In this document: piece after piece, positions 1 to 64,000 of the stretch
Layout: the number at the start of each line of letters is the position of its first letter
How positions within the stretch are numbered: position 1 is the first letter of the stretch
The notes under the pieces: model-generated
Told to the model about the DNA's origin: nothing
What the model saw: the letters and a program-made list of their open reading frames with translations, nothing else
Database searches by the model: none
Translations under genes and position numbers: made by a program
Assembly: GCA_000004985.1 (NCBI GenBank)
Contig: GG738877.1
DNA length: 64,000 nucleotides
Source: Naegleria gruberi
Taxonomy: Eukaryota
Direction: 5' to 3' (one strand)

Positions 1-141
1 AGCATATTGAATGAGCGGTTAGTACCACCAGCAAGTTAGTTCCTTCTGTTACCAAAATATTGTAATCTTCAAGAAAAAAAATTTGGTACTTTGTTGCTGA
101 AGTGGATGACTGTTTCATAATGGCCATATATTGTTGTTCCC

Positions 142-516
142 TTAGTGATATGAATCTTCATGGAGATAACCTCTGTACAAATCACCATGTCTTTTAATGA
201 ATTCAACTGAGTTCATTACTAATTTGTATAATGATTTCAAAGTAATAGATTCATGATAAAAGTTTCTCAATTCTTCAAATTGATAGTTAATATATTCATT
301 CCAATCTTCAATTATAAGTCTTTCATCAGTTGTTAGATCAATATTATCATTCATTGGAATTAAGTATTTGTATGTTGAATGATCATTTTCAAACTTCATT
401 ATTTTTCTTCTAATTGAATCATTAATTCCAGATTGCAGTATTGACAGAAACATAAGGAGCATCTTTAGTTTTGAAATTTGAAAATGTTGAATTAGAATCA
501 TCTCCTTCAGAAACAA
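142..516 (-). CDS. C-terminal exon of an F-box-like family protein, third member of the family at 39553-41019 and 41087-42514; the gene probably continues upstream or beyond the window edge
   Basis: 124-aa ORF. Its tail (TDERLIIEDWNEYINYQFEELRNFY) aligns with DENRLIDWAIGEFKEIFEQYFRNV in the 39553 ORF and with the equivalent C-terminal region of the 41087 ORF. No N-terminal F-box part is found in one frame. Confidence 0.35.
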   Translation of the reverse strand: MFLKEMILIQHFQISKLKMLLMFLSILQSGINDSIRRKIMKFENDHSTYKYLIPMNDNIDLTTDERLIIEDWNEYINYQFEELRNFYHESITLKSLYKLVMNSVEFIKRHGDLYRGYLHEDSYH

Positions 517-1361
517 GAATATTCCTTTGATGTTAATTTACAACAATTATTATGTTCAACAAATTAGTACCACTATCTTTAGTATATTTCACAAATTCAT
601 CAACTCCAGAGAATTCATTCAATTTATCAATTAGTGGAAAATCCTCACGCTTTTCAGATGGATATTTGGATCCAAATACATCCGCAAAGTCAAAATACTG
701 TGAGATGTTGTGGATCCTGTTTGGCGGAATCCCCTCTAATTAGTTTTTTACAAATTAAATCATTTATTTTTTCTTGGCTGGATTCAAATTCCTTCTTGAG
801 TGCTTAGGTAAAGGAATTCCTTTAATCTGTGATTTTCTTTCTTCTTTTGGAATTTCATTAATTTTAGGTGTTCTGTTGTTTCTATTGGTTCAGTTAGTTT
901 CTGGTTTTTCAGATTGAGATGAAGATGGAATAGAATTAGAAGAATATGGTTCAGATGAGTAGTTGTTACATTGCAAATTAATAAAAACAAGATTGAGAAC
1001 AAGTAATTATACTAATGGGTATTAAAGCTTAGGGACTGTTTCATCTTTAAGGTGATTCAGCCTTGAGACCTGCTTTAATGGATATAAATCTTTATTAGCA
1101 TTGGCTGTTTCGAATCGAAGAAGCGAGAGCAGAAGCACCTTGTGAACCAACCTTGGCGTTGTTTGAGTCTTTGCCAGGTGATATCTTTTGCTAATTGTTC
1201 TTCTTGTTCTTCTTCGTGTCTTGAACAGGAGGTGAAGGCATAACAGAACTATCAGATGAATTAGGTTATTGTGGTGATAATTTTTGAGCATGGAAAAATA
1301 CTCAACTTATATTTTATTAAGTTTACAATGAAAACAAGTTAATTCTTCACTTCGCTCAGAA

Positions 1362-1637
1362 TTAGACACCAGTGGCTGCTAATCCAACACGTCTTAAATA
1401 TCGTTTCTTGGATTTAGAATTAAGCACCCAATTACCCGCTGTAGCAATAATCACCTCAGAAACTCCCTTAGAAGCCAACTCGGTGGCTGTACCTATACGA
1501 AAGCTATGTCCAGAGACATGATTAGTTCCTACGGACATTGCATTCTTAATAATATATGATAGATCAGTTGTTTCTAAATACAGGTCGTCGAACAAAGAGA
1601 ATAATGGAGAATCTCCAGACTTGAAATGTTTAACCAT
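1362..1637 (-). pseudogene. Tyrosine recombinase (phage-integrase family) C-terminal catalytic fragment
   Basis: 91-aa ORF with HSFRIGTATELASKGVSEVIIATAGNW ... KSKKRYLR, i.e. the HxxR box and the terminal Tyr of Int-family recombinases. It lacks the N-terminal and central catalytic parts and lies outside the inverted-repeat pair. Confidence 0.5.
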
Positions 1638-1754
1638 TATCGAAGTTTACTGTGATAAATGGAATACCTAGGAGTTTTGTTAGACTTCCATCAAGGTTTG
1701 GTAAAAATTCCAGAAGACAAAAAGATTACAGCTTTAGAATTCATAGATCAAGAA

Positions 1755-1975
1755 ACAATTGGATGGATGGACAGGTTCTGATTATTTATATTCCATAAAA
1801 TGGGAGTATGTCAATGCACTAAGCCGCAGCAATAAGCTTGCAGAGTATCGAGTATTGCTTAGAACTTTTGCTGTTAACTAAAAAACTTACCAATTATCAG
1901 ACATTACAAGAAATTTCACAATTAATTACGAAGAACTAGATTGTTTTCTGTTAAAGCAACAATGTATTACTTAAT
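1755..1975 (+). repeat. Inverted-repeat copy A of the DIRS-like element
   Basis: About 93% identical to the reverse complement of 5965-6207. Both copies encode MDGWTGSDYLYSIKWEYVNALSRSNKLAEYRVLLRTFAVN on opposite strands. Confidence 0.8.
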
Positions 1976-2351
1976 TATTAATAAATTTATTTTTAAAAAA
2001 TCCTTGTGTTGAATCTATCGGATAATCCGGATCCAGGATTCACGTTTTTATTGGAATCTTGGATCCAACTGATCCGTGTGGGATTTGGATCAAGGATTTT
2101 CCATCCCCTAGGTGTAGGGAATACTTGTTGTGCATTATGTTGTGGAGGTCTAGTATTAATTAAAAGATTGATTCTGTTTATTGGTTTTATCTTTTTATCT
2201 TTATTCATCATCTCTTTTGGGGTTTTCTTTGGAATGATTGTTTACTATTTTGAAACAGAAGACATTCTAGAATTAGATATAGATTAATAGACTTCCGGAA
2301 AAAGTTTTGCTAAAAGTCGACTTTTTTAAGGTACTTTCACGCTAATTTGCA

Positions 2352-2378
2352 AAAAGGCGCCTAAAAGGTGCCTTTTTT
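2352..2378 (+). other. 10-bp GC-containing hairpin followed by a T-run, inside the retroelement region
   Basis: aaaaggcgcc-taaaa-ggtgcctttttt. The stem has one G.U pair and is followed by T6. It is unusual in otherwise AT-rich non-coding DNA. Confidence 0.3.
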
Positions 2379-5300
2379 ACTAAAAACTACTTGAAACACA
2401 TCCAAAGTTTGTTCAAGAAAATCTTGAGCAACTTTCAAACTGTTTTCAAATAATTCCTCAAAACGTTCAAGTATTTGCTGAAAAAACCCCAAGGGCCTTC
2501 AAACTTCTGAACTCACTCTCTTTCTTAACTATATCCCATCCAAAAAATCCACCAATTCCTTAAGAGATCCAAGGTTTTTGAATGTCACCTGGTAATTGTT
2601 CTATAATGTCCTTTAACTCGGCACTCATAATTGCAGAGTAGAGGTCACCATCAGATTTTTTAAATAGATTAAAAATATTTTTTGCCCATAGTAGATTGCA
2701 TTTTTGTATTTTGGGCGTAAGTTCCTCTATAGTTGAAAATAAAGTTGTGTTTTCCATTCCGTCAATACTACTCAGTGCTGATGCTAACGTGAAAAGAGCC
2801 ATATCAGAGTTGGAGGCTGAATTAGTTGGACAGGAGGCAAAAGAGCTTTGTGATAGGGATCTGGTGAGAATCATAATGTATTTTTTTTTAAGTCTAAAAT
2901 TATTGGTTGCCAAGACTCCAAGTTTGCAATGTCGATAATGGCTGAAAATGCAAAAAATCAAAGAACTGAAGAAGGGAATTCGCTGTGGGTTTAATCAATT
3001 TTTTGAAATTAGGCAACATACAAGACTCCACCAACAGAGTATTTTGTTCAATTCCATACGGTGATTGGGTCAAAGTGCTTACTGGAATGTTATCAAAGAA
3101 TACCACATTTCCATTTAGTTTTACTTTACGAGAGTGGATAGATATAATTGAGATACTAAAAATGTTCGAATTACCTTTCCATTATTGGAAATATTTGACT
3201 ATGCAATCCCCATACGCTCTATTAGCCCTTCATCTACATTTATCCATATCTGAAAACTTGAGTTGTGAACATAATTATTTATTGGGATTAAAACCTGATA
3301 TGTATTGGTTTTCAAGTTGAAAAAATAACAAAACAAGGAGATTTGTTGGATCAGGCATTCACAAACCTATGGAAAAACTCTTTACATATCTTTTTCGGGA
3401 CTGATACTGAAGCTGTGAAATGGTTTGTTCAAAATGACAAGGATAATTTCTTTTCTTGGAACACAACAATCACTTCTTTACGCAAATGTTTACGTTAAGG
3501 TATTGAGAACTGCCTAGAGAAATTTAAAACTATTAAAAACAAATGTGTTACGTTCTGTTACTTATATTGTAGGAAACAACAACGAGATTATGGGCAAAGA
3601 TTAATCAATTCCTTACTACCAATCTTATTTACTGTTTTGCTTGGTGTTGTTGATTTTTGTGCCTTTCAGGGTAATTCTATTATCCTAGATTCTACTGCTT
3701 TTGCTGTAGACACTGGTTTATCAATTGCTAATGCTATACTTTCACTCGCCTCTTCGATAGGGAATGCAGTCCTCCCAATGCAGCAAGTGTTTATAACTCA
3801 ATCGTGAAAGCACTTGTTGATGCTGTTGATTCAGGAGGTGGTTTGTTTACAAAGTTCCCTCCTTCAAGTATTGAAAAAGATTGTCCTTCATAGAGTATAA
3901 TGAAGGGCAATCTTTCTTGGATAATCTACTTTGATACTAGATTACGATAAATTATAGAGGTCTCCAGGTCTTGCTAATAATCTGAAACCAATAATTAAAA
4001 TGGCTGTAGTTAAATTAAATGTGAATTCATCGTGGGAAGCCACGGAATCAATATAATTCTTAATATCATAAGCTGAAACTCCATTTCTTTTTAGTTTCTT
4101 TCTATCAACAATGTAAGTATACCTTAAGTCCTTTCTTTAGTCTAGCAAAACTATTGGGAACATTAAGTTTCCAACCTTCAACGTTGAAGAACGAGAAAGA
4201 ATTGAAGAGCTGGCTTCAAATTGTTTAAATCATACCCTTTCTTATTAACTGAAAGGTAAGCTGCAAAGCATTCTATTGCATAAGGATTAGATCTTGGAAT
4301 ATTGTGAATCACTAAGAACCATTGGAAAGCTCCATAAACTTTGGAATATTTCTGAATGGTTGAATTGGCTAGAGAAATTGATAGGTAATTTCTCATCAGT
4401 AATATAGTTGACCGTTCACTTGAGCTACCAGGAATGTTTGATCTTCGAAGTTGTTGAATAATTCGGTGTACGGATCCACGATAAGCATTCTTCTTGGAAC
4501 CTTTCTTACTTTTAAGGATATCCTTAATAGTATTGGGAACCAATGAGAAGTTGGCCACTCCGGCACTACAAAAGTTCCCTTCGCTCTCTAATTTGATTAG
4601 ATGGAAAAGTGCTTGGGGAATCAGACCTAAAGGAGGCACGCAATAATTCAGTTAGTCTTTCTCCCAGGGTTGACCGAATGCATCGGTTTCCATCCAACTG
4701 TTGTATGTTATTGTCACGGCGAATGGGTCTACTGTATGGTGACCGAATTCTTCTACCAAATCTATCAATTCTTGCGAAGATTTCCAATCTCCTAATCTGC
4801 TTAGTCTGTCTGCAATCTTGTTTTCTCTTGATGGGATGTTGACTACTTTGCTGATGTGCCAATCTTCTTTGATTAAGATTATCCAAATGTCTCTTGCAAT
4901 TTCGGATAAATGACTGAGATAGCCGTAACCTTTTGCTACATAAGATAGAGCTGTAGAGTTGTCCCCTCTTATTTCAATGTGAGTATCTTTGGGAAACAAT
5001 CTCAATCAGCTTGCTTCTTTGAAGAATTGAAATATCGCTATCAATTCTTTCACGTTGAATGATGAATCTATTTCGAACTTGCCTACGACGATAGTTTTTG
5101 AGGAGTGGATTGCAAATCCTTCCAGAGATGCATCTGAATTGATTATTATTGACTCTGGAGCGTCGAGTATTAACCAAGAGCCTTTGGATGATTGGATAAT
5201 TTTTCGTAATACCCTCAAATCTTTGGCAGGGCCTCGATTCACTAGCATACTTCCTTTTGAATCTACTCTTATTGTCATTTGCTTTCTTAAACTATCCAGA

Positions 5301-5964
5301 AATGGTCTGATCGCCGGATCTGCCAGAGATAGAAATTCCATCTTTCCAATAAACTTGGCTATGAATCTTGTTTGTGCTTAAACCGAACGGAAGGCATTGA
5401 AAGTGGTATGTTTTGCCTTCGAAGATGAATCCTAATAGGACTTTGTTGTTTCCTTACTGGAACTTGAAAACAACCTTTCTTTAAATCCAACTTGCATGCC
5501 CACATCCCTTTTCTTATGAATTTCATAACTTTTTGAATGGATTCCATCTTGAGTGAGTCTGTGCTTTTGCCATCGTTTATCTTTCTTAGGTCCAAGATAA
5601 ACCTCTATTCGGCTGAACCTTTCTTTGGGACAACGTTGATAGGATTTAGAACTGGATTTAAAGAATAGGTTATAATTTGGTTTTGTAACATGGAGTCAAT
5701 CTCTCTCCTTATCCATGCTTTCTCTTTCTGAGAGAACTCCTCTGGTGGTAGTTTTTCCATTGGCTGGAATCTGAATCGCTTCAAAACCACCAGAACCGGC
5801 ACCCAATTTAATGGCAATATAATTTAAGTCAGCAATATTCTGGATGAATTCAATAGCTTGAAGCCATTCAACTAAATCAAAAGAGTACCATTTCTCAATC
5901 TTTTACAAACTTGTACAATAATGTGAGATTGGGCTAGTAGTAAAGGATAACCTTTACTTCTAAA

Positions 5965-6207
5965 TTCTTTTGAAGTAATACATTGTTGTTTACACTTGCT
6001 TTAACTGGAAAACAATCTAGTTCTTCGTAATTAATTGTGAAATTTCTTGTAATGTCTGATAATTGGTAAGTTTCTTCGTTGACAGCAAAAGTTCTAAGCA
6101 AAACTCGATACTCTGCAAGCTTATTGCTGCGGCTTAGTGCATTGACATACTCCCATTTTATGGAATATAAATAATCAGAACCTGTCCATCCATCCAATTG
6201 TTTCTTG
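5965..6207 (-). repeat. Inverted-repeat copy B, the terminal repeat next to the RT end of the DIRS-like element
   Basis: Reverse complement matches 1755-1975 (for example caagaaacaattggatggatggacagg ... gcagagtatcgag). It lies immediately 5' of the minus-strand RT fragments. Confidence 0.8.
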
Positions 6208-6904
6208 TTCTTCTTTAATTTCCTCTCTTTGATTCTTTTAATTTGCCTAATTTGACATATCAGTCTAGTGCCTTTTTGTCAAATTGTAAAAAATAATCAC
6301 CTTGTTTCAATATTGTCAGTTCATCATTTAAATTAATATCTTCTGATTCATTAAATTGAGAAAGTATTTGGAAGATAATTGACTTGTTTCTGAGCAAAGT
6401 TGTAATTGTTTTTGTTTGTCAAATCTTCTAGCTCTTGCAACATCACACGAGTACTTATTTGCAAAAGTAAGATGTCATCTTTATCCATAAACATAGATAC
6501 AAGTCTTGATTTCAATTCTTTAACATCTTTACCAATTCCTGAGAATGTTTATTTATTAACGTTTGAAATTGTTCCATTAAAAATTGGAAGTGCAATACAC
6601 AAATGTTTATTCATATGATTTTACATTGAAAAGTGTCGAGAAACATTAATAAGGCAAGCCCGTATTCTTTACCGTACTAAAAGACCATCCAAGATTTAAA
6701 CATTCATTTAGATTTTTTTCAAAATCTAAAGAAAGTGTTTCAGAATTTTTCCTTCTGAAACTTTCATCAAATAGAGTAAACTAGTTTGATAATAATAAGC
6801 ACGTATTCTCTTAATTACTAAATTATAAACATGCCTATCTTATCTCGAATACTTGCTTTTTTTAAATTAATTGTTCAAGAATTTAAGGAATTAGGCGGGA
6901 AAAA

Positions 6905-8246
6905 ATGAGCACAAATACAACAACATGGCAATCATCCACAAATAAACAACAATACAAGCACCTCCATCGATCGGCAACACAGATACAGGTATGTTGTTGT
7001 GTAATTTTCTTATTGTTATAATGAATTAGAGCCAATGGAGAGGTCATAAAACAAGGAAACAGATCACAGATTGGGCAATGAAGGAATTTGAAAATATTGT
7101 GATGGAGATCGAAGGAAAGGATTCGGAAATATCTTGGAATTCATCGAAGTTGCATTCCTTACCAATGCCATCTGTTTCAAATACAAAATTGAGGTAATTT
7201 TCAAAGAATTTAAATATTTGAATTAAAAATCGGAAATTGATAATCAAATAATGTAGTGAGGATGAAAATGATTTGGATAGGATTCTATCAAACTTTGTAA
7301 ATAGGAATGATGCTTCACCTTCATCGTCATCAAATGAACCATCTAATCAACCAATATTCATGAAGAATGCTCAGAAATTATTCGAGGAAAAACTGAAAGA
7401 AGCATTTCAGGAACCCTCGGTTCAAACCCCAGAACCTCAAACTCTAAATACTGGTATGAATACATCCGTAATGAACATTCCTAAAATTACAAAAGAACAG
7501 GAAATTCAAACAGAAACACTCAGAACCTCAATAATATCTAAAGAACCTCTGCAAGCAATAACTCCTCAAAATAGAAGACTTGTGACAGTTTCCACAAACA
7601 CCAGTATTGCATTTGATGGAATTCCAAAAATTCAAGAACAAAAAACTCAAGATTTATCTATTGAAATACCTCTCGAAGATACTTCATCAGTTCAATCACA
7701 AGAAGATTTGTCAGACATGTTAGATGAAAGTGCCATAATGATGTCTAATTTGGACATGCTTAAAAGTTTTGATTTCTCAGAAATGAAGAAATCATCAGAT
7801 AGCACCATTTCAACCCAGGCACCAACCAAATCAAAGGAGCCATTCATGCCTCAACAACCAATTCAATCAAAACAAAATGTTTCAAACGATTTCAGTACAA
7901 CTAGATTGAAACAGAGCCAAGAAATTCCACCATCCAAAAACAACTCTATCCTTTCCAATAATAATACTACCAACAATTCTATCAAGTCCAATTTGACTGC
8001 CTCTGTAAATCAAACCACTCCCTCACCTAGCTCATCACAAACTAGTGAAAAATTGCAACAACAGCAAAAACAAGCCAAACAAGAATTACAACAACAAATG
8101 AACATGCTACGATATGAAATTCAATTGGCTGAGGAAGCCTATTCGAGGAGAAAAAAGGTAAGTTGTCTATTTTCATATTTCGAGATTTGTTTACATTTTC
8201 AATGAATAGGAACTTGTTGAAGAAAGGAAGAGGCACATTAGGTAAA
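6905..8246 (+). CDS. Ser/Gln/Asn-rich hypothetical protein, 4 exons (6905-6988, 7030-7193, 7257-8157, 8211-8246)
   Basis: ATG at 6905 in an aaaaATG context. Intron boundaries are gtatgt..aattag, gtaatt..aatgtag and gtaagt..gaatag, and all keep the frame into the 7273-8205 ORF, whose M is an in-frame TTG. The last short exon gives ELVEERKRHIR*. No recognisable domain. Confidence 0.5.
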
Positions 8247-8345
8247 TAGTAATTGACATGATATCATCATTTAGCACTGCGAGTATAATTCCACAATAAA
8301 CAATACATCTATTTAATCCAAAAGCCAATAATTCCTTATTGTTAT

Positions 8346-8849
8346 TTATTGTTGTGCTGACTTGGCAGCAATATATTCCTCGATTAATGACTTCATACTC
8401 TTCTTTTCTCTCATAGCCTTCAACTTTAATTCGTGCTTTTCCTTCATTGTGAGACGAACGTGTTGTGGTAAATGTTGAGTACCTTCAGGGAACAATTCAG
8501 CGGTGGAGACTGATTTGACTGAAAGTAAAAGTCTACATTTATAAATTAAACCTCTAATTTGTGGAGAGTCCTTATGTACTTGAATTTGATGAACTTTCTT
8601 TAATTTGAGTACCTTTATCGAGTCTTGAACATCTTCGGTTTGATGGAATGGACTTTTTACCAAAGTAATAAAGAACAATCTGCCTCGAGCAACTTCCTCG
8701 GATGCTTGTTGTTGTTGTTCAAAATTGCAAGCAGAAGTGGAGAAGAGACGAGGTGTTGTTGAGAGTGAGTTTAAGAGTGAGCAATTAATGTTTTGTGTTT
8801 TGGTAATATTTCGGACGACGCCGCATGATGATGAGATGAAGCTTTTCAT
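8346..8849 (-). CDS. Mitochondrial ribosomal protein uL30m-like
   Basis: Core ITLVKSPFHQTEDVQDSIKVLKLKKVHQIQVHKDSPQIRGLIYKCRLLLSVKSV matches the bacterial-type L30 signature (ITLvrS...r.tl..LGL+k......+dtP.irGmi.kv..lv.v) preceded by a targeting-like N-terminus. Confidence 0.65.
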   Translation of the reverse strand: MKSFISSSCGVVRNITKTQNINCSLLNSLSTTPRLFSTSACNFEQQQQASEEVARGRLFFITLVKSPFHQTEDVQDSIKVLKLKKVHQIQVHKDSPQIRGLIYKCRLLLSVKSVSTAELFPEGTQHLPQHVRLTMKEKHELKLKAMREKKSMKSLIEEYIAAKSAQQ

Positions 8850-8953
8850 TTTTTTGAATTTGTAAAAGAATAAAAATTTAATTTTATTATTTTCTAGTCT
8901 AATTGCTAAAGAGTAAAAGAATACCTAAATATTATATTCGAATACCTACTTGC

Positions 8954-10087
8954 TTATCTTCTTCTATAATCATGTTGAGATCTACTATAGGAATCAGAGT
9001 GATGTCTATCACGGTAATCATCACGATGATAGGAAGAGGATGACGAAGAATGATGATTGTCAAAGTCTCTTCTATCTCCTCTGTCTCTGTATCCTCCACC
9101 TCCACCATTGTAAGATGATGATCGTCCACCACCTCCAGATGAATATCTATCATCATGACCTCCTCTATTATCCCTTCTATTGTCATGTGAGGAACTTCTA
9201 TTATCGTGTGAATAGTATGAAGATGAGCTACTACTGCTTGGAGCGTAGCTAGCTGGTTCTGAAGGTTGTGGAACTGGTTCATTTTCTGGCCTCTTTCTTT
9301 TCAGTTCATAGTAGTCATTGTAATCATTTCCTTTCATTTGTTTATAGTGATCTCTGTCAGCAATTAATTGTCTCTTGTCATTAAAAGTTCTATTTTCTCT
9401 TAATTCTTTCAATTTTTCTCTAACTTTTTGGAAACCCAAGTGAGCCTTACCAGCAAAGTGATCAGCCAATCTCTGGTCACTTTCATTTACACTCAATAAG
9501 GCACCACAAATTTCACAGACAATAAGTTCTTGTGTATCTCCGATTTTTTGTGTTGGGGCTTTAGCTTCCACAGTTTCCTTTTCCTTCTTTAAACTATCCA
9601 ATCTTTCCATGAGTTTGTGTGCTTCTTCATATTCTCCTTCCGTTGTTAATTCTTCAATTTGTTTTGTTACTTTATCAATTTCCTTCTTGATATTTTGTAA
9701 TTCCAATGGTTCGTTATTCTTATTTAAATCCTTTTTATGTTGTACATCCAATCTCGATTGTGCTTTAGCAATTTTTTCATCGCAATTATCTTGTATTTGT
9801 GCTAATATTTGTTCCAATTTATGTTCATAATCAAAGTTGAGAGTTTTCTTTTCCTCTTCGAATTGTTTTTTAAATTTCGGAGGAACAGGACAACAAAGAA
9901 ATGGACAAGGTCCCAAGTCGAATTTTGTATTTGGAAATAATTTATATGGACACAAGCCTAGTAGATCATATTTACAAACTCTTGGATCGGTAAAATGTTC
10001 AATGATTAAATCCTGTCGATCTCCATTCCTATTTACGCCCATCAATTCGTCCAACAAGGCGGAAAAGTTTCTAGTTGCTGTGATCAT
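8954..10087 (-). CDS. LUC7: LUC7-like U1 snRNP splicing factor with an RS/RD-rich C-terminus
   Basis: N-terminal LLDELMGVNRNGD...FTDPRVCKYDLLGLCP matches LUC7 (LLDQLMG..RDGD..FTD.RVCK..LL..CPH), as does the second zinc finger CEICGALLSVNESDQRLADHFAGKAHLGFQKVREKL. The C-terminus is RDR/SSS/YRDR-rich. Confidence 0.85.
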   Translation of the reverse strand: MITATRNFSALLDELMGVNRNGDRQDLIIEHFTDPRVCKYDLLGLCPYKLFPNTKFDLGPCPFLCCPVPPKFKKQFEEEKKTLNFDYEHKLEQILAQIQDNCDEKIAKAQSRLDVQHKKDLNKNNEPLELQNIKKEIDKVTKQIEELTTEGEYEEAHKLMERLDSLKKEKETVEAKAPTQKIGDTQELIVCEICGALLSVNESDQRLADHFAGKAHLGFQKVREKLKELRENRTFNDKRQLIADRDHYKQMKGNDYNDYYELKRKRPENEPVPQPSEPASYAPSSSSSSSYYSHDNRSSSHDNRRDNRGGHDDRYSSGGGGRSSSYNGGGGGYRDRGDRRDFDNHHSSSSSSYHRDDYRDRHHSDSYSRSQHDYRRR

Positions 10088-10298
10088 TTTTTTTATTAAT
10101 TTTTATTTTGGATTTATTGATATTTGAATGTGTATCGTTGTGTTCTAATAATATTATTATATTTATTGAATCAAAGCAAGATATTGGATATTGTTATCAT
10201 GATGATACCTATTGGTTTAAACACAATGGAACAAGATTACCATAAGAATTATGTAACGGTTCCCGCGCTAAGAGATTCATGAACAAATTGGAAAAAAA

Positions 10299-12727
10299 AT
10301 GAAGAGGAGTTTAGCTTCTTCATCTTCTTCATCTTCACCTCCAACAAACGCTAGAACAACAACAGAAAGCTGTTCATCAACACCTCCCAAGCAAAATGTT
10401 TCAGAGAGTAATAATAGTAATAATCCTCAACAATGTAGAACTCCAAAGAGAAAGATGATATCTCTGAAATCTTTGATGTCCAGTCTGCATTGCTCTCCGA
10501 TTAAACCAATCAATACCAACAACAATATTTCTGGATTGTATGATAGTAATGAAGATCATGTTGTGGCTTCTTCAAATAATTGTACAAGAATCACCACATC
10601 AATTAGTAATGCTGATAATAACCAGATTAGTAACAGAAATCAAGAGACTCACCTTACACCACCTTTATTCCCTGTTAGTGACGAATTAGATAGAAAGTTA
10701 ATGCCATCACCAAGGAAGAAAATCACACTTCGAGTTAAATCTTCCCCTAAGAATAGTACTAGTAGTAGTTCAGGAACAACAACACCAGCAGCAAAACATC
10801 ACGACAATACCAAAACACCCCTCACCATTTACAGCACGAGAGTAGCAGACTCTTGTTCATCATCTGATTACCACAGATCATCCACAGCAGTCGAATCACC
10901 ATGCCCATCACAACCAGTTGTTGAAAATATTCCCATGGATCAAGTAGTTGGTTTCTTCTTTTTATACGAAAGTCATGAAAGTTTGAAACAAGCAACTTAT
11001 TGTCAGGTTGTGCCATTAAGGAAAGGTAAAAGTTTGATATCAAGAAAGGGGGCTGATGAAGTAATTAGAAATAAGAAATTACCATCCTTTGATCATTGGA
11101 TTTGTATAGATAGGACTTATATTTCAAGAGTACATGCTCTAGTAGAGGTATCGAATGGAGAGTTTGTATTTGTAGAGGATCTCTCATCCTCAAATAGTAC
11201 TCACATTGTGGAAAAAACTGAAAAGAGGAAGATTAATGTAAATATTGAATCTAACAAGTTATACCAATTGAGGGATTGTAATTATATTCTTTTTGGAAAG
11301 TTATTATGTCAGTATAGAGAAAATTCAGAATTGAGTGAACAATCAGTATCTGAAGCTATGCAGGTTTATTACAAATCTTGTAATGCAACCAAGACACCAC
11401 AAAAACCAAAGAAAACTCCACAGCTTACCGCTTCTAGAGATGGATCTCAGAGACAGAGAATGTCAACAATACCTGAGACTCCTGAATTTAACAGACCTTC
11501 AAAACTTCCTTCAATAAGGGATAAAATTGTACCACCAACAGTTTATGCTGACAGAACATCCAAAACATCGGCATTGGCATTCGAAACACCAAAACGTATT
11601 CAAGAGTGTTTGAAAACTCAACAATCAGAAAATCCAATCCTCTCCATTGAACAAACCCCTCCATCCATATCTAAGCCATCCTCGAGCACATCGAGTGGTT
11701 TTGTAACACCATCCAATGTTGTAATAGTAGAAACTCCAAGCAATGGTTCATCAAATGATAAGAAAGACTCTCCCCAAGCTAGTGATCAGAGTGATCATCT
11801 CAACCTTACAGACATTGATCTTTCTTCTTTAAGCTTACCTGATGAATTATTTGAGGACATTGAAGAACATGAGGAAAAGAAACAGGAATCAACCTTAGAG
11901 GATGAAATGTTGGAGGATGAAATAGTTTTAACCGATTATGACGATGAAGAAGAAAATGAAAGGAAAAGATCGTTTGAGGATGAAGAGGAATCTTTTATTG
12001 CTCCAAAGAAAAAGAAGCTAAAGACAAAGAAGAGCGATCATCAAAGTCCACATATTTTATTTACTGGAATTTCACCAACAGAGGAAAATATTAAAGCTAT
12101 AGAAAGGTTAGGAGGCGTTCTAGTCGAAGAACCAGAGGCAGAGTTGTTAGCTTCAAGATTGACTCACCTCATAACAGACAAGATCAGAAGGTTTGTATTT
12201 TGCTTTTAATTATACGAAAACATTTCAAAATAAGAACTGTAAAATTCTTGTGTGCTTTGGGCAGTTGTCCAAATATTGTGACAGTGGAATGGTTGGAAAA
12301 GAGTGCCAGATCGAAATACTTTATTGATGAAGAAGGATACTATTTACAAGACTTGGAAGGTGAACAAAAATTCAACATGTCACTCATTGAGGTAATGAAC
12401 AGAAGGGATAGACTTTCCCGTAAGCTTTTTCACAAAATGAGTTTCTTCCTCACTAGCAATATTCAACCACGAGTGGAAGAAATGAAATTAATTATTGAAT
12501 GCAATGGTGGAACAACTATACCAACTCTGAACGGTCTCAAATCTGAACTTGGAATCCATAACAGAGTTTTTGTAATCACTACTGAAAATGATGTAAGTGT
12601 TCGAAAATTTCTTTTTTTACTAAATTTTAAAAGAGAGCTTATTGTACCAAGAGCCTATTTCCAATATTTTCTGATTTTGGAGTGGAAAATTTGGAAAATC
12701 ATTTCTTTACCAACGAATTTATTCTAA
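10299..12727 (+). CDS. FHA-domain plus tandem-BRCT-domain protein (MDC1/Nbs1-like DNA-damage mediator architecture); 2 exons (10299-12190, 12235-12727)
   Basis: FHA-like segment (WICIDRTYISRVHALVEVSNGEFVFVEDLSSSNSTHI); Ser-rich linker; first BRCT (HILFTGISPTEENIKAIERLGGVLVE...LTHLITDKIRR) continuing across a 44-nt gtttgt..aataag intron into RTVKFLCALGSCPNIVTVEWLEKS; a second BRCT-like segment follows. Confidence 0.6.
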
Positions 12728-12839
12728 CCTCTGTCATCAATCAAAATATTATTAAGAACAGTATTACAAAGTTTAACATTCACCCAACACAAAATAATGG
12801 ATCTAACTTTTCCAAGCTGGTAATTAAAAGAAAATAATT

Positions 12840-14648
12840 TTATGCCATATCAGATATTTCCTTATCCTGTCTCAATCTTGAGAGGCTATAGGCTGGGGAG
12901 GCTTTTTTAGTAGGCAGAGATCTACCAACAATTGAGGCTCTAATATTCCATTCATCCTCTGAATCGGACAATTGAGCCGGAGATGCTGATCTAAGAGTCT
13001 TCTTATCAGCATTACCAAATCTGTAAATCTTTGCATCAGAACCAACAAGATTGACTTCACCATCTTCGTCTTCTCTGAATTCCATAGCACTCACTGATCT
13101 TTGATTGGCAATCTTATCAATTATACTGAGGGCACTTAGAGTTTGATTTGAAAGTGGTCTACTACCTGCATTACTGACATCTGTTGCACTCTTCTTATTT
13201 GGAACGTTACCCTTTTGCATCTTGTGGTATGCACTGTTACCGAAAATATGAGGCATTCTTTCCTTTGGTGGAGAGGTAGTGCTTCTATTAACAATATTCA
13301 GTGGATCATCCTGCGTAGATTTGATCTTCTTGGCCGATGGACGAGCTTCTTCACGAACAATTGAATTGGCCATGTTTTGGCTATTTGAGAGAGGAATGCT
13401 TTGACGCCTCGAAGGGCTACCATTAGAGGAAGCAAATGAAAAATTGGCTGTTGGTGGATTTTCCTTAAGTTGCAGAACTTCCTTATCCAATTTGGCATAC
13501 ATTGACATGATGAATTCATAGTCTGCCTTAATCTTTTCCAATTCCTTAACATTTGATTTGAATCCTAGCAAGTGATAGACATCCTTCTTTTCCATTTTGG
13601 TATTAATTTTATCCTCCAAATCCTTCTTTGTGGCATGAATATTCAAGTTGAAATCTTCCCTCAAATCTTGCTTTACAGCAGCAATTCTATGTTGAAGAGT
13701 ATCCTTAAGAGTGTCTACATAATCCTTGAGCTCATTAACCTTTGTTTGGATTTTAGTTAATGTTAAATCGCCCATATTTAGTCTGAGTGGAGCTGAAAGA
13801 TCTGAAAGACTGTTCACACTTTGAGAACTTTCTTGAGATTCTAATGGGTAATGTCTTTCAAGTGGTGATCCACTTTCTTTAGCTGTATTTGGTTCTGAAA
13901 GTTTCCTCAAGTCAAAATTATCTGGCGTAGTATATACATTTTCTTCCCTAGAAAGCTTTCTCTTAGATTTCTTCTTGTCTACAAGTGGAGTTGATTCTCC
14001 TTTGGATTTTTTATCGTCCTCCAGTATGTCATCAATTTCTATTTCTGCATCTAGTGTAATGTTTGTTCCATTATTCTTATTGAGAGACTGATTAATTCTG
14101 GAAAGTCTTGATTGTAACTTTTTAAAGTTTTCAGAATATTCACGAATAGAATCTTCCATCCTAATAGTTCTGTATTCCAATCTGTCAACCAATTGTTGGA
14201 GTGATGATGTTTTTCTGTCAGCCTTATTAGACAATTCTATCGTTGTTTTTAAGTTGTCGGTTATGGCACTATCCACTTCTTTCATTTTGTCTGCATACCT
14301 AGTTTTAAAATCTATAATATCAGCCGTTATGGAAGACACTTCTCTATCGACTGATGTTTTTACACTTGTATGAATATCTCTTCTGACACTATCAACAAGA
14401 GCTTCGTGACTTTCTTTCAGAGAGTCTCCAAACTGTATTTTAACGTCTTCCTTGACCTGATTTAGTTGTTTCCTTAATTCTGCCTGTGTAACAAATGTTT
14501 GTTCTAGTGCTGCAATACGAACGGAATTGTTTTCCGCCGTGTTGAGAATTTCCTTCAGCACTAGAATCAAATTACTCATATTAATGTTCGTATGAACATT
14601 AATAAGGTTTTCTAGTAGCAGGGAGGCATCTCCCGTTTGATTTACCAT
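12840..14648 (-). CDS. Long coiled-coil protein with a Ser-rich C-terminal half, function unknown
   Basis: 602-aa uninterrupted ORF with a heptad-rich N-terminal 350 aa and no catalytic motifs. Confidence 0.5.
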   Translation of the reverse strand: MVNQTGDASLLLENLINVHTNINMSNLILVLKEILNTAENNSVRIAALEQTFVTQAELRKQLNQVKEDVKIQFGDSLKESHEALVDSVRRDIHTSVKTSVDREVSSITADIIDFKTRYADKMKEVDSAITDNLKTTIELSNKADRKTSSLQQLVDRLEYRTIRMEDSIREYSENFKKLQSRLSRINQSLNKNNGTNITLDAEIEIDDILEDDKKSKGESTPLVDKKKSKRKLSREENVYTTPDNFDLRKLSEPNTAKESGSPLERHYPLESQESSQSVNSLSDLSAPLRLNMGDLTLTKIQTKVNELKDYVDTLKDTLQHRIAAVKQDLREDFNLNIHATKKDLEDKINTKMEKKDVYHLLGFKSNVKELEKIKADYEFIMSMYAKLDKEVLQLKENPPTANFSFASSNGSPSRRQSIPLSNSQNMANSIVREEARPSAKKIKSTQDDPLNIVNRSTTSPPKERMPHIFGNSAYHKMQKGNVPNKKSATDVSNAGSRPLSNQTLSALSIIDKIANQRSVSAMEFREDEDGEVNLVGSDAKIYRFGNADKKTLRSASPAQLSDSEDEWNIRASIVGRSLPTKKASPAYSLSRLRQDKEISDMA

Positions 14649-15118
14649 TCTCTCTGCTACAATATTCTTTGATCAATATTATATGATGATGATGATAATA
14701 CTTTAATGATTAGTTATTTTCAATCACACCAACCGACACAAAATGACGATGGTAAGGTATTAATGTCCAATGATTGTTCTATTTTTTTTCAATAGTGTAA
14801 CGTCTTTTTTTTTCGTTGACAACATCAAACAACAACTGTAAGCGTAGATTTTCTGGTGGGTTTTAAATTTGATAACAACAAGAATATAAGGGAGATATTT
14901 TTTCAACACAGCATTTCCTTAATTGTATAAAACAATGTTGAATGGAAACAATGGGTTTTCTCCAAAGAATTATCCAATGTTTGACCTAATTGTTATTATA
15001 TTCACAGCACCTATGATGATAGATTGTTTCAAGGCAGTACTATTGATAAACCGATTAATAAAAAGTGATGAATAGATGAAACCTTCATGATAAATAATTT
15101 AATGGTTGTTGTTACTGT

Positions 15119-17272
15119 TTATTTAACTTGCTTCTTACCAACCTTATCAGAGGCTGTTTGCTTTTGTTCTGGATAAGCTTGTTTAATATCTTCCCATAAC
15201 TTAATACGGTCAATCAAATCATTAAGGACAGTGATGAGATCAGAAATTGGAACAATAACTTGTTCACATGAGTCACGTTCTCTGATGGTAACAGTACCAG
15301 CTGTCACACTGTTGTCATCAATAGTGATGGCAAATGGAATACCAATATCATCAGCACGAGCATACTTCTTACCAATGTTTTGGTTACCAGCATCAACACG
15401 ATGGCTGATACCATATCTAGCCAAAGATTGTTGCAACTTCTTGACAATTTGATCTTGGTCAGCCTTGATTGGTAAAAGGGCAACCTTGTATGGAGCAATT
15501 GCTGGTGGGAGAGACAAAACAGCTCTTTGAATCTTATCTTCTTCCTTTTCATGTTCTTGCTTTGGTCTGACCCAGTAAGAATGTTCAAGGAGACAATAAA
15601 TAATACGACCAATACCGAATGATGGTTCAATAACACCAGGAGTATAATTACGACCAAGGATCTTCTTTTCACGCTTAGGGAAAGCAATGAGATCTTTGGT
15701 GAGTTCAATGGTCTTATCGATAGATTCAACTCTGAAAGAAATCTTACCAGTTTCGTCTAATTGTTTTTGTAAATCAAGTCTTTCTTGGTCAGTGAGGGAA
15801 TTCAAATAAGTCATAACTGGTTCGACATCACCCTTCAAAATCTTACCAATCTTTTGTTTGACTGGTTCGACAGCAACGAATTCTTCAACAGTTGGAGTTT
15901 CGAATGATTCATAAGCAACGAGTTCGTTCTTTGAGTATTTAGAGTGGTTTTCCAAATCGAAGCATGATCTGTTGGCAATACCAACAACTTCAATCCAACC
16001 ATATGAAGTCAACAATTCACAATCCCAACAATCACGAGCATAGTGAGCCATTTCGTTAGCCAAATGTTGACGGAATCTGATAGCAGTTGGCAAAACACCA
16101 CATTCATCCATAAACAATTTAACTCTAGCAATATAGTAGGCATGAGTCTTGTTTGTAAGCCATCCTTTTTCCATAGCTTCAGCAATAGTCAAGTCAACTG
16201 GGTTCAAACCTTGAGTTTGATTTTCACGAGAGAAGAATGGAACTCTAATAGATGAGATAGTGTCCAACTTTGGATGTTCATCAACATCTGGATTGAGGAA
16301 GTGTTCAATTTCGGCGAGAGTGAATTCTCTAACTCTGAGCAAACCAGATCTTGGTGAAATTTCATTTCTGAAAGCTTGACCAATTTGTGCAGAGGCAAAT
16401 GGCATTTGCTTACCATTATATTCCAACAAACGCTTAAAGTTGACAAAAATACCTTGGGCAGTTTCTGGACGGAGGTAACCCTTCAATTTACCAGTTGGAC
16501 CAATTGGAGTGGAGAACATCAAATTGAATGGATATGAGGCAGACAATTCATTACCAGTAGTTGGACTCTTAATACCATATTTTTGGATGAGTTCATCAAG
16601 ACCCTTTCCATCATAGTCATCAATCTTCTTCTTAACCAAAGCATATTCTTCAGTCTTTTCTTGTGTCAATTCAGAGTTTTCTTCCAACTCGGTATCAATA
16701 AATTCACCAACCAATTTATCGGCACGGAAACAGTCATTGGTAACAACATCTTTAACCATCCAATCGGCAAATCTTTGAACGTGACCAGAGGCAACAAAAA
16801 CAGTTTCAGGGGTCAAGGAAGAACAATCAACTTCGAGCATATTTTCTTCATTAACAAAGTGTCTTCTCCACAAATCCAAAATATTAGCCTTGATAGCACA
16901 AGCTGGAGGACCATAGTCATACAAACCAGCAACACCACCATAAATTTCAAAGGAAGGAATGACAAAGAATCTTCTTGTGAGCAATTCGTTGAATTCTTCT
17001 GGGTTGATGTGAAGTTTATCAGGGTTTGCTCTGTTCCATTCCTTGGTGATTTGATTAATTTCCTTCTTCATGGTATCAATTTCTTTACCCTTTTGTTTGA
17101 TGAGTTCCTTATCACCTGCTGAATTCTTCAAATTAGTAATTTCGTCCTTTAATAAACCCATTTGAACTTTCTTTTCTTGGAGTTTTCTTCCAATTTCTTC
17201 ATATGCTTCTTGAGTAGAAGTCTTTCCTCTAGCCTTGCTTTGGGAGGCCTCAGCTGATGAGTTGTTGATCAT
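15119..17272 (-). CDS. GARS: Glycyl-tRNA synthetase, eukaryotic class II dimeric type with an N-terminal WHEP domain
   Basis: 717-aa single ORF. WHEP-like KLQEKKVQMGLLKDEITNLK; class II motif 2 (FRNEISPRSGLLRVREFTLAEIEHF); GlyRS-specific blocks (YYIARVKLFMDECG, GIGRIIYCLLEHS) and an anticodon-binding C-terminus. ATG at 17272. Confidence 0.95.
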   Translation of the reverse strand: MINNSSAEASQSKARGKTSTQEAYEEIGRKLQEKKVQMGLLKDEITNLKNSAGDKELIKQKGKEIDTMKKEINQITKEWNRANPDKLHINPEEFNELLTRRFFVIPSFEIYGGVAGLYDYGPPACAIKANILDLWRRHFVNEENMLEVDCSSLTPETVFVASGHVQRFADWMVKDVVTNDCFRADKLVGEFIDTELEENSELTQEKTEEYALVKKKIDDYDGKGLDELIQKYGIKSPTTGNELSASYPFNLMFSTPIGPTGKLKGYLRPETAQGIFVNFKRLLEYNGKQMPFASAQIGQAFRNEISPRSGLLRVREFTLAEIEHFLNPDVDEHPKLDTISSIRVPFFSRENQTQGLNPVDLTIAEAMEKGWLTNKTHAYYIARVKLFMDECGVLPTAIRFRQHLANEMAHYARDCWDCELLTSYGWIEVVGIANRSCFDLENHSKYSKNELVAYESFETPTVEEFVAVEPVKQKIGKILKGDVEPVMTYLNSLTDQERLDLQKQLDETGKISFRVESIDKTIELTKDLIAFPKREKKILGRNYTPGVIEPSFGIGRIIYCLLEHSYWVRPKQEHEKEEDKIQRAVLSLPPAIAPYKVALLPIKADQDQIVKKLQQSLARYGISHRVDAGNQNIGKKYARADDIGIPFAITIDDNSVTAGTVTIRERDSCEQVIVPISDLITVLNDLIDRIKLWEDIKQAYPEQKQTASDKVGKKQVK

Positions 17273-17489
17273 TTTTGTTTTTTATTTTTTTTGAAAGTGT
17301 TATTCATTTTTAATTCGTTTTATTTTTGGATTTATACAATAGATGTCTATGATGTTGAAGGTGTGTAAGAATTTCGGAAAGAATGGTCAAAATGAGCAAT
17401 GCACCAGTTGAGGAGAATTTCATTATCATTCGTGCATTGAGAGAGATGTATGGAAATTCAAATTGTAAGTTTATGAAGAGGTTGAAGAG

Positions 17490-18065
17490 TTATTCATCTC
17501 GTTGGTTATTTGATTCGGTTGCCGTTTCGGTGGTTTCTTCCTTATTCTCAATCTTGTTATCCTCAATGTTATTTGTATTCTCCAACTTTTCTTCGACCAT
17601 AGGTTCTTCAGCGACTTCTAAAATATGAGGAGATTCAGGAATTGAAGGCAAATCCACAATAACAGGAATATCTTCAGGCAATTTTGGTTTTTGCTCAACT
17701 TCCTTGATTTCTTCATTATTTGAATCAGTATTGTTTCCTTCTTCTTTTAGTTCAGTTTGCTTTTGTTCAACAACTGGTTGGAACACTTGTCCCATCAAAT
17801 CCTTATAACTTTGAGGAGTTTCAACAACTTCCGAATAAATTATTGGAACTGAACTCTCAGTATAGGATGGTGGAGTAGTAAATTCCTTGGCCATTAAGGT
17901 CCTATTGCTTTCAATTAGGCTTTCAACTTGGGCAGAGAAGAGCTTTTGCTTTAACAACATTGTGTTCAATTCTTCATATTGCTTGATGTTTTCTTCTGTC
18001 AGCTGATCAAAGATGTTCTTGTAAAGCACAACATCCTTTAAATCAAAATTTGGTTTGTTAAACAT
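17490..18065 (-). CDS. Acidic coiled-coil ORF; either a separate small gene or the last exon of the Kelch gene at 18112-19356
   Basis: 191-aa Glu-rich ORF. A 43-nt candidate intron (gttagt..cttatag, 18081-18123) would join Kelch ...LDLDEK to QLSEEMFNKPNF... in frame. Otherwise only 46 bp separate the two ORFs. Confidence 0.4.
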   Translation of the reverse strand: MFNKPNFDLKDVVLYKNIFDQLTEENIKQYEELNTMLLKQKLFSAQVESLIESNRTLMAKEFTTPPSYTESSVPIIYSEVVETPQSYKDLMGQVFQPVVEQKQTELKEEGNNTDSNNEEIKEVEQKPKLPEDIPVIVDLPSIPESPHILEVAEEPMVEEKLENTNNIEDNKIENKEETTETATESNNQRDE

Positions 18066-18111
18066 TTCCTCAGAGAGTTGCTATAAGATGTCAGGTTATT
18101 TACAATAAAAG

Positions 18112-19356
18112 TTAGAAACTAACCTTCTCATCTAAATCTAAAATAATTTCCTCTATGTCCTTCTTTTCTTTTGGTTTTTCAGTTTCAACAGGTACTTCAG
18201 CGCAATTATTCATGTTGATTTTGAGAATGGCTTCTTGGTTATTGAATAAATGGTTTTTTCCTCCAAATATTAAGACTGACCCATCCAGATAAACACTAGC
18301 ATGCCCAAATCTCTTTGAATCTTTTTCAGTCTCGAGATTATGTGAATACTTCTTCCATTCAAATGTTGCTAAATTGAGGGAGTATAAATCATTCTTTGGG
18401 CCTCCAATGTTCCATCCACCATAAATAATCATGCTATCATTACAAACAACAGAACTATGATTTTCTCTTCCGCATGGTATATTTCCAGTGGTGCTCATTG
18501 AGGTCCAACTCAATTCGGAAAGAGAAAGCGACCAAACTTCATTGGAATATGAACCACCAACTTTACCTCCAAAAATTACTAAACTATCAGTTTGCTGATT
18601 GTAAACCATTGTGTGACCAGATCGAGGGGTAGGAGAATCACCATTCACCATTACCTTACTCCACAACTTGGTTTCATTGTCAAAAACAAATACATCGTTG
18701 AAAACACTCTCTGATCCAACTTGAGAAGAAATGCCTCCAAAGATGTACATCTTGTTGGCAACAGCTGCTGTTGAGTGTTGCTTCCTTCCTTGTGGGACTA
18801 GAGTTGTGTCTTGATCAGCATTTTCTGGAGCAACAGCCCACTCTAATTTTTCCAAGTCTAAACAATAGATACAATTATTTCCACCATTAATCCATTGATT
18901 ATCAGTTCCTCCAAAGATGATCATATTATTTTCAAATACTACTAAGGAATGACTGTCTGTTTTAGGAGGGAAATCAAAACATCTTGGCTTCTTCCATGAG
19001 ATACGCTTATTTGATTCTCCTTCAAGTATTGTAAGGCTGTTCGTCCAAAATCCACTAGAATTTTCCCCTCCATAAATGTAAACCTTATTAGCGACTGCAA
19101 TTGCTCTTTGCAAAAAATTGGCTGGTCCTTCCCCTTCAACATTAATCACAACTATATTGGAATCAGAAGATGTTGTTTCTGTTGTTCTTGTTGGAATATT
19201 ATCAATGGAAACAGTGGTAGAATCTGATATTTCGCAAGTAGTAGTGGATGGTACTTCCTCAGTAACAATGGATGTTGTTGCCGATGATGATTGCAACATT
19301 GTTGTTGATTCTTCAGGTAATACTGAAACTGGGGCTTCCTCTGATACAACAGACAT
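18112..19356 (-). CDS. Kelch-repeat beta-propeller protein with a Ser/Thr-rich N-terminus
   Basis: Six Kelch-type repeats (KVYIYGGENSSGFW..., NMIIFGGTDNQWI..., KMYIFGGISSQ..., SLVIFGGKVGGSY..., SMIIYGGWNIGG..., SVLIFGGKNHL...). Confidence 0.8.
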   Translation of the reverse strand: MSVVSEEAPVSVLPEESTTMLQSSSATTSIVTEEVPSTTTCEISDSTTVSIDNIPTRTTETTSSDSNIVVINVEGEGPANFLQRAIAVANKVYIYGGENSSGFWTNSLTILEGESNKRISWKKPRCFDFPPKTDSHSLVVFENNMIIFGGTDNQWINGGNNCIYCLDLEKLEWAVAPENADQDTTLVPQGRKQHSTAAVANKMYIFGGISSQVGSESVFNDVFVFDNETKLWSKVMVNGDSPTPRSGHTMVYNQQTDSLVIFGGKVGGSYSNEVWSLSLSELSWTSMSTTGNIPCGRENHSSVVCNDSMIIYGGWNIGGPKNDLYSLNLATFEWKKYSHNLETEKDSKRFGHASVYLDGSVLIFGGKNHLFNNQEAILKINMNNCAEVPVETEKPKEKKDIEEIILDLDEKVSF

Positions 19357-19725
19357 TTTTTATTTTAATTTTTACAGTTTAAATTTGGGCGCCAATTCTG
19401 TCTTAACTGAAAACTCATTAAAATTATATTATTTGTACATTTATAACTATTTAGCAAACATTTTAGTTTGAATTAGTTTGGACGATAAGTTTTTAAAGAT
19501 TTTTCAAGAAAACATTAAAAAATCTATTGTAAACTCTAGCTAACATTATAATGTTACTCAAAGATTGTGATTCGACAATTGGGCTCAACCAGTTCACTCT
19601 TAAACCTTCACAATTAACTCATGTGGATAAATTTCCTTAACTGGATCCTATCACATTGAGACAATCCAAGACTTTTAACATCACCCTTCGTCTGTTTCAT
19701 CGATCAAAAAACTCCTACAAAAAAA

Positions 19726-21490
19726 ATGCTCAACCACTCTCGTTCCGATTTGTGGTCAGGAAAATCTTCTCGGATCATCACGAGTTATTCATCACCATCT
19801 TCATGGATGATGGTTATTGTATTGGTGTTGTTGATGATTTTTAATGTGATGATATCTTTTACTAGTGCACAATATGCACCAAATCCAATTTTATATGAAG
19901 TTTCAACTCGTCCATGGTTATATGAATTATCACAAAAGTATGGTTATCAAATTCGTTTGAACAATATTCCAATGAAGGAATTTCAAGCATTGAAAAATCA
20001 AGGAGTTCAATATATTTGGATGATGGGAATGTGGACTATTGGAAACTATGGTAGATGTAGAGCTACTGATCTTGCTATGAGAGCTACTGATTATGCAGTT
20101 AATTTACCTGATTATCAAATGAGTGATATTATTGCATCTCCATATCAAGTTTTGGAATATACTGTCAATCAACAAGAAATAGGAACTGATAATGATTTGA
20201 TTAATTTGAGACAACAATTGAATGCTATGGGATTAAAATTAATGCTCGATTTTGTTCCAAATCACAGTGCAGTTGATAATCCACTCGTTGAAACAAATTC
20301 ATCCATGTTTATTTTGGCTCCACCAAATCTTTCACCACCTTATGATGCTTATTCCTATCTTCCAAATGGAGTTGCATACGGAAAGGATGGTTATTTTCCT
20401 GCTTGGACTGATACTGCTCAATTGTAAGTGTTGAAATATATTGGTCAATATTAACTTGAAATAATTCAATAGCAATTATTGGAATCAACAGACTAGAAAT
20501 TACCAATTAGGAAATCTAATGAAAGTTGCCAGCATGGCTGATGCAATCAGATGTGACATGGCTATGTTGCCACTCAATTCTCAAATTACCAGAATCTGGG
20601 GACAACAACTCAATCAAAGAGGATACACTCAACCATCGACTGAATTTTGGCAATGGGCAATTTCAACTGTTAAGTCCAAATTCCCAAATACTATCCTTTT
20701 AGCTGAGGTTTATTGGGGTTTGAATGGAGAATTACAACAACTTGGATTTGATTTTACCTACGATAAGGATTTATATGATGCCTTGACAGCTAACAGTAAT
20801 ACTGCTAATATTCATACTTATTTCCTCAACCAACCTTTGTCTTATTTGGCTCACTCTGCTCACTTTGTAGAAAACCACGATCAATCAAGAGCTGTTGCTA
20901 ACTTTGGTTCTGTTGATAGAGCTAATGCTGGTATGTTCAAATTTTTTGCATTTTAACACGAGTTATAATTGACCAAAATAGCCTGTGCCATTTCCTTCTC
21001 TGTACCTGGTATGAAATTTAGTTATTTCGGCCAATGGGTTGGTAAGAAGAATCCACTCGTTGTTCAATTGAGAAGAAGTACCACTGAACCAGTTCAACCA
21101 GATGCTATTAATTTCTATACTGCTTTCATTCCAATTGTTGCCAACTTTACAGTTCCTGGATCAGTATTCTCATACAAGACTGTTGGTCAAAGCAATATTG
21201 CCTATCGTGTATTCGCTTTCCATTGGAGAGTTCCATCCACTGGCTACAGCTATTTGGTTACTGTTAATTATAGTGCTAATCAAGGAAATGGTGCAATCAT
21301 TCTCGATGATGTACCAAATACTAATACTGATATTATTTTTGTTGAGCTCTTCTCTGGAACTCAATATTCCAGAAATGCTCAACAAGTAAGACAAAGTGGT
21401 TTGTTTGTGGTTTTGGATAGTTATCAAGTTCAGATTTTTAAATACCAATCCACCACTCCTTCCTTTAAATTTAATATTAAAAAACATTAA
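19726..21490 (+). CDS. Secreted GH13 alpha-amylase-family glycoside hydrolase, 3 exons (19726-20423, 20497-20930, 20982-21490)
   Basis: Signal peptide (MMVIVLVLLMIFNVMISFTSA). GH13 region I (LMLDFVPNHSA), region II-like (ADAIRCDMAML), and, across the second intron, ANAACAISFSVPGMKFSYFGQ (region IV-like). Introns gtaagt..gactag (73 nt) and gtatgt..aaaatag (51 nt) restore one frame across the three ORF-track pieces. Confidence 0.8.
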
Positions 21491-21587
21491 TTTATTCCGA
21501 ATAAATAGATACAATTTCTTTTCACATAATTATTCAAATCATCAATAAACTCCGATATCAAATCAAAATAATATTATCATCATTAAA

Positions 21588-21891
21588 TTATTTTTCGGCA
21601 CGTTTAAAAGCTTCAGTAGTTCTAAGTTGTTCTCTCTTTTGCAATTGTTGTAATTCTTGTCTGACATCTCTCTTTGGAAGACTAATTTACAAAATAATTA
21701 TTAAATATATTATTCTCATCCACACTTACTAAACAGGTGTTGCAACACCAGCAACCATGACAGCAAGAGCCAAAGTTGATAATGTGGCCACTCTCTTTCC
21801 AGGATGTCTATTCCGATGATCATTAAATTATTTTCCACAATAAAACAAACCTCCAAATATCCTTGATTAAGTCCAATGCACTTTTAACCAT
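21588..21891 (-). CDS. Small 71-aa single-TM protein, 3 exons (21851-21891, 21730-21807, 21588-21681); not in the ORF track
   Basis: ATG in an aaaaATG context. Introns of 43 nt (gtttgt..gaatag) and 48 nt (gtaagt..aaattag) keep the frame. Product is MVKSALDLIKDIWRRHPGKRVATLSTLALAVMVAGVATPVYLPKRDVRQELQQLQKREQLRTTEAFKRAEK*, with a basic N-terminus, a hydrophobic segment and a charged coiled tail. Confidence 0.4.
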
Positions 21892-22321
21892 TTTTTAAAT
21901 TTATTAAAAATAAATGCAATGTAATCATTCATTCATAATTATTAATTCAGATTTGAAAGCCCTATTTTCTTGTGAGAGTGTAGATACCTTAGTTACTTAG
22001 TAGACGCCTTGATAGAAATAATACCAGTGGCTCATTACAGCTGCAGTAAGCCGATACGGATATGTTAAAGATAATGAAGCTCCATTTAGCTGGCTTTACG
22101 GATCCTCCTTATTGAACAAACTGTTCAAACAATTCGAAAAAAACTGAAAAAACACACTGCTTATCCAACACAGAGTTGTAGCAGAAGGAAGTTTGTTATC
22201 AAGGAAAATTGTCTTGCGCCGAAGGGTTCTCATTGAGGATTTTAATTGAGGAGGAATAAGCGTTATCATATCATCATCATAAATTGTATTATATTAACAA
22301 CGAAAAAACATATAGAGCAGT

Positions 22322-23227
22322 ATGCAAGCTAAACAACAATTGTATTATTTTGTAGATATTCAGGAACATAATTATGATTTAAAAGTTTTAGCAAGTACAT
22401 ACTTTCCTCACAGCAATATTAACGTGAGGAATATTCATCAGAGTTATGGAGTCAAGAAACGACAAGTTGAAATGTTAAAACAATATGGAGGAAACAATTA
22501 TATAGAACCTCCTGTGGAATCGTCGTTTCTCTGCTTTAAGAACAAGCTTAATCCGAGGGATAAGTTTTTAAAAACCTTCCTCGATGCCCTCCCTCAGGAA
22601 CATCCAGTTATTAGAGATGGAAAGTTGGAAATCATTCCCACAAGGGACATTGTCTATGGTGATATTATCATGTTGGAGGAAGGAAACATATGCCCAGCCG
22701 ATTGCCGATTTTTGTGGATTGATAAGGAGAAGGAGCTCCTTGTTGACATTACTTCAATTAAGGGAAAGCAGTTTCCTCCTGTACATGCCTCTCTCTTTGC
22801 AACTGATTCTCTCCCATTGAAAACTCAAAATTTAATCTTCTCAGGATGTAAAGTATTACAAGGAAAGGCAATTGCCTTGGTGATTGCAGTTGGATCTAGG
22901 TGTGTACAGGTGAGATTAATTGATTACTTGTTGAAAGAGGCTGCTATGGCGGAAGGGAAAACAATTCCAGAGGAACCAAATGAAAACACAGCAGTTCCAC
23001 TCAGTACAAGGGCTAGGTCACACAGTATGCAATATACAGCTGGTGGTCGGTCGAGTACAGATAGTAAGAGCAGTAAGGGTGACAGTTTGACAGAGAAAAA
23101 GCCACGACAAATTAATAGAGCTGCATCACTATTCAAAGCTAAACAAAGCTCACCTGTTAAAACATATAATCGAAAGTACTCTCTCACTAAGTCTTCTCCG
23201 TCCTCTTCACCACCAACGTTTGTGTAA
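22322..23227 (+). CDS. Orphan P-type-ATPase-derived protein with only the N-terminal and actuator (A) domains, degenerate, with a Ser-rich tail; possibly a pseudogene
   Basis: EMLKQYGGNNYIEPPVESSFLCFKNKL parallels the PMA1-type N-terminus (..R.KYG.N.+.E.KE..FLKFL). VIRDGKLEIIPTRDIVYGDIIMLEEGNICPADCRFL...LVDITSIKGKQFPP...FSGCKVLQGKAIALVIAVGSRC parallels the A-domain (VLRDG...GDI..+.G.IIPADGR+...L.VDQSALTGESL...F+G.V.+G....V.ATG). TM1-2 and the TGES motif are missing, and there are no P, N or TM domains. Confidence 0.5.
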   Translation: MQAKQQLYYFVDIQEHNYDLKVLASTYFPHSNINVRNIHQSYGVKKRQVEMLKQYGGNNYIEPPVESSFLCFKNKLNPRDKFLKTFLDALPQEHPVIRDGKLEIIPTRDIVYGDIIMLEEGNICPADCRFLWIDKEKELLVDITSIKGKQFPPVHASLFATDSLPLKTQNLIFSGCKVLQGKAIALVIAVGSRCVQVRLIDYLLKEAAMAEGKTIPEEPNENTAVPLSTRARSHSMQYTAGGRSSTDSKSSKGDSLTEKKPRQINRAASLFKAKQSSPVKTYNRKYSLTKSSPSSSPPTFV

Positions 23228-23313
23228 ATAAAGCTGAATGAATAATTTAACTTTCTCTACGTATTTAAAATGGTATGAGACGCTAAATGATTGTTTGAAT
23301 GAAACTAGGTTAT

Positions 23314-24231
23314 TTATTTACTCAATTGAGCAATGTAGACATAGTATGGGATTTTAACTCTACCCAAAGTGAGTTTTGAAACAAGTGGAATCTTACCCAT
23401 GTTTTCTTCAACATGAACAGAATCGAAATGACCTTCAAGGTATGGCAAGTGATCGGCAGAAACATTCAATCCAAAGACCAAATTCAAAAGGGTTTGCCAA
23501 AAGACACGAGTGATAATGTTGTGTTGTTTGGCTCCCTTAGTACTCTTTCTGGAAACATAATAGTCAGTAACGGCCAAAACACCATTCTTACTCAAAAGTT
23601 CATTCTTGATCTTTTCCAACAATTCAATCCAATTTGGAACACTTGTCAAGGAATAACTAATTGTGACAAGGTCAACCTTTGATTGCAAAGCAACTTGTTG
23701 AAGTTCTTCAACAGTAATAACTTCAACTAAATCACCCAATTCTTCAACAGATTTGAGTGTAGATTGACAAGCCTTGGTATTGACAAGATAAATCTTCTTG
23801 AAGTTATTCTTCAATTCTCCATCTTTACATTGAGAAGCCATTTCCTTCAAGTCAGCTTGAGCTCCAAGATCGAGCCAAAACAATTTGGATGCACCTTTGG
23901 ATTGGACAACCTTTTCGTAAGCGAGACTTGACAATCCTTGTCTACCATGTTGGAATTGTCTGATCACTACCAAAATATAATGTAATAACAATTGTTGCAC
24001 TAAACCCCATACATATTGCAACTGTTCCTTGTAAGTCTTTGAACCGGAAATAACAGGTTCTAACAATTGACCATAGAGTGACTTTAATTGCACAATAACT
24101 AGCAAACTGTACTTGTAAATGAGAGAGGCAAGAGTCGATTCTACAACCTTGTTATAATATTCATTCTTCTTTACCTTTCCGTACAACTCACTATTCTCAA
24201 TCTTGTTCAGCACTTGATTAAATTGCTCCAT
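23314..24231 (-). CDS. Hypothetical protein with a class I SAM-methyltransferase-like fold and a degenerate motif I
   Basis: LFWLDLGAQADLKEM (motif-I-like but lacking GxGxG) and VDLVTISYSLTSVPNWIELLEKIKNELLSKNGVLAVTDY (motifs II/III-like). Confidence 0.3.
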   Translation of the reverse strand: MEQFNQVLNKIENSELYGKVKKNEYYNKVVESTLASLIYKYSLLVIVQLKSLYGQLLEPVISGSKTYKEQLQYVWGLVQQLLLHYILVVIRQFQHGRQGLSSLAYEKVVQSKGASKLFWLDLGAQADLKEMASQCKDGELKNNFKKIYLVNTKACQSTLKSVEELGDLVEVITVEELQQVALQSKVDLVTISYSLTSVPNWIELLEKIKNELLSKNGVLAVTDYYVSRKSTKGAKQHNIITRVFWQTLLNLVFGLNVSADHLPYLEGHFDSVHVEENMGKIPLVSKLTLGRVKIPYYVYIAQLSK

Positions 24232-24594
24232 TTTCTTCTTCTTTGATACGGACTAGTCTTAGCGTTTAAAACGTGATGTTTGTTTTTTTTAGATGTGATT
24301 AATTTGAAATGAAGGGAGAATTTCTTCGTGGTGACTTTAAAGGTCCCAACACTGCATTCACTCCATAATTCCGCGCTCGCTTGTAGATTTTTCCGTTTCC
24401 TTATTTTGAGAATTAGGAAAATCGAATAAATGATTTACGTGGAAACACGTTTCTTGGAAAATTTAATGAGATCAATTTAACGAGAGATTGAAATATTAAA
24501 CAGTAAAAATACTATTTATGTGTTTTATTAATTGCAAATCTACAGTTTATTTTGTGTAGAGTTGACTATTTGGAAGACTACAGTTTGTTTAGTG

Positions 24595-26241
24595 TTAATT
24601 GGCAGAATTGGAGGCATTCTTAAACTTTTTGATAGTATCAGGATTCAAATCAAGGTCTTCCAAATCTCTCACAATTTCAGCTTGGTTAATTTTTTGCCTT
24701 CTCGTTTGTTCTTCTATAAATTCGAGGGCTTTAGGTTCTAAGGATCGTTGCCACTTCTTTCGTTCCATTTCAATGGAGAGTTTGTACAATTCGAACAAGT
24801 TTCCATCCCTTGATGTGGTATTTTCACATAAAAACTGTTCGCATTTGTCAGAAAGAGATGACAATCCGTATAAATCTGAAATGTGCATCAGTTCAACTGC
24901 ATTTGACTTTGTAATCTCTGCCTTTTCACAATATATATATCTTAATAGAGTTTGAAGTGTGGATTCTAAAGAGAATTGTTGTAGTTCCATAACTGGTAAC
25001 TCATGTGTGGCTTCTTGCTGTTTGAATTTCAAACCATCTTCAAAATCACAATTTCCAAGTACATCAAAGAAAGCACATCTAGACATTGCAATACTCTTGT
25101 GGCATAGCAAAATCTTTCCATCAGTAGAGTTGACCATCTTTAGTCCCATGTTGCAACTCGTTTTTTTCAAGGAATCAATCTTTGACTTGCAATCTTTAAA
25201 GAGATAATTAATAGGATCCAAATCATTCAATAGAACATCCTCTTGTTGGTTATCATTTGCCTCTCTTAGCATATTGAATATGTGGTCAACCATACTTTTC
25301 ATATTGAGCATAACTCCAAGTTCCATCAAACAGTAAATATCATACTTATCACTAATTGGTGGTATTTTGGTAGTGTAGAGATAGGTAAGAGCCAACTCAA
25401 AATGTTCCTTATTGGCGTTAATAGATCCAAAATCAATACACTTAAGATTTGTCTGCGCCATTTCGAAATTTTCCTTTGCTAATGCTTGATTGCACATATC
25501 TAAATTAGGTATTCCAAGTATCATACTATACCTAGATTTCAATTCTTTCAATTTGTTTTTTTCCTGAGTAATAATCCTTGTTAGTCTCTGCTGAATAACA
25601 TTAGTATTATTTCTTTTCACATAATTTTCAAAATCTTGAGCACTCAATTTACATAAATTCATTTCATGCTTATCAAGAGTTGGTAAATTAATCACTTTTT
25701 CTAGTTGAACTTTCTTCAAAGCAAATAATACAATTTGAGGCCATCTCGAGAGAATTATCCAACTTTGACATTTGAACTCTGTTGGCTGATTTTGATCCTT
25801 AAATTTAAATCTCAATATCATATCCTCTCCACTATTTGATTCTCTCAATAATTGATCACTACTTGAATTATTTAAATCATTGTGTAGACATTTCATTAAT
25901 AATTTATGCATCACTGAAAGTACATTGCTTTCCGTATTCATTCCAGAACTGGTCGATGGAATATTCTTGTAATCATTGAATAATTTCAAAACCGATCTTG
26001 TTTGTAATGAAAGGGCATTCCACCAACATCTTCTATACTCATCGTCACGTAAACCCAACTCGGAGAGATACTTTACCAATGAAATTCTCCCACACAGTGA
26101 AGCATAATAGAGGAGAGAATTTCCATGTGCATCTTTGGCATGTAAAAGTTGTCTGGTTTGGTCATTGGTTAGGAGGTTTTTAACACCATGCAAATCACCT
26201 GTTTTGCACATTGAAAATATGGGAGAATCAGAGTGTTCCAT
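24595..26241 (-). CDS. Ankyrin-repeat and BTB/POZ-domain protein (ABTB-like)
   Basis: The ORF track extends to 26307 with a non-ATG start; the first ATG gives MEHSDSPIFSMCKTGDLHGVKNLL. Two ANK repeats (DAHGNSLLYYASLCGRISLVKYL) and a BTB domain (CHKSIAMSRCAFFDVL...LESTLQTLLRYIYCEKAEI...AVELMHISDLYGL). Confidence 0.75.
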   Translation of the reverse strand: MEHSDSPIFSMCKTGDLHGVKNLLTNDQTRQLLHAKDAHGNSLLYYASLCGRISLVKYLSELGLRDDEYRRCWWNALSLQTRSVLKLFNDYKNIPSTSSGMNTESNVLSVMHKLLMKCLHNDLNNSSSDQLLRESNSGEDMILRFKFKDQNQPTEFKCQSWIILSRWPQIVLFALKKVQLEKVINLPTLDKHEMNLCKLSAQDFENYVKRNNTNVIQQRLTRIITQEKNKLKELKSRYSMILGIPNLDMCNQALAKENFEMAQTNLKCIDFGSINANKEHFELALTYLYTTKIPPISDKYDIYCLMELGVMLNMKSMVDHIFNMLREANDNQQEDVLLNDLDPINYLFKDCKSKIDSLKKTSCNMGLKMVNSTDGKILLCHKSIAMSRCAFFDVLGNCDFEDGLKFKQQEATHELPVMELQQFSLESTLQTLLRYIYCEKAEITKSNAVELMHISDLYGLSSLSDKCEQFLCENTTSRDGNLFELYKLSIEMERKKWQRSLEPKALEFIEEQTRRQKINQAEIVRDLEDLDLNPDTIKKFKNASNSAN

Positions 26242-26591
26242 TTTTTTTGTTCGAATGAGTTCACTTACAATTATTCGAATTCGGTTGAGAATGAAAAGAA
26301 GAAACAATGCTAAGAAAACAAGAGATTCAATTCTGTATTACTACATAATTCAAAGCTTCATAAAAATAGTAAGCTAAATGACTCCGAAGTTACTGAAGAA
26401 AAATCAATAGAAGAGAAAAACGTAAATTAAGAGGTTAACATTATTTGTAAATAATTGAAACCATGGTTGGGATGTATTCATTAATAGAATCATAAGAATC
26501 AACAGATTAAATTTCAGTATATCAAATAAAGCACTAAATCCTCATACCCTTACTTTGATATGCCACGTGTTATTACTACCTTCATTAAAAA

Positions 26592-29500
26592 ATGCCCAAA
26601 CATAAAAATCATCCCACGCATACCACCACATCAACAACGACTACTTCTCAACAACAACCAAACAATAATAATAATATTACTAAACAATCGAGTACAACAG
26701 CATCAACAGCACGTCGTGGAAGTACAACAACAGCTACAACAACAGCACCTGTAATAAAAAAGGAAACAGAGGTGAAAAAAGATGATCCGACTAGTAATAA
26801 TTCGAGGAATATTCATGAAGAATTGAGAAATGAATTATTTGCGGAAGCTATGGTTTTTCCGGATTCGATATCTTTTTATTATGTGAATGAACCTGTTAAA
26901 AAACCAACACAACAATTATCATATTTGGATGTTGTGAACAAACCTAACACTACCAAAGAACCCGAGAAGAAAATTCCCAGATTGGAAGAATTTACAATCG
27001 ATGACCCCGAGAAAATTGATTGTACTAGGAAAATACAAATGATTTATATTTGTACAGTAAATTATACGGACGAAAATTCACCAATGTATAAACAATATGT
27101 TGATCACTTTTCGGAGGAAATTAAGAGGCCAGAAAATAAGCAATCATCTGTAAAATTAATAGTTACGTAAGTAATTAATTTCAGAAATTGAAATACAATT
27201 TCAAATAGTATTCCAGTTGGATATCCAATTCTTCCACCAGAAGTTTCAATAGAAAATATGTCTACTATTTCCAAAGAAGCTATCAATTATGTTTATCAGA
27301 AAGTAATGGTAAGTTGACCTCAATTATTTGTATTTTACTATTAACGCAATAGACGAAATGTGAAGAAGGCAAAGGTTTCCAACTACTTCACGACATTATT
27401 ACCACCTGTACAGACTCACTTAAAGAGTATGCTGATAGATTAGAGGAAAGTTATTTAAAGGAAATAGATAGACTAAGAGAAGAGAAGGAAAGGAGACAGC
27501 AATTGGATAAACAAATGGAAAAGGAAATTAATGAAATGGGTGCCAAAAGAAAAAAGTTGATCAAAGAGGAAAAAACTAGAAAAATTGAACAGAGAATGAA
27601 ATACTTGAATGATAATTCACCAACACCTATTACTAAAGTGACTGAGGATATTTTCAATTATCAAAAAAGTGTTAGTGGAACACCAACAAAAGTAGGGAAA
27701 TCAAGCTTCTTTGTTCATGAAGAGCAGCAAACTGATAGTGAGGAAGAAGAGGAAGATGAAGAGGAAGACGAAGATTACTTTGATAATGGAGAAGATGAAG
27801 AGGAGGAAGATGAAGAAGATGAGGAAGATGAGGAAGAAGAAGAGGAAACATCTGATGAGGAAGATGGAAAACCATCAAAGTTTTTCAAGCGTTCTGGACT
27901 TGTTGACACAAGTGAGGAGGAGGAAAGCGATCAAGAAGAGGAGGAGGAAGAAGAAGAAATCATTGTAACAGAAGATGATGAGGATGAAAGATCTTCCACT
28001 TCTAAAAAGAAGGCTACCAAGAAGAGCCATGCCAAATCCTCATCCTCTCCAATCAATATTTCATCTGCCTATGATAATAGCTCATCTAGTAACAACTCGA
28101 GTCCAAGTGTAGGAGTTGCCTCCTCAAGTCCTTCTAAAAACTTTATGCACTACTACCTTAATTCAAAGAAGAAAAAACAAGATGAGGAAGATGTTGAAGA
28201 ATCCACAAATGGTGACAGAACTCAAATTCTTCTTATACACATGCTTAGAATGTTTTGCAATAGGCTCTCTAAAAATCAACAAACTGCCTTTACAGATCTT
28301 TCTGATCAGCTAATGAAAATAGGAGTACTGAACTCTGGTATGAGAAGGTACACAGAAAACTTTGCAGATCTAAAGGACCAATTCAAATTATTATTTAACG
28401 AGCAAATCAAATCTTCGAGTGAAAATCCATCAGAGCCATTCTCTTTCTTTTGGAAGGAACCAACTGATCAAATTGACTCTTCATCAAACCATGCTTCCAG
28501 ATACAAATCTGATTTCGAAGAATTGGAAAAGCTTGGAGAGGGAGGTTTTGGTTCAGTGACAAAGGTTAAGAATATGCTCGATCAAAGAATTTATGCCATT
28601 AAGAAAATCAAGTTCCATACACAAAGGGACGAAAAAGAGGAAAAGACAATTCTCAGAGAAGTTAATCTTCTGTCAAGGCTGAATCACAGTTACATTGTCA
28701 GATATTTTAATGCATGGAGAGAAGAAAACAATGAGACTATTGATAGTGAATCTGATTTCCTGAGCACACCTGAAGACAGTGAAGCTTTCTACGATTATTC
28801 ATTCTCTTCCTCTGTTCATTCAGAATTGAGAACCAAAACATATTCCGAGATGAAATCAGCCAACACTTTTAATAAGAATTTGCCTACTCGTATACTTTAC
28901 ATTCAGATGGAGTACTGTCAGCAAATTCTTTCCGATCTGATCAACAATGCCGAACTTTCCAAGGAAGAGGCTTGGAGATATTTCAGACAAACTGTGGAAG
29001 CTTTAGATTACCTTCACAAAAATGATATTATTCACAGAGATTTGAAACCTTCGAATCTTTTCATCAGTGTTGATAAGACTATCAAAGTTGGTGACTTTGG
29101 TTTGTCTGTGGCTGTAAGAGGAAAGAGCTACCAGCAATCTAGGCAATTAAGCAGGGGAGCTTCAGAACATTCATTTTCTCTTTCCAATTCGTCAGATTTG
29201 TCAACTGGTGTAGGTACTATCATGTATGCTGCCCCAGAAGTTTTAACTTCACCTCATTACACATCCAAAGTTGACATTTATTCACTAGGAATAATATTTT
29301 TCGAAATGCTTCATCCAAGATTTTCAACAGGCTCAGAAAGATTGGCTGTTCTCAGCAAACTTAGAGAATCTGGAAAAGTTCCAAATACTTTCCCAGCCAT
29401 TTACGAGAAGGAAAAGGAATTGATAGAGTGGATGCTTAACTCAGACCCCGAAAAACGACCAACAGCTGAACAACTCTTAACCTCCGAATATATGCCAATA

Positions 29501-31327
29501 TCTACAACTGAGGAAAAGTTGGCAATATTATTCAACAGAAAAGAGAAGGATTTTTCTATAAGTACAACTTTCAATCTTTCCAGAGTCTATGCTAGAGAAA
29601 GAGCCATATTGAGGTTACAATCTGTTTTCCAATTACATGCTGCTGTTGAATTTGATGTCGAGTCCTATTTCCCAAATACTGACCAAATCGAGGGTGTACT
29701 TGAAAAGAAAAATCTTTGTCCAGTCATGTTTGAATCTGGTAAATTAATGAATATTGCAAGAGATGGTTCCATATCACTTGCTAGATACCTTGCCAGACTT
29801 CCAAAAGATGGCTACATCAAGTTCCTGAAGAGATATTCATTCCTTACTATTGCAAAACCTTCTACTAAAGAAGGTATGGGAATAGAAACCAGACAAATTT
29901 GTTCTGTAGACATTGTTGGTTCTCGCTTTGGAATGATAACAGATGCTGAAATCATCAAGATGATGTCCAGGGTTGTCTCTTTCTTTACACCAAATGCTGG
30001 TTACTGGGTGCTGAGAATCAATCACTCAGGAATCATTTATTCTATATTGGACTATTGTGATATTCCAAAGAGTGAGCGTGATTACGTCTGTGCATTTGCC
30101 TCCAAACTTAAGAAACATAACTATTCTTGGGACAAGGAGAAATTCATATTAGATAGAGGTAAACCAATTATCAAAGATTTATTCCGTCTTCATGAAGCAG
30201 TAGATGTTACCAGACAAAAGTTGGCAAACATTTTCACTAATATTGGAGCTAGAGAGGCACTAAATGATATATCCACACTTTTGGACAACTTTAGAATATG
30301 GGGAATTGATAAGTCGAACTTTAAAGTTGAATTCGATACAAGCTTGACCAATAACTACCAAAGATATAGTGGTTTAATATTCCAATTTGGTATTCAAAAA
30401 GGAACGATGTACATACCAATAATTAATGGTGGTAGATACGACAAGCTCGTTAGTAATTTCACACTCTTTGATAAATTGCCTCATAACGTAGTTGGAGCAA
30501 ATATCAAATTGGATAAACTTTTCAAATACACAACTATGGTTGAGCATCCTCCAAAATTAGAGTCCCCTACCGAGGAAGGAGAAGAGAATTCAACCATTCC
30601 TCCATTTGATAGTGGTGTACCTCAGGTTTTAGTTTTCTCTGAGAATAGAGATATCAAAGAAGAAAGAATGAAAGTTGCTGATTTATTGTGGGAAGCTGGT
30701 ATTCGTGCCGATTTGACCTATGACGATAATTGTGATTATGAATTTGTAAAGAATTATTGCAAGCAACACAAGGTCAAATATATAGTTGTGACAAAATCAA
30801 ACTTGATTTCAAAGAATTTGGTAAGAATTAGATTGAGTGATCAGAAAGCAGAAAATGGTGTAAAGAAAGCCAAAGTATACGAAATTGATAAGAGAACCCT
30901 TGTACAATACATTACTAGTGACGGTAAAGTGAAGAAGCCAACTATGCCAACAACTTCTTCTACTGGTAATCTTCAAACACTTTCCAGCTCATCAGATAGT
31001 ATACTGCCAGGTAGTGCATCTATGGAGAATAGACTAGATGTTCGATTCCTACAACCAAAGAACAAACCTAAACACCAAAGCACTGCTACAATTGCAATGA
31101 AAAAGTGTAATTTACTCATCAACTCAATGGTTGAAGACAGTATCCTTCTAGTTTCACTCTCAATGACATCACAAGAAGTTAAGGAAGTCACTCCAAAGGT
31201 TTCAATTCGTGGCAATCCAGAATCTGAGCTTCTTGCTCGCTTCCTCAAGGAACATGATGGAAAGACCAATGTTTTTATCTATACATCCAAAGATGATAAG
31301 GTTTCCATTCTATTCTTTAAAAAGTAA
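26592..31327 (+). CDS. GCN2: GCN2-type eIF2-alpha kinase: RWD domain, acidic linker, kinase and HisRS-like domain; 3 exons (26592-27166, 27209-27308, 27353-31327), about 1549 aa
   Basis: RWD spans exon 1 and exon 2 (EELRNELFAEAMVFPDSISF ... IPVGYPILPPEVSIE). Exon 3 continues in frame upstream of the ORF-track M, which is a TTG. Kinase motifs LGEGGFGSVTKV, AIKKI, HRDLKPSNLF, DFGLS, APE with a long insert. HisRS-like segment (RYSFLTIAKPSTKEGMGIETRQICSVDIVG...). Introns of 42 and 44 nt (gtaagt..caaatag, gtaagt..gcaatag). Confidence 0.9.
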
Positions 31328-31351
31328 AGAGAAGTTGTACTAATTGGAAAT

Positions 31352-33058
31352 TTATTCCTTCTTCTTACAACAACAACAACAGAGGGTTGTAATAGGCCAA
31401 TACACAAACTCATAAACATCCATCACAGTTCTATTATCGTAAAGAATGTAGAGTAATAAGCCCACATTACACAGCAAGAAGAACTCAACAATGAGCATCA
31501 ACCAAACAGCCAATCCTTGTGAAATAATTGTGGTGTAGGTAATCTTTTGAATGGCAGTCAGTAAGAAGAAAATACATGTCAAAAGGAAAGTTACATTGGC
31601 CATAAACATGAATTTGGTAAACTTGAGTGAGGTGAATGAAATCTTTTGCTCTTGCTTAACTCTGGTAACATCATAGTACAATTTAGAACCAAAAACGAAT
31701 AGAGATAGGGCAATTCCAATAAAAATAACAATCACAACTATCAATACAATACCAGATGCGAAAGTATCTTCCACATCCACTTGAGAAGCAATAATCCAAC
31801 CAACAGCAATCAATAATAAAAATCCACCAATAGTAAATAGGACAACTCTCAAAGGCATCAACAAGACATCTGCTGAACCCTTTCTTCTATTTGAAAAGGC
31901 AATATTACTCCACAAGACAACAATCAAGAAGAAACTGACACACATGGCAAAGAACATTAATGTGAAAAATACATCAATAACAGTAAAGATGGAAGATGGT
32001 CTAGCAGAGTGAACAATAATTCTCACCAAAGTATAGGCACACAGAGCAGTAGCTAATATAATTGTAACACCCAATCTCAAATGTCTAATTGCAAACCATT
32101 TGAATGGAACATAAACTTGTTCATCAGAGTAACCTAGAGCTCCATCTTCACTACCTGTCCACAAAGTTCTGATATATGTATTAAATCTGACTGACATTGT
32201 TCTAATTGGTTTTAAGAATCTAATTTGCAACAGGGATGGAATCAGTAAAACAAAAACTGCAAAACAGCTCTCTAAAAAGTAAACCAATGTGAAAATGATA
32301 TAGTCAATATAAATCTTGGCATCAACATTCTCGAAAATATTACAATTAATACCAAATCTCTGTTGCTTTTCACAATAGCACATGATGAGATTAGGAATAT
32401 CGAAATATAAATTCGATCGGTAAGGGAATGATAATGGTGTTGCTGCCTCTGTTCCACAAATTGAGGTGGTACTAACTTGTGAGCTGGTCATCAACTTTTC
32501 CTCAACATCTCTCCTAATGAATGGACAAGCTTGAGGATCCCACACACGACTTCTCAATGTATCATTATTATATCCACAATATTTGCAGTACATATCCGAA
32601 AATCCTCCATTTCTCGTGGCATCCTCTCTCCAAAACAAGTAACTGCCAGCATAATCATCAGAAGGTCGAGGACAGAAATAATATTCACACATTTGATCGA
32701 TGCTAATTGAACCACCACCAAATGAGAAAGTTTTCACATATTCACAAATATCTCTACTCCCACTCGTGAAATACATGATAGTATCGGCAAAATTATGATA
32801 ATCTCCCGAAATGAATAAGAAAGTATCGATATAGACCTTATTAAAGCAAGGATAAGGTGTCGTATTGTTTTCACATGGTTCCACAAATATATCTGGAGAG
32901 AAATAGATTGAATTATTATTTAAAGTTTGATTCACTGATAGATAAAATTGTCTTTTTGAAAGTAGTGTTGAATTTTGTGAAATGACAGGTGAATAATTCC
33001 AAACAAATAACAAGACAACAAGTAGTATTGAAATGTTTTTAACAAGAATGTATGACAT
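31352..33058 (-). CDS. Seven-transmembrane receptor-like glycoprotein with a Cys-rich roughly 250-aa N-terminal ectodomain (Lung-7TM / GPR107-TMEM87-like or frizzled-like architecture)
   Basis: Signal peptide (ILLVVLLFVWNYSPVISQ), 12 Cys and many N-glycosylation sequons in the ectodomain, then 7 hydrophobic helices and a CCCCKKKE tail. Single exon. Confidence 0.55.
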   Translation of the reverse strand: MSYILVKNISILLVVLLFVWNYSPVISQNSTLLSKRQFYLSVNQTLNNNSIYFSPDIFVEPCENNTTPYPCFNKVYIDTFLFISGDYHNFADTIMYFTSGSRDICEYVKTFSFGGGSISIDQMCEYYFCPRPSDDYAGSYLFWREDATRNGGFSDMYCKYCGYNNDTLRSRVWDPQACPFIRRDVEEKLMTSSQVSTTSICGTEAATPLSFPYRSNLYFDIPNLIMCYCEKQQRFGINCNIFENVDAKIYIDYIIFTLVYFLESCFAVFVLLIPSLLQIRFLKPIRTMSVRFNTYIRTLWTGSEDGALGYSDEQVYVPFKWFAIRHLRLGVTIILATALCAYTLVRIIVHSARPSSIFTVIDVFFTLMFFAMCVSFFLIVVLWSNIAFSNRRKGSADVLLMPLRVVLFTIGGFLLLIAVGWIIASQVDVEDTFASGIVLIVVIVIFIGIALSLFVFGSKLYYDVTRVKQEQKISFTSLKFTKFMFMANVTFLLTCIFFLLTAIQKITYTTIISQGLAVWLMLIVEFFLLCNVGLLLYILYDNRTVMDVYEFVYWPITTLCCCCCKKKE

Positions 33059-33617
33059 GTTTGCAACGGAGAGGAAATTATACTTCTCTATGATGAACTA
33101 GTTATTAAATTGATAAACGTCAAAAATCTCCTATTCAGAGATGTGTTTTCAATGTGAGTTTTTGTGTTATTTTTTTCTGGTTGATTGTTGACTGGTGCGG
33201 CTGTTGTGATTTCCAACGAGTGACATGAACGGTTGTAATTTCACATTTAAACAATAACAACACTATTTTCTTGAAAGAAGAAATGTAGAAATGCCATTCA
33301 CGCAACAACTTTCGGATACTATTTTTCACACAACCACTTTACAATGACCCAAATTTTCTTTTGTCTATCATAAACCCGTATGGTCAATTGTTGTTTCATG
33401 TCACAAAGTTTGCACATCCCTTATCAATCTCTCTCAATAATCAACGCACCCTCACTCGAGTAGTTTTTTCACTGCCACTAGTACTGTGCTAAATTGACTT
33501 CAGCAATTTTTTGAAGTTTTTTTGAAGAAAAAAAATCCAACACACGAGTCGGGACCAAATTTTCCTTGTCGGATCATCACAACTTATTATCATCAATTAA
33601 TTGTGTTTGCCAAAGAG

Positions 33618-36600
33618 ATGAATCCTACCGTTCCAGCATCAATTACCAATGCTCAAGAATTGGAGCAAGTTTTGCTCTGTTTGATGGTTCCAGACAGCAA
33701 TATTATTAAACAAGCCGAAGGTGTTGTTAAATTGTTCATGAAACAAAAGGAATGTTTAGTCGGATTTGTTTCTCAGATTAAGGGATCTTCACATATTGGT
33801 GTTAGACAATTGAGCGCAGTCTTGATGCGTTTAAAGTTGAAGAATCATTGGAAGAAAATTGAACAACAAACAAAGGAAGAAATTAAACAAAATCTTTTGG
33901 AAGCCTTGTTGGCTGAAGCTACGTAGGTTTTTATTATAGTTTATAGGTGGATATAATAATAATAATGATGATGATAACTATGGTGTGATGCCAATGTGAT
34001 ACTATGATAACATTAATACTATTACTATTTAACTATTATTTACTATTATTTACTATTATTAATACTATTATTATTACTATGATACAATGATATTCAATAT
34101 TGTTATCCTTTTTCTATAAAACTTGTTGCATATGCTACTGTATTAACTATATAATGTTAAATTTGGATTTTGAATAACCTCCTAAAAACAAATAACAAAC
34201 TCTACAATATTTGTGAATTTAACAATTAATAACAACAACATTATAATAATAACAAAATAATAACGACAATAATCATACGGACTTGGTATTTGACAAATTA
34301 CTCACTATTGATATTGGAAAATAGTCACCTTGTGAGAACATCATTAATTGAACTCATCGGTGTCTTGTCTTGTTATGAAATTTCGTCGTGGCCAGCACTT
34401 CCACAATTCTTGATGCAATGTGTACAACATGAACAATCTGCTTTTAGAGAACTTGGTGTTTCACTTTTCAACGTCCTTGTTGAAAACAGTCCAGAAGAAA
34501 TGCTTTCAAACTTTAACCAATTGTTGGGAGTTTTACAAAAGAGTTTGGTTGATACTGATTCCAATGTCAGAATTGCTGCTTTGAAGGGTATTCGTAACTT
34601 GGTTTTGGAAATTGAAAGTCCAAATGAAGATGAAGGACCAGCCCAACCAAATGCACAACTCGATGGTGTTATTCAAACTATTCCACAAATTGTTGAAGCT
34701 TTAAAGACTTGTATTGCTGAAGGTAAGGATGAAGAAGCTGCCAACTCCTTTGAAATTTTCGACGAATTGGTTGAACACAAATCAACTGCTTTCGATACCA
34801 TTGTTCCAAACTTGTTAAATTTCATGTTTGAAATTGCCCTTAACACTGATTTGAAGGAAGATTTGAGAGGAAAGGCCACTACATTTGTTGAATGGTGTAT
34901 TTCTTACAAACCAAAGTTGATGATCAAGATTGAAGTTATTCCACACATGTTGAACGTTGCTTTCAAATTGATGAGTGAAACCAATGAAGATGAACTTGAA
35001 GACAGTTATATTGCTGATGATGATGAATTAACTCCATACGATCTTGGTTCCTCAATGATTGATAATGCTGCTGTTGAAATTCCTAGCAAGTATATTTTCA
35101 GAGATATCATTGAAAGAGCTGTTCCATTGTGTCAAAGCGCCAATCTCTTTGAAAGAAGAGCTGGTATTACTGCTTTGGGTGTTGTTGCTGAAGGTTGTCA
35201 AGAACCTGCTAAGGCCAACTTGGAACAAATTATTGCTTTGATTGGTAGTGGTTTCAATGATCAAAGTAAGGTTGTTAGAGCTGCTGCTATTTTGGCTACT
35301 TCAAGCTTGGCTGAATTCTGTCAACCAGAAATTTTGGAACATGCTGACAAGCTTGTTCCTTTCATTATTCACAATCTTGATGACAAGTCATTCGAAATTA
35401 AGGAAAAGTCTGCCTACAGTTTGGACATTTTCACTCAACATATGGAAGGTGAAAAGATCAAGCCATACCTTGAAATGATTTTGCAAAAGTTCTTCTCTAT
35501 TTTGAATAGTAATGATAGAAAGGCTCAAGAAGTTGCTATTGCTGGTATCAGCGCTGCTGCTAATGCTGCTGGTAAATTCTTTGAACCATACTTTAATCAA
35601 TTCATTGTCATGATGAAGCAATTGATGGAAGCTGAAGGAAGTGACATTTTGGTCATGAAATCCAGAGCTACTGAATGTGTTGGTATTATTGCTTTCGCTG
35701 TTGGTAAGCAAGTTTTCGCTCCATATGTTCAACCATTCATGCAATTGGCCTTTGCTAACCTTCAAAAGAATAATACTTCTGAATTCAAGGAATATACCTT
35801 CATGTTCTTTGAAAGTATGGCCATGACTTTGGGTCAAGATTTCCTTCCATACCTCGAAAGTGTTGCCACTTATGTTATTGAACAAGTTTGTGCTGATGAT
35901 AACATTTTCGATGTTGAAGGTACTCAAGGAAACTCTATTGAATCATATGGTGCCAATTTGGCTGATGATGGTGATTCTGAAGATATTGATGAAGAAGATG
36001 ATGATGATATGGGTGGTTTCGATGGTTCTAACTATAAGCTCACTGTTAGAACTTCTGCTTTGGATGAAAGAACTGCTGCCATTTCTGCTGCTTGTCAAAT
36101 TGCTAAGGCTGTTGGTCCACACTTTGGTAAATATCTCCACCAAACTGTTGACGCTGTTGTTGGTTATGCTGACCACTTCCACTATTCCATTAGAAGACAA
36201 ACTATGACTTCTATCAGAAATCTTATCTATGCTGCTGTTCCAACTCTTGAAAATCAAGTTGACAATCAAGAACTCAACGAAGATCAATTAATTGTTGTTA
36301 ACAAGGTTTTGGACGTTTTGGTCAAGATTTTGACTACTGAAGAAGATAAGGAAACTGTTGCCAGATCATGTGAAAGTATTATTGAAATTTCTCACAAGTT
36401 TGGTCTCCTTGTTTTGGGTAGACATATTACTGAAATCATGGATGGTGTTATTCAACTTCTCAGAAATAACACTCCATGTAACAGTTCTGAAATGGAAGAT
36501 GAAAGTGATCACGACATTGTCCTCATTGACGTTGTTGCTGACATTGTTGACACTGTTGCTGGTCTCTTGGGTCCATCCTTTGCTCCATTCTTTGAAAAGG

Positions 36601-37271
36601 TTTTCCCAGATTTGATGAAGTACTTGCAACCAACTAGACCTGTTGGTGACAGAATTATGGCTTTGGGTACCATTTGTGAAAGTTTCAACTCTCTCCAAGA
36701 ACACATGAAGCCATACGTTCAACATGTCTTGCCAATTATTTTGAATACTATCAGAGATGATAACTACAATGTCAAGAGAAACTCAATCTATGGTGTTGGT
36801 GTTGTCGGTTTCTTCAATAAGGATGAAGTCCAACCACACATGATGAAGGTTTTGGGTGCTTTGCATCCAATCTTTGTTGAAAAGAGCAAGCATCATCCAG
36901 CTGTTGTTGATAATGCTTGTGGTGCTATTGCTAGATTTATTGCTTGTGGAATTCAAATGCCACTCGATCAAGTTTTGCCAGTCTTTTTAGAAGCCATGCC
37001 ATTGAGAGAAGATCACGAAGAAGCTCCAATTTGTTACACTGCTCTCTCCATGTTACTCGAAAATCCAACTCCAATTGCTTCAGTTTTACCAAAGGTCTTC
37101 CAAAAACTTGTAGAAGGTTTGTCCTTACCAGTTGAAAAGCTCAAGGATAAGCAAAAGCAAGGCATTGTTGAAAGTATCAGAAAATTCTCTCAACAATATC
37201 CACAACAAATCCAACAAATGATTTCAACTCTCTCATCTCAAGAACAACAAGCTCTTCAACAAATCCTTTAA
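33618..37271 (+). CDS. Importin-beta family karyopherin (importin-5 / Kap121 / RanBP6-like), 2 exons (33618-33922, 34325-37271), about 1083 aa
   Basis: Importin-beta N-terminal domain in exon 1 (LEQVLLCLMVPDSNIIKQAEG...QLSAVLMRLKL). A 402-nt AT-rich intron (gtaggt..gaaaatag) is in phase with the HEAT-repeat body. Size and HEAT pattern fit Kap121/IPO5. Confidence 0.9.
34021..34075 (+). repeat. Imperfect 11-12-bp tandem repeat (tactattattta)n inside the importin intron
   Basis: actattatttactattatttactattattaatactattattattactat. Confidence 0.7.
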
Positions 37272-37960
37272 TTTATTCCAAATGTCTAACCAGATGATTC
37301 ACTGAACTGTATCATTAAAACAGCCTTCTCTCAAGTAAATAATAAAATCATTAAAATTTCTCAAACTCTTGCTCAATAATTTCCAAACCAATAAACCGAA
37401 TTTTTACTAAGGGAAAAAAATGAATCCACACCAACGACCAACACCAACAAGAACTTCTGTTTCTCTACAAGCAGAACAAGAATTAATGAAATCCATTCAG
37501 AAATTAAGGTTATCTGCTAGGGGAGATAGAATTAAAAACAAACAGGAAAGAATTCATTAAGAGAGTGCACCACGGATTCCATTTATTCGAAACAACAGTT
37601 GGTTCCAACTCCATCCATATTTCAACTGCAGCCACGGAATCCTTTCCAATCATTTTCTTCTTTTTAGGTGCCTTGCAATCACAACAACAAACCTAAAAAA
37701 ACAACAATAAACCTCATCAATGCTCTTCTATACGACTAAAAGAAACTTTATTCAATCCACCAATCAAGCCCTCCTCAAGGTTCAACAAAAGAGTAAAAGT
37801 GTTGTTTCCTCTGCTGCAAGATTGCACGCAAAGAGCTGCCCATGCAAGAATTGCCAACAAGTAATCTCCATCAAGTTCTAAGGAGCAAAAAGATGAAATA
37901 AAACCTAATACGAAATATGTATGAGGAGAAAGATCCTTGTATTAATTAAGAGTAATTTAT

Positions 37961-39504
37961 TTAAAAACAAAAAGTAACATCCGAAAGTGGTTTATCTTCT
38001 CTCAACAAGATCTTGTGCATCATCAAACCAAAAGACTTGTAACTAAGGCAGAAGAATGTAAAGTAATCGCCACAATCAATGTGTTGAATGTGATTTTCAT
38101 TAGTGAGACGAATATAGGATTGATCTAAATCCAATTCAGAAACTGTTGTGTTGGTAATTTGTCCAGATATACCTAATTGGCCAAATCTATTAGATCCTGA
38201 AACAAATACTCTCTTTTTTTCACAAACAAGAATTGTATGAGACTCTCCACAAGTGAGATGAGTGATACTGGCTACACTAGATCTTTCATTGATGAATTTC
38301 TCAATTTCAACCATTCTTTGGAATCCTTGTGGTACATTTCCAGCAGTGTAAATTTCACCTCCTGATGTTACAATAGTGATAAATCTGGCACCACTTGCCA
38401 ATTTTGCAATTTTCTGACCTGGTGGACTTTCGAATATCAATGTGCAACTATGAGCACGCTCTGATTCTAGATTATTACCAAATTGACCATTTCTGAAATT
38501 ATTGTAACTAGATTGCCAACAAGTATAAAATAATTACCTATTCATTCCAAAAGCATAAACCTTCTTTTCATCAACAGCCAATGTTGTGTGAAAATATCCA
38601 CATGCTAAATGAGTAATTTCTCCCTTTCCAATAACAGAAGTTAAATCAACATGAGTAAATTCTGGCATTGCAATTGGACGTCCACATTGTTGAAATCTAT
38701 TTTCTCCAACAGCCTGTTAAATAATTTGTCAAATTGAACGTTTTTAAATATTGGTAACACACTTACAAATATTTGATTTTCTGAGGTAACACAAATTGCA
38801 AATGAATGTCCACATTCAAAAAGTCTAATCTTCTTATTTAAAATTTCTTTTGAGGTTACCATTGTAGGTCTCGGAACTGAAATATTTTGAGGAAGAGACA
38901 ATTGACAATCATAATTTCTTCCACAAGCGAATAAAACATTATCTCCCATATATTCACAAATGAAATAAGTGAATGAATGTCCACATTTAACATTCATAAT
39001 TTTCAATGCCTTTGGGCATTCCACAGGAATCTCAATCCGAGTCATTAATGATGAATATGGACAAGTGCTCGATGGAATAGTCAATTGCCCATAAGAATTT
39101 TCACCACATGCATAAATTTCATCATCAATTGTTACAATTACAACAAAATAAGCTCCACACGCTACCAACTTGATTGGTTTTTGAATTTCACCTGAATTCT
39201 TATTATTTCTAACTGGAAGTGGTTTATAGGAATTATCCATTGTTGATAAACCTATTATTTTCATGATCGTTAATTTTCATCATCAATTAAAATATTTAAA
39301 TATTTTGATCAACTTGAGATATTTACCCAATTGTCCTTTTGCATTGTTTCCGAAGGCATAGAGAGCCTTATTAGCTGAACCATTTTGGAGTTGACTATGA
39401 TATAAATTTGATTCATATTGTTGATTGTACTTCTTATCGATCACAACGCCAATTCCTTTCACATTGGTCGATGAGGTATTGTTATTGAATGCTGATTGTC
39501 CCAT
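37961..39504 (-). CDS. RCC1-repeat (regulator of chromosome condensation-like) beta-propeller protein, 4 exons (39327-39504, 38767-39251, 38537-38713, 37961-38492)
   Basis: N-terminal MGQSAF is a possible myristoylation motif. Repeated RCC1 signatures (LYAFGNNAKGQLG, IYACGENSYGQLT, LFACGRNYDCQLS, AVGENRFQQCGR, VYAFGMNRNGQFG, VFVSGSNRFGQLG). Introns of 75, 53 and 44 nt (gtaaat..aatag, gtaagt..aacag, gtaatt..tttcag) join the four ORF pieces in frame. Confidence 0.8.
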
Positions 39505-39552
39505 TTTTTTTTAAATTATAATTATAGTAAATAATATGTTAATTATGATAAT

Positions 39553-41019
39553 TTAATAATTATTATTAAATACAAAACATCCAGTGTAGGCATGTCTGAT
39601 AGGTTCAGTTTTCCTCAATAATGTACGAATGGTATTGGATCTGGTGTTACCAGTTACCAAAGTTACATTTCTAAAGTATTGTTCGAAAATTTCCTTAAAT
39701 TCACCAATTGCCCAATCGATTAATCTATTTTCATCCAATAGGGTGAGGATTTTCATTCCATCTCTTGAACCATCCATTAAAAAGTCTCTAATTATTTCTG
39801 ACTCAGTGGCACTACTCGTATTTGGATGATGTAATTTGCAGTAAATCTTCCAATGCTTTAAGGTGTAGAGAATGAATTGGATGAGTACTCTACTCTTCTT
39901 TTGGTTTTCCTTCTTGTTTCTGGTTCTGAATTCTTTTCTCACACCAACGAACAGATACATCATATCTTGTAACAATCCAATAAAATCATTTCTTTTTTCT
40001 CCAATGCCATTGCTTTTAGAATTATTTCCATGAGCAAAGTTTCTTTCAAATAGATAGTTCAATCTTGTATGCTCATCAAACTTATCCAAAATAGCCATGA
40101 TCTTTGTAATCTCCCCATCAAAACAGGAGAGTAAGTCAATTTTCAAAGGATGATATCTTCCATGTTTTTCACGTCTACAATACTTGTGAATCTTGAGAAT
40201 ACTTTCTGTGATACGAAAATGGGTATCCTTTTCTAATTGCTTTTCAAATATCAACTTCCAGTCTCTGTGCTTATTGACAGACTTGGAGAACCTCTTACTG
40301 TCAAAGAGAATCTTATTCAATTTAGTATTGATATTGTTTTCAAATTGTTCTTCATCGTTTCCTAAGAACACAACTGGGCTATTGATGGATTTCAAAGTGT
40401 AGAGTGTTCTGTATAATCTGTTGAGACTCTTGTTTTGCTCGATATAGGTTTTCATTAGGGACATGTCAGTAAATTCTGTCTTTGGTGTCAACCAGTATGG
40501 AAACAATTTGTTAAGGTCAGAGATTGCACAATTCAAACGATAAAACACCTTTGATGAACTAAATTCACCAATCTTGGTTTGGACTCGTTTTTTGAAATCA
40601 TACTCAAATCTGTTGGTACATTTACCAACCAACAAATCCTTCTTTTTATCTTCTGAATAAGAATCCCATAAACCTTTAAGTCTATTTCCCAGTTTATCAA
40701 AATCACCTGTACGCTTGATGAATTTTCCTCTTTTCTGAACATATTTAATTCGTCTTTCAATATTGTTTCTGATTGAAAGGTATGCCATGGTTGTATAAAA
40801 TTGACTGCTATTCACAATATCCCTCTTATTTTCCAAATCATCAATACTAGATATTCCCAACATGTTCAAACTAATATTCTTACAAATTGTTAAAAATCCT
40901 TTAATACACAAATCATCGACCGATAAATGACACAAAATATCATGCATCACATCGGGAGAAAGCATAGCAAAAGTGCTTCCACCACAAGTGGCAGCAGGGA
41001 CAAGCTCATGTTGACTCAT
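39553..41019 (-). CDS. F-box-like family A protein, downstream member of a tandem pair
   Basis: N-terminal F-box-like LSPDVMHDILCHLSVDDLCIKGFL. Shares ELNKLFPYWLT, ILFDSKRF.KS.NK.R.WKL.F.KQLEK, YLFERNFA and DFL.DG blocks with the 41087-42514 ORF. Confidence 0.5.
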   Translation of the reverse strand: MSQHELVPAATCGGSTFAMLSPDVMHDILCHLSVDDLCIKGFLTICKNISLNMLGISSIDDLENKRDIVNSSQFYTTMAYLSIRNNIERRIKYVQKRGKFIKRTGDFDKLGNRLKGLWDSYSEDKKKDLLVGKCTNRFEYDFKKRVQTKIGEFSSSKVFYRLNCAISDLNKLFPYWLTPKTEFTDMSLMKTYIEQNKSLNRLYRTLYTLKSINSPVVFLGNDEEQFENNINTKLNKILFDSKRFSKSVNKHRDWKLIFEKQLEKDTHFRITESILKIHKYCRREKHGRYHPLKIDLLSCFDGEITKIMAILDKFDEHTRLNYLFERNFAHGNNSKSNGIGEKRNDFIGLLQDMMYLFVGVRKEFRTRNKKENQKKSRVLIQFILYTLKHWKIYCKLHHPNTSSATESEIIRDFLMDGSRDGMKILTLLDENRLIDWAIGEFKEIFEQYFRNVTLVTGNTRSNTIRTLLRKTEPIRHAYTGCFVFNNNY

Positions 41020-41086
41020 TTTTTTTAAAGTTTTTTGTAAACAAGTTCACGGAATGAATACCGAAGAGTTGATATTATGTGTATTT

Positions 41087-42514
41087 TCATTTTCGAATTT
41101 GAGATCTATATCTGTATCTGGGATAGTACTTGATTTTTTTTCTTGCCAAATGCCAACTTCTTTCATTGCCATCAGATGTGGGAAAACAATCCTCAAAGAC
41201 AGTTGGGAATTGTTTGTAAATGTAGGAAAATCCGAGGTTGCTGATGAGTAGGGAAATATTTCTCATTCGAGGTCTTGGACCATCCAATAGGAAATCATTT
41301 AAAATTTCTCTTTCAGAAAAATCAAAATTATTGAGTTTGAAAAATAGTTTCCAATTCTCATAGACAAGCTCTGTAAACTCGACCAGTAAGTTTTGATAAT
41401 CTATTACATCATGGGACGGTTTGTGTCTATCAGGGTGAAGATTGGAAGTAAAATAGAGGACGTGTTGGTGCAGACTCACAAATTGATTGTTGAAATTAAC
41501 TTCTTTTTTCATAGAAGGACCAAGTTCTCCACATGCATAATTTCTCTCAAATAGAAAGAATATTCTTGTTCTCTCATTCATTCCTTTCAAAAGTTCAATA
41601 ATTCTTTTCAGGGGTGATTGGTACATGCGTTCATGAATGGTAATTCTTGACCTATTTGAGATGAGTTTGTTGAATTCTTTTACTAGAGAAACAAACTCGT
41701 GGTGTTTGGTCTTTTCCAACTGTTTCTGGAATACCAACTTCCAATTTCTTTCCTTATTTGAGGATTTCTTAAATCGTTTAGAGTCGAACAGAATCGAATT
41801 GAACTTCTCATCCAAATAAATTTCATAGTATTCTGTTTCTGTATGAGAGATATTACAACTCTTGATATCAAGTAATGCCCTATAAATATTACTAAGGTTA
41901 ATACTTGACTTGATATGTGAAACCATGAGTGCTGTATCAGAAAATTCGCTGTGTGAGGTCAACCAATATGGAAACAATTTGTTGAGCTCTCTAATTGCCC
42001 CAACAAATCTATAAAATAATTTAGAAGTCTTGTAATATGATTCTCCAATAGCAAGTTTTGTAAAATCCATATCCATCATTTCATAATCCAATTCACTCGC
42101 CCTCACTTCTTGAAATTTAATTTCCAATTTTTTCCTAGCCAACTCGGATAATCTCTCCAACACATTCCGAATAGAAAGAAATGTCATAGTTCTATAATAT
42201 TCACTCTGATCAATCAATTCCCTCTTCAATTCAAAATAAGCAAAATCTGATATTCCCAACATGGTCATACAAACTCCTCTTCCAATCTCCAAGAAGGAAC
42301 ACACAACACAATCATCAATCGTCAAGAAGCACAAAATTTGATGGAAAATCTCGGAGGGAAGTTTAGAAAATTGATCATGAATTGGCTTTTCAAATTTGTT
42401 TTTTTTGAATAAATTGAAAGATGAGGAGTGAGATGATTCTTTAGAGATGCAATTGTTTGGTGTATTATTATTTGTGATGAAAGTGATATCTTTTCTCTTC
42501 TTTGAGTTGAGCAT
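41087..42514 (-). CDS. F-box-like family A protein, upstream member of the tandem pair
   Basis: KLPSEIFHQILCFLTIDDCVVCSFL fits the F-box consensus LP.EIl..IL..L...DL. About 30% identity to the 39553 ORF over the full length, with 67 bp between the two. Confidence 0.5.
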   Translation of the reverse strand: MLNSKKRKDITFITNNNTPNNCISKESSHSSSFNLFKKNKFEKPIHDQFSKLPSEIFHQILCFLTIDDCVVCSFLEIGRGVCMTMLGISDFAYFELKRELIDQSEYYRTMTFLSIRNVLERLSELARKKLEIKFQEVRASELDYEMMDMDFTKLAIGESYYKTSKLFYRFVGAIRELNKLFPYWLTSHSEFSDTALMVSHIKSSINLSNIYRALLDIKSCNISHTETEYYEIYLDEKFNSILFDSKRFKKSSNKERNWKLVFQKQLEKTKHHEFVSLVKEFNKLISNRSRITIHERMYQSPLKRIIELLKGMNERTRIFFLFERNYACGELGPSMKKEVNFNNQFVSLHQHVLYFTSNLHPDRHKPSHDVIDYQNLLVEFTELVYENWKLFFKLNNFDFSEREILNDFLLDGPRPRMRNISLLISNLGFSYIYKQFPTVFEDCFPTSDGNERSWHLARKKIKYYPRYRYRSQIRK

Positions 42515-42579
42515 TTTTTTCTTTCGAATAATCCTGTGAAAGTTTTATTTAGCAGTATCAATTCTATTCGCTGTGTCTC

Positions 42580-45236
42580 CTAATTGATTTCAGGAATGCT
42601 ATGGTATGATTTCTTCCTCCTGTATCTTAAAATTCCAATGACCAACAAGACAACACAAATAACTAACAGGATGCACAACACAACTCCACCACTCACAGCT
42701 CCAACAATTGCAGCGTAAGGTGTTCCACATTGAGCTCCTGAAAAACCATTTTCACAAGCACAAGTATTGTTGAGAACACAAATTCCATGATTACTGCAAT
42801 TTGCAAATAAGCCATCACATGAAAATATAGAACAATTTAAAGAACCATTCCAACCTGGGTCACATGTGCATGAGTTATTGGAGGAACACATTCCGTGACC
42901 ACTGCAATTATGGAGGCCATCACATGAAATGGCAGAACAAGTGCTGGTTCCTCTCCAACCTGATTCACAAGAACAAGTACTATTCGAAATGCAAGTGCCA
43001 TGACCAGAGCAGTTTCTTTCACAAGAAAAGGTGCCACACATTGAATCTCCTTGCCATCCACTGTCACATTCACAAACACCTCGAATACAATCACCATGAA
43101 AATGACAAGTTTCCCTTAATCTGTCAATACAAGTTCCAGGATTTCCATTTGACAAAATTCTCAATCTTGATGAATCTGAGTAAATAAGATTACCATTGGA
43201 TGTAATTGCCACTCCTGAGAGTTCACCCATCATCTCATCATTTCCAATGAGTGTTACAATTGTTTCATTACTAAATATTTTCCTTACAACCTTATTAAAC
43301 GAATCTGCAATATAAACTTCACCAAATTTGTTGACTGCTATTGCCTTTGGATTATTAAGTCGTGCATAAATTGCTGGTCCATAATCTCCAGTATATCCAA
43401 CTTTTCCATTTCCTATTGAAATCTTTAGAAATTTTGAAGAAATTTAAAACGTACCTGCAATTAAAACAAAACCCTCACTAGAAGAGTACTTGAAAATTTG
43501 ATTTTCAAGAGTGCAAGCAATGTACAAATCGCAAGATGGTCCATAAATCAATTGTTGTGGCAAAAATTGTACTTTAAATGTTAAAAACGGTCAATAAAAA
43601 GGAAAACAAACCTTGATTTGGTGCTTGGATAATTGTTTGAATTGTAAAGTCATTGTAAACTCTTCTAACTCTATTATTCCATGTATCTGCAATATCAAAT
43701 AGAAACTCGCCTTCCATGCATTTAGGCGGTAGAGCTAAACCCATAGGTCTATTCAACAAACAATGAGAAGCTGGTCCACCATCTCCACCAAACCCTTGCT
43801 TAATAATTGTTTCTACCTAAATGTTTACAATAATTAATACTTACAATTCCTGTACCTACTAGGGTGGTGATAATTCCATTTCTGTCAACCATTCTAATTC
43901 TATTATTATTGGTGTCAGCAATGATAATCTCTCCTCCTTTCAACACAATTACAGAACTGGGATTTGATAACAAACTTTGATTAGCTGGGATGTGGTCATG
44001 AGTGTACCCTAGCTGCTTGAAAACTCCAGCAACAATATTCATCAATCCAGAAGTAAGATTAACCTTCAATACTACTGAAGAAAATGCTGGAAAGTATACT
44101 TCATAATCATTAGAGAACCATATGGCACCAACCTCTTCCAAATAATAACTTGTTGCTTCCATTTTTGGTTGTAATTGGTAAGGAAGATGACCAGCAATAA
44201 CCTGATCTTGTGTAACTGAGCTGGTTCCATGAACAGATAATAGTGCAATTTCTGTGTAGGGTTTTCTACAGTCAGTAAGATAATACACTTGACAATTCTC
44301 ATTGCAAATCAGAGAAAAGAAACTCACTCCATTCTTGCTTGAATGTAATCTCTTAACAGGATAAGGTTCAGTATACATTAACAAATAACTGTCATCGTTG
44401 GCAATTAACATGTTATTTTCAATATATTCCACTTGAGTTGGTCTCATATTAACTGGTGCACCATTAATTGACAGTTTCTTTACATAACCATTCATATCTA
44501 TTTGTAATATTCTTCTATTTCCAGTATCTGCCACTGTCATTAACCCATTAGGAGAAAAAGTGACACCTCTTGGATCATTTAGCTTACAATCTGTTGGAAT
44601 ATTTCCTAAACAATGGTCAATATTAACAACCTTATTATTTCCCATTACAATTGAGCAAATTGCAACATCTCTTACTTGTGTCAATTCTAATTTCCAAATG
44701 AAATTGGCATATGCATCAGCAATATAATAATCTGCATTAAACTTTGTCATTTGGACTCCCAAACCATACGTTTCATCTTTGGTTTTATATGTCAAAGTCA
44801 ACTTTGAAATATAACCAGATGTCAAGTCCAAAACTCTGATGCAAAACTCATCCAAGATGTAAAGACAATTGGTTGATGCATTAAAATAGAGTCCTTGTGG
44901 TCTAATCAATCTAGTTTCAATAGCTAATGAGTCATCTGGACTGTCAACATCTCGTCCACATATTCCAGTGCCAGCAATCACTTCACTGTAATTGCCTTGA
45001 ATTCTTCTGACAGTACACAAACTCACATCAGACACGAAAATAATAGGTTCAGCATTGGCATGTGTTTTCACCACATGTATTCCTCCATAACCAGCTTTCA
45101 AGGGAAAATCAAAGGAATGGAAAGAGTTTCCAATACTTCCACCAACTGTTGCAATGGTTTCATGACATTCAATATTAACACGCAGAATGAAAAGGATTAA
45201 CAAAAAGTAGCAAACTAATACTTGTGAAAGATACAT
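42580..45236 (-). CDS. Type I membrane receptor: signal peptide, NHL-repeat beta-propeller, EGF-like repeats, TM and a short tail; 4 exons (43845-45236, 43612-43798, 43455-43571, 42580-43412), about 845 aa
   Basis: NHL repeats (IADTNNNRIRMVDRNGIITTLVGTG; FDIADTWNNRVRRV; VYIADSFNKVVRKI). At least 6 tenascin/teneurin-type EGF modules (CSGHGTCISNSTCSCESGWRGTSTCSAISC...). TM (IVGAVSGGVVLCILLVICVVLLVIGIL) and tail RYRRKKSYHSIPEIN. Introns of 46, 40 and 42 nt keep the frame across the ORF pieces. Confidence 0.7.
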
Positions 45237-45527
45237 GTCAATTTGATTTTTTTAATTTAAACTATTCGAAAGTTGCAGAAATGATAACACTGCAAAATTA
45301 GCAGGTGTTTCTGTAGAAACTCCGCTTTCCAAAAGAAATGAGACTGTTCCACATTCCATCACATGTAGGATTCGTACTAAACATTTGAATGAGCCTGCAA
45401 AATTGTATTTGAATATTAACCTAATAGAATCGAATAAGATTTTTAATATTTAAAACAATTAATAAATTTGAAATTAAAGAACTGTTATGAACTAGGTTGT
45501 GGTTGACCACAATTTTGATCAAAAAAA

Positions 45528-46889
45528 ATGGTTTCTGATAGTGAAGACGAATCATACAATGACGATTTTTTCTTTGATGATTCATTCATGAATGAAGAAG
45601 CAGAAGAAGAAACAATAATTAATAATAGCGAAGAAACAATCATTAACAGCGAAGAATTAATTTCCCTATTGTTCTACACTAAACATAATTTACCTACTTC
45701 TCGTAGTGGTTCCTTGCTGTTGGGATCAGAGAATGTCATGACACATTCGACAATATTATTCACGTATGGAGGTTAGTTTCGAATATTATTTTTCTCCAAA
45801 AAGAGAAATTAATTGGAAATTCTAGGAGAGCATATTCCAAGTAGAATTGAAAATGAGAATATTTACATTTTGAAATTATCAAATCTGATCAATCAATTAT
45901 CTATTTCATCATTAAATTATGAAACTAATCGAGTGGAATTAATTTGGGAGGAAATAATTCCAAATAGTGAAAAAAAACCAATTGGAAGAAAACATCCATG
46001 TCTTTCCTATGATAAATCTAATCAATTAGTTTACTTATTTGGTGGATATGAGAATGGAAATTATTTGAATGACTTGTGGGTATTTGAATTGAAAAGTAAA
46101 AAATGGTCAATGATTGAAACATTTGGAGAAATTCCAGTGGGAAGATGTGGAGGTGTTGCCAAGTTTTATTCGAATGGAATGTTTTATGTGTTTGGAGGGT
46201 ATAATCATAAGGAAAGAACGAACGCCCTTTTTGAACTGGATCTCAAGACAAGAGAATGGAAACAAGTGAATTATTCAGAAACAATTCCAATCATGACACC
46301 AATTAGTGAACTTTCGTATATTTCAGATAACGTACTCACAGTATTGAAAGTGGATATTTTACAAGCAAATATGTTTAAATTTAGTTTCAATACTAGACAG
46401 TGGATTATCAAAAGATATAGACAATTTCCTACTTCAGATACAATATGCTTGTGCTGGAGAGAATCTCAAAAATCCAGCAACGTTGGAGAAAGTGTCTTTG
46501 CACTATTTCAGGAATCTGGAATTTTTGATAGCAAAAAGGATAAATTTGTGCAAGGTACTGTACAAGTTATAGTTGAGTTTGATGGAGAGAAGGATAAACT
46601 CATTCTTCATAAGCTCCCGAAACGACTTGTTGAGAAACCATTTGAGGGGACATTTATGTTTGAACTCAATATGTTGTGTTGGGTCTGGATGGATCATTAT
46701 ATTACAGTACAACCAGTGAGAAGACCATTAAGAAGGTTGACAAACAAGGTGCAATTTCGATCATTGTTTGTGCTTGGTCCTGACGAATTGTGCTTGTTAA
46801 GAGTGAGAGGTAAATCGAAAACTGAATATTTCTTTAATAATTTGAAAGGAAGTACGAAATTTTCAGATTTACTAATCAAAGTTCAATAA
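45528..46889 (+). CDS. Kelch-repeat protein with an acidic N-terminus and a C-terminal extension; 2 exons (45528-45772, 45826-46889)
   Basis: 53-nt intron gttagt..attctag joins LFTYGG to EHIPSRIEN. Kelch motifs LVYLFGGYENGNYLNDLWVFEL, MFYVFGGYNHKERTNALFELDL. Confidence 0.65.
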
Positions 46890-46983
46890 TTTTCATACAT
46901 TTTGAAAATCGTTAGTGTTATTTCAAACTGTTGTTGTTAATTTCCCTAAGCAGGAAATTTGGGCTTGGATATTGGAAATATCT

Positions 46984-47001
46984 ATCATCATCATCATCAT
47001 C
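46984..47001 (+). repeat. (ATC)6 microsatellite
   Basis: atcatcatcatcatcatc, in the intergenic region. Confidence 0.8.
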
Positions 47002-47043
47002 GAATAGACAGTCCTGTTTTAATCCGTGTAACAATTGAGAGTT

Positions 47044-47748
47044 TTATTGATTTGGAGCAGTATAGGCCACATAGCTAACAGTTGATGTTTTATCCACAGT
47101 ATCCACAACAGTTGATGCAGAAGCATTCGATTCAATAGTTGAACTAACATTCCTCAGAGGTGCTCCTGTGCCATCAAACAGTGCACCATTAGCACTCTTC
47201 AGAAATGAAAGTGATCCAATCAATGAAATAATCCAAACCACACCCAAAATCAAAGCAAATATAAATGCAAAGGTTGGATCCAAATAGGTGAACGTGTTAA
47301 CCATTGTTGTGGTCACGCTCGTTGTGCTGGACATGATGGATTTCAACTTGTAGGGCAGAACTGTCTGATAGAATTCCCATAACGAAAATTCGATGGCGCC
47401 CTGAGTGGAAACAATGAATAAAATTGTTGGAATTAGGAAGAGTGTGCAACCAGAGTGGAGAAAGGAAGTTGTCTTTGCCTTGTCTTTGAGAGAGGCAATT
47501 TCAAAACCAACTAACAAGCCGAAAGTGCCTAAAATTATTAGAAACATATCGGCGAGTACTAGAAATACATTGTGGGTGGCATAAACTGCCATTGCATATG
47601 CGTACCATGGATAGAGTGTGGCCAAATGGTAGACGATCATTAGTAACCCTATTAATATTTGGAAAATACTCGAAACTTTGAGGACAAGCATTTCGACTCT
47701 CTTTTTTAGTATTGGAAACTCGATAGTGTGCTGGTTGAAGAGAAGCAC
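47044..47748 (-). CDS. Four-TM membrane protein, one of a divergently transcribed paralog pair
   Basis: 234 aa. Shares FLVLADMFLIILGTFGLLVGF with FLLFSDMFLITVGFVGMLLF of the 47970 ORF, and helix 3-4 blocks are also shared. Confidence 0.5.
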   Translation of the reverse strand: MLLFNQHTIEFPILKKRVEMLVLKVSSIFQILIGLLMIVYHLATLYPWYAYAMAVYATHNVFLVLADMFLIILGTFGLLVGFEIASLKDKAKTTSFLHSGCTLFLIPTILFIVSTQGAIEFSLWEFYQTVLPYKLKSIMSSTTSVTTTMVNTFTYLDPTFAFIFALILGVVWIISLIGSLSFLKSANGALFDGTGAPLRNVSSTIESNASASTVVDTVDKTSTVSYVAYTAPNQ

Positions 47749-47969
47749 ATGGTCGGGAAAATGGAATGAAAATTAAAGTGGTTTGATGTTCTCAATGGTT
47801 GTTCGCTAATGTTGTTTTTTAAGCCGAAAGAATTCGAAATCAGTTCTAATAGAAGTTTTTTTTAGAGTTCGCCTTTCAGGTGTATTTCTTAGTGAGTATT
47901 GTCCCCAACTGAGTCCTTTTCGACATGATTCACCTGTAACTGCTTATTAGAAACAGTAACACTAAAAAA
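47749..47969. promoter_or_regulatory. Putative bidirectional promoter between the head-to-head 4-TM paralogs
   Basis: 221 bp separate the two start codons of oppositely oriented paralogs. Confidence 0.35.
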
Positions 47970-48485
47970 ATGGCCAATCTGCGTCCTCTATTCTTTGTTT
48001 CGAATGTTTTTCTCATACTGTTGGGTGTTTCATCTTTCTGTGCTCACTTTGCATTGATGATTTCTTGGTTTATGACAAACAGTTACTCTGGCCTCTATAA
48101 TGTGAGGACATACTCAATCTCGGATCTGTTTCTTCTCTTTTCTGATATGTTTCTAATAACTGTTGGCTTTGTAGGCATGCTCCTTTTTATTTCACCATCT
48201 TTCATGTCTGATTCGAAACTCAAAATCTTACAATACTTTCATTGCCTTGCCTCAATCTTTGGAGTATTCGGTGTGCTGTTCACCTTTCTAATAACTTGGA
48301 CCCATCAATTTGCTCTCTCTGTACTCTTCCAAGAGGTATTATACTCGGTGAGTGAGAGGGATATCATGTCCTTCCTCAATCCATCAGTGAATGCTTTGAT
48401 ATTTATATTGTTGGGTGTAGAATATTTGCTGTGCTCAATTTCTTCCTTCATTGTTTGTAAAGACAAGTATCCTAGCTTGTTTTAA
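47970..48485 (+). CDS. Four-TM membrane protein, paralog of 47044-47748
   Basis: 171 aa with four hydrophobic helices and an aaaaATG start. Confidence 0.5.
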   Translation: MANLRPLFFVSNVFLILLGVSSFCAHFALMISWFMTNSYSGLYNVRTYSISDLFLLFSDMFLITVGFVGMLLFISPSFMSDSKLKILQYFHCLASIFGVFGVLFTFLITWTHQFALSVLFQEVLYSVSERDIMSFLNPSVNALIFILLGVEYLLCSISSFIVCKDKYPSLF

Positions 48486-48631
48486 TCAGTCATTACTAAA
48501 TAAATTCAAATAACTAAGGAATAGGATCGTTAATAAAGGAAATTGATACAAAACAACCAAAAGCATAACTTTAGGTTAAAAGGAATATTATAATTTTTCT
48601 ATTTAATCTATTTTTGATTTTATTATTGAGA

Positions 48632-51600
48632 TTAATTTGTAGTGAGAGAGTCTGAAGATTCTGAAGGATTCAAACTACCACTGTCATATGATTTCCTAGC
48701 CAATCTTCTATTCTCTCTCCATTTGGCAAGAGTTTTGGCAAGATATCTGAATTTTTCAAGTACAAAGTTTTGAGAGGAAAAGTAAACCAATTTGAATAAA
48801 CTTGATGGTTTAACACAAACCATGGCAATGAATGCAAGAATTCTAAATAAGAAACCAAACGCCAACAAGACTAATGGATTAGTATCAATATTATCCCAAT
48901 TATATCCCATATTCTTCAAACTTGTATTCAAGTCATATAAATGTTTGTAGGATAGAATTTCATTGAGATAGATTGTTTCATGACTATATTTCAAATAGGA
49001 AACATCTGGGAAGTATTTGATTGGGAAATACATGTCCCTCAATGTTGGTAATGGTGTAGTCATACCACTGAAAATATTAATAATGAAAACAATCACTACT
49101 GTTGTCAATTGTGCATTACTTGGATTCACTAAAATACTCACTAAATATCCTAAACCAAATGAAACCCAATAATTCAATAATAAAGCATAATAATAATCCA
49201 ATACTGATGCAGTTGGTGCAACAGTTGTGTAGAAAATGGTCAAGAATACAAATGGAGCCAACAAGTTAATAAATAAATTAGAAATATCCTTTGCCCAATA
49301 ATAAGCAAAAGTTCCCAATCCAGATTGACTTTCACGATAGAACACCAAATATTCCTTTCCAAATACTTTCAATGCAGCCATACTTCCCATCAAAGCCATA
49401 GCCAGTGACATTAGTCCAGCAAATGAAGCAACTGGATCATCAATTGGTTGTTTACATACATCTGCTAATTCTCCTGGACATTGTGAATAGACATTCTTTG
49501 GTAATGGTCCAATGTAAACCTTATTATGGAATAGTAATGAAAGGAATGAAGCACAAATGAAAATCAATCCAAAATCTAGAGCTATACTTTGTAAACTTCT
49601 CAATTGTTGAACAAAACTTCTCTTTAAACACATTAAGAATTGCATTATATAATTCAATTGAGGATCTTCATAGACAGCCTTATTATTTCTCTTTGGAATT
49701 TGATATCCGAAACCTCCATCTAAAATGGATGTACTCCGTCTCTTACTATTATCATATTTCTGCTTGTGCTCTTCCCAATGTGAAGGTAACTCTTTAGGAT
49801 CAATATTATTCTCTAACCCAGCTGAAATATCCATCAAATAATCAGCAAAATTAATTCCCTCAGATTTTTCACATTTAAATTCCTCTTTGAAATATTCCTC
49901 AACTCTATTCACAGGTCCTAAATATATTGTTCTTCCTCCCTTTCCAAGAAGTAATAAATTATCGAACATTTTAAATATTTCATATCTAGGTTGATGGATG
50001 ACAGTGATAACATTAATACCAGTTGAGGCAATGGTTTGTAAAACTTCACAAACTTCCTTAGAGCTTGCACTATCCAATCCAGATGTAGGTTCGTCCAACA
50101 ACAATACTACAGGTGATGCAACTAACTCCATTCCAACATTAACCCTCTTTCTTTGACCTCCTGAAATACCACGATTTTCCTGATCTCCAATAATGGAGTG
50201 TCTGATATCTTCCAATCTTAATACTTTCAAAACATCATTCACAATGGCTTCTATTTCTGCTTTACTCTTTCTTTTATCTAATCTAGTTCTAGCCGAAAAG
50301 TATAATGTTTCTTCAACAGTCTTTGTGAATTACCAATGTTAATTGTCAATTTTTATATCAAATAAACTTACCATGGTTGTTAACATGATATCTTCTTGTG
50401 GCACGAAACCTATTCTTCTATTATATTTAGATAATGGTTCTTCTACACCATTTATATAAATACTACCAACAGTAGTTCCATAATAAGCTCTATTAGCGAG
50501 TGTTGTAATGAATGTACTTTTACCACAACCTGATAAGCCCATTACCTATAAATATACCAAAATAAGTTGTTATCAGTTTCTAATAATAAATATTCGAAAC
50601 TTACAGCAGTCAGTTGACCATGTTCAATTTTACCAGTCACGCCATCAAGTACTTTCTTACCAGAACCTCTCAAAATTAAACCCAAATCTTTAAATTCAAT
50701 ATCAACAGTAAAATCATCGTTAATAAAACTTCTAGTGGCCATATGTGTGTCATTTCTCTTCTTTGCCTTTTTAAGCAAATATCCTGAATGATAAACCTTA
50801 TTCTTTAAAGATTTCAAATATAAAGCATGAAGGAATTTGTACGTAATTCCAATTGCAAATAGTGAAATAATAAATAACACAAATAAAACAATTCCTCCAG
50901 CTGTCATTGTATCAGCACTTGATCCTTCTGGACATTGAGACAAAAACCATGAACATGATCTTGGTACTATAGAACCAGGAGTACAATAATAACCTGATGG
51001 GCATATTATCTTTCGAGATGGATCTGGACAATAATGACCTTTTGGACATAGCTCATAAGTCATGGATCCATTTGGACAAAATTGTTGTGGATCACATTTG
51101 GCTACTGTGTGAGGTGTTTCACAATAGTTTCCAGCTGGACATGGTCTGATAGAATTGTTAACATCCTTTCTATTACAGTAGTATAAAAATACTTACTTAT
51201 TGTCAACTGTTCCAATAGGACAATAATCCATTGATTTGTTTGAAAATTTACATGGAATTGGTTCAATCACTGATGCATTTGGACAATAAGTATCAGCAGG
51301 ACATCTAATATCAGCATATTCATGTCTCTTGTCTATTATCCATAATTAGAATACATATCATTTCAAAAAAACATACCTTCTTCAAATGCAAATCTGCCCA
51401 AATTACAATAATCTCCATTTTTACATTCCTTCAAATCTCTATCACTGGTATAATATTTAATATTCATATAATAACTAGGCGGAGCTAAAATTGGTTCAGT
51501 TTGAGTTGTATTGCAATAAGCAGAGTTTGGACATTGCTGAACTCTTGACTGTCCTTCATTAAAACAAGTATAAGTTCCAGTTTTCGAATAACTGAAACAG

Positions 51601-53669
51601 GGGTTAGGTTTAACTCCATAATCACATATTAAACCACTTGGACATGGAACTTTCAATCCATGAATGCAATAACTCCCAGATGGACAACGTTGCATTAAGA
51701 ATCCTTTCGAATACAGTCCATCATTAATGTCAGATGTAATACTTCTCTTTTTGATATTATAACAACTAGTACCAGGATTACAAGTGTTGGCATAATAAAT
51801 AAATTTGTTATCATCAAATGAGGTTGGTGGATTTGCCTTACAAATATCTGAGAAGGGTTTAAGGAAAATATTATCAGGATCTTTTTCTAATTTTTTACAC
51901 ACTTCTACATAGCGATTATATGAGGAAATATCTAAAATACTACGACTGGTTGTCACTAACAAATGTTGGTTGTTCTCTGAATGGTCCAAATATAGTATTG
52001 GACTTGGAAATTTCAAATTGTTAATCTTTTTCAAATTGAAATAACCCGTTCCTCCATTATCTTGTACAAATGCTAATGAAATTATATCAATATTAGTATT
52101 CTTTGTAGTGATGAATAGAGATTCTTGCCAATAATTTTGAAAGAATGTATAAAGATCATCATTTTCTGTTGTTTTTGTAAATATTTCAGTTTCAGTTTCT
52201 ACATTGTAAATAAAGTAACCATTATCATCGTAGTATTTTTCACTATTTGCTGAATCGGACTGACCAATATCAGTAAATCTAACAGAAACACTTTCAATTG
52301 GACCTGAAACATCAATGGCCTTCTCATTGGCAATGTAACATTTTCCATATTTGTAATATTGAATTACCGTGCAAGGGAAATTATTATTTCTGGAAGCAGT
52401 ATTTGTAATTACTGAATTATTGGATGAATAATCAGCAAATTCAGCAACATGATGAACTAGTAATATGTTTTGATTCTCATATCCAATTGCAATATAAATA
52501 TTTTGAGAAGTTGGAAACGTATAATTTTGAAAATCAATAAATGGCTTTCTAATAGTTTCTGGTATTAAAGTAGCAAATGAAATTGTTTTTGAATAGCTCA
52601 TATAGAATGTATTCAACCGATCTTCCTTATTAAAGTCAATTGGTTCAGTAGAATTATTTTCACTAAATTCATAAACTCTCACCTGATGTGGGGAATATAA
52701 GGTAACTAACATTCTTCCTGATGAATATCCATTAGTTATGAATAATTCTTGATCTATTCTCATTGGTGAATCATTTTTAATATCAATCATTTGGGTTGAT
52801 AATTCAAATTTCAATTCGGAATTAGATTTCAATAACCATTCATAAGCTTGATATTTTGAAATTTCATTAAATTTTAAAATGTAATCTGATGGATTCTTTA
52901 CATTTCTATGCAATGTTACAATGTAATTCTTTAAATTCTTTACATTTCTATATAATTTGAATTGTTTCAATTCGAATCCATCAATTCTACTGGTAACCAT
53001 AAATAGTAAATTCTTGTCAAGAAAAACCTTTAAAGTGTAATTAATATCTATAATTGCAAATATGTTATCATTCTTAACCTGATTCCACGAATTTAATCCA
53101 TCAAAATGTGTAATATTTGGATCTTTCATTGATTTTAACAATGTGTAGATGCTTGCAGAACCAGTTGTTTGATCATTCGAGGTAACAGTTAAACCACCAT
53201 CTTGAAATGCTTTAACAATAGTTAATACTTTCGATTTGGATCCAGAAAATGTTTTAACACCAATCAATGCAACACATTCACTTCCTCTACATTGATAATT
53301 AACATCATAATTGAATAAAGAATCGATGGATGGTGACGATTCCAACTGAGAATAACTTGTGGAGAATACATTTGAAATTGGACACCAATTAGTTCCCAAT
53401 TTTTGTGATCGGAAACTGTAGGCACAAATATCCTTCAATGAAACTCCTCTAAATAATCCATTCACACCACTCATCATGTGATGTTGTCCAATAATTATTA
53501 TCATGCATAATAATAATACTTGATAACAATTTAAAATTGATGATGAAACAATTCTTTTTCTATTAATGGTATGGATAGCACTGTTGTTGTTGCTGCCGCT
53601 TAGGTAGCAGCATGTGAACTGCATGGTGGTACTGGTAAATTTTTTTTTAATATGATGTGTAAATGTCAA
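48632..53669 (-). CDS. ABCG-type (NBD-TMD) half-transporter fused to a roughly 950-aa N-terminal Cys-repeat ectodomain; 5 exons (51377-53669, 51197-51332, 50605-51145, 50371-50545, 48632-50319)
   Basis: N-terminal signal/anchor (VLLLCMIIIIG) and a long domain ending in CP.G.YC ephrin-receptor-like repeats that continue across two introns (CPSGSYC, CPSGLIC, CPNSAYC, CPADTYC, CPIGT, CPAGNYC, CPNGS, CPKGHYC, CPSGYYC). TM (GGIVLFVLFIISLFAIGI); ABC N-terminal region (GSGKKVLDGVTGKIEHGQLTA); Walker A VMGLSGCGKST; signature ISGGQRKRV; Walker B LLLDEPTSGLD; a 6-helix ABC2-type TMD. Introns of 44, 51 (a 27-nt alternative exists), 59 and 51 nt. Confidence 0.8.
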
Positions 53670-53896
53670 GTTTTATGTGTAATAATGTACTGGAAATTCG
53701 AGATGGAAAGTCTTTGGAAACAGATTAAATTGTGTTATTACATGGATATTAGAAGATTAATAGACGCTTCTTAGATTTATTAATGCTCTTAATAGTAATC
53801 AGATGTTATATGTATTTCAGCTCTAGATATGGATTTGGAGAAGCAGATGTGAAGCTTGTTTAAGTGTAGAATCAAAAAGAGAATGTAAAATGTTTG

Positions 53897-53908
53897 AAAA
53901 TAAAAAGG
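53897..53908 (-). terminator. Pol III terminator T-run downstream of the tRNA
   Basis: Minus strand reads CTTTTTATTTT immediately 3' of the tRNA. Confidence 0.6.
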
Positions 53909-53912
53909 AAAC

Positions 53913-53984
53913 GCCCACCGTGGGGGTCGAACCCACGACCACAAGGTTAAGAGCCTTGCGCTCTACCGACTGAGCTAGACGGGC
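53913..53984 (-). tRNA. tRNA-Lys, anticodon CUU
   Basis: GCCCGTCTAGCTCAGTCGGTAGAGCGCAAGGCTCTTAACCTTGTGGTCGTGGGTTCGACCCCCACGGTGGGCG. Cloverleaf with A-box TAGCTCAGTCGG, B-box GGTTCGACC, a CTCTTAA anticodon loop and a 7-bp acceptor stem with two G.U pairs. Nearly identical to animal tRNA-Lys-CTT. Confidence 0.95.
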
Positions 53985-54062
53985 TACACACAAATTATAT
54001 TTCTTCAAAAAAATAGACAACAATTTTAAGTTAAATCATTGTACGTTTTATTGGCTTAAAAC

Positions 54063-55178
54063 TTAAAAGAAAGGTAAGAAGCGTTCGTCACTGTTTTGCA
54101 TAAATTTAAACTTGTTAGTCCCAAAAGAACATTGAAGAAACCCATAAATAGTCAAATTCTTGAAAGATTCTAAATGCTCCTTCTTACAACCAAGTTCCAT
54201 TAGGTATTCATCACAATTTTCATCATCCATAAGGAGAGACTGAAGGGCTTCGAAACTGCCATAATTTGAAATGCAATTCACTTTTTTGAAATCATCAATA
54301 CTATTTGAGATAGTAGTAATACCATCAAAGCATGAAAAAGTTTCAACAGGATCATTAGTTTCGTAATCATGTTTGTAAGAAGATTCAATAGTGAGTGGAA
54401 ATCCTGAGCTAGTAAAAATAATGATTTTGAGTGTTGTACACATTTCACCATTTCTATCAAGTGTATCTCCCTCAAGGATGAAGAAATCTTTGATAGAACC
54501 TTCCAAAAATTTGGTGACCTTTCCATCTATAGGAATGGAATTTGGTACCAGTTCTCGTAATTTTTCTGAAAGAAATTGGCAACCACTCTTCAGATAATTA
54601 TTGAACTCTTTGTGCAATATATTGTCGACTTCAAATTTCATTAACAACCTTAGCCAATTTTTAAAATTCAAATCTGGCTCCATTCCTCTCTCATATTTCA
54701 GCCCTTCTGAAATTGAGTGTTTCGCTCCTTCAACACCATAATACATTGATAATATAGCAAACATTATCATTATTTCATTCACAGTTTTTGGTATTCTTTC
54801 AAGAATTGCAAAGTGTTTCTCCTTATATCTAGGTGGAAGCAAATAGTGTTCCACCTCATCTGATGATTCATCGGTATCATTCTCTCCATCTTCTTCAAGT
54901 GAATCGAATTCATCCTCAACATGTGAATTTTTAACCTCTTCTTGTTCTTCAATTTCCGATTCGTTAATATAATATAGGTCTTTTACAATCTCCTCCAAAG
55001 AATTAAACTCCTTTTCAGATAACCTTAAATTTCTAATAAGAAAAAACTTGGCAAATTTCTCAGAGTTAAAAACCTCCTTAAATGTTTTAGAAATCAAGTA
55101 AGGTCTCACTGTTGGCCACTCGTAAAAATCCAAATATTCCATCACATGATGACAAATAACAATATCAAAGATACTCAT
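54063..55178 (-). CDS. F-box-like family B protein, downstream member of a tandem pair
   Basis: MSIFDIVICHHVMEYLDFYEWPTVRPYLISKTFKEVF is F-box-like. Shares NEIMIMFAIL, KFLEGSIKDFFI, IIFTSSGFPL and C-terminal blocks with the 55262 ORF. Acidic insert present. Confidence 0.5.
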   Translation of the reverse strand: MSIFDIVICHHVMEYLDFYEWPTVRPYLISKTFKEVFNSEKFAKFFLIRNLRLSEKEFNSLEEIVKDLYYINESEIEEQEEVKNSHVEDEFDSLEEDGENDTDESSDEVEHYLLPPRYKEKHFAILERIPKTVNEIMIMFAILSMYYGVEGAKHSISEGLKYERGMEPDLNFKNWLRLLMKFEVDNILHKEFNNYLKSGCQFLSEKLRELVPNSIPIDGKVTKFLEGSIKDFFILEGDTLDRNGEMCTTLKIIIFTSSGFPLTIESSYKHDYETNDPVETFSCFDGITTISNSIDDFKKVNCISNYGSFEALQSLLMDDENCDEYLMELGCKKEHLESFKNLTIYGFLQCSFGTNKFKFMQNSDERFLPFF

Positions 55179-55261
55179 TTTTTTAAAACATTCAGTGGTA
55201 GGGGTATTTTTTTATTAAGGGAAATGATGTGAGAAAAGTCAAGGAATACGTACTAATGGTA

Positions 55262-56422
55262 TTAATCATATTCATCATCTTCACTCTCAGAATTAGCATC
55301 GGATAGATATTGTAATTCAACATCTTCAAGAGGATGAATGACCTTAATAGTTTCCTTGTGTTTTTCAAAACATGTTAATAATTCTTCTTCACCCTTAATC
55401 CCCTTCTCTTTGTATTCGCCTGCATAAAAGAATGGCAAGGAATAATAATGAAGACCTACAAGTTTAAATTGGTTCATAGCAAATGCACATTCCATAAATC
55501 CATAGATGACAAGGCTTCTAATGAAAGCTAAAGTGTTCCCTTCAAAACCAAGATTTATAAAGTGTTCATCAGGATTCTCCAAGAACAATAAAGATTCTAC
55601 AAGTGCCCAATGATCATGGTGGTTGTTATATATAATACTTCCATAATCAATTGTGGAATGTTGATATAATGGAACTCTGTACGAGAACATTACCTGATAA
55701 CTTTGTCTTTTAAACTCAAACATTACTTGAAGAACAAGTGGAAAACCACATGGTGTAAAGACAACTACTCTAATGTAATCGGGAGTGCCTCCACTTTTGT
55801 CAATAGCACTTGAAATAAGGAAAAGATCCTTGATGCTGTCTCCCAAAAATTTGGTGCTTTTGCCATTGACTGACTGTTTCACTGACAGTAGTTCCTCAAG
55901 TCTACTTGTCAGAAATTTACTTCCATTCTTCAAATAATGATGGAATTTTCCTACAAGGAAATTGTCCACTCTTAATCTGACCACTAATTTTTGACATTCT
56001 TTAAGAATATCTACTTGATCTGTTCCTCTTTTGAATGAATTATTAATCAGGTTATTAAGGCTAGACTTTGTTTTTTCAGTTCCATACACCAACCAAAGCC
56101 TCACATACATTATCATAATCTCATTCAAGGATTTAGGAACCTCATCAAGATAAGACAGTATTTCAATACCATTCTTCCTCCTGTATTCATTAATAAATTG
56201 AGAATATTTAAACCCGAAGTTAACCAAGTGTTCAAACTGTTTGGTTGTTATTTTTAAATAATTAAGAAGAAAAAACTTGGCAAATTCCTCTGATCGATAA
56301 ACTTTTAGAAAGGTTCTTGAAATAAGGAAGGGTCTTACCATCAGCCACTCTTTAAAATCGACAAACTTCATCACATGATGACAAATTAAGGGAGACAAGA
56401 AGATACTCATTTTTTTCTCCAC
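55262..56422 (-). CDS. F-box-like family B protein, upstream member of the tandem pair
   Basis: ICHHVMKFVDFKEWLMVRPFLISRTFLKVY. About 35% identity to the 54063 ORF, with 83 bp between the two. Confidence 0.5.
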   Translation of the reverse strand: MEKKMSIFLSPLICHHVMKFVDFKEWLMVRPFLISRTFLKVYRSEEFAKFFLLNYLKITTKQFEHLVNFGFKYSQFINEYRRKNGIEILSYLDEVPKSLNEIMIMYVRLWLVYGTEKTKSSLNNLINNSFKRGTDQVDILKECQKLVVRLRVDNFLVGKFHHYLKNGSKFLTSRLEELLSVKQSVNGKSTKFLGDSIKDLFLISSAIDKSGGTPDYIRVVVFTPCGFPLVLQVMFEFKRQSYQVMFSYRVPLYQHSTIDYGSIIYNNHHDHWALVESLLFLENPDEHFINLGFEGNTLAFIRSLVIYGFMECAFAMNQFKLVGLHYYSLPFFYAGEYKEKGIKGEEELLTCFEKHKETIKVIHPLEDVELQYLSDANSESEDDEYD

Positions 56423-56643
56423 GTAAAAATAGTAAGGTATGTGAATCCTCCAAAAAAAACTAATTTAAAATAAACAACAAAGCTTTCCACGTTTAATAGC
56501 ATGTTATTCTGCTCTCTGAGAAGTCTAAGAAAAAGATAATAGCCCACGAAATATTATCTATCACGATTTCTCACTGTATATACACTTGTCTGTGCAGTGA
56601 TTACAGTGGTTACAGTGGTAGCCACAAGACATTACCAATAAAA

Positions 56644-64000: not shown

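What the first reader, a model, noticed from the sequence alone, without database searches (positions are those of the whole stretch)
1362..6207. Degenerate DIRS-like tyrosine-recombinase retroelement with 220-bp inverted repeats, apparently interrupted or nested
The minus strand carries RT, RNase H and tyrosine-recombinase fragments in several frames. A pair of about 220-bp inverted repeats (1755-1975 and 5965-6207, about 93% identical) brackets about 4.45 kb, the size expected for DIRS1-type elements, which use inverted rather than direct terminal repeats. The recombinase catalytic C-terminus (HxxR..Y, 1362-1637) lies outside the left repeat, separated from the recombinase N-terminal and central part (about 3700-4639) by about 2 kb. 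This suggests a nested insertion, rearrangement or two element copies. The repeats themselves encode a conserved 40-aa peptide (MDGWTGSDYLYSIKWEYVNALS...).
Basis: partly seen in the sequence, partly recalled or inferred. Interest (0 to 1): 0.55.

Follow-up and report, generated by a model that had tools for sequence, protein, structure and literature searches.

The report
Decayed, nested tyrosine-recombinase retrotransposon in Naegleria
This is a dead, scrambled copy of a DIRS-type "jumping gene" in the amoeba Naegleria gruberi, broken by a piece of a second such element; the 230-bp inverted repeats are real but are not its ends, so the locus is ordinary genomic debris.

Summary
The window is Naegleria gruberi nuclear DNA (standard genetic code). 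The minus strand carries a dead retrotransposon of the DIRS order, with the gene order ORF1, RT/RNase H/methyltransferase-like pol, tyrosine recombinase (YR). It matches intact environmental relatives at E = 1e-202. The intact YR P0037 is 85-90% identical to its YR fragments.

The copy has lost the first 198 codons of ORF1, about 430 nt across the ORF1/pol junction, and 114 pol codons including the YxDD motif. It also has at least 5 in-frame stops and at least 6 frame changes.

The inverted repeat is real: 1745-1972 against 5973-6211, 93% identical with gaps and 98% over 204 nt. It is not the element's terminal repeat:
- The right arm abuts ORF1 codon 199.
- The left arm lies inside a 2.24-kb block that splits the YR gene.
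- The element continues past the left arm to about 950-1100.
- Relatives have no such sequence, and their 3' ends are followed by 5' ends in direct orientation.

The block begins, exactly at the YR break, with the 5' terminus and a pol fragment of a second Naegleria family on the opposite strand. The "nested" reading is therefore supported and the "DIRS1-type ITR" reading is not. Degenerate DIRS-like copies in this genome were reported in 2011. Interest is low.

The parts
5973..6211 (.). Right arm of the inverted repeat ('X-R'). No homology to anything retrieved. Its inner end abuts the truncated ORF1.
   Evidence: 222/239 identical to 1745-1972, inverted; no protein, HMM or DNA match to relatives
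5790..5979 (-). ORF1 (gag-like) C-terminal fragment of the main family-A element. It starts at about codon 199 of 368, so the 5' UTR and ORF1 codons 1-198 are missing.
   Evidence: tblastn with L001/L006 ORF1; ORF1 HMM positions 198-229 match 5979-5884. The lower boundary is approximate.
5373..5777 (-). pol: N-terminal part of the RT (P0001 aa 86-221). It has an in-frame TAG at 5605-5607 and two frame changes. About 430 nt (ORF1 end plus pol aa 1-85) are deleted just upstream.
4399..5368 (-). pol: end of the RT thumb, RNase H and methyltransferase-like domain (P0001 aa 336-667). It is joined directly to aa 221, so 114 codons including YxDD are deleted. In-frame stops at 5006-5008 and 4652-4654; frame change near 4587.
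   Evidence: Dam-like domain in relatives
3873..4543 (-). Tyrosine recombinase N-terminal and central part (P0037 aa 1 to about 225), overlapping the pol 3' end. Two frame changes, a stop at 3942-3944 (W to stop), and a stop in the HKTD motif.
3876..3915 (.). Short palindrome (16-nt arms, 8-nt loop) at the point where YR homology decays.
   Evidence: same palindrome in L002 at 1388-1427; read directly
1973..3872 (.). Unassigned 1.9-kb part of the interrupting block. No coding signal and no homologue.
   Evidence: Rfam, tRNA and tandem-repeat scans were negative. The last 192 nt also occur in contig L002.
1745..1972 (.). Left arm of the inverted repeat ('X-L'), inside the interrupting block. 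It has an in-frame TAA where the right arm has GAA.
1655..1751 (+). Fragment of the pol gene of a second family (family B, L003-like; pol aa 258-288), on the opposite strand.
   Evidence: blastn to L003 2004-2096 at 95.7%; tblastn 87% aa; pol HMM
1637..1659 (+). 5'-terminal/junction sequence of family B (22/23 identical to L003 4084-4106), placed exactly at the break in the YR gene.
   Evidence: unique in the window; 0 of 100 shuffles give a match
1365..1637 (-). Tyrosine recombinase C-terminal catalytic part (P0037 aa 256-347; GHSFRIG, GNW, KRYLRR). About 30 codons between this and the N-terminal part are missing.
   Evidence: weak Phage_integrase match
1101..1368 (-). Family-A 5' region in direct orientation after the YR: junction sequence TTCTGAGCGAAG, the motif CATGCTCAAAAATTAT, and the start of ORF1. 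This is a head-to-tail or nested second partial copy.
   Evidence: blastn and local alignment to L006 3-94; nhmmer L006 3-330 matches 1368-1101, E = 3.5e-10; alignment A2. Homology below 1277 is weak.
951..1029 (-). Remnant resembling the YR stop region plus the left arm of the family's junction palindrome. This is the probable 3' limit of the element debris.
   Evidence: 23/23 identity to L088 4859-4881; local alignment to L004 3970-4047, reached by 4 of 200 shuffles. Weak beyond the 23-mer.

Best explanation
The locus is a graveyard of tyrosine-recombinase (DIRS-order) retrotransposons in the Naegleria gruberi nuclear genome.

**Main element.** One family-A element lies on the minus strand, from about 5979 down to about 950-1100. 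When intact, such an element would be transcribed and reverse-transcribed by its RT/RNase H. Its YR would then insert it by site-specific recombination. That mechanism is taken from what is established for the DIRS order; it is not shown here. This copy cannot function:
- It lacks its 5' end and ORF1 codons 1-198.
- It lacks about 430 nt at the ORF1/pol junction.
- It lacks the RT catalytic core (114 codons including YxDD).
- It carries at least 5 in-frame stops and at least 6 frame changes.

**Interruption.** The YR gene is split by a 2.24-kb block, with about 30 codons lost. The block opens with the 5' terminus and a pol fragment of a second resident family (family B, L003-like) in the opposite orientation. 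This means a nested insertion followed by internal deletions and illegitimate recombination. After the YR C-terminus comes a further 5'-end fragment of a family-A element.

**Inverted repeat.** The 230-bp repeat is a module of unknown origin present at two mosaic junctions. One copy lies inside the block and one replaces the element's 5' part. It is not the element's terminal repeat.

**Shown:** the homologies, breakpoints, deletions and family-B terminus. **Inferred:** the order of events and the origin of the repeat.
For: - **Organism.** Five window ORFs are exact matches to N. gruberi proteins on a 394.7-kb scaffold. The standard code fits.
- **Homology to intact relatives.** The search gave E = 3.7e-202 to 7e-111. 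Relative contigs carry ORF1, pol (RVT_1 84-93 bits; Dam 36.8 bits in P0006) and YR (Phage_integrase 28.6-39.9 bits).
- **Map of the fragments.** tblastn and HMM searches give the layout.
- **Colinear YR halves.** Both halves are on the same strand at similar divergence from P0037 (87-90% and 85%), and together they miss only aa 226-255.
- **Family-B terminus at the break.** The match is 22/23 and unique in the window, with 0 expected by chance. It is followed by L003 pol nt 2004-2096 at 96%.
- **Family B lives in this genome.** YR proteins in the same 90% cluster as L003's YR are annotated N. gruberi proteins (EFC46444, EFC36890).
- **Continuation past the left repeat arm.** L006 5' region and the L088 23-mer.
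- **Repeat absent from relatives.** No match to 88 fetched loci or to the pol, YR and ORF1 HMMs.
- **Setting.** The rest of the window is ordinary host genes.
Against: - The origin of the inverted-repeat module and of the 1.9-kb remainder of the block is unknown. Only the first 115 nt of the block are demonstrably family B, so 'nested insertion of a family-B element' is proven only for that end.
- The break removed about 90 nt of target and has no recognisable family-B 3' end, so it is not a clean integration.
- Contig L002 crosses the 3873 breakpoint at about 99.5% identity while its 5' part is 86-95% identical. This could mean the rearranged unit was itself copied, or that the assembly is chimeric.
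- Homology below 1277 is weak.
- The full N. gruberi assembly could not be searched.
Confidence: 0.8

Rival explanations
1. A single DIRS1-type element is bounded by about 230-bp inverted terminal repeats (1745-6211). The YR C-terminus outside it belongs to something else.
For: - The repeat is real and well conserved, and it brackets 4.47 kb.
- DIRS1-like elements are defined by inverted terminal repeats (PMC3266345; PMC4157794).
- The right arm lies upstream of ORF1, where a left ITR would be.
Against: - The right arm abuts ORF1 codon 199, not a 5' UTR.
- The bracketed unit has no YR C-terminus. The missing part, colinear and equally diverged, lies about 100 nt outside the left arm.
- A family-B terminus and pol fragment sit between them.
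- No relative contig contains the repeat.
- Relatives show direct, not inverted, 3'-to-5' adjacency, and their unit is 4.0 kb.
- No internal complementary regions matching the arms were found.
Confidence: 0.05
2. There are two independent truncated family-A copies rather than one split copy. One copy is 3'-truncated in the YR at 3873. The other is 5'-truncated in the YR at 1637. Unrelated DNA and other debris lie between them.
For: - The gap is not a clean insertion: about 90 nt of YR are missing, and only one end of the block looks like an element terminus.
- The locus clearly contains pieces of at least three elements.
Against: - The two pieces are on the same strand, in the right order, and resume within 30 codons of each other at similar identity to P0037. 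By my rough estimate this would happen by chance only a few percent of the time.
- The family-B 5' terminus lies exactly at the resumption point, as expected for an insertion junction.
Confidence: 0.1
3. This concerns only the nature of the repeat and is compatible with the main explanation. The 230-bp module is a short interspersed or non-autonomous repeat family of Naegleria, comparable to SIRE, the short derivative of VIPER in trypanosomes. Two copies happen to lie 4 kb apart in a transposon-rich spot.
For: - Both copies share the same two sharp boundaries although all four flanks differ.
- They are only 2-7% diverged.
- SIRE-type derivatives of YR retroelements are known (PMC6681497).
Against: - There are no further copies in 64 kb, in 88 related loci or in JGI metagenome contigs (a 22-mer gave 0 hits).
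- There is no target duplication, clear terminal inverted repeat, or tRNA/Rfam similarity.
- Neither copy looks like a simple insertion, because the flanks are not contiguous in relatives.
- The alternative is a local inverted duplication made during repair or template switching. I rate that about equally likely.
Confidence: 0.3

Closest known systems
DIRS1-like retrotransposons (Dictyostelium DIRS-1 type; DIRS order, DIRS group)
   Same: - RT, RNase H and a Dam-like methyltransferase domain followed by a tyrosine recombinase, with no DDE integrase and with overlapping pol/YR ORFs.
- Nesting of elements into one another, as is well known for DIRS-1 (my own knowledge).
- Degenerate copies in N. 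gruberi were already listed as putative DIRS1-like sequences: 7 copies in 6 families (PMC3266345).
   Different: - The defining long inverted terminal repeats plus internal complementary regions were not found at the ends of this element or of its intact relatives.
- Relatives instead show the 3' end followed by the 5' end in direct orientation. In L003 and L004 the junction is a palindrome of about 100 nt.
PAT-like elements (Pat1, Toc, kangaroo; DIRS group with split direct repeats A1 ... B1-A2-B2)
   Same: - A methyltransferase-like domain is present.
- A copy of the 5' region (A2) follows the YR in direct orientation in L003 (246 nt or more, 97%), L004, L088 and the window.
- L088 has exact 48-nt direct repeats after the YR stop that could be B1/B2.
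   Different: - No single contig shows the full A1-B1-A2-B2 set.
- The same data fit tandem or nested copies.
- No phylogeny against reference PAT or DIRS1 sequences could be made with these tools.
VIPER/SIRE of trypanosomatids and Ngaro elements (the other YR retrotransposon groups)
   Same: - They encode a tyrosine recombinase plus RT/RNase H.
- VIPER occurs in another discoban lineage and has a short non-autonomous derivative, SIRE (PMC6681497).
   Different: - Ngaro and VIPER lack the methyltransferase-like domain (PMC4157794), which is present here.
- By my recollection of the VIPER literature, VIPER places the YR before the RT. Here the order is ORF1-pol-YR.

Membership tests
DIRS order (tyrosine-recombinase retrotransposons) | RT and RNase H together with a tyrosine recombinase, instead of a DDE integrase, in one element | tested here: met
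   Window fragments align to intact pol (E = 1e-202; pol HMM matches 5766-4396) and to YR (HMM matches 4390-3873 and 1637-1365). In relatives RVT_1 and Phage_integrase score above Pfam cut-offs. No integrase domain appears in any close relative.
DIRS group (DIRS1-like plus PAT-like, as opposed to Ngaro and VIPER) | Methyltransferase-like (Dam-like) domain after RNase H | tested here: met
   PF05869 Dam scores 36.8 bits (cut-off 28.1) in P0006 and weaker in P0001 and P0005. The homologous stretch is retained in the window within 5368-4399.
DIRS1-like (sensu stricto) | Inverted terminal repeats at the two ends of the element | tested here: not met
   The only long inverted repeat (1745-1972 / 5973-6211) is not terminal. 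One arm abuts ORF1 codon 199, the other is inside the block that splits the YR, and the element continues beyond it. Relatives lack the sequence and have no long inverted repeats.
DIRS1-like (sensu stricto) | Internal complementary regions matching the outer ends of the terminal repeats (circle-junction logic) | tested here: inconclusive
   Self-comparison found no internal region complementary to the 230-bp arms. L003 and L004 do have a palindrome of about 100 nt between the YR stop and the 5' region (z = -6.1 and -5.3). If the element is linearised at the apex, this would give short inverted ends. That was not demonstrated on a genomic copy with flanks.
PAT-like | Split direct repeats A1 ... 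B1-A2-B2 | tested here: inconclusive
   A-type repeat: L003 61-306 = 4079-4324 at 97%, and the window 5' region after the YR. B-type repeat: L088 4056-4103 = 4746-4793 at 100%. The full set was never seen on one contig, and tandem or nested copies explain the same data.
Autonomous (functional) element | Intact ORFs with the RT YxDD motif and the YR catalytic residues | tested here: not met
   114 pol codons including YIDD are deleted. There are 3 stops and at least 4 frame changes in pol. The YR has 2 frame changes and 2 stops, and lacks about 30 codons; its HKTD lysine region is destroyed.
Ngaro / VIPER | No methyltransferase-like domain (and, by my recollection, YR placed upstream of RT in VIPER) | tested here: not met
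   The Dam-like domain is present. The gene order is ORF1-pol-YR in L001, L003 and L004 and in the window. The absence of MT in Ngaro and VIPER is from PMC4157794.

The most novel reading that the evidence does not exclude
Naegleria, and perhaps Heterolobosea more widely, hosts its own still-active lineage of DIRS-group retrotransposons in several families, with intact ORF1-pol-YR units of about 4.0 kb. The ends of these elements would be defined by a palindromic junction of about 100 nt and a conserved CATGCTCAAAAA motif, rather than by long ITRs. New copies would integrate preferentially into the YR 3' region or junction of resident copies. Two 5' termini land in one YR gene in this window, and 3'-end repeats pile up in L088. 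If true, this would settle the 'uncertain' status of DIRS-like elements in excavates and give a compact system for studying YR-mediated retro-integration.
Probability: 0.3. Interest if true: 0.4.

Novelty: already known. Interest (0 to 1): 0.17.

Why it matters
For this locus, very little: it is inert debris between ordinary host genes.

The by-products are mildly useful. Piednoel et al. 2011 could not confirm DIRS1-like elements in N. gruberi because the copies they found were too degenerate. Here, intact ORF1-pol-YR relatives appear in assemblies that also contain N. gruberi DNA at 99.6% identity. Intact YR ORFs of the same lineage sit unrecognised as 'predicted protein' in the N. gruberi proteome.

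Those sequences would allow a proper phylogenetic placement of heterolobosean YR retrotransposons and a definition of their termini. They also show that the inverted repeat should not be used to delimit or classify the element.

Tried and rejected
1. **Ciliate-type code.** I considered this as an explanation for the in-frame TAG/TAA codons. It was rejected: long ORFs exist under the standard code, and the organism is N. gruberi.
2. **Repeat as a fragment of ORF1 or RNase H.** One weak blastp hit (E = 0.013 in a 36-sequence set) was not reproduced by the pol, ORF1 or YR HMMs or by tblastn. Rejected.
3. **Repeat as a tRNA-derived SINE or known RNA.** ARAGORN, Rfam and TRF found nothing.
4. **More copies of the repeat.**
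   - A protein search with the repeat peptide plus all ORFs of the block gave no hits.
   - A 22-mer scan of JGI metagenome contigs gave 0 hits.
   - blastn and nhmmer against all 88 fetched loci gave none.
5. **L002 as the orthologous locus of another strain.** Rejected. Host DNA of the same sample is 99.6% identical, whereas L002 is a mosaic of 86-100% identity with a different 5' truncation. It is a paralogue or a chimeric assembly.
6. **Inversion between the repeat arms as the cause of the split YR.** Rejected, because the two YR halves are colinear on the same strand in the present arrangement.
7. **A second YR C-terminal copy at 1166-1092.** The alignment was weak (reached by 9 of 200 shuffles). 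nhmmer explains the region better as the ORF1 N-terminus of the L006-type 5' region.
8. **Fetching genomic loci of the annotated N. gruberi YR genes to see true termini.** They are not on record in the contig index.
9. **JGI metagenome search for close relatives with flanks.** Only one close hit was found, on a 2-kb contig.


Full report
**Source and setting.** The window has 34% G+C and long ORFs under the standard code; no stop-codon reassignment is needed. Five of ten large ORFs are exact matches to Naegleria gruberi NEG-M proteins on a 394.7-kb scaffold. The rest of the window holds ordinary host genes: LUC7, a ribosomal L30-domain protein, an FHA protein, a class II aminoacyl-tRNA synthetase, a Kelch protein, a GCN2-like kinase and an importin-like HEAT protein. 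The finding therefore lies in a gene-rich part of a eukaryotic nuclear genome.

**The observation.** The inverted repeat is real. The ungapped match is 204 nt at 98% (1745-1948 / 6008-6211). The gapped match is 222/239 (93%), spanning 1745-1972 / 5973-6211 (E about 1e-100). It is the only long repeat in the first 10 kb, and no further copy occurs in the 64 kb.

The retroelement signal in the window fragments alone is weak in Pfam: RVT_1 E = 0.0076 and Phage_integrase E = 0.0032. A conceptual translation nevertheless finds intact relatives at E = 3.7e-202 to 7e-111. The contigs of these relatives carry three genes in the order ORF1 (gag-like, no Pfam hit), pol and YR. In the relatives:
- RVT_1 scores 84-93 bits.
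- The Dam-like methyltransferase domain reaches 36.8 bits in P0006.
- Phage_integrase scores 28.6-39.9 bits.

This is a DIRS-order element of the methyltransferase-bearing (DIRS1/PAT) group.

**Anatomy of the main element (minus strand).** Coordinates come from tblastn, blastn and HMM searches.

| Segment | Window coordinates | Notes |
|---|---|---|
| ORF1 C-terminal part | about 5979-5790 | from codon 199 of 368 |
| Deletion | just below 5790 | about 430 nt lost (ORF1 end plus pol aa 1-85) |
| pol aa 86-221 | 5777-5373 | |
| Deletion | between 5373 and 5368 | 114 codons lost, including YIDD |
| pol aa 336-667 | 5368-4399 | RNase H and methyltransferase-like domain |
| YR aa 1 to about 225 | 4543-3873 | overlaps the pol 3' end, as in relatives |
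| Foreign block | 1638-3872 | 2,235 nt |
| YR aa 256-347 | 1637-1365 | contains GHSFRIG, GNW and KRYLRR |

pol has three in-frame stops (5605, 5006, 4652) and at least four frame changes. The YR has two frame changes and two stops (read). P0037, an intact YR from an ENA metagenome assembly, is 85-90% identical to all four YR pieces. It shows that only about 30 codons (aa 226-255) are missing at the break. The copy is dead.

**The element does not stop at the left repeat arm.** Directly after the YR C-terminus, window 1368-1277 is 80% identical to the first 92 nt of contig L006, which holds the closest intact pol. nhmmer extends this match to L006 nt 3-330, corresponding to window 1368-1101 (E = 3.5e-10). 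This is the family's 5' region:
- a junction sequence (TTCTGAGCGAAG),
- a motif, CATGCTCAAAAA(A)ATT, conserved in L003 (both copies), L004, L006, L007 and L088,
- then the start of ORF1 (alignment A2).

Further down, window 1029-1007 is 23/23 identical to L088 4859-4881, a copy of the YR-stop region. Window 1023-951 aligns weakly to the left arm of the L004 junction; 4 of 200 shuffles reach the observed score.

**What interrupts the YR gene.** The block starts at 1637-1659 (+ strand) with TTATCGAAGTTTACTGTGATAAA. This is 22/23 identical to L003 4084-4106 and unique in the window, and no shuffle produced a match. In L003 this sequence lies 5 nt inside the boundary of the direct repeat (61/4079), that is, at the 5' end of the element unit.

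It is joined, at an ATAAA microhomology, to L003 pol nt 2004-2096 at 95.7% identity (window 1655-1747). The YR was therefore hit by a second family (family B) in the opposite orientation, and that insert was later gutted. Family B belongs to this genome: the L003 YR clusters at 90% or more with the annotated N. gruberi proteins EFC46444 and EFC36890.

After the family-B pol fragment comes the left repeat arm (1745-1972). Then come 1.9 kb with no detectable homologue, coding signal, RNA family, tRNA or notable tandem repeat. The far end of the block has no recognisable family-B 3' end. It coincides with a short palindrome (3876-3915).

**What the inverted repeat is not, and what it might be.**
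- The right arm abuts ORF1 codon 199.
- The left arm is joined to the family-B pol fragment on one side and to unassigned DNA on the other.
- Both copies have the same two sharp boundaries, and all four flanks differ.
- Neither copy behaves as a simple insertion, because its flanks are not contiguous in relatives.
- The sequence matches no relative contig, no pol, YR or ORF1 profile, and no protein.
- A 22-mer from it is absent from JGI metagenome contigs.

It is thus a discrete module sitting at two mosaic junctions. It is either a local inverted duplication made during repair or template switching, or a member of a short interspersed family. The window alone cannot decide between these. The 'conserved peptide' only reflects the nucleotide identity; the left copy carries a stop.

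**Terminal architecture of the family.**
- In L003 the YR stop is followed after 32 nt by a 97% copy of the element's own first 246 nt or more, including the ORF1 start. The spacing is 4018 nt.
- In L004 and L088 the YR stop is likewise followed by the junction region and the CATGCTCAAAAA motif.
- In L003 and L004 the interval between the YR stop and the 5' region is a palindrome of about 100 nt (DNA folding z = -6.1 and -5.3; 0 of 200 shuffles fold as well).
- The apex of that palindrome coincides with the L003 repeat boundary, the L006 contig start, and both 5'-end fragments in the window.
- L088 has exact 48-nt direct repeats after the YR stop.

These features are direct redundancy. They fit PAT-type split direct repeats, tandem copies or nested copies. 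They are not long ITRs (definitions from PMC3266345; PMC4157794; PMC6681497). No contig with both flanks could be obtained. The N. gruberi loci of the annotated YR genes are not in the contig index.

**Ambiguity about contig L002.** A sample that contains N. gruberi DNA at 99.6% identity (L087 against window 9688-13672) also yields L002. L002 matches window 5264-3681. Identity is 86-95% in its 5' part and 99-100% in the last 400 nt, which cross the 3873 breakpoint. Its 5' truncation also differs from the window's. It is either a paralogue that shares the breakpoint or a chimeric assembly. I could not tell which.

**Comparison with what is known.** Piednoel et al. 2011 screened this same genome and listed 7 DIRS1-like sequences in 6 families. 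They left their status 'uncertain' because of frameshifts and indels. The N. lovaniensis genome paper lists 89 DIRS fragments. A degenerate DIRS-like copy in N. gruberi is therefore already known in kind, and this locus is an ordinary example.

What I did not find described is the existence of intact relatives and the junction architecture noted above. These concern the relatives, not the locus under review.

**Verdict.** Novelty: already known. Interest: low.

Noticed in passing
L003:4036-4150 and L004:3990-4110 (relatives): A palindrome of about 100 nt lies between the YR stop and the element's 5' region (DNA fold z = -6.1 and -5.3). The arms differ in sequence between the two families, but the structure is kept. 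Its apex coincides with the L003 repeat boundary, the L006 contig start and both 5'-end fragments in the window (1637 and 1368). It is a candidate circle junction or recombination site.
   Followed up: partly
window 1280-1296 (-); L003 132-150 and 4150-4168; L004 4121-4131; L006 76-94; L007 8-22; L088 4178-4193: The motif CATGCTCAAAAA(A)ATT is conserved at the nucleotide level upstream of, or at, the ORF1 start in families whose pol proteins are only about 50% identical. Several contigs begin or end at it.
   Followed up: partly
L088:4056-4103, 4746-4793, 4808-4849, 4859-4881: After the YR stop there are exact 48-nt and 42-nt direct repeats of the YR-stop region, plus a fourth variant that is 23/23 identical to window 1029-1007. 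This is either a split-direct-repeat (B1/B2) structure or a pile-up of 3' ends from nested insertions.
   Followed up: partly
N. gruberi proteins EFC46444, EFC36890, EFC47282, EFC40713, EFC41855 (partial: EFC35640, EFC35398, EFC35343, EFC35411): Full-length tyrosine-recombinase ORFs of this retroelement lineage are annotated only as 'predicted protein' in the N. gruberi proteome, on at least five different scaffolds. The genome is therefore not limited to degenerate copies. Their loci could not be fetched.
   Followed up: partly
L087 (ENA ERZ929261 / run ERR1078381) against window 9688-13672: A sample labelled 'metagenome' contains DNA 99.57% identical to N. gruberi NEG-M over 4 kb. The same sample yields an intact three-ORF element (L003), a contig with an intact pol and a cut-off YR (L005), and the mosaic contig L002.
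   Followed up: partly
window 3876-3915: A palindrome (16-nt arms, 8-nt loop: AAAGATTGCCCTTCAT ... ATGAAGGACAATCTTT) lies exactly where homology of the YR gene decays. It may be a footprint of the rearrangement, for example fold-back repair.
   Followed up: no
window 2350-2378: A G+C-rich hairpin followed by a T run (AAAAAGGCGCC-TAAA-AGGTGCCTTTTTT) stands out inside the otherwise A+T-rich unassigned 1.9-kb block. The overlapping Rfam hit (AgrB, E = 0.51) is noise.
   Followed up: no
window 7273-8205 (+) and 142-516 (-): The ORFs flanking the transposon debris have no Pfam domain. The 310-aa ORF is low-complexity (S/N/Q-rich). I did not establish whether these are host genes or further debris.
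   Followed up: no

What the first reader, a model, noticed from the sequence alone, without database searches (positions are those of the whole stretch)
22322..23227. Orphan, degenerate P-type-ATPase actuator domain as a stand-alone soluble protein
The first 190 or so aa align block-by-block with the cytoplasmic N-terminus and A-domain of PMA1-type P-type ATPases (YG.N..E, VIRDGK..I...IV.GDII.L..G.I.PAD.R, ...F.G..V..G.A..+V.A.G). The TM1-TM2 hairpin is deleted, the catalytic TGES loop is replaced by IKGK, and no P, N or membrane domains follow, only a Ser-rich tail. It is either a decaying gene fragment with an intact ORF or a domesticated A-domain.
Basis: partly seen in the sequence, partly recalled or inferred. 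Interest (0 to 1): 0.6.

Follow-up and report, generated by a model that had tools for sequence, protein, structure and literature searches.

The report
Conserved soluble pseudo-actuator domain of ion pump
This Naegleria gruberi gene encodes only the "actuator" part of a membrane ion pump, without its membrane anchor and with its catalytic loop changed; five amoeba species keep it under strong selection, so it is a working, repurposed protein whose function is still unknown.

Summary

The nearest pumps are type IIC (Na,K/H,K-like), not PMA1-type. The aligned motif is TGES->KGKQ, not IKGK.

Of the two readings offered, "decaying fragment" is rejected and "domesticated A domain" is supported. 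Intact single-exon orthologues exist in N. fowleri, N. lovaniensis, an uncultured Naegleria and Willaertia magna, all next to the same methyltransferase gene. N. fowleri vs N. lovaniensis dN/dS is 0.043 for the domain, as low as the neighbouring tRNA synthetase. The loop is always basic-Gly-basic (KGK/RGK/RGR).

The most likely role is a non-catalytic binding module, possibly acting in trans on a pump's phosphorylation site; this is inferred, not shown. I found no literature on it. Similar anchor-less mini-proteins occur in Hydra, a rotifer and diatoms.

The parts
22322..23227 (+). Complete single-exon gene NAEGRDRAFT_69227 (301 codons plus TAA stop)
   Evidence: ORF list. 100% identical to XP_002675523.1. 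Orthologues start at the same Met and are also single contiguous ORFs.
22364..22525 (+). N-terminal A-domain segment (aa 15-68), homologous to the cytoplasmic N-terminus of IIC-type pumps: EHxYDL..L...(Y/F)FPHSNI(N/D)...S.G(V/I)...(V/I)E.L...G..N...P
   Evidence: tblastn of nematode IIC pump P0025 aa 41-93, 39% identity, E=2e-4. Multiple alignment with protist and nematode pumps. pLDDT 91-98. No PF00690 hit in Pfam.
22526..22561 (+). Junction (aa 69-80, FLCFKNKLNPRD) that stands in place of the TM1-TM2 hairpin of pumps
   Evidence: Two-piece tblastn alignment leaves pump aa 94-156 without a counterpart. The alignment shows a ~53-55-residue gap in all five orthologues. No hydrophobic segment here.
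22592..22906 (+). A-domain beta-barrel (aa 91-195), PF00122 match
22760..22771 (+). KGKQ loop (aa 147-150, AAG GGA AAG CAG) at the position of the catalytic TGES motif
   Evidence: HMMER alignment SSLTGESEP / TSIKGKQFP. T147 and E149 are invariant in 119 pump sequences and are K/R in all five orthologues: KGK, KGK, KGK, RGK, RGR, using different codons.
22904..22951 (+). C-terminal helix (aa 195-210), corresponding to the start of the A-M3 linker. The pump motif T..G is replaced by (C/R)VQ(V/I)
   Evidence: DSSP on the model gives H195-210. T190->V, T194->C/R and G197->V/I in all orthologues.
22952..23224 (+). Disordered, basic, Ser/Thr-rich tail (aa 211-301)
   Evidence: pLDDT <50 for 223-296. 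S 19%, pI 10.1, net charge +8. Tails of all orthologues are basic (pI 10-11.5) but poorly alignable. The tail is still coding: tail dN/dS 0.083 between N. fowleri and N. lovaniensis.

Best explanation
The gene encodes a functional, soluble 'pseudo-actuator' protein.

Origin. In an ancestor of Naegleria and Willaertia, the two halves of the A domain of a type-IIC-like (Na,K-ATPase-like) P-type pump were joined directly. These halves are the N-terminal segment and the TM2-TM3 loop. The join came from loss of the TM1-TM2 hairpin, and the protein was cut off before TM3. A basic, disordered Ser/Thr-rich tail follows.

What it cannot do. It has no P, N or M domain, so it cannot transport ions or hydrolyse ATP. 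It cannot perform the A domain's catalytic job either, because the Glu that activates the water for aspartyl-phosphate hydrolysis and its neighbouring Thr are both Lys/Arg.

What is shown: the fold, the solubility, the loss of catalytic motifs, and strong purifying selection on both the domain and the new basic loop.

What is inferred: it works as a non-catalytic binding module. My preferred specific mechanism (about 0.3 on its own) is that it docks in trans on the P/N headpiece of a full-length P2-type pump. There it would place the basic-Gly-basic loop at the acidic phosphorylation site, in the way a substrate-trapping pseudophosphatase works. It would thereby modulate, probably inhibit, the pump cycle. 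The basic tail would serve as a membrane-proximal or phosphorylation-regulated tether.

The confidence value given refers to the shown core: a domesticated, selected, non-catalytic soluble A domain.

IIC affinity: TIGR01106 is the best subfamily in all four orthologues tested, at 51-73 bits. The N-terminal motif EHxYDL...P.SNIN...S.G is shared with nematode and protist IIC-like pumps.

Not part of a pump: there are no further pump segments in 64 kb or within +-8 kb of the orthologous loci of N. fowleri, Naegleria sp. (L002) and W. magna, by tblastn. The flanking called genes at all loci, N. lovaniensis included, are unrelated and many lie on the opposite strand.

Selection:
- Orthologues exist in N. 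fowleri, N. lovaniensis, Naegleria sp. (two metagenomes) and Willaertia magna. They score 359-379 bits against 65 bits for the next hit.
- The same methyltransferase gene lies tail-to-tail downstream in N. gruberi, Naegleria sp., N. fowleri and W. magna (tblastn); N. lovaniensis has a similarly placed and sized minus-strand gene that was not compared with the N. gruberi gene.
- Distant pairs have pS 0.73-0.81 (saturated) against domain pN 0.28-0.33.
- N. fowleri vs N. lovaniensis gives domain dN/dS 0.043 (bootstrap 0.021-0.074) and tail 0.083. Neighbours give 0.066 (ThrRS), 0.122 and 0.149.

Pseudo-domain pattern: pump-invariant T147, E149, S150, T190, T194 and G197 are replaced in every orthologue, while structural Gly/Pro/Asp positions are kept. 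The replacement loop is always [KR]-G-[KR], with K/R swaps using different codons.

Role of TGES/Glu183 in shielding and hydrolysing the aspartyl phosphate: PMC11468904.
Against: No expression, localisation or interaction data were available. No paper mentions the gene.

The trans-docking mechanism is pure inference. Several residues of the A-M3 linker motif that pumps conserve are also replaced. The canonical A-P interface may therefore not be preserved.

An intact pump already has its own tethered A domain, which would out-compete a soluble one unless affinity is high.

No IIC-like pump labelled Naegleria turned up among the closest full-length pumps. Naegleria is reported to be ouabain-insensitive with ENA-type pumps (PMC7576160). 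The putative partner is therefore unidentified.
Confidence: 0.85

Rival explanations
1. The A-domain fold has been repurposed for a job unrelated to pumps. It would be a scaffold whose basic loop and strongly basic tail bind some other acidic ligand, such as phosphoproteins, acidic phospholipids or nucleic acid. It shares the 'domesticated' core with the best explanation but differs in the partner.
For: Motifs that pumps use in A-P/A-M3 coupling (T190, T194, G197, TGES) are all replaced. Many family-specific invariant residues have no pump counterpart: QLYxF-DIQEH at the N-terminus, Y112, P153, L164, K167, Q196, Y202. The tails carry net charge +6 to +18. No IIC-like Naegleria pump was identified.
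Against: Nothing points to any particular alternative ligand. The only structural relatives are pumps. The loop at the former catalytic position is the most strikingly re-selected element, which fits continued use of that face.
Confidence: 0.4
2. A decaying fragment of a pump gene (pseudogene) whose ORF happens still to be open.
For: The catalytic motif is lost, the protein is truncated, and the low-complexity tail looks like read-through sequence on first sight.
Against: Five species keep an intact ORF at the same locus although synonymous sites are saturated. dN/dS is 0.043 for the domain and 0.083 for the tail, equal to or lower than housekeeping neighbours. In 20,000 nucleotide shuffles of each of the four CDSs tested, none gave a stop-free frame. 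The AF2 fold is confident.
Confidence: 0.02
3. One exon of a normal multi-exon pump gene whose TM and P/N exons were missed.
For: Naegleria genes can have introns; the neighbouring amylase-like gene is split. A GT follows codon ~196.
Against: No pump-like coding segment lies elsewhere in 64 kb or in the orthologous loci. The gene is flanked closely by genes on the opposite strand. The TM1-TM2 loss lies inside one contiguous ORF. The tail is under purifying selection as coding sequence. Annotations deposited separately for N. gruberi, N. fowleri, N. lovaniensis and W. magna, plus gene calls on two metagenomic contigs, all give the same single-ORF gene.
Confidence: 0.02

Closest known systems
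Actuator (A) domain of type IIC P-type ATPases (Na,K-ATPase and H,K-ATPase alpha subunits), and IIC-like pumps of protists and nematodes (e.g. P0009, P0013, P0025)
   Same: Same fold, built from the same two segments: the N-terminal helices plus the beta-barrel between TM2 and TM3. These are the best sequence, profile and structure matches. They share the N-terminal signature EHxYDL...P.SNIN...S.G and the GD...PAD(C)R, VD and N.xF.G core motifs.
   Different: It is not embedded in a pump: there are no TM1-TM2, TM3-10, P or N domains. TGES is replaced by [KR]G[KR]x, and the T..T..G linker motif is replaced. It carries a disordered basic tail. It scores 51 bits against a family cutoff of 946 for TIGR01106.
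   Same: General A-domain homology. TIGR01647 is the second-best profile for the N. gruberi protein (46.8 bits).
Pseudoenzymes such as pseudophosphatases of the STYX type (functional analogy, from my own knowledge)
   Same: A conserved catalytic fold, catalytic residues lost, and strong purifying selection. The A domain is the pump's built-in dephosphorylation catalyst (PMC11468904), so a TGES-dead copy is formally a pseudo-phosphatase module.
   Different: The fold and ancestry are unrelated. No ligand or trapping activity has been demonstrated here.
Other TM1-TM2-less N-terminus+A-domain mini-proteins found here: Hydra vulgaris XP_065645570.1, Didymodactylos carnosus CAF0863591.1, Nitzschia inconspicua KAG7341577.1/KAG7358491.1, and metagenomic relatives
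   Same: The same architecture: a truncated Cation_ATPase_N joined directly to PF00122, 190-265 aa, no TM segments, and a degenerate TGES (TSKD, TGNK/TGNG/TGNR, TGHD/TGQT/TGER).
   Different: They are only 25-34% identical to the Naegleria family, no closer than pumps are. Their junction sequences and loop substitutions differ. They are therefore probably independent derivations, or very old splits. None has a basic-Gly-basic loop.

Membership tests
Functional P-type ATPase (HAD-IC P-type ATPase superfamily) | P domain with the DKTGT phosphorylation motif | tested here: not met
   Pfam finds only PF00122. tblastn with a pump fragment reaching DKTGT and with six full-length pumps finds nothing beyond the A domain in 64 kb.
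Functional P-type ATPase (HAD-IC P-type ATPase superfamily) | Nucleotide-binding (N) domain | tested here: not met
   No PF13246/PF00702 hit. No tblastn hit.
Functional P-type ATPase (HAD-IC P-type ATPase superfamily) | Transmembrane domain (at least 6 helices; TM1-TM2 hairpin between the two A-domain segments) | tested here: not met
   A ~53-63-residue gap lies exactly where pumps have TM1-TM2. The protein ends in a disordered tail instead of TM3. The hydropathy maximum of 1.66 falls on the A-domain beta strands.
Functional P-type ATPase (HAD-IC P-type ATPase superfamily) | TGES (TGE) dephosphorylation loop in the A domain | tested here: not met
   The loop is KGKQ in N. gruberi and [KR]G[KR]x in all orthologues. 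T and E are invariant in the 119 pump sequences aligned.
Pfam PF00122 (E1-E2_ATPase, A-domain region) | Score above the gathering threshold | tested here: met
   48.7 bits against 28.1, E=7.9e-13. Only profile positions 4-93 of 181 match, i.e. the soluble part. The orthologues score 57-75 bits.
P-type ATPase A-domain fold | Three-dimensional fold formed by the N-terminal segment plus the beta-barrel | tested here: met
Type IIC (Na,K/H,K-ATPase alpha; TIGR01106) | Best-scoring subfamily profile, and full-length score above the cutoff | tested here: inconclusive
   It is the best subfamily in all four orthologues tested (51.5, 58.9, 70.4 and 72.8 bits) but far below the 946-bit cutoff, because only the A domain is present. 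This supports ancestry from a IIC-like pump, not membership as a pump.
Type IIIA (PMA1-type; TIGR01647) | Closest subfamily by profile and structure | tested here: not met
Pfam PF00690 (Cation_ATPase_N) | Significant profile match in the N-terminal 70 residues | tested here: inconclusive
   Pfam gives no hit even at E<=10. However, tblastn with a nematode pump N-terminus gives E=2e-4, and the alignment to IIC-like pumps is collinear.
Pseudoenzyme / pseudo-domain (operational definition) | Catalytic fold kept, catalytic residues lost, sequence under purifying selection | tested here: met
   Fold. Loss of TGES. dN/dS 0.043.
Expressed protein-coding gene | Transcript or peptide evidence | not testable with these tools
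   No EST, RNA-seq or proteome data were accessible. All contigs carrying the orthologues are genomic. No paper cites the locus tags.

The most novel reading that the evidence does not exclude
Soluble pseudo-actuator proteins are a recurrent, so far unrecognised class of eukaryotic proteins. They would have arisen repeatedly, in heteroloboseans, cnidarians, rotifers and diatoms, by excision of the TM1-TM2 hairpin from IIC-like pumps together with loss of the catalytic TGES. They would act in trans on the phosphorylation site of P-type pumps or other HAD-fold phosphoenzymes, as a new kind of pump regulator.
Probability: 0.2. Interest if true: 0.8.

Novelty: new variant of a known kind. Interest (0 to 1): 0.6.

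Why it matters
As far as I know, and in the papers searched here, the A domain of P-type ATPases is described only as a tethered part of a pump, where it acts as the built-in dephosphorylation catalyst and gate actuator. A free-standing, membrane-less copy kept under housekeeping-level selection shows that this fold can have a life outside the pump. This is all the more striking because its catalytic Thr and Glu are both switched to conserved basic residues.

If it binds pumps in trans, it would be a new type of regulator and a natural 'substrate-trap' tool for E2P states. One of the species that carries it is the pathogen N. fowleri.

Similar anchor-less, TGES-degenerate mini-proteins occur in Hydra, a rotifer and diatoms. 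This suggests a general and repeatable evolutionary route rather than a one-off oddity.

Tried and rejected
- Adjacent or distant exons of a normal pump: tblastn with N-terminal pump fragments and six full-length pumps against the window and three orthologous loci found only the A-domain ORF.
- A close strain pair for dN/dS: P0002 and P0006 differ by only 6 nt (3 synonymous, 3 non-synonymous), which is uninformative.
- Distant pairs: synonymous sites are saturated, so only pN/pS could be used. The N. fowleri / N. lovaniensis pair solved this.
- Enrichment of basophilic kinase motifs in the tails: not significant beyond composition, except in N. fowleri at P=0.018. I dropped it as evidence.
- The parent pump in Naegleria: a profile of the closest IIC-like pumps returned metagenomic and EukProt sequences and prokaryotic pumps, but nothing labelled Naegleria among the best 120. 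Unresolved.
- Literature: no hits for the locus tags, for 'P-type ATPase A domain-containing', or for stand-alone/soluble actuator-domain terms.
- AFDB fold search: the library was unavailable.
- PMA1-type ancestry: considered and rejected.
- Common origin with the Hydra, rotifer and diatom mini-proteins: between-group identity (25-34%) is no higher than mini-to-pump identity, and the junctions differ. A single origin is therefore not supported, though not excluded.

Full report
**What is there.** The window is Naegleria gruberi nuclear DNA. ORF 22322..23227(+) is 100% identical to the 301-aa 'predicted protein' XP_002675523.1 / EFC42779.1 / NAEGRDRAFT_69227 / UniProt D2VK07. It matches Pfam PF00122 (E1-E2_ATPase) at E=7.9e-13, 48.7 bits against a gathering score of 28.1. 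The match covers aa 91-195 on profile positions 4-93 of 181, which is the soluble A-domain part of the model. No other Pfam family matches. The best matches among solved structures are Na,K-ATPase alpha subunits (47 bits, aa 71-200), followed by H,K-ATPases, MgtA, SPCA and SERCA. In these alignments the pump's SSLTGESEP lies opposite TSIKGKQFP.

**The membrane hairpin is missing inside one contiguous ORF.** A full-length nematode IIC-type pump (P0025) aligns to the window in two pieces. Its aa 41-93 match 22364-22525 (39% identity, E=2e-4) and its aa 157-275 match 22562-22924. The roughly 63 pump residues in between, which form TM1-TM2, face only 12 codons. A multiple alignment with protist and nematode IIC-like pumps shows the same clean gap of about 53-55 residues. 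It also shows a shared N-terminal signature, EHxYDL..L....P.SNIN..N...S.G. Hydropathy analysis finds no membrane segment; the maximum of 1.66 falls on the A-domain beta strands.

**Nothing pump-like lies nearby.** I ran tblastn with N-terminal pump fragments (the longest reaching DKTGT) and with six full-length pumps. Neither found any other pump segment in the 64-kb window. The gene sits between a small three-exon gene on the minus strand (21594-21893) and a methyltransferase-like gene on the minus strand (23314-24231).

**It is a conserved family, not an orphan.**
- An exhaustive profile search of 1.84 billion representatives, a word-indexed profile search and cluster look-ups found orthologues in four more taxa. 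These are N. fowleri (FDP41_008876, 327 aa), N. lovaniensis (C9374_014233, 330 aa), Willaertia magna (ABK040_013856, 274 aa) and an uncultured Naegleria-like organism seen in two metagenomes (267 aa).
- They score 359-379 bits, against 65 bits for the next hit.
- All are single contiguous ORFs that start at the same Met.
- A tblastn search found the same methyltransferase-like gene tail-to-tail immediately downstream in Naegleria sp., N. fowleri and W. magna, at 37-47% identity to the N. gruberi gene; N. lovaniensis has a similarly placed minus-strand gene of similar size.
- None has pump domains nearby.

**Selection.**
- Between distant pairs, synonymous sites are saturated (pS 0.73-0.81). 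The domain shows pN 0.28-0.33 and 50-58% amino-acid identity. The tail is nearly unalignable but keeps its composition: S/T/K/R-rich, pI 10-11.5, net charge +6 to +18.
- The N. fowleri / N. lovaniensis pair is not saturated (dS about 1.1). It gives dN/dS = 0.043 for the domain (bootstrap 0.021-0.074) and 0.083 for the tail. Three neighbouring genes give 0.066 (threonyl-tRNA-synthetase-like), 0.122 and 0.149.
- The gene is therefore constrained at least as strongly as its housekeeping neighbours. This rules out the 'decaying fragment' reading.

**A pseudo-domain pattern.** I compared the five orthologues with 119 pump sequences. Structural positions are kept: H16, G43, P91, R98, G100, G113, D114, P125-A126-D127, R129, V141-D142, G148, N170, F173, G175, G181 and G191. 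Pump-invariant functional positions are replaced in every orthologue: T147->K/R, E149->K/R, S150->variable, T190->V, T194->C/R and G197->V/I. The replacement loop is itself conserved as basic-Gly-basic, encoded by different codons:

| Species | Loop | Codons |
|---|---|---|
| N. gruberi | KGK | AAG GGA AAG |
| Naegleria sp. | KGK | AAG GGT AAG |
| N. fowleri | KGK | AAG GGG AAA |
| N. lovaniensis | RGK | CGA GGT AAG |
| W. magna | RGR | AGG GGA AGG |

. This indicates selection for positive charge exactly where pumps place the Glu that activates the hydrolytic water and shields the aspartyl phosphate (PMC11468904).

**How it most likely works.** The following are shown: a soluble, folded A domain without catalytic residues, with a disordered basic tail, under strong purifying selection. 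The rest is inferred. I think it acts as a non-catalytic binding module. By descent, the most economical partner is the P/N headpiece of a P2-type pump or another HAD-fold phosphoenzyme. The basic loop would sit at the acidic phosphorylation site, in the manner of a substrate-trapping pseudophosphatase. I put this specific mechanism at about 0.3. Three points count against it. The A-M3 linker motifs are also rewritten. A soluble domain would have to compete with the pump's own tethered A domain. No IIC-like pump labelled Naegleria was found among the closest pumps, and Naegleria is described as ouabain-insensitive with ENA-type pumps (PMC7576160). A pump-unrelated role for the fold is about equally likely.

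**Comparison with what is known.** As a domain it belongs to PF00122 and has the A-domain fold. As a protein it fails every other defining feature of a P-type ATPase: DKTGT/P domain, N domain, membrane domain and TGES. UniProt's automatic label for the N. fowleri and N. lovaniensis proteins is 'P-type ATPase A domain-containing protein'. I found no paper on such proteins or on these locus tags. I rate it a new variant of a known kind: a domesticated pseudo-actuator domain.

**Noticed beyond the finding.** The same architecture, a truncated N-terminal segment joined directly to the A-domain barrel with no TM segments and a degenerate TGES, appears in at least three other sequence-distinct groups:
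- Hydra vulgaris XP_065645570.1 and metagenomic relatives (TGNK/TGNG/TGNR).
- The rotifer Didymodactylos carnosus and a metagenomic relative (TSKD).
- The diatom Nitzschia inconspicua and relatives (TGHD/TGQT/TGER).

Within-group identity is 36-57%. Between-group identity is 25-34%, no higher than to pumps, and the junctions differ. Two metagenomic members are contiguous ORFs with no called pump gene beside them. This suggests repeated evolution of soluble pseudo-A-domains, but I only partly followed it up.

**Verdict.** The PMA1 attribution and the 'orphan' label are wrong. The function remains unknown. Interest is moderate to high (0.6).

Noticed in passing
Related proteins P0014, P0016, P0021, P0032, P0039, P0042, P0051, P0126; locus L006 6001-6672: TM1-TM2-less 'N-terminus + A-domain' mini-proteins with degenerate TGES also occur in Hydra vulgaris (XP_065645570.1), the rotifer Didymodactylos carnosus (CAF0863591.1), the diatom Nitzschia inconspicua (KAG7341577.1, KAG7358491.1) and several metagenomic eukaryotes. 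They form three further sequence groups. Within-group identity is 36-57% and between-group identity is 25-34%. The junctions differ, which suggests recurrent independent origin.
   Followed up: partly
window 23314-24231 (-): A class-I methyltransferase-like gene (weak PF13489 hit here; clear Ubie/Methyltransf hits in the Willaertia orthologue). tblastn finds it as the tail-to-tail downstream neighbour of the A-domain gene in Naegleria sp., N. fowleri and W. magna as well; N. lovaniensis has a similarly placed gene. This is conserved microsynteny; no functional link is known.
   Followed up: partly
window 21594-21893 (-): A small three-exon gene with two short GT-AG introns. It encodes a protein of about 70 aa with one hydrophobic segment (MVKSALDLIKDIWR / HPGKRVATLSTLALAVMVAGVATPV / ..LPKRDVRQELQQLQKREQLRTTEAFKRAEK). 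It is conserved in the uncultured Naegleria contig (L002 2981-3189). Its identity was not determined.
   Followed up: no
window 19726-21490 (+): An alpha-amylase-family gene split into three ORFs by short introns. It is 72-82% identical to the uncultured Naegleria orthologue, the best-conserved gene of the neighbourhood.
   Followed up: no
window 24595-26307 (-): A 570-aa ankyrin-repeat + BTB/POZ protein. Synteny with the uncultured Naegleria contig breaks here.
   Followed up: no
window 53912-53984 (-): tRNA-Lys (CTT), the only tRNA found in the window.
   Followed up: no
Proteins P0009, P0010, P0013, P0015, P0017, P0019, P0200: A clade of IIC-like pumps, mostly metagenomic plus two EukProt entries. 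They have long low-complexity N-terminal extensions and the same EHxxxL...(I/F)(N/D)...S.GL N-terminal signature. They are the closest full-length relatives of the Naegleria mini-protein, but their organisms are unidentified and none is labelled Naegleria.
   Followed up: partly
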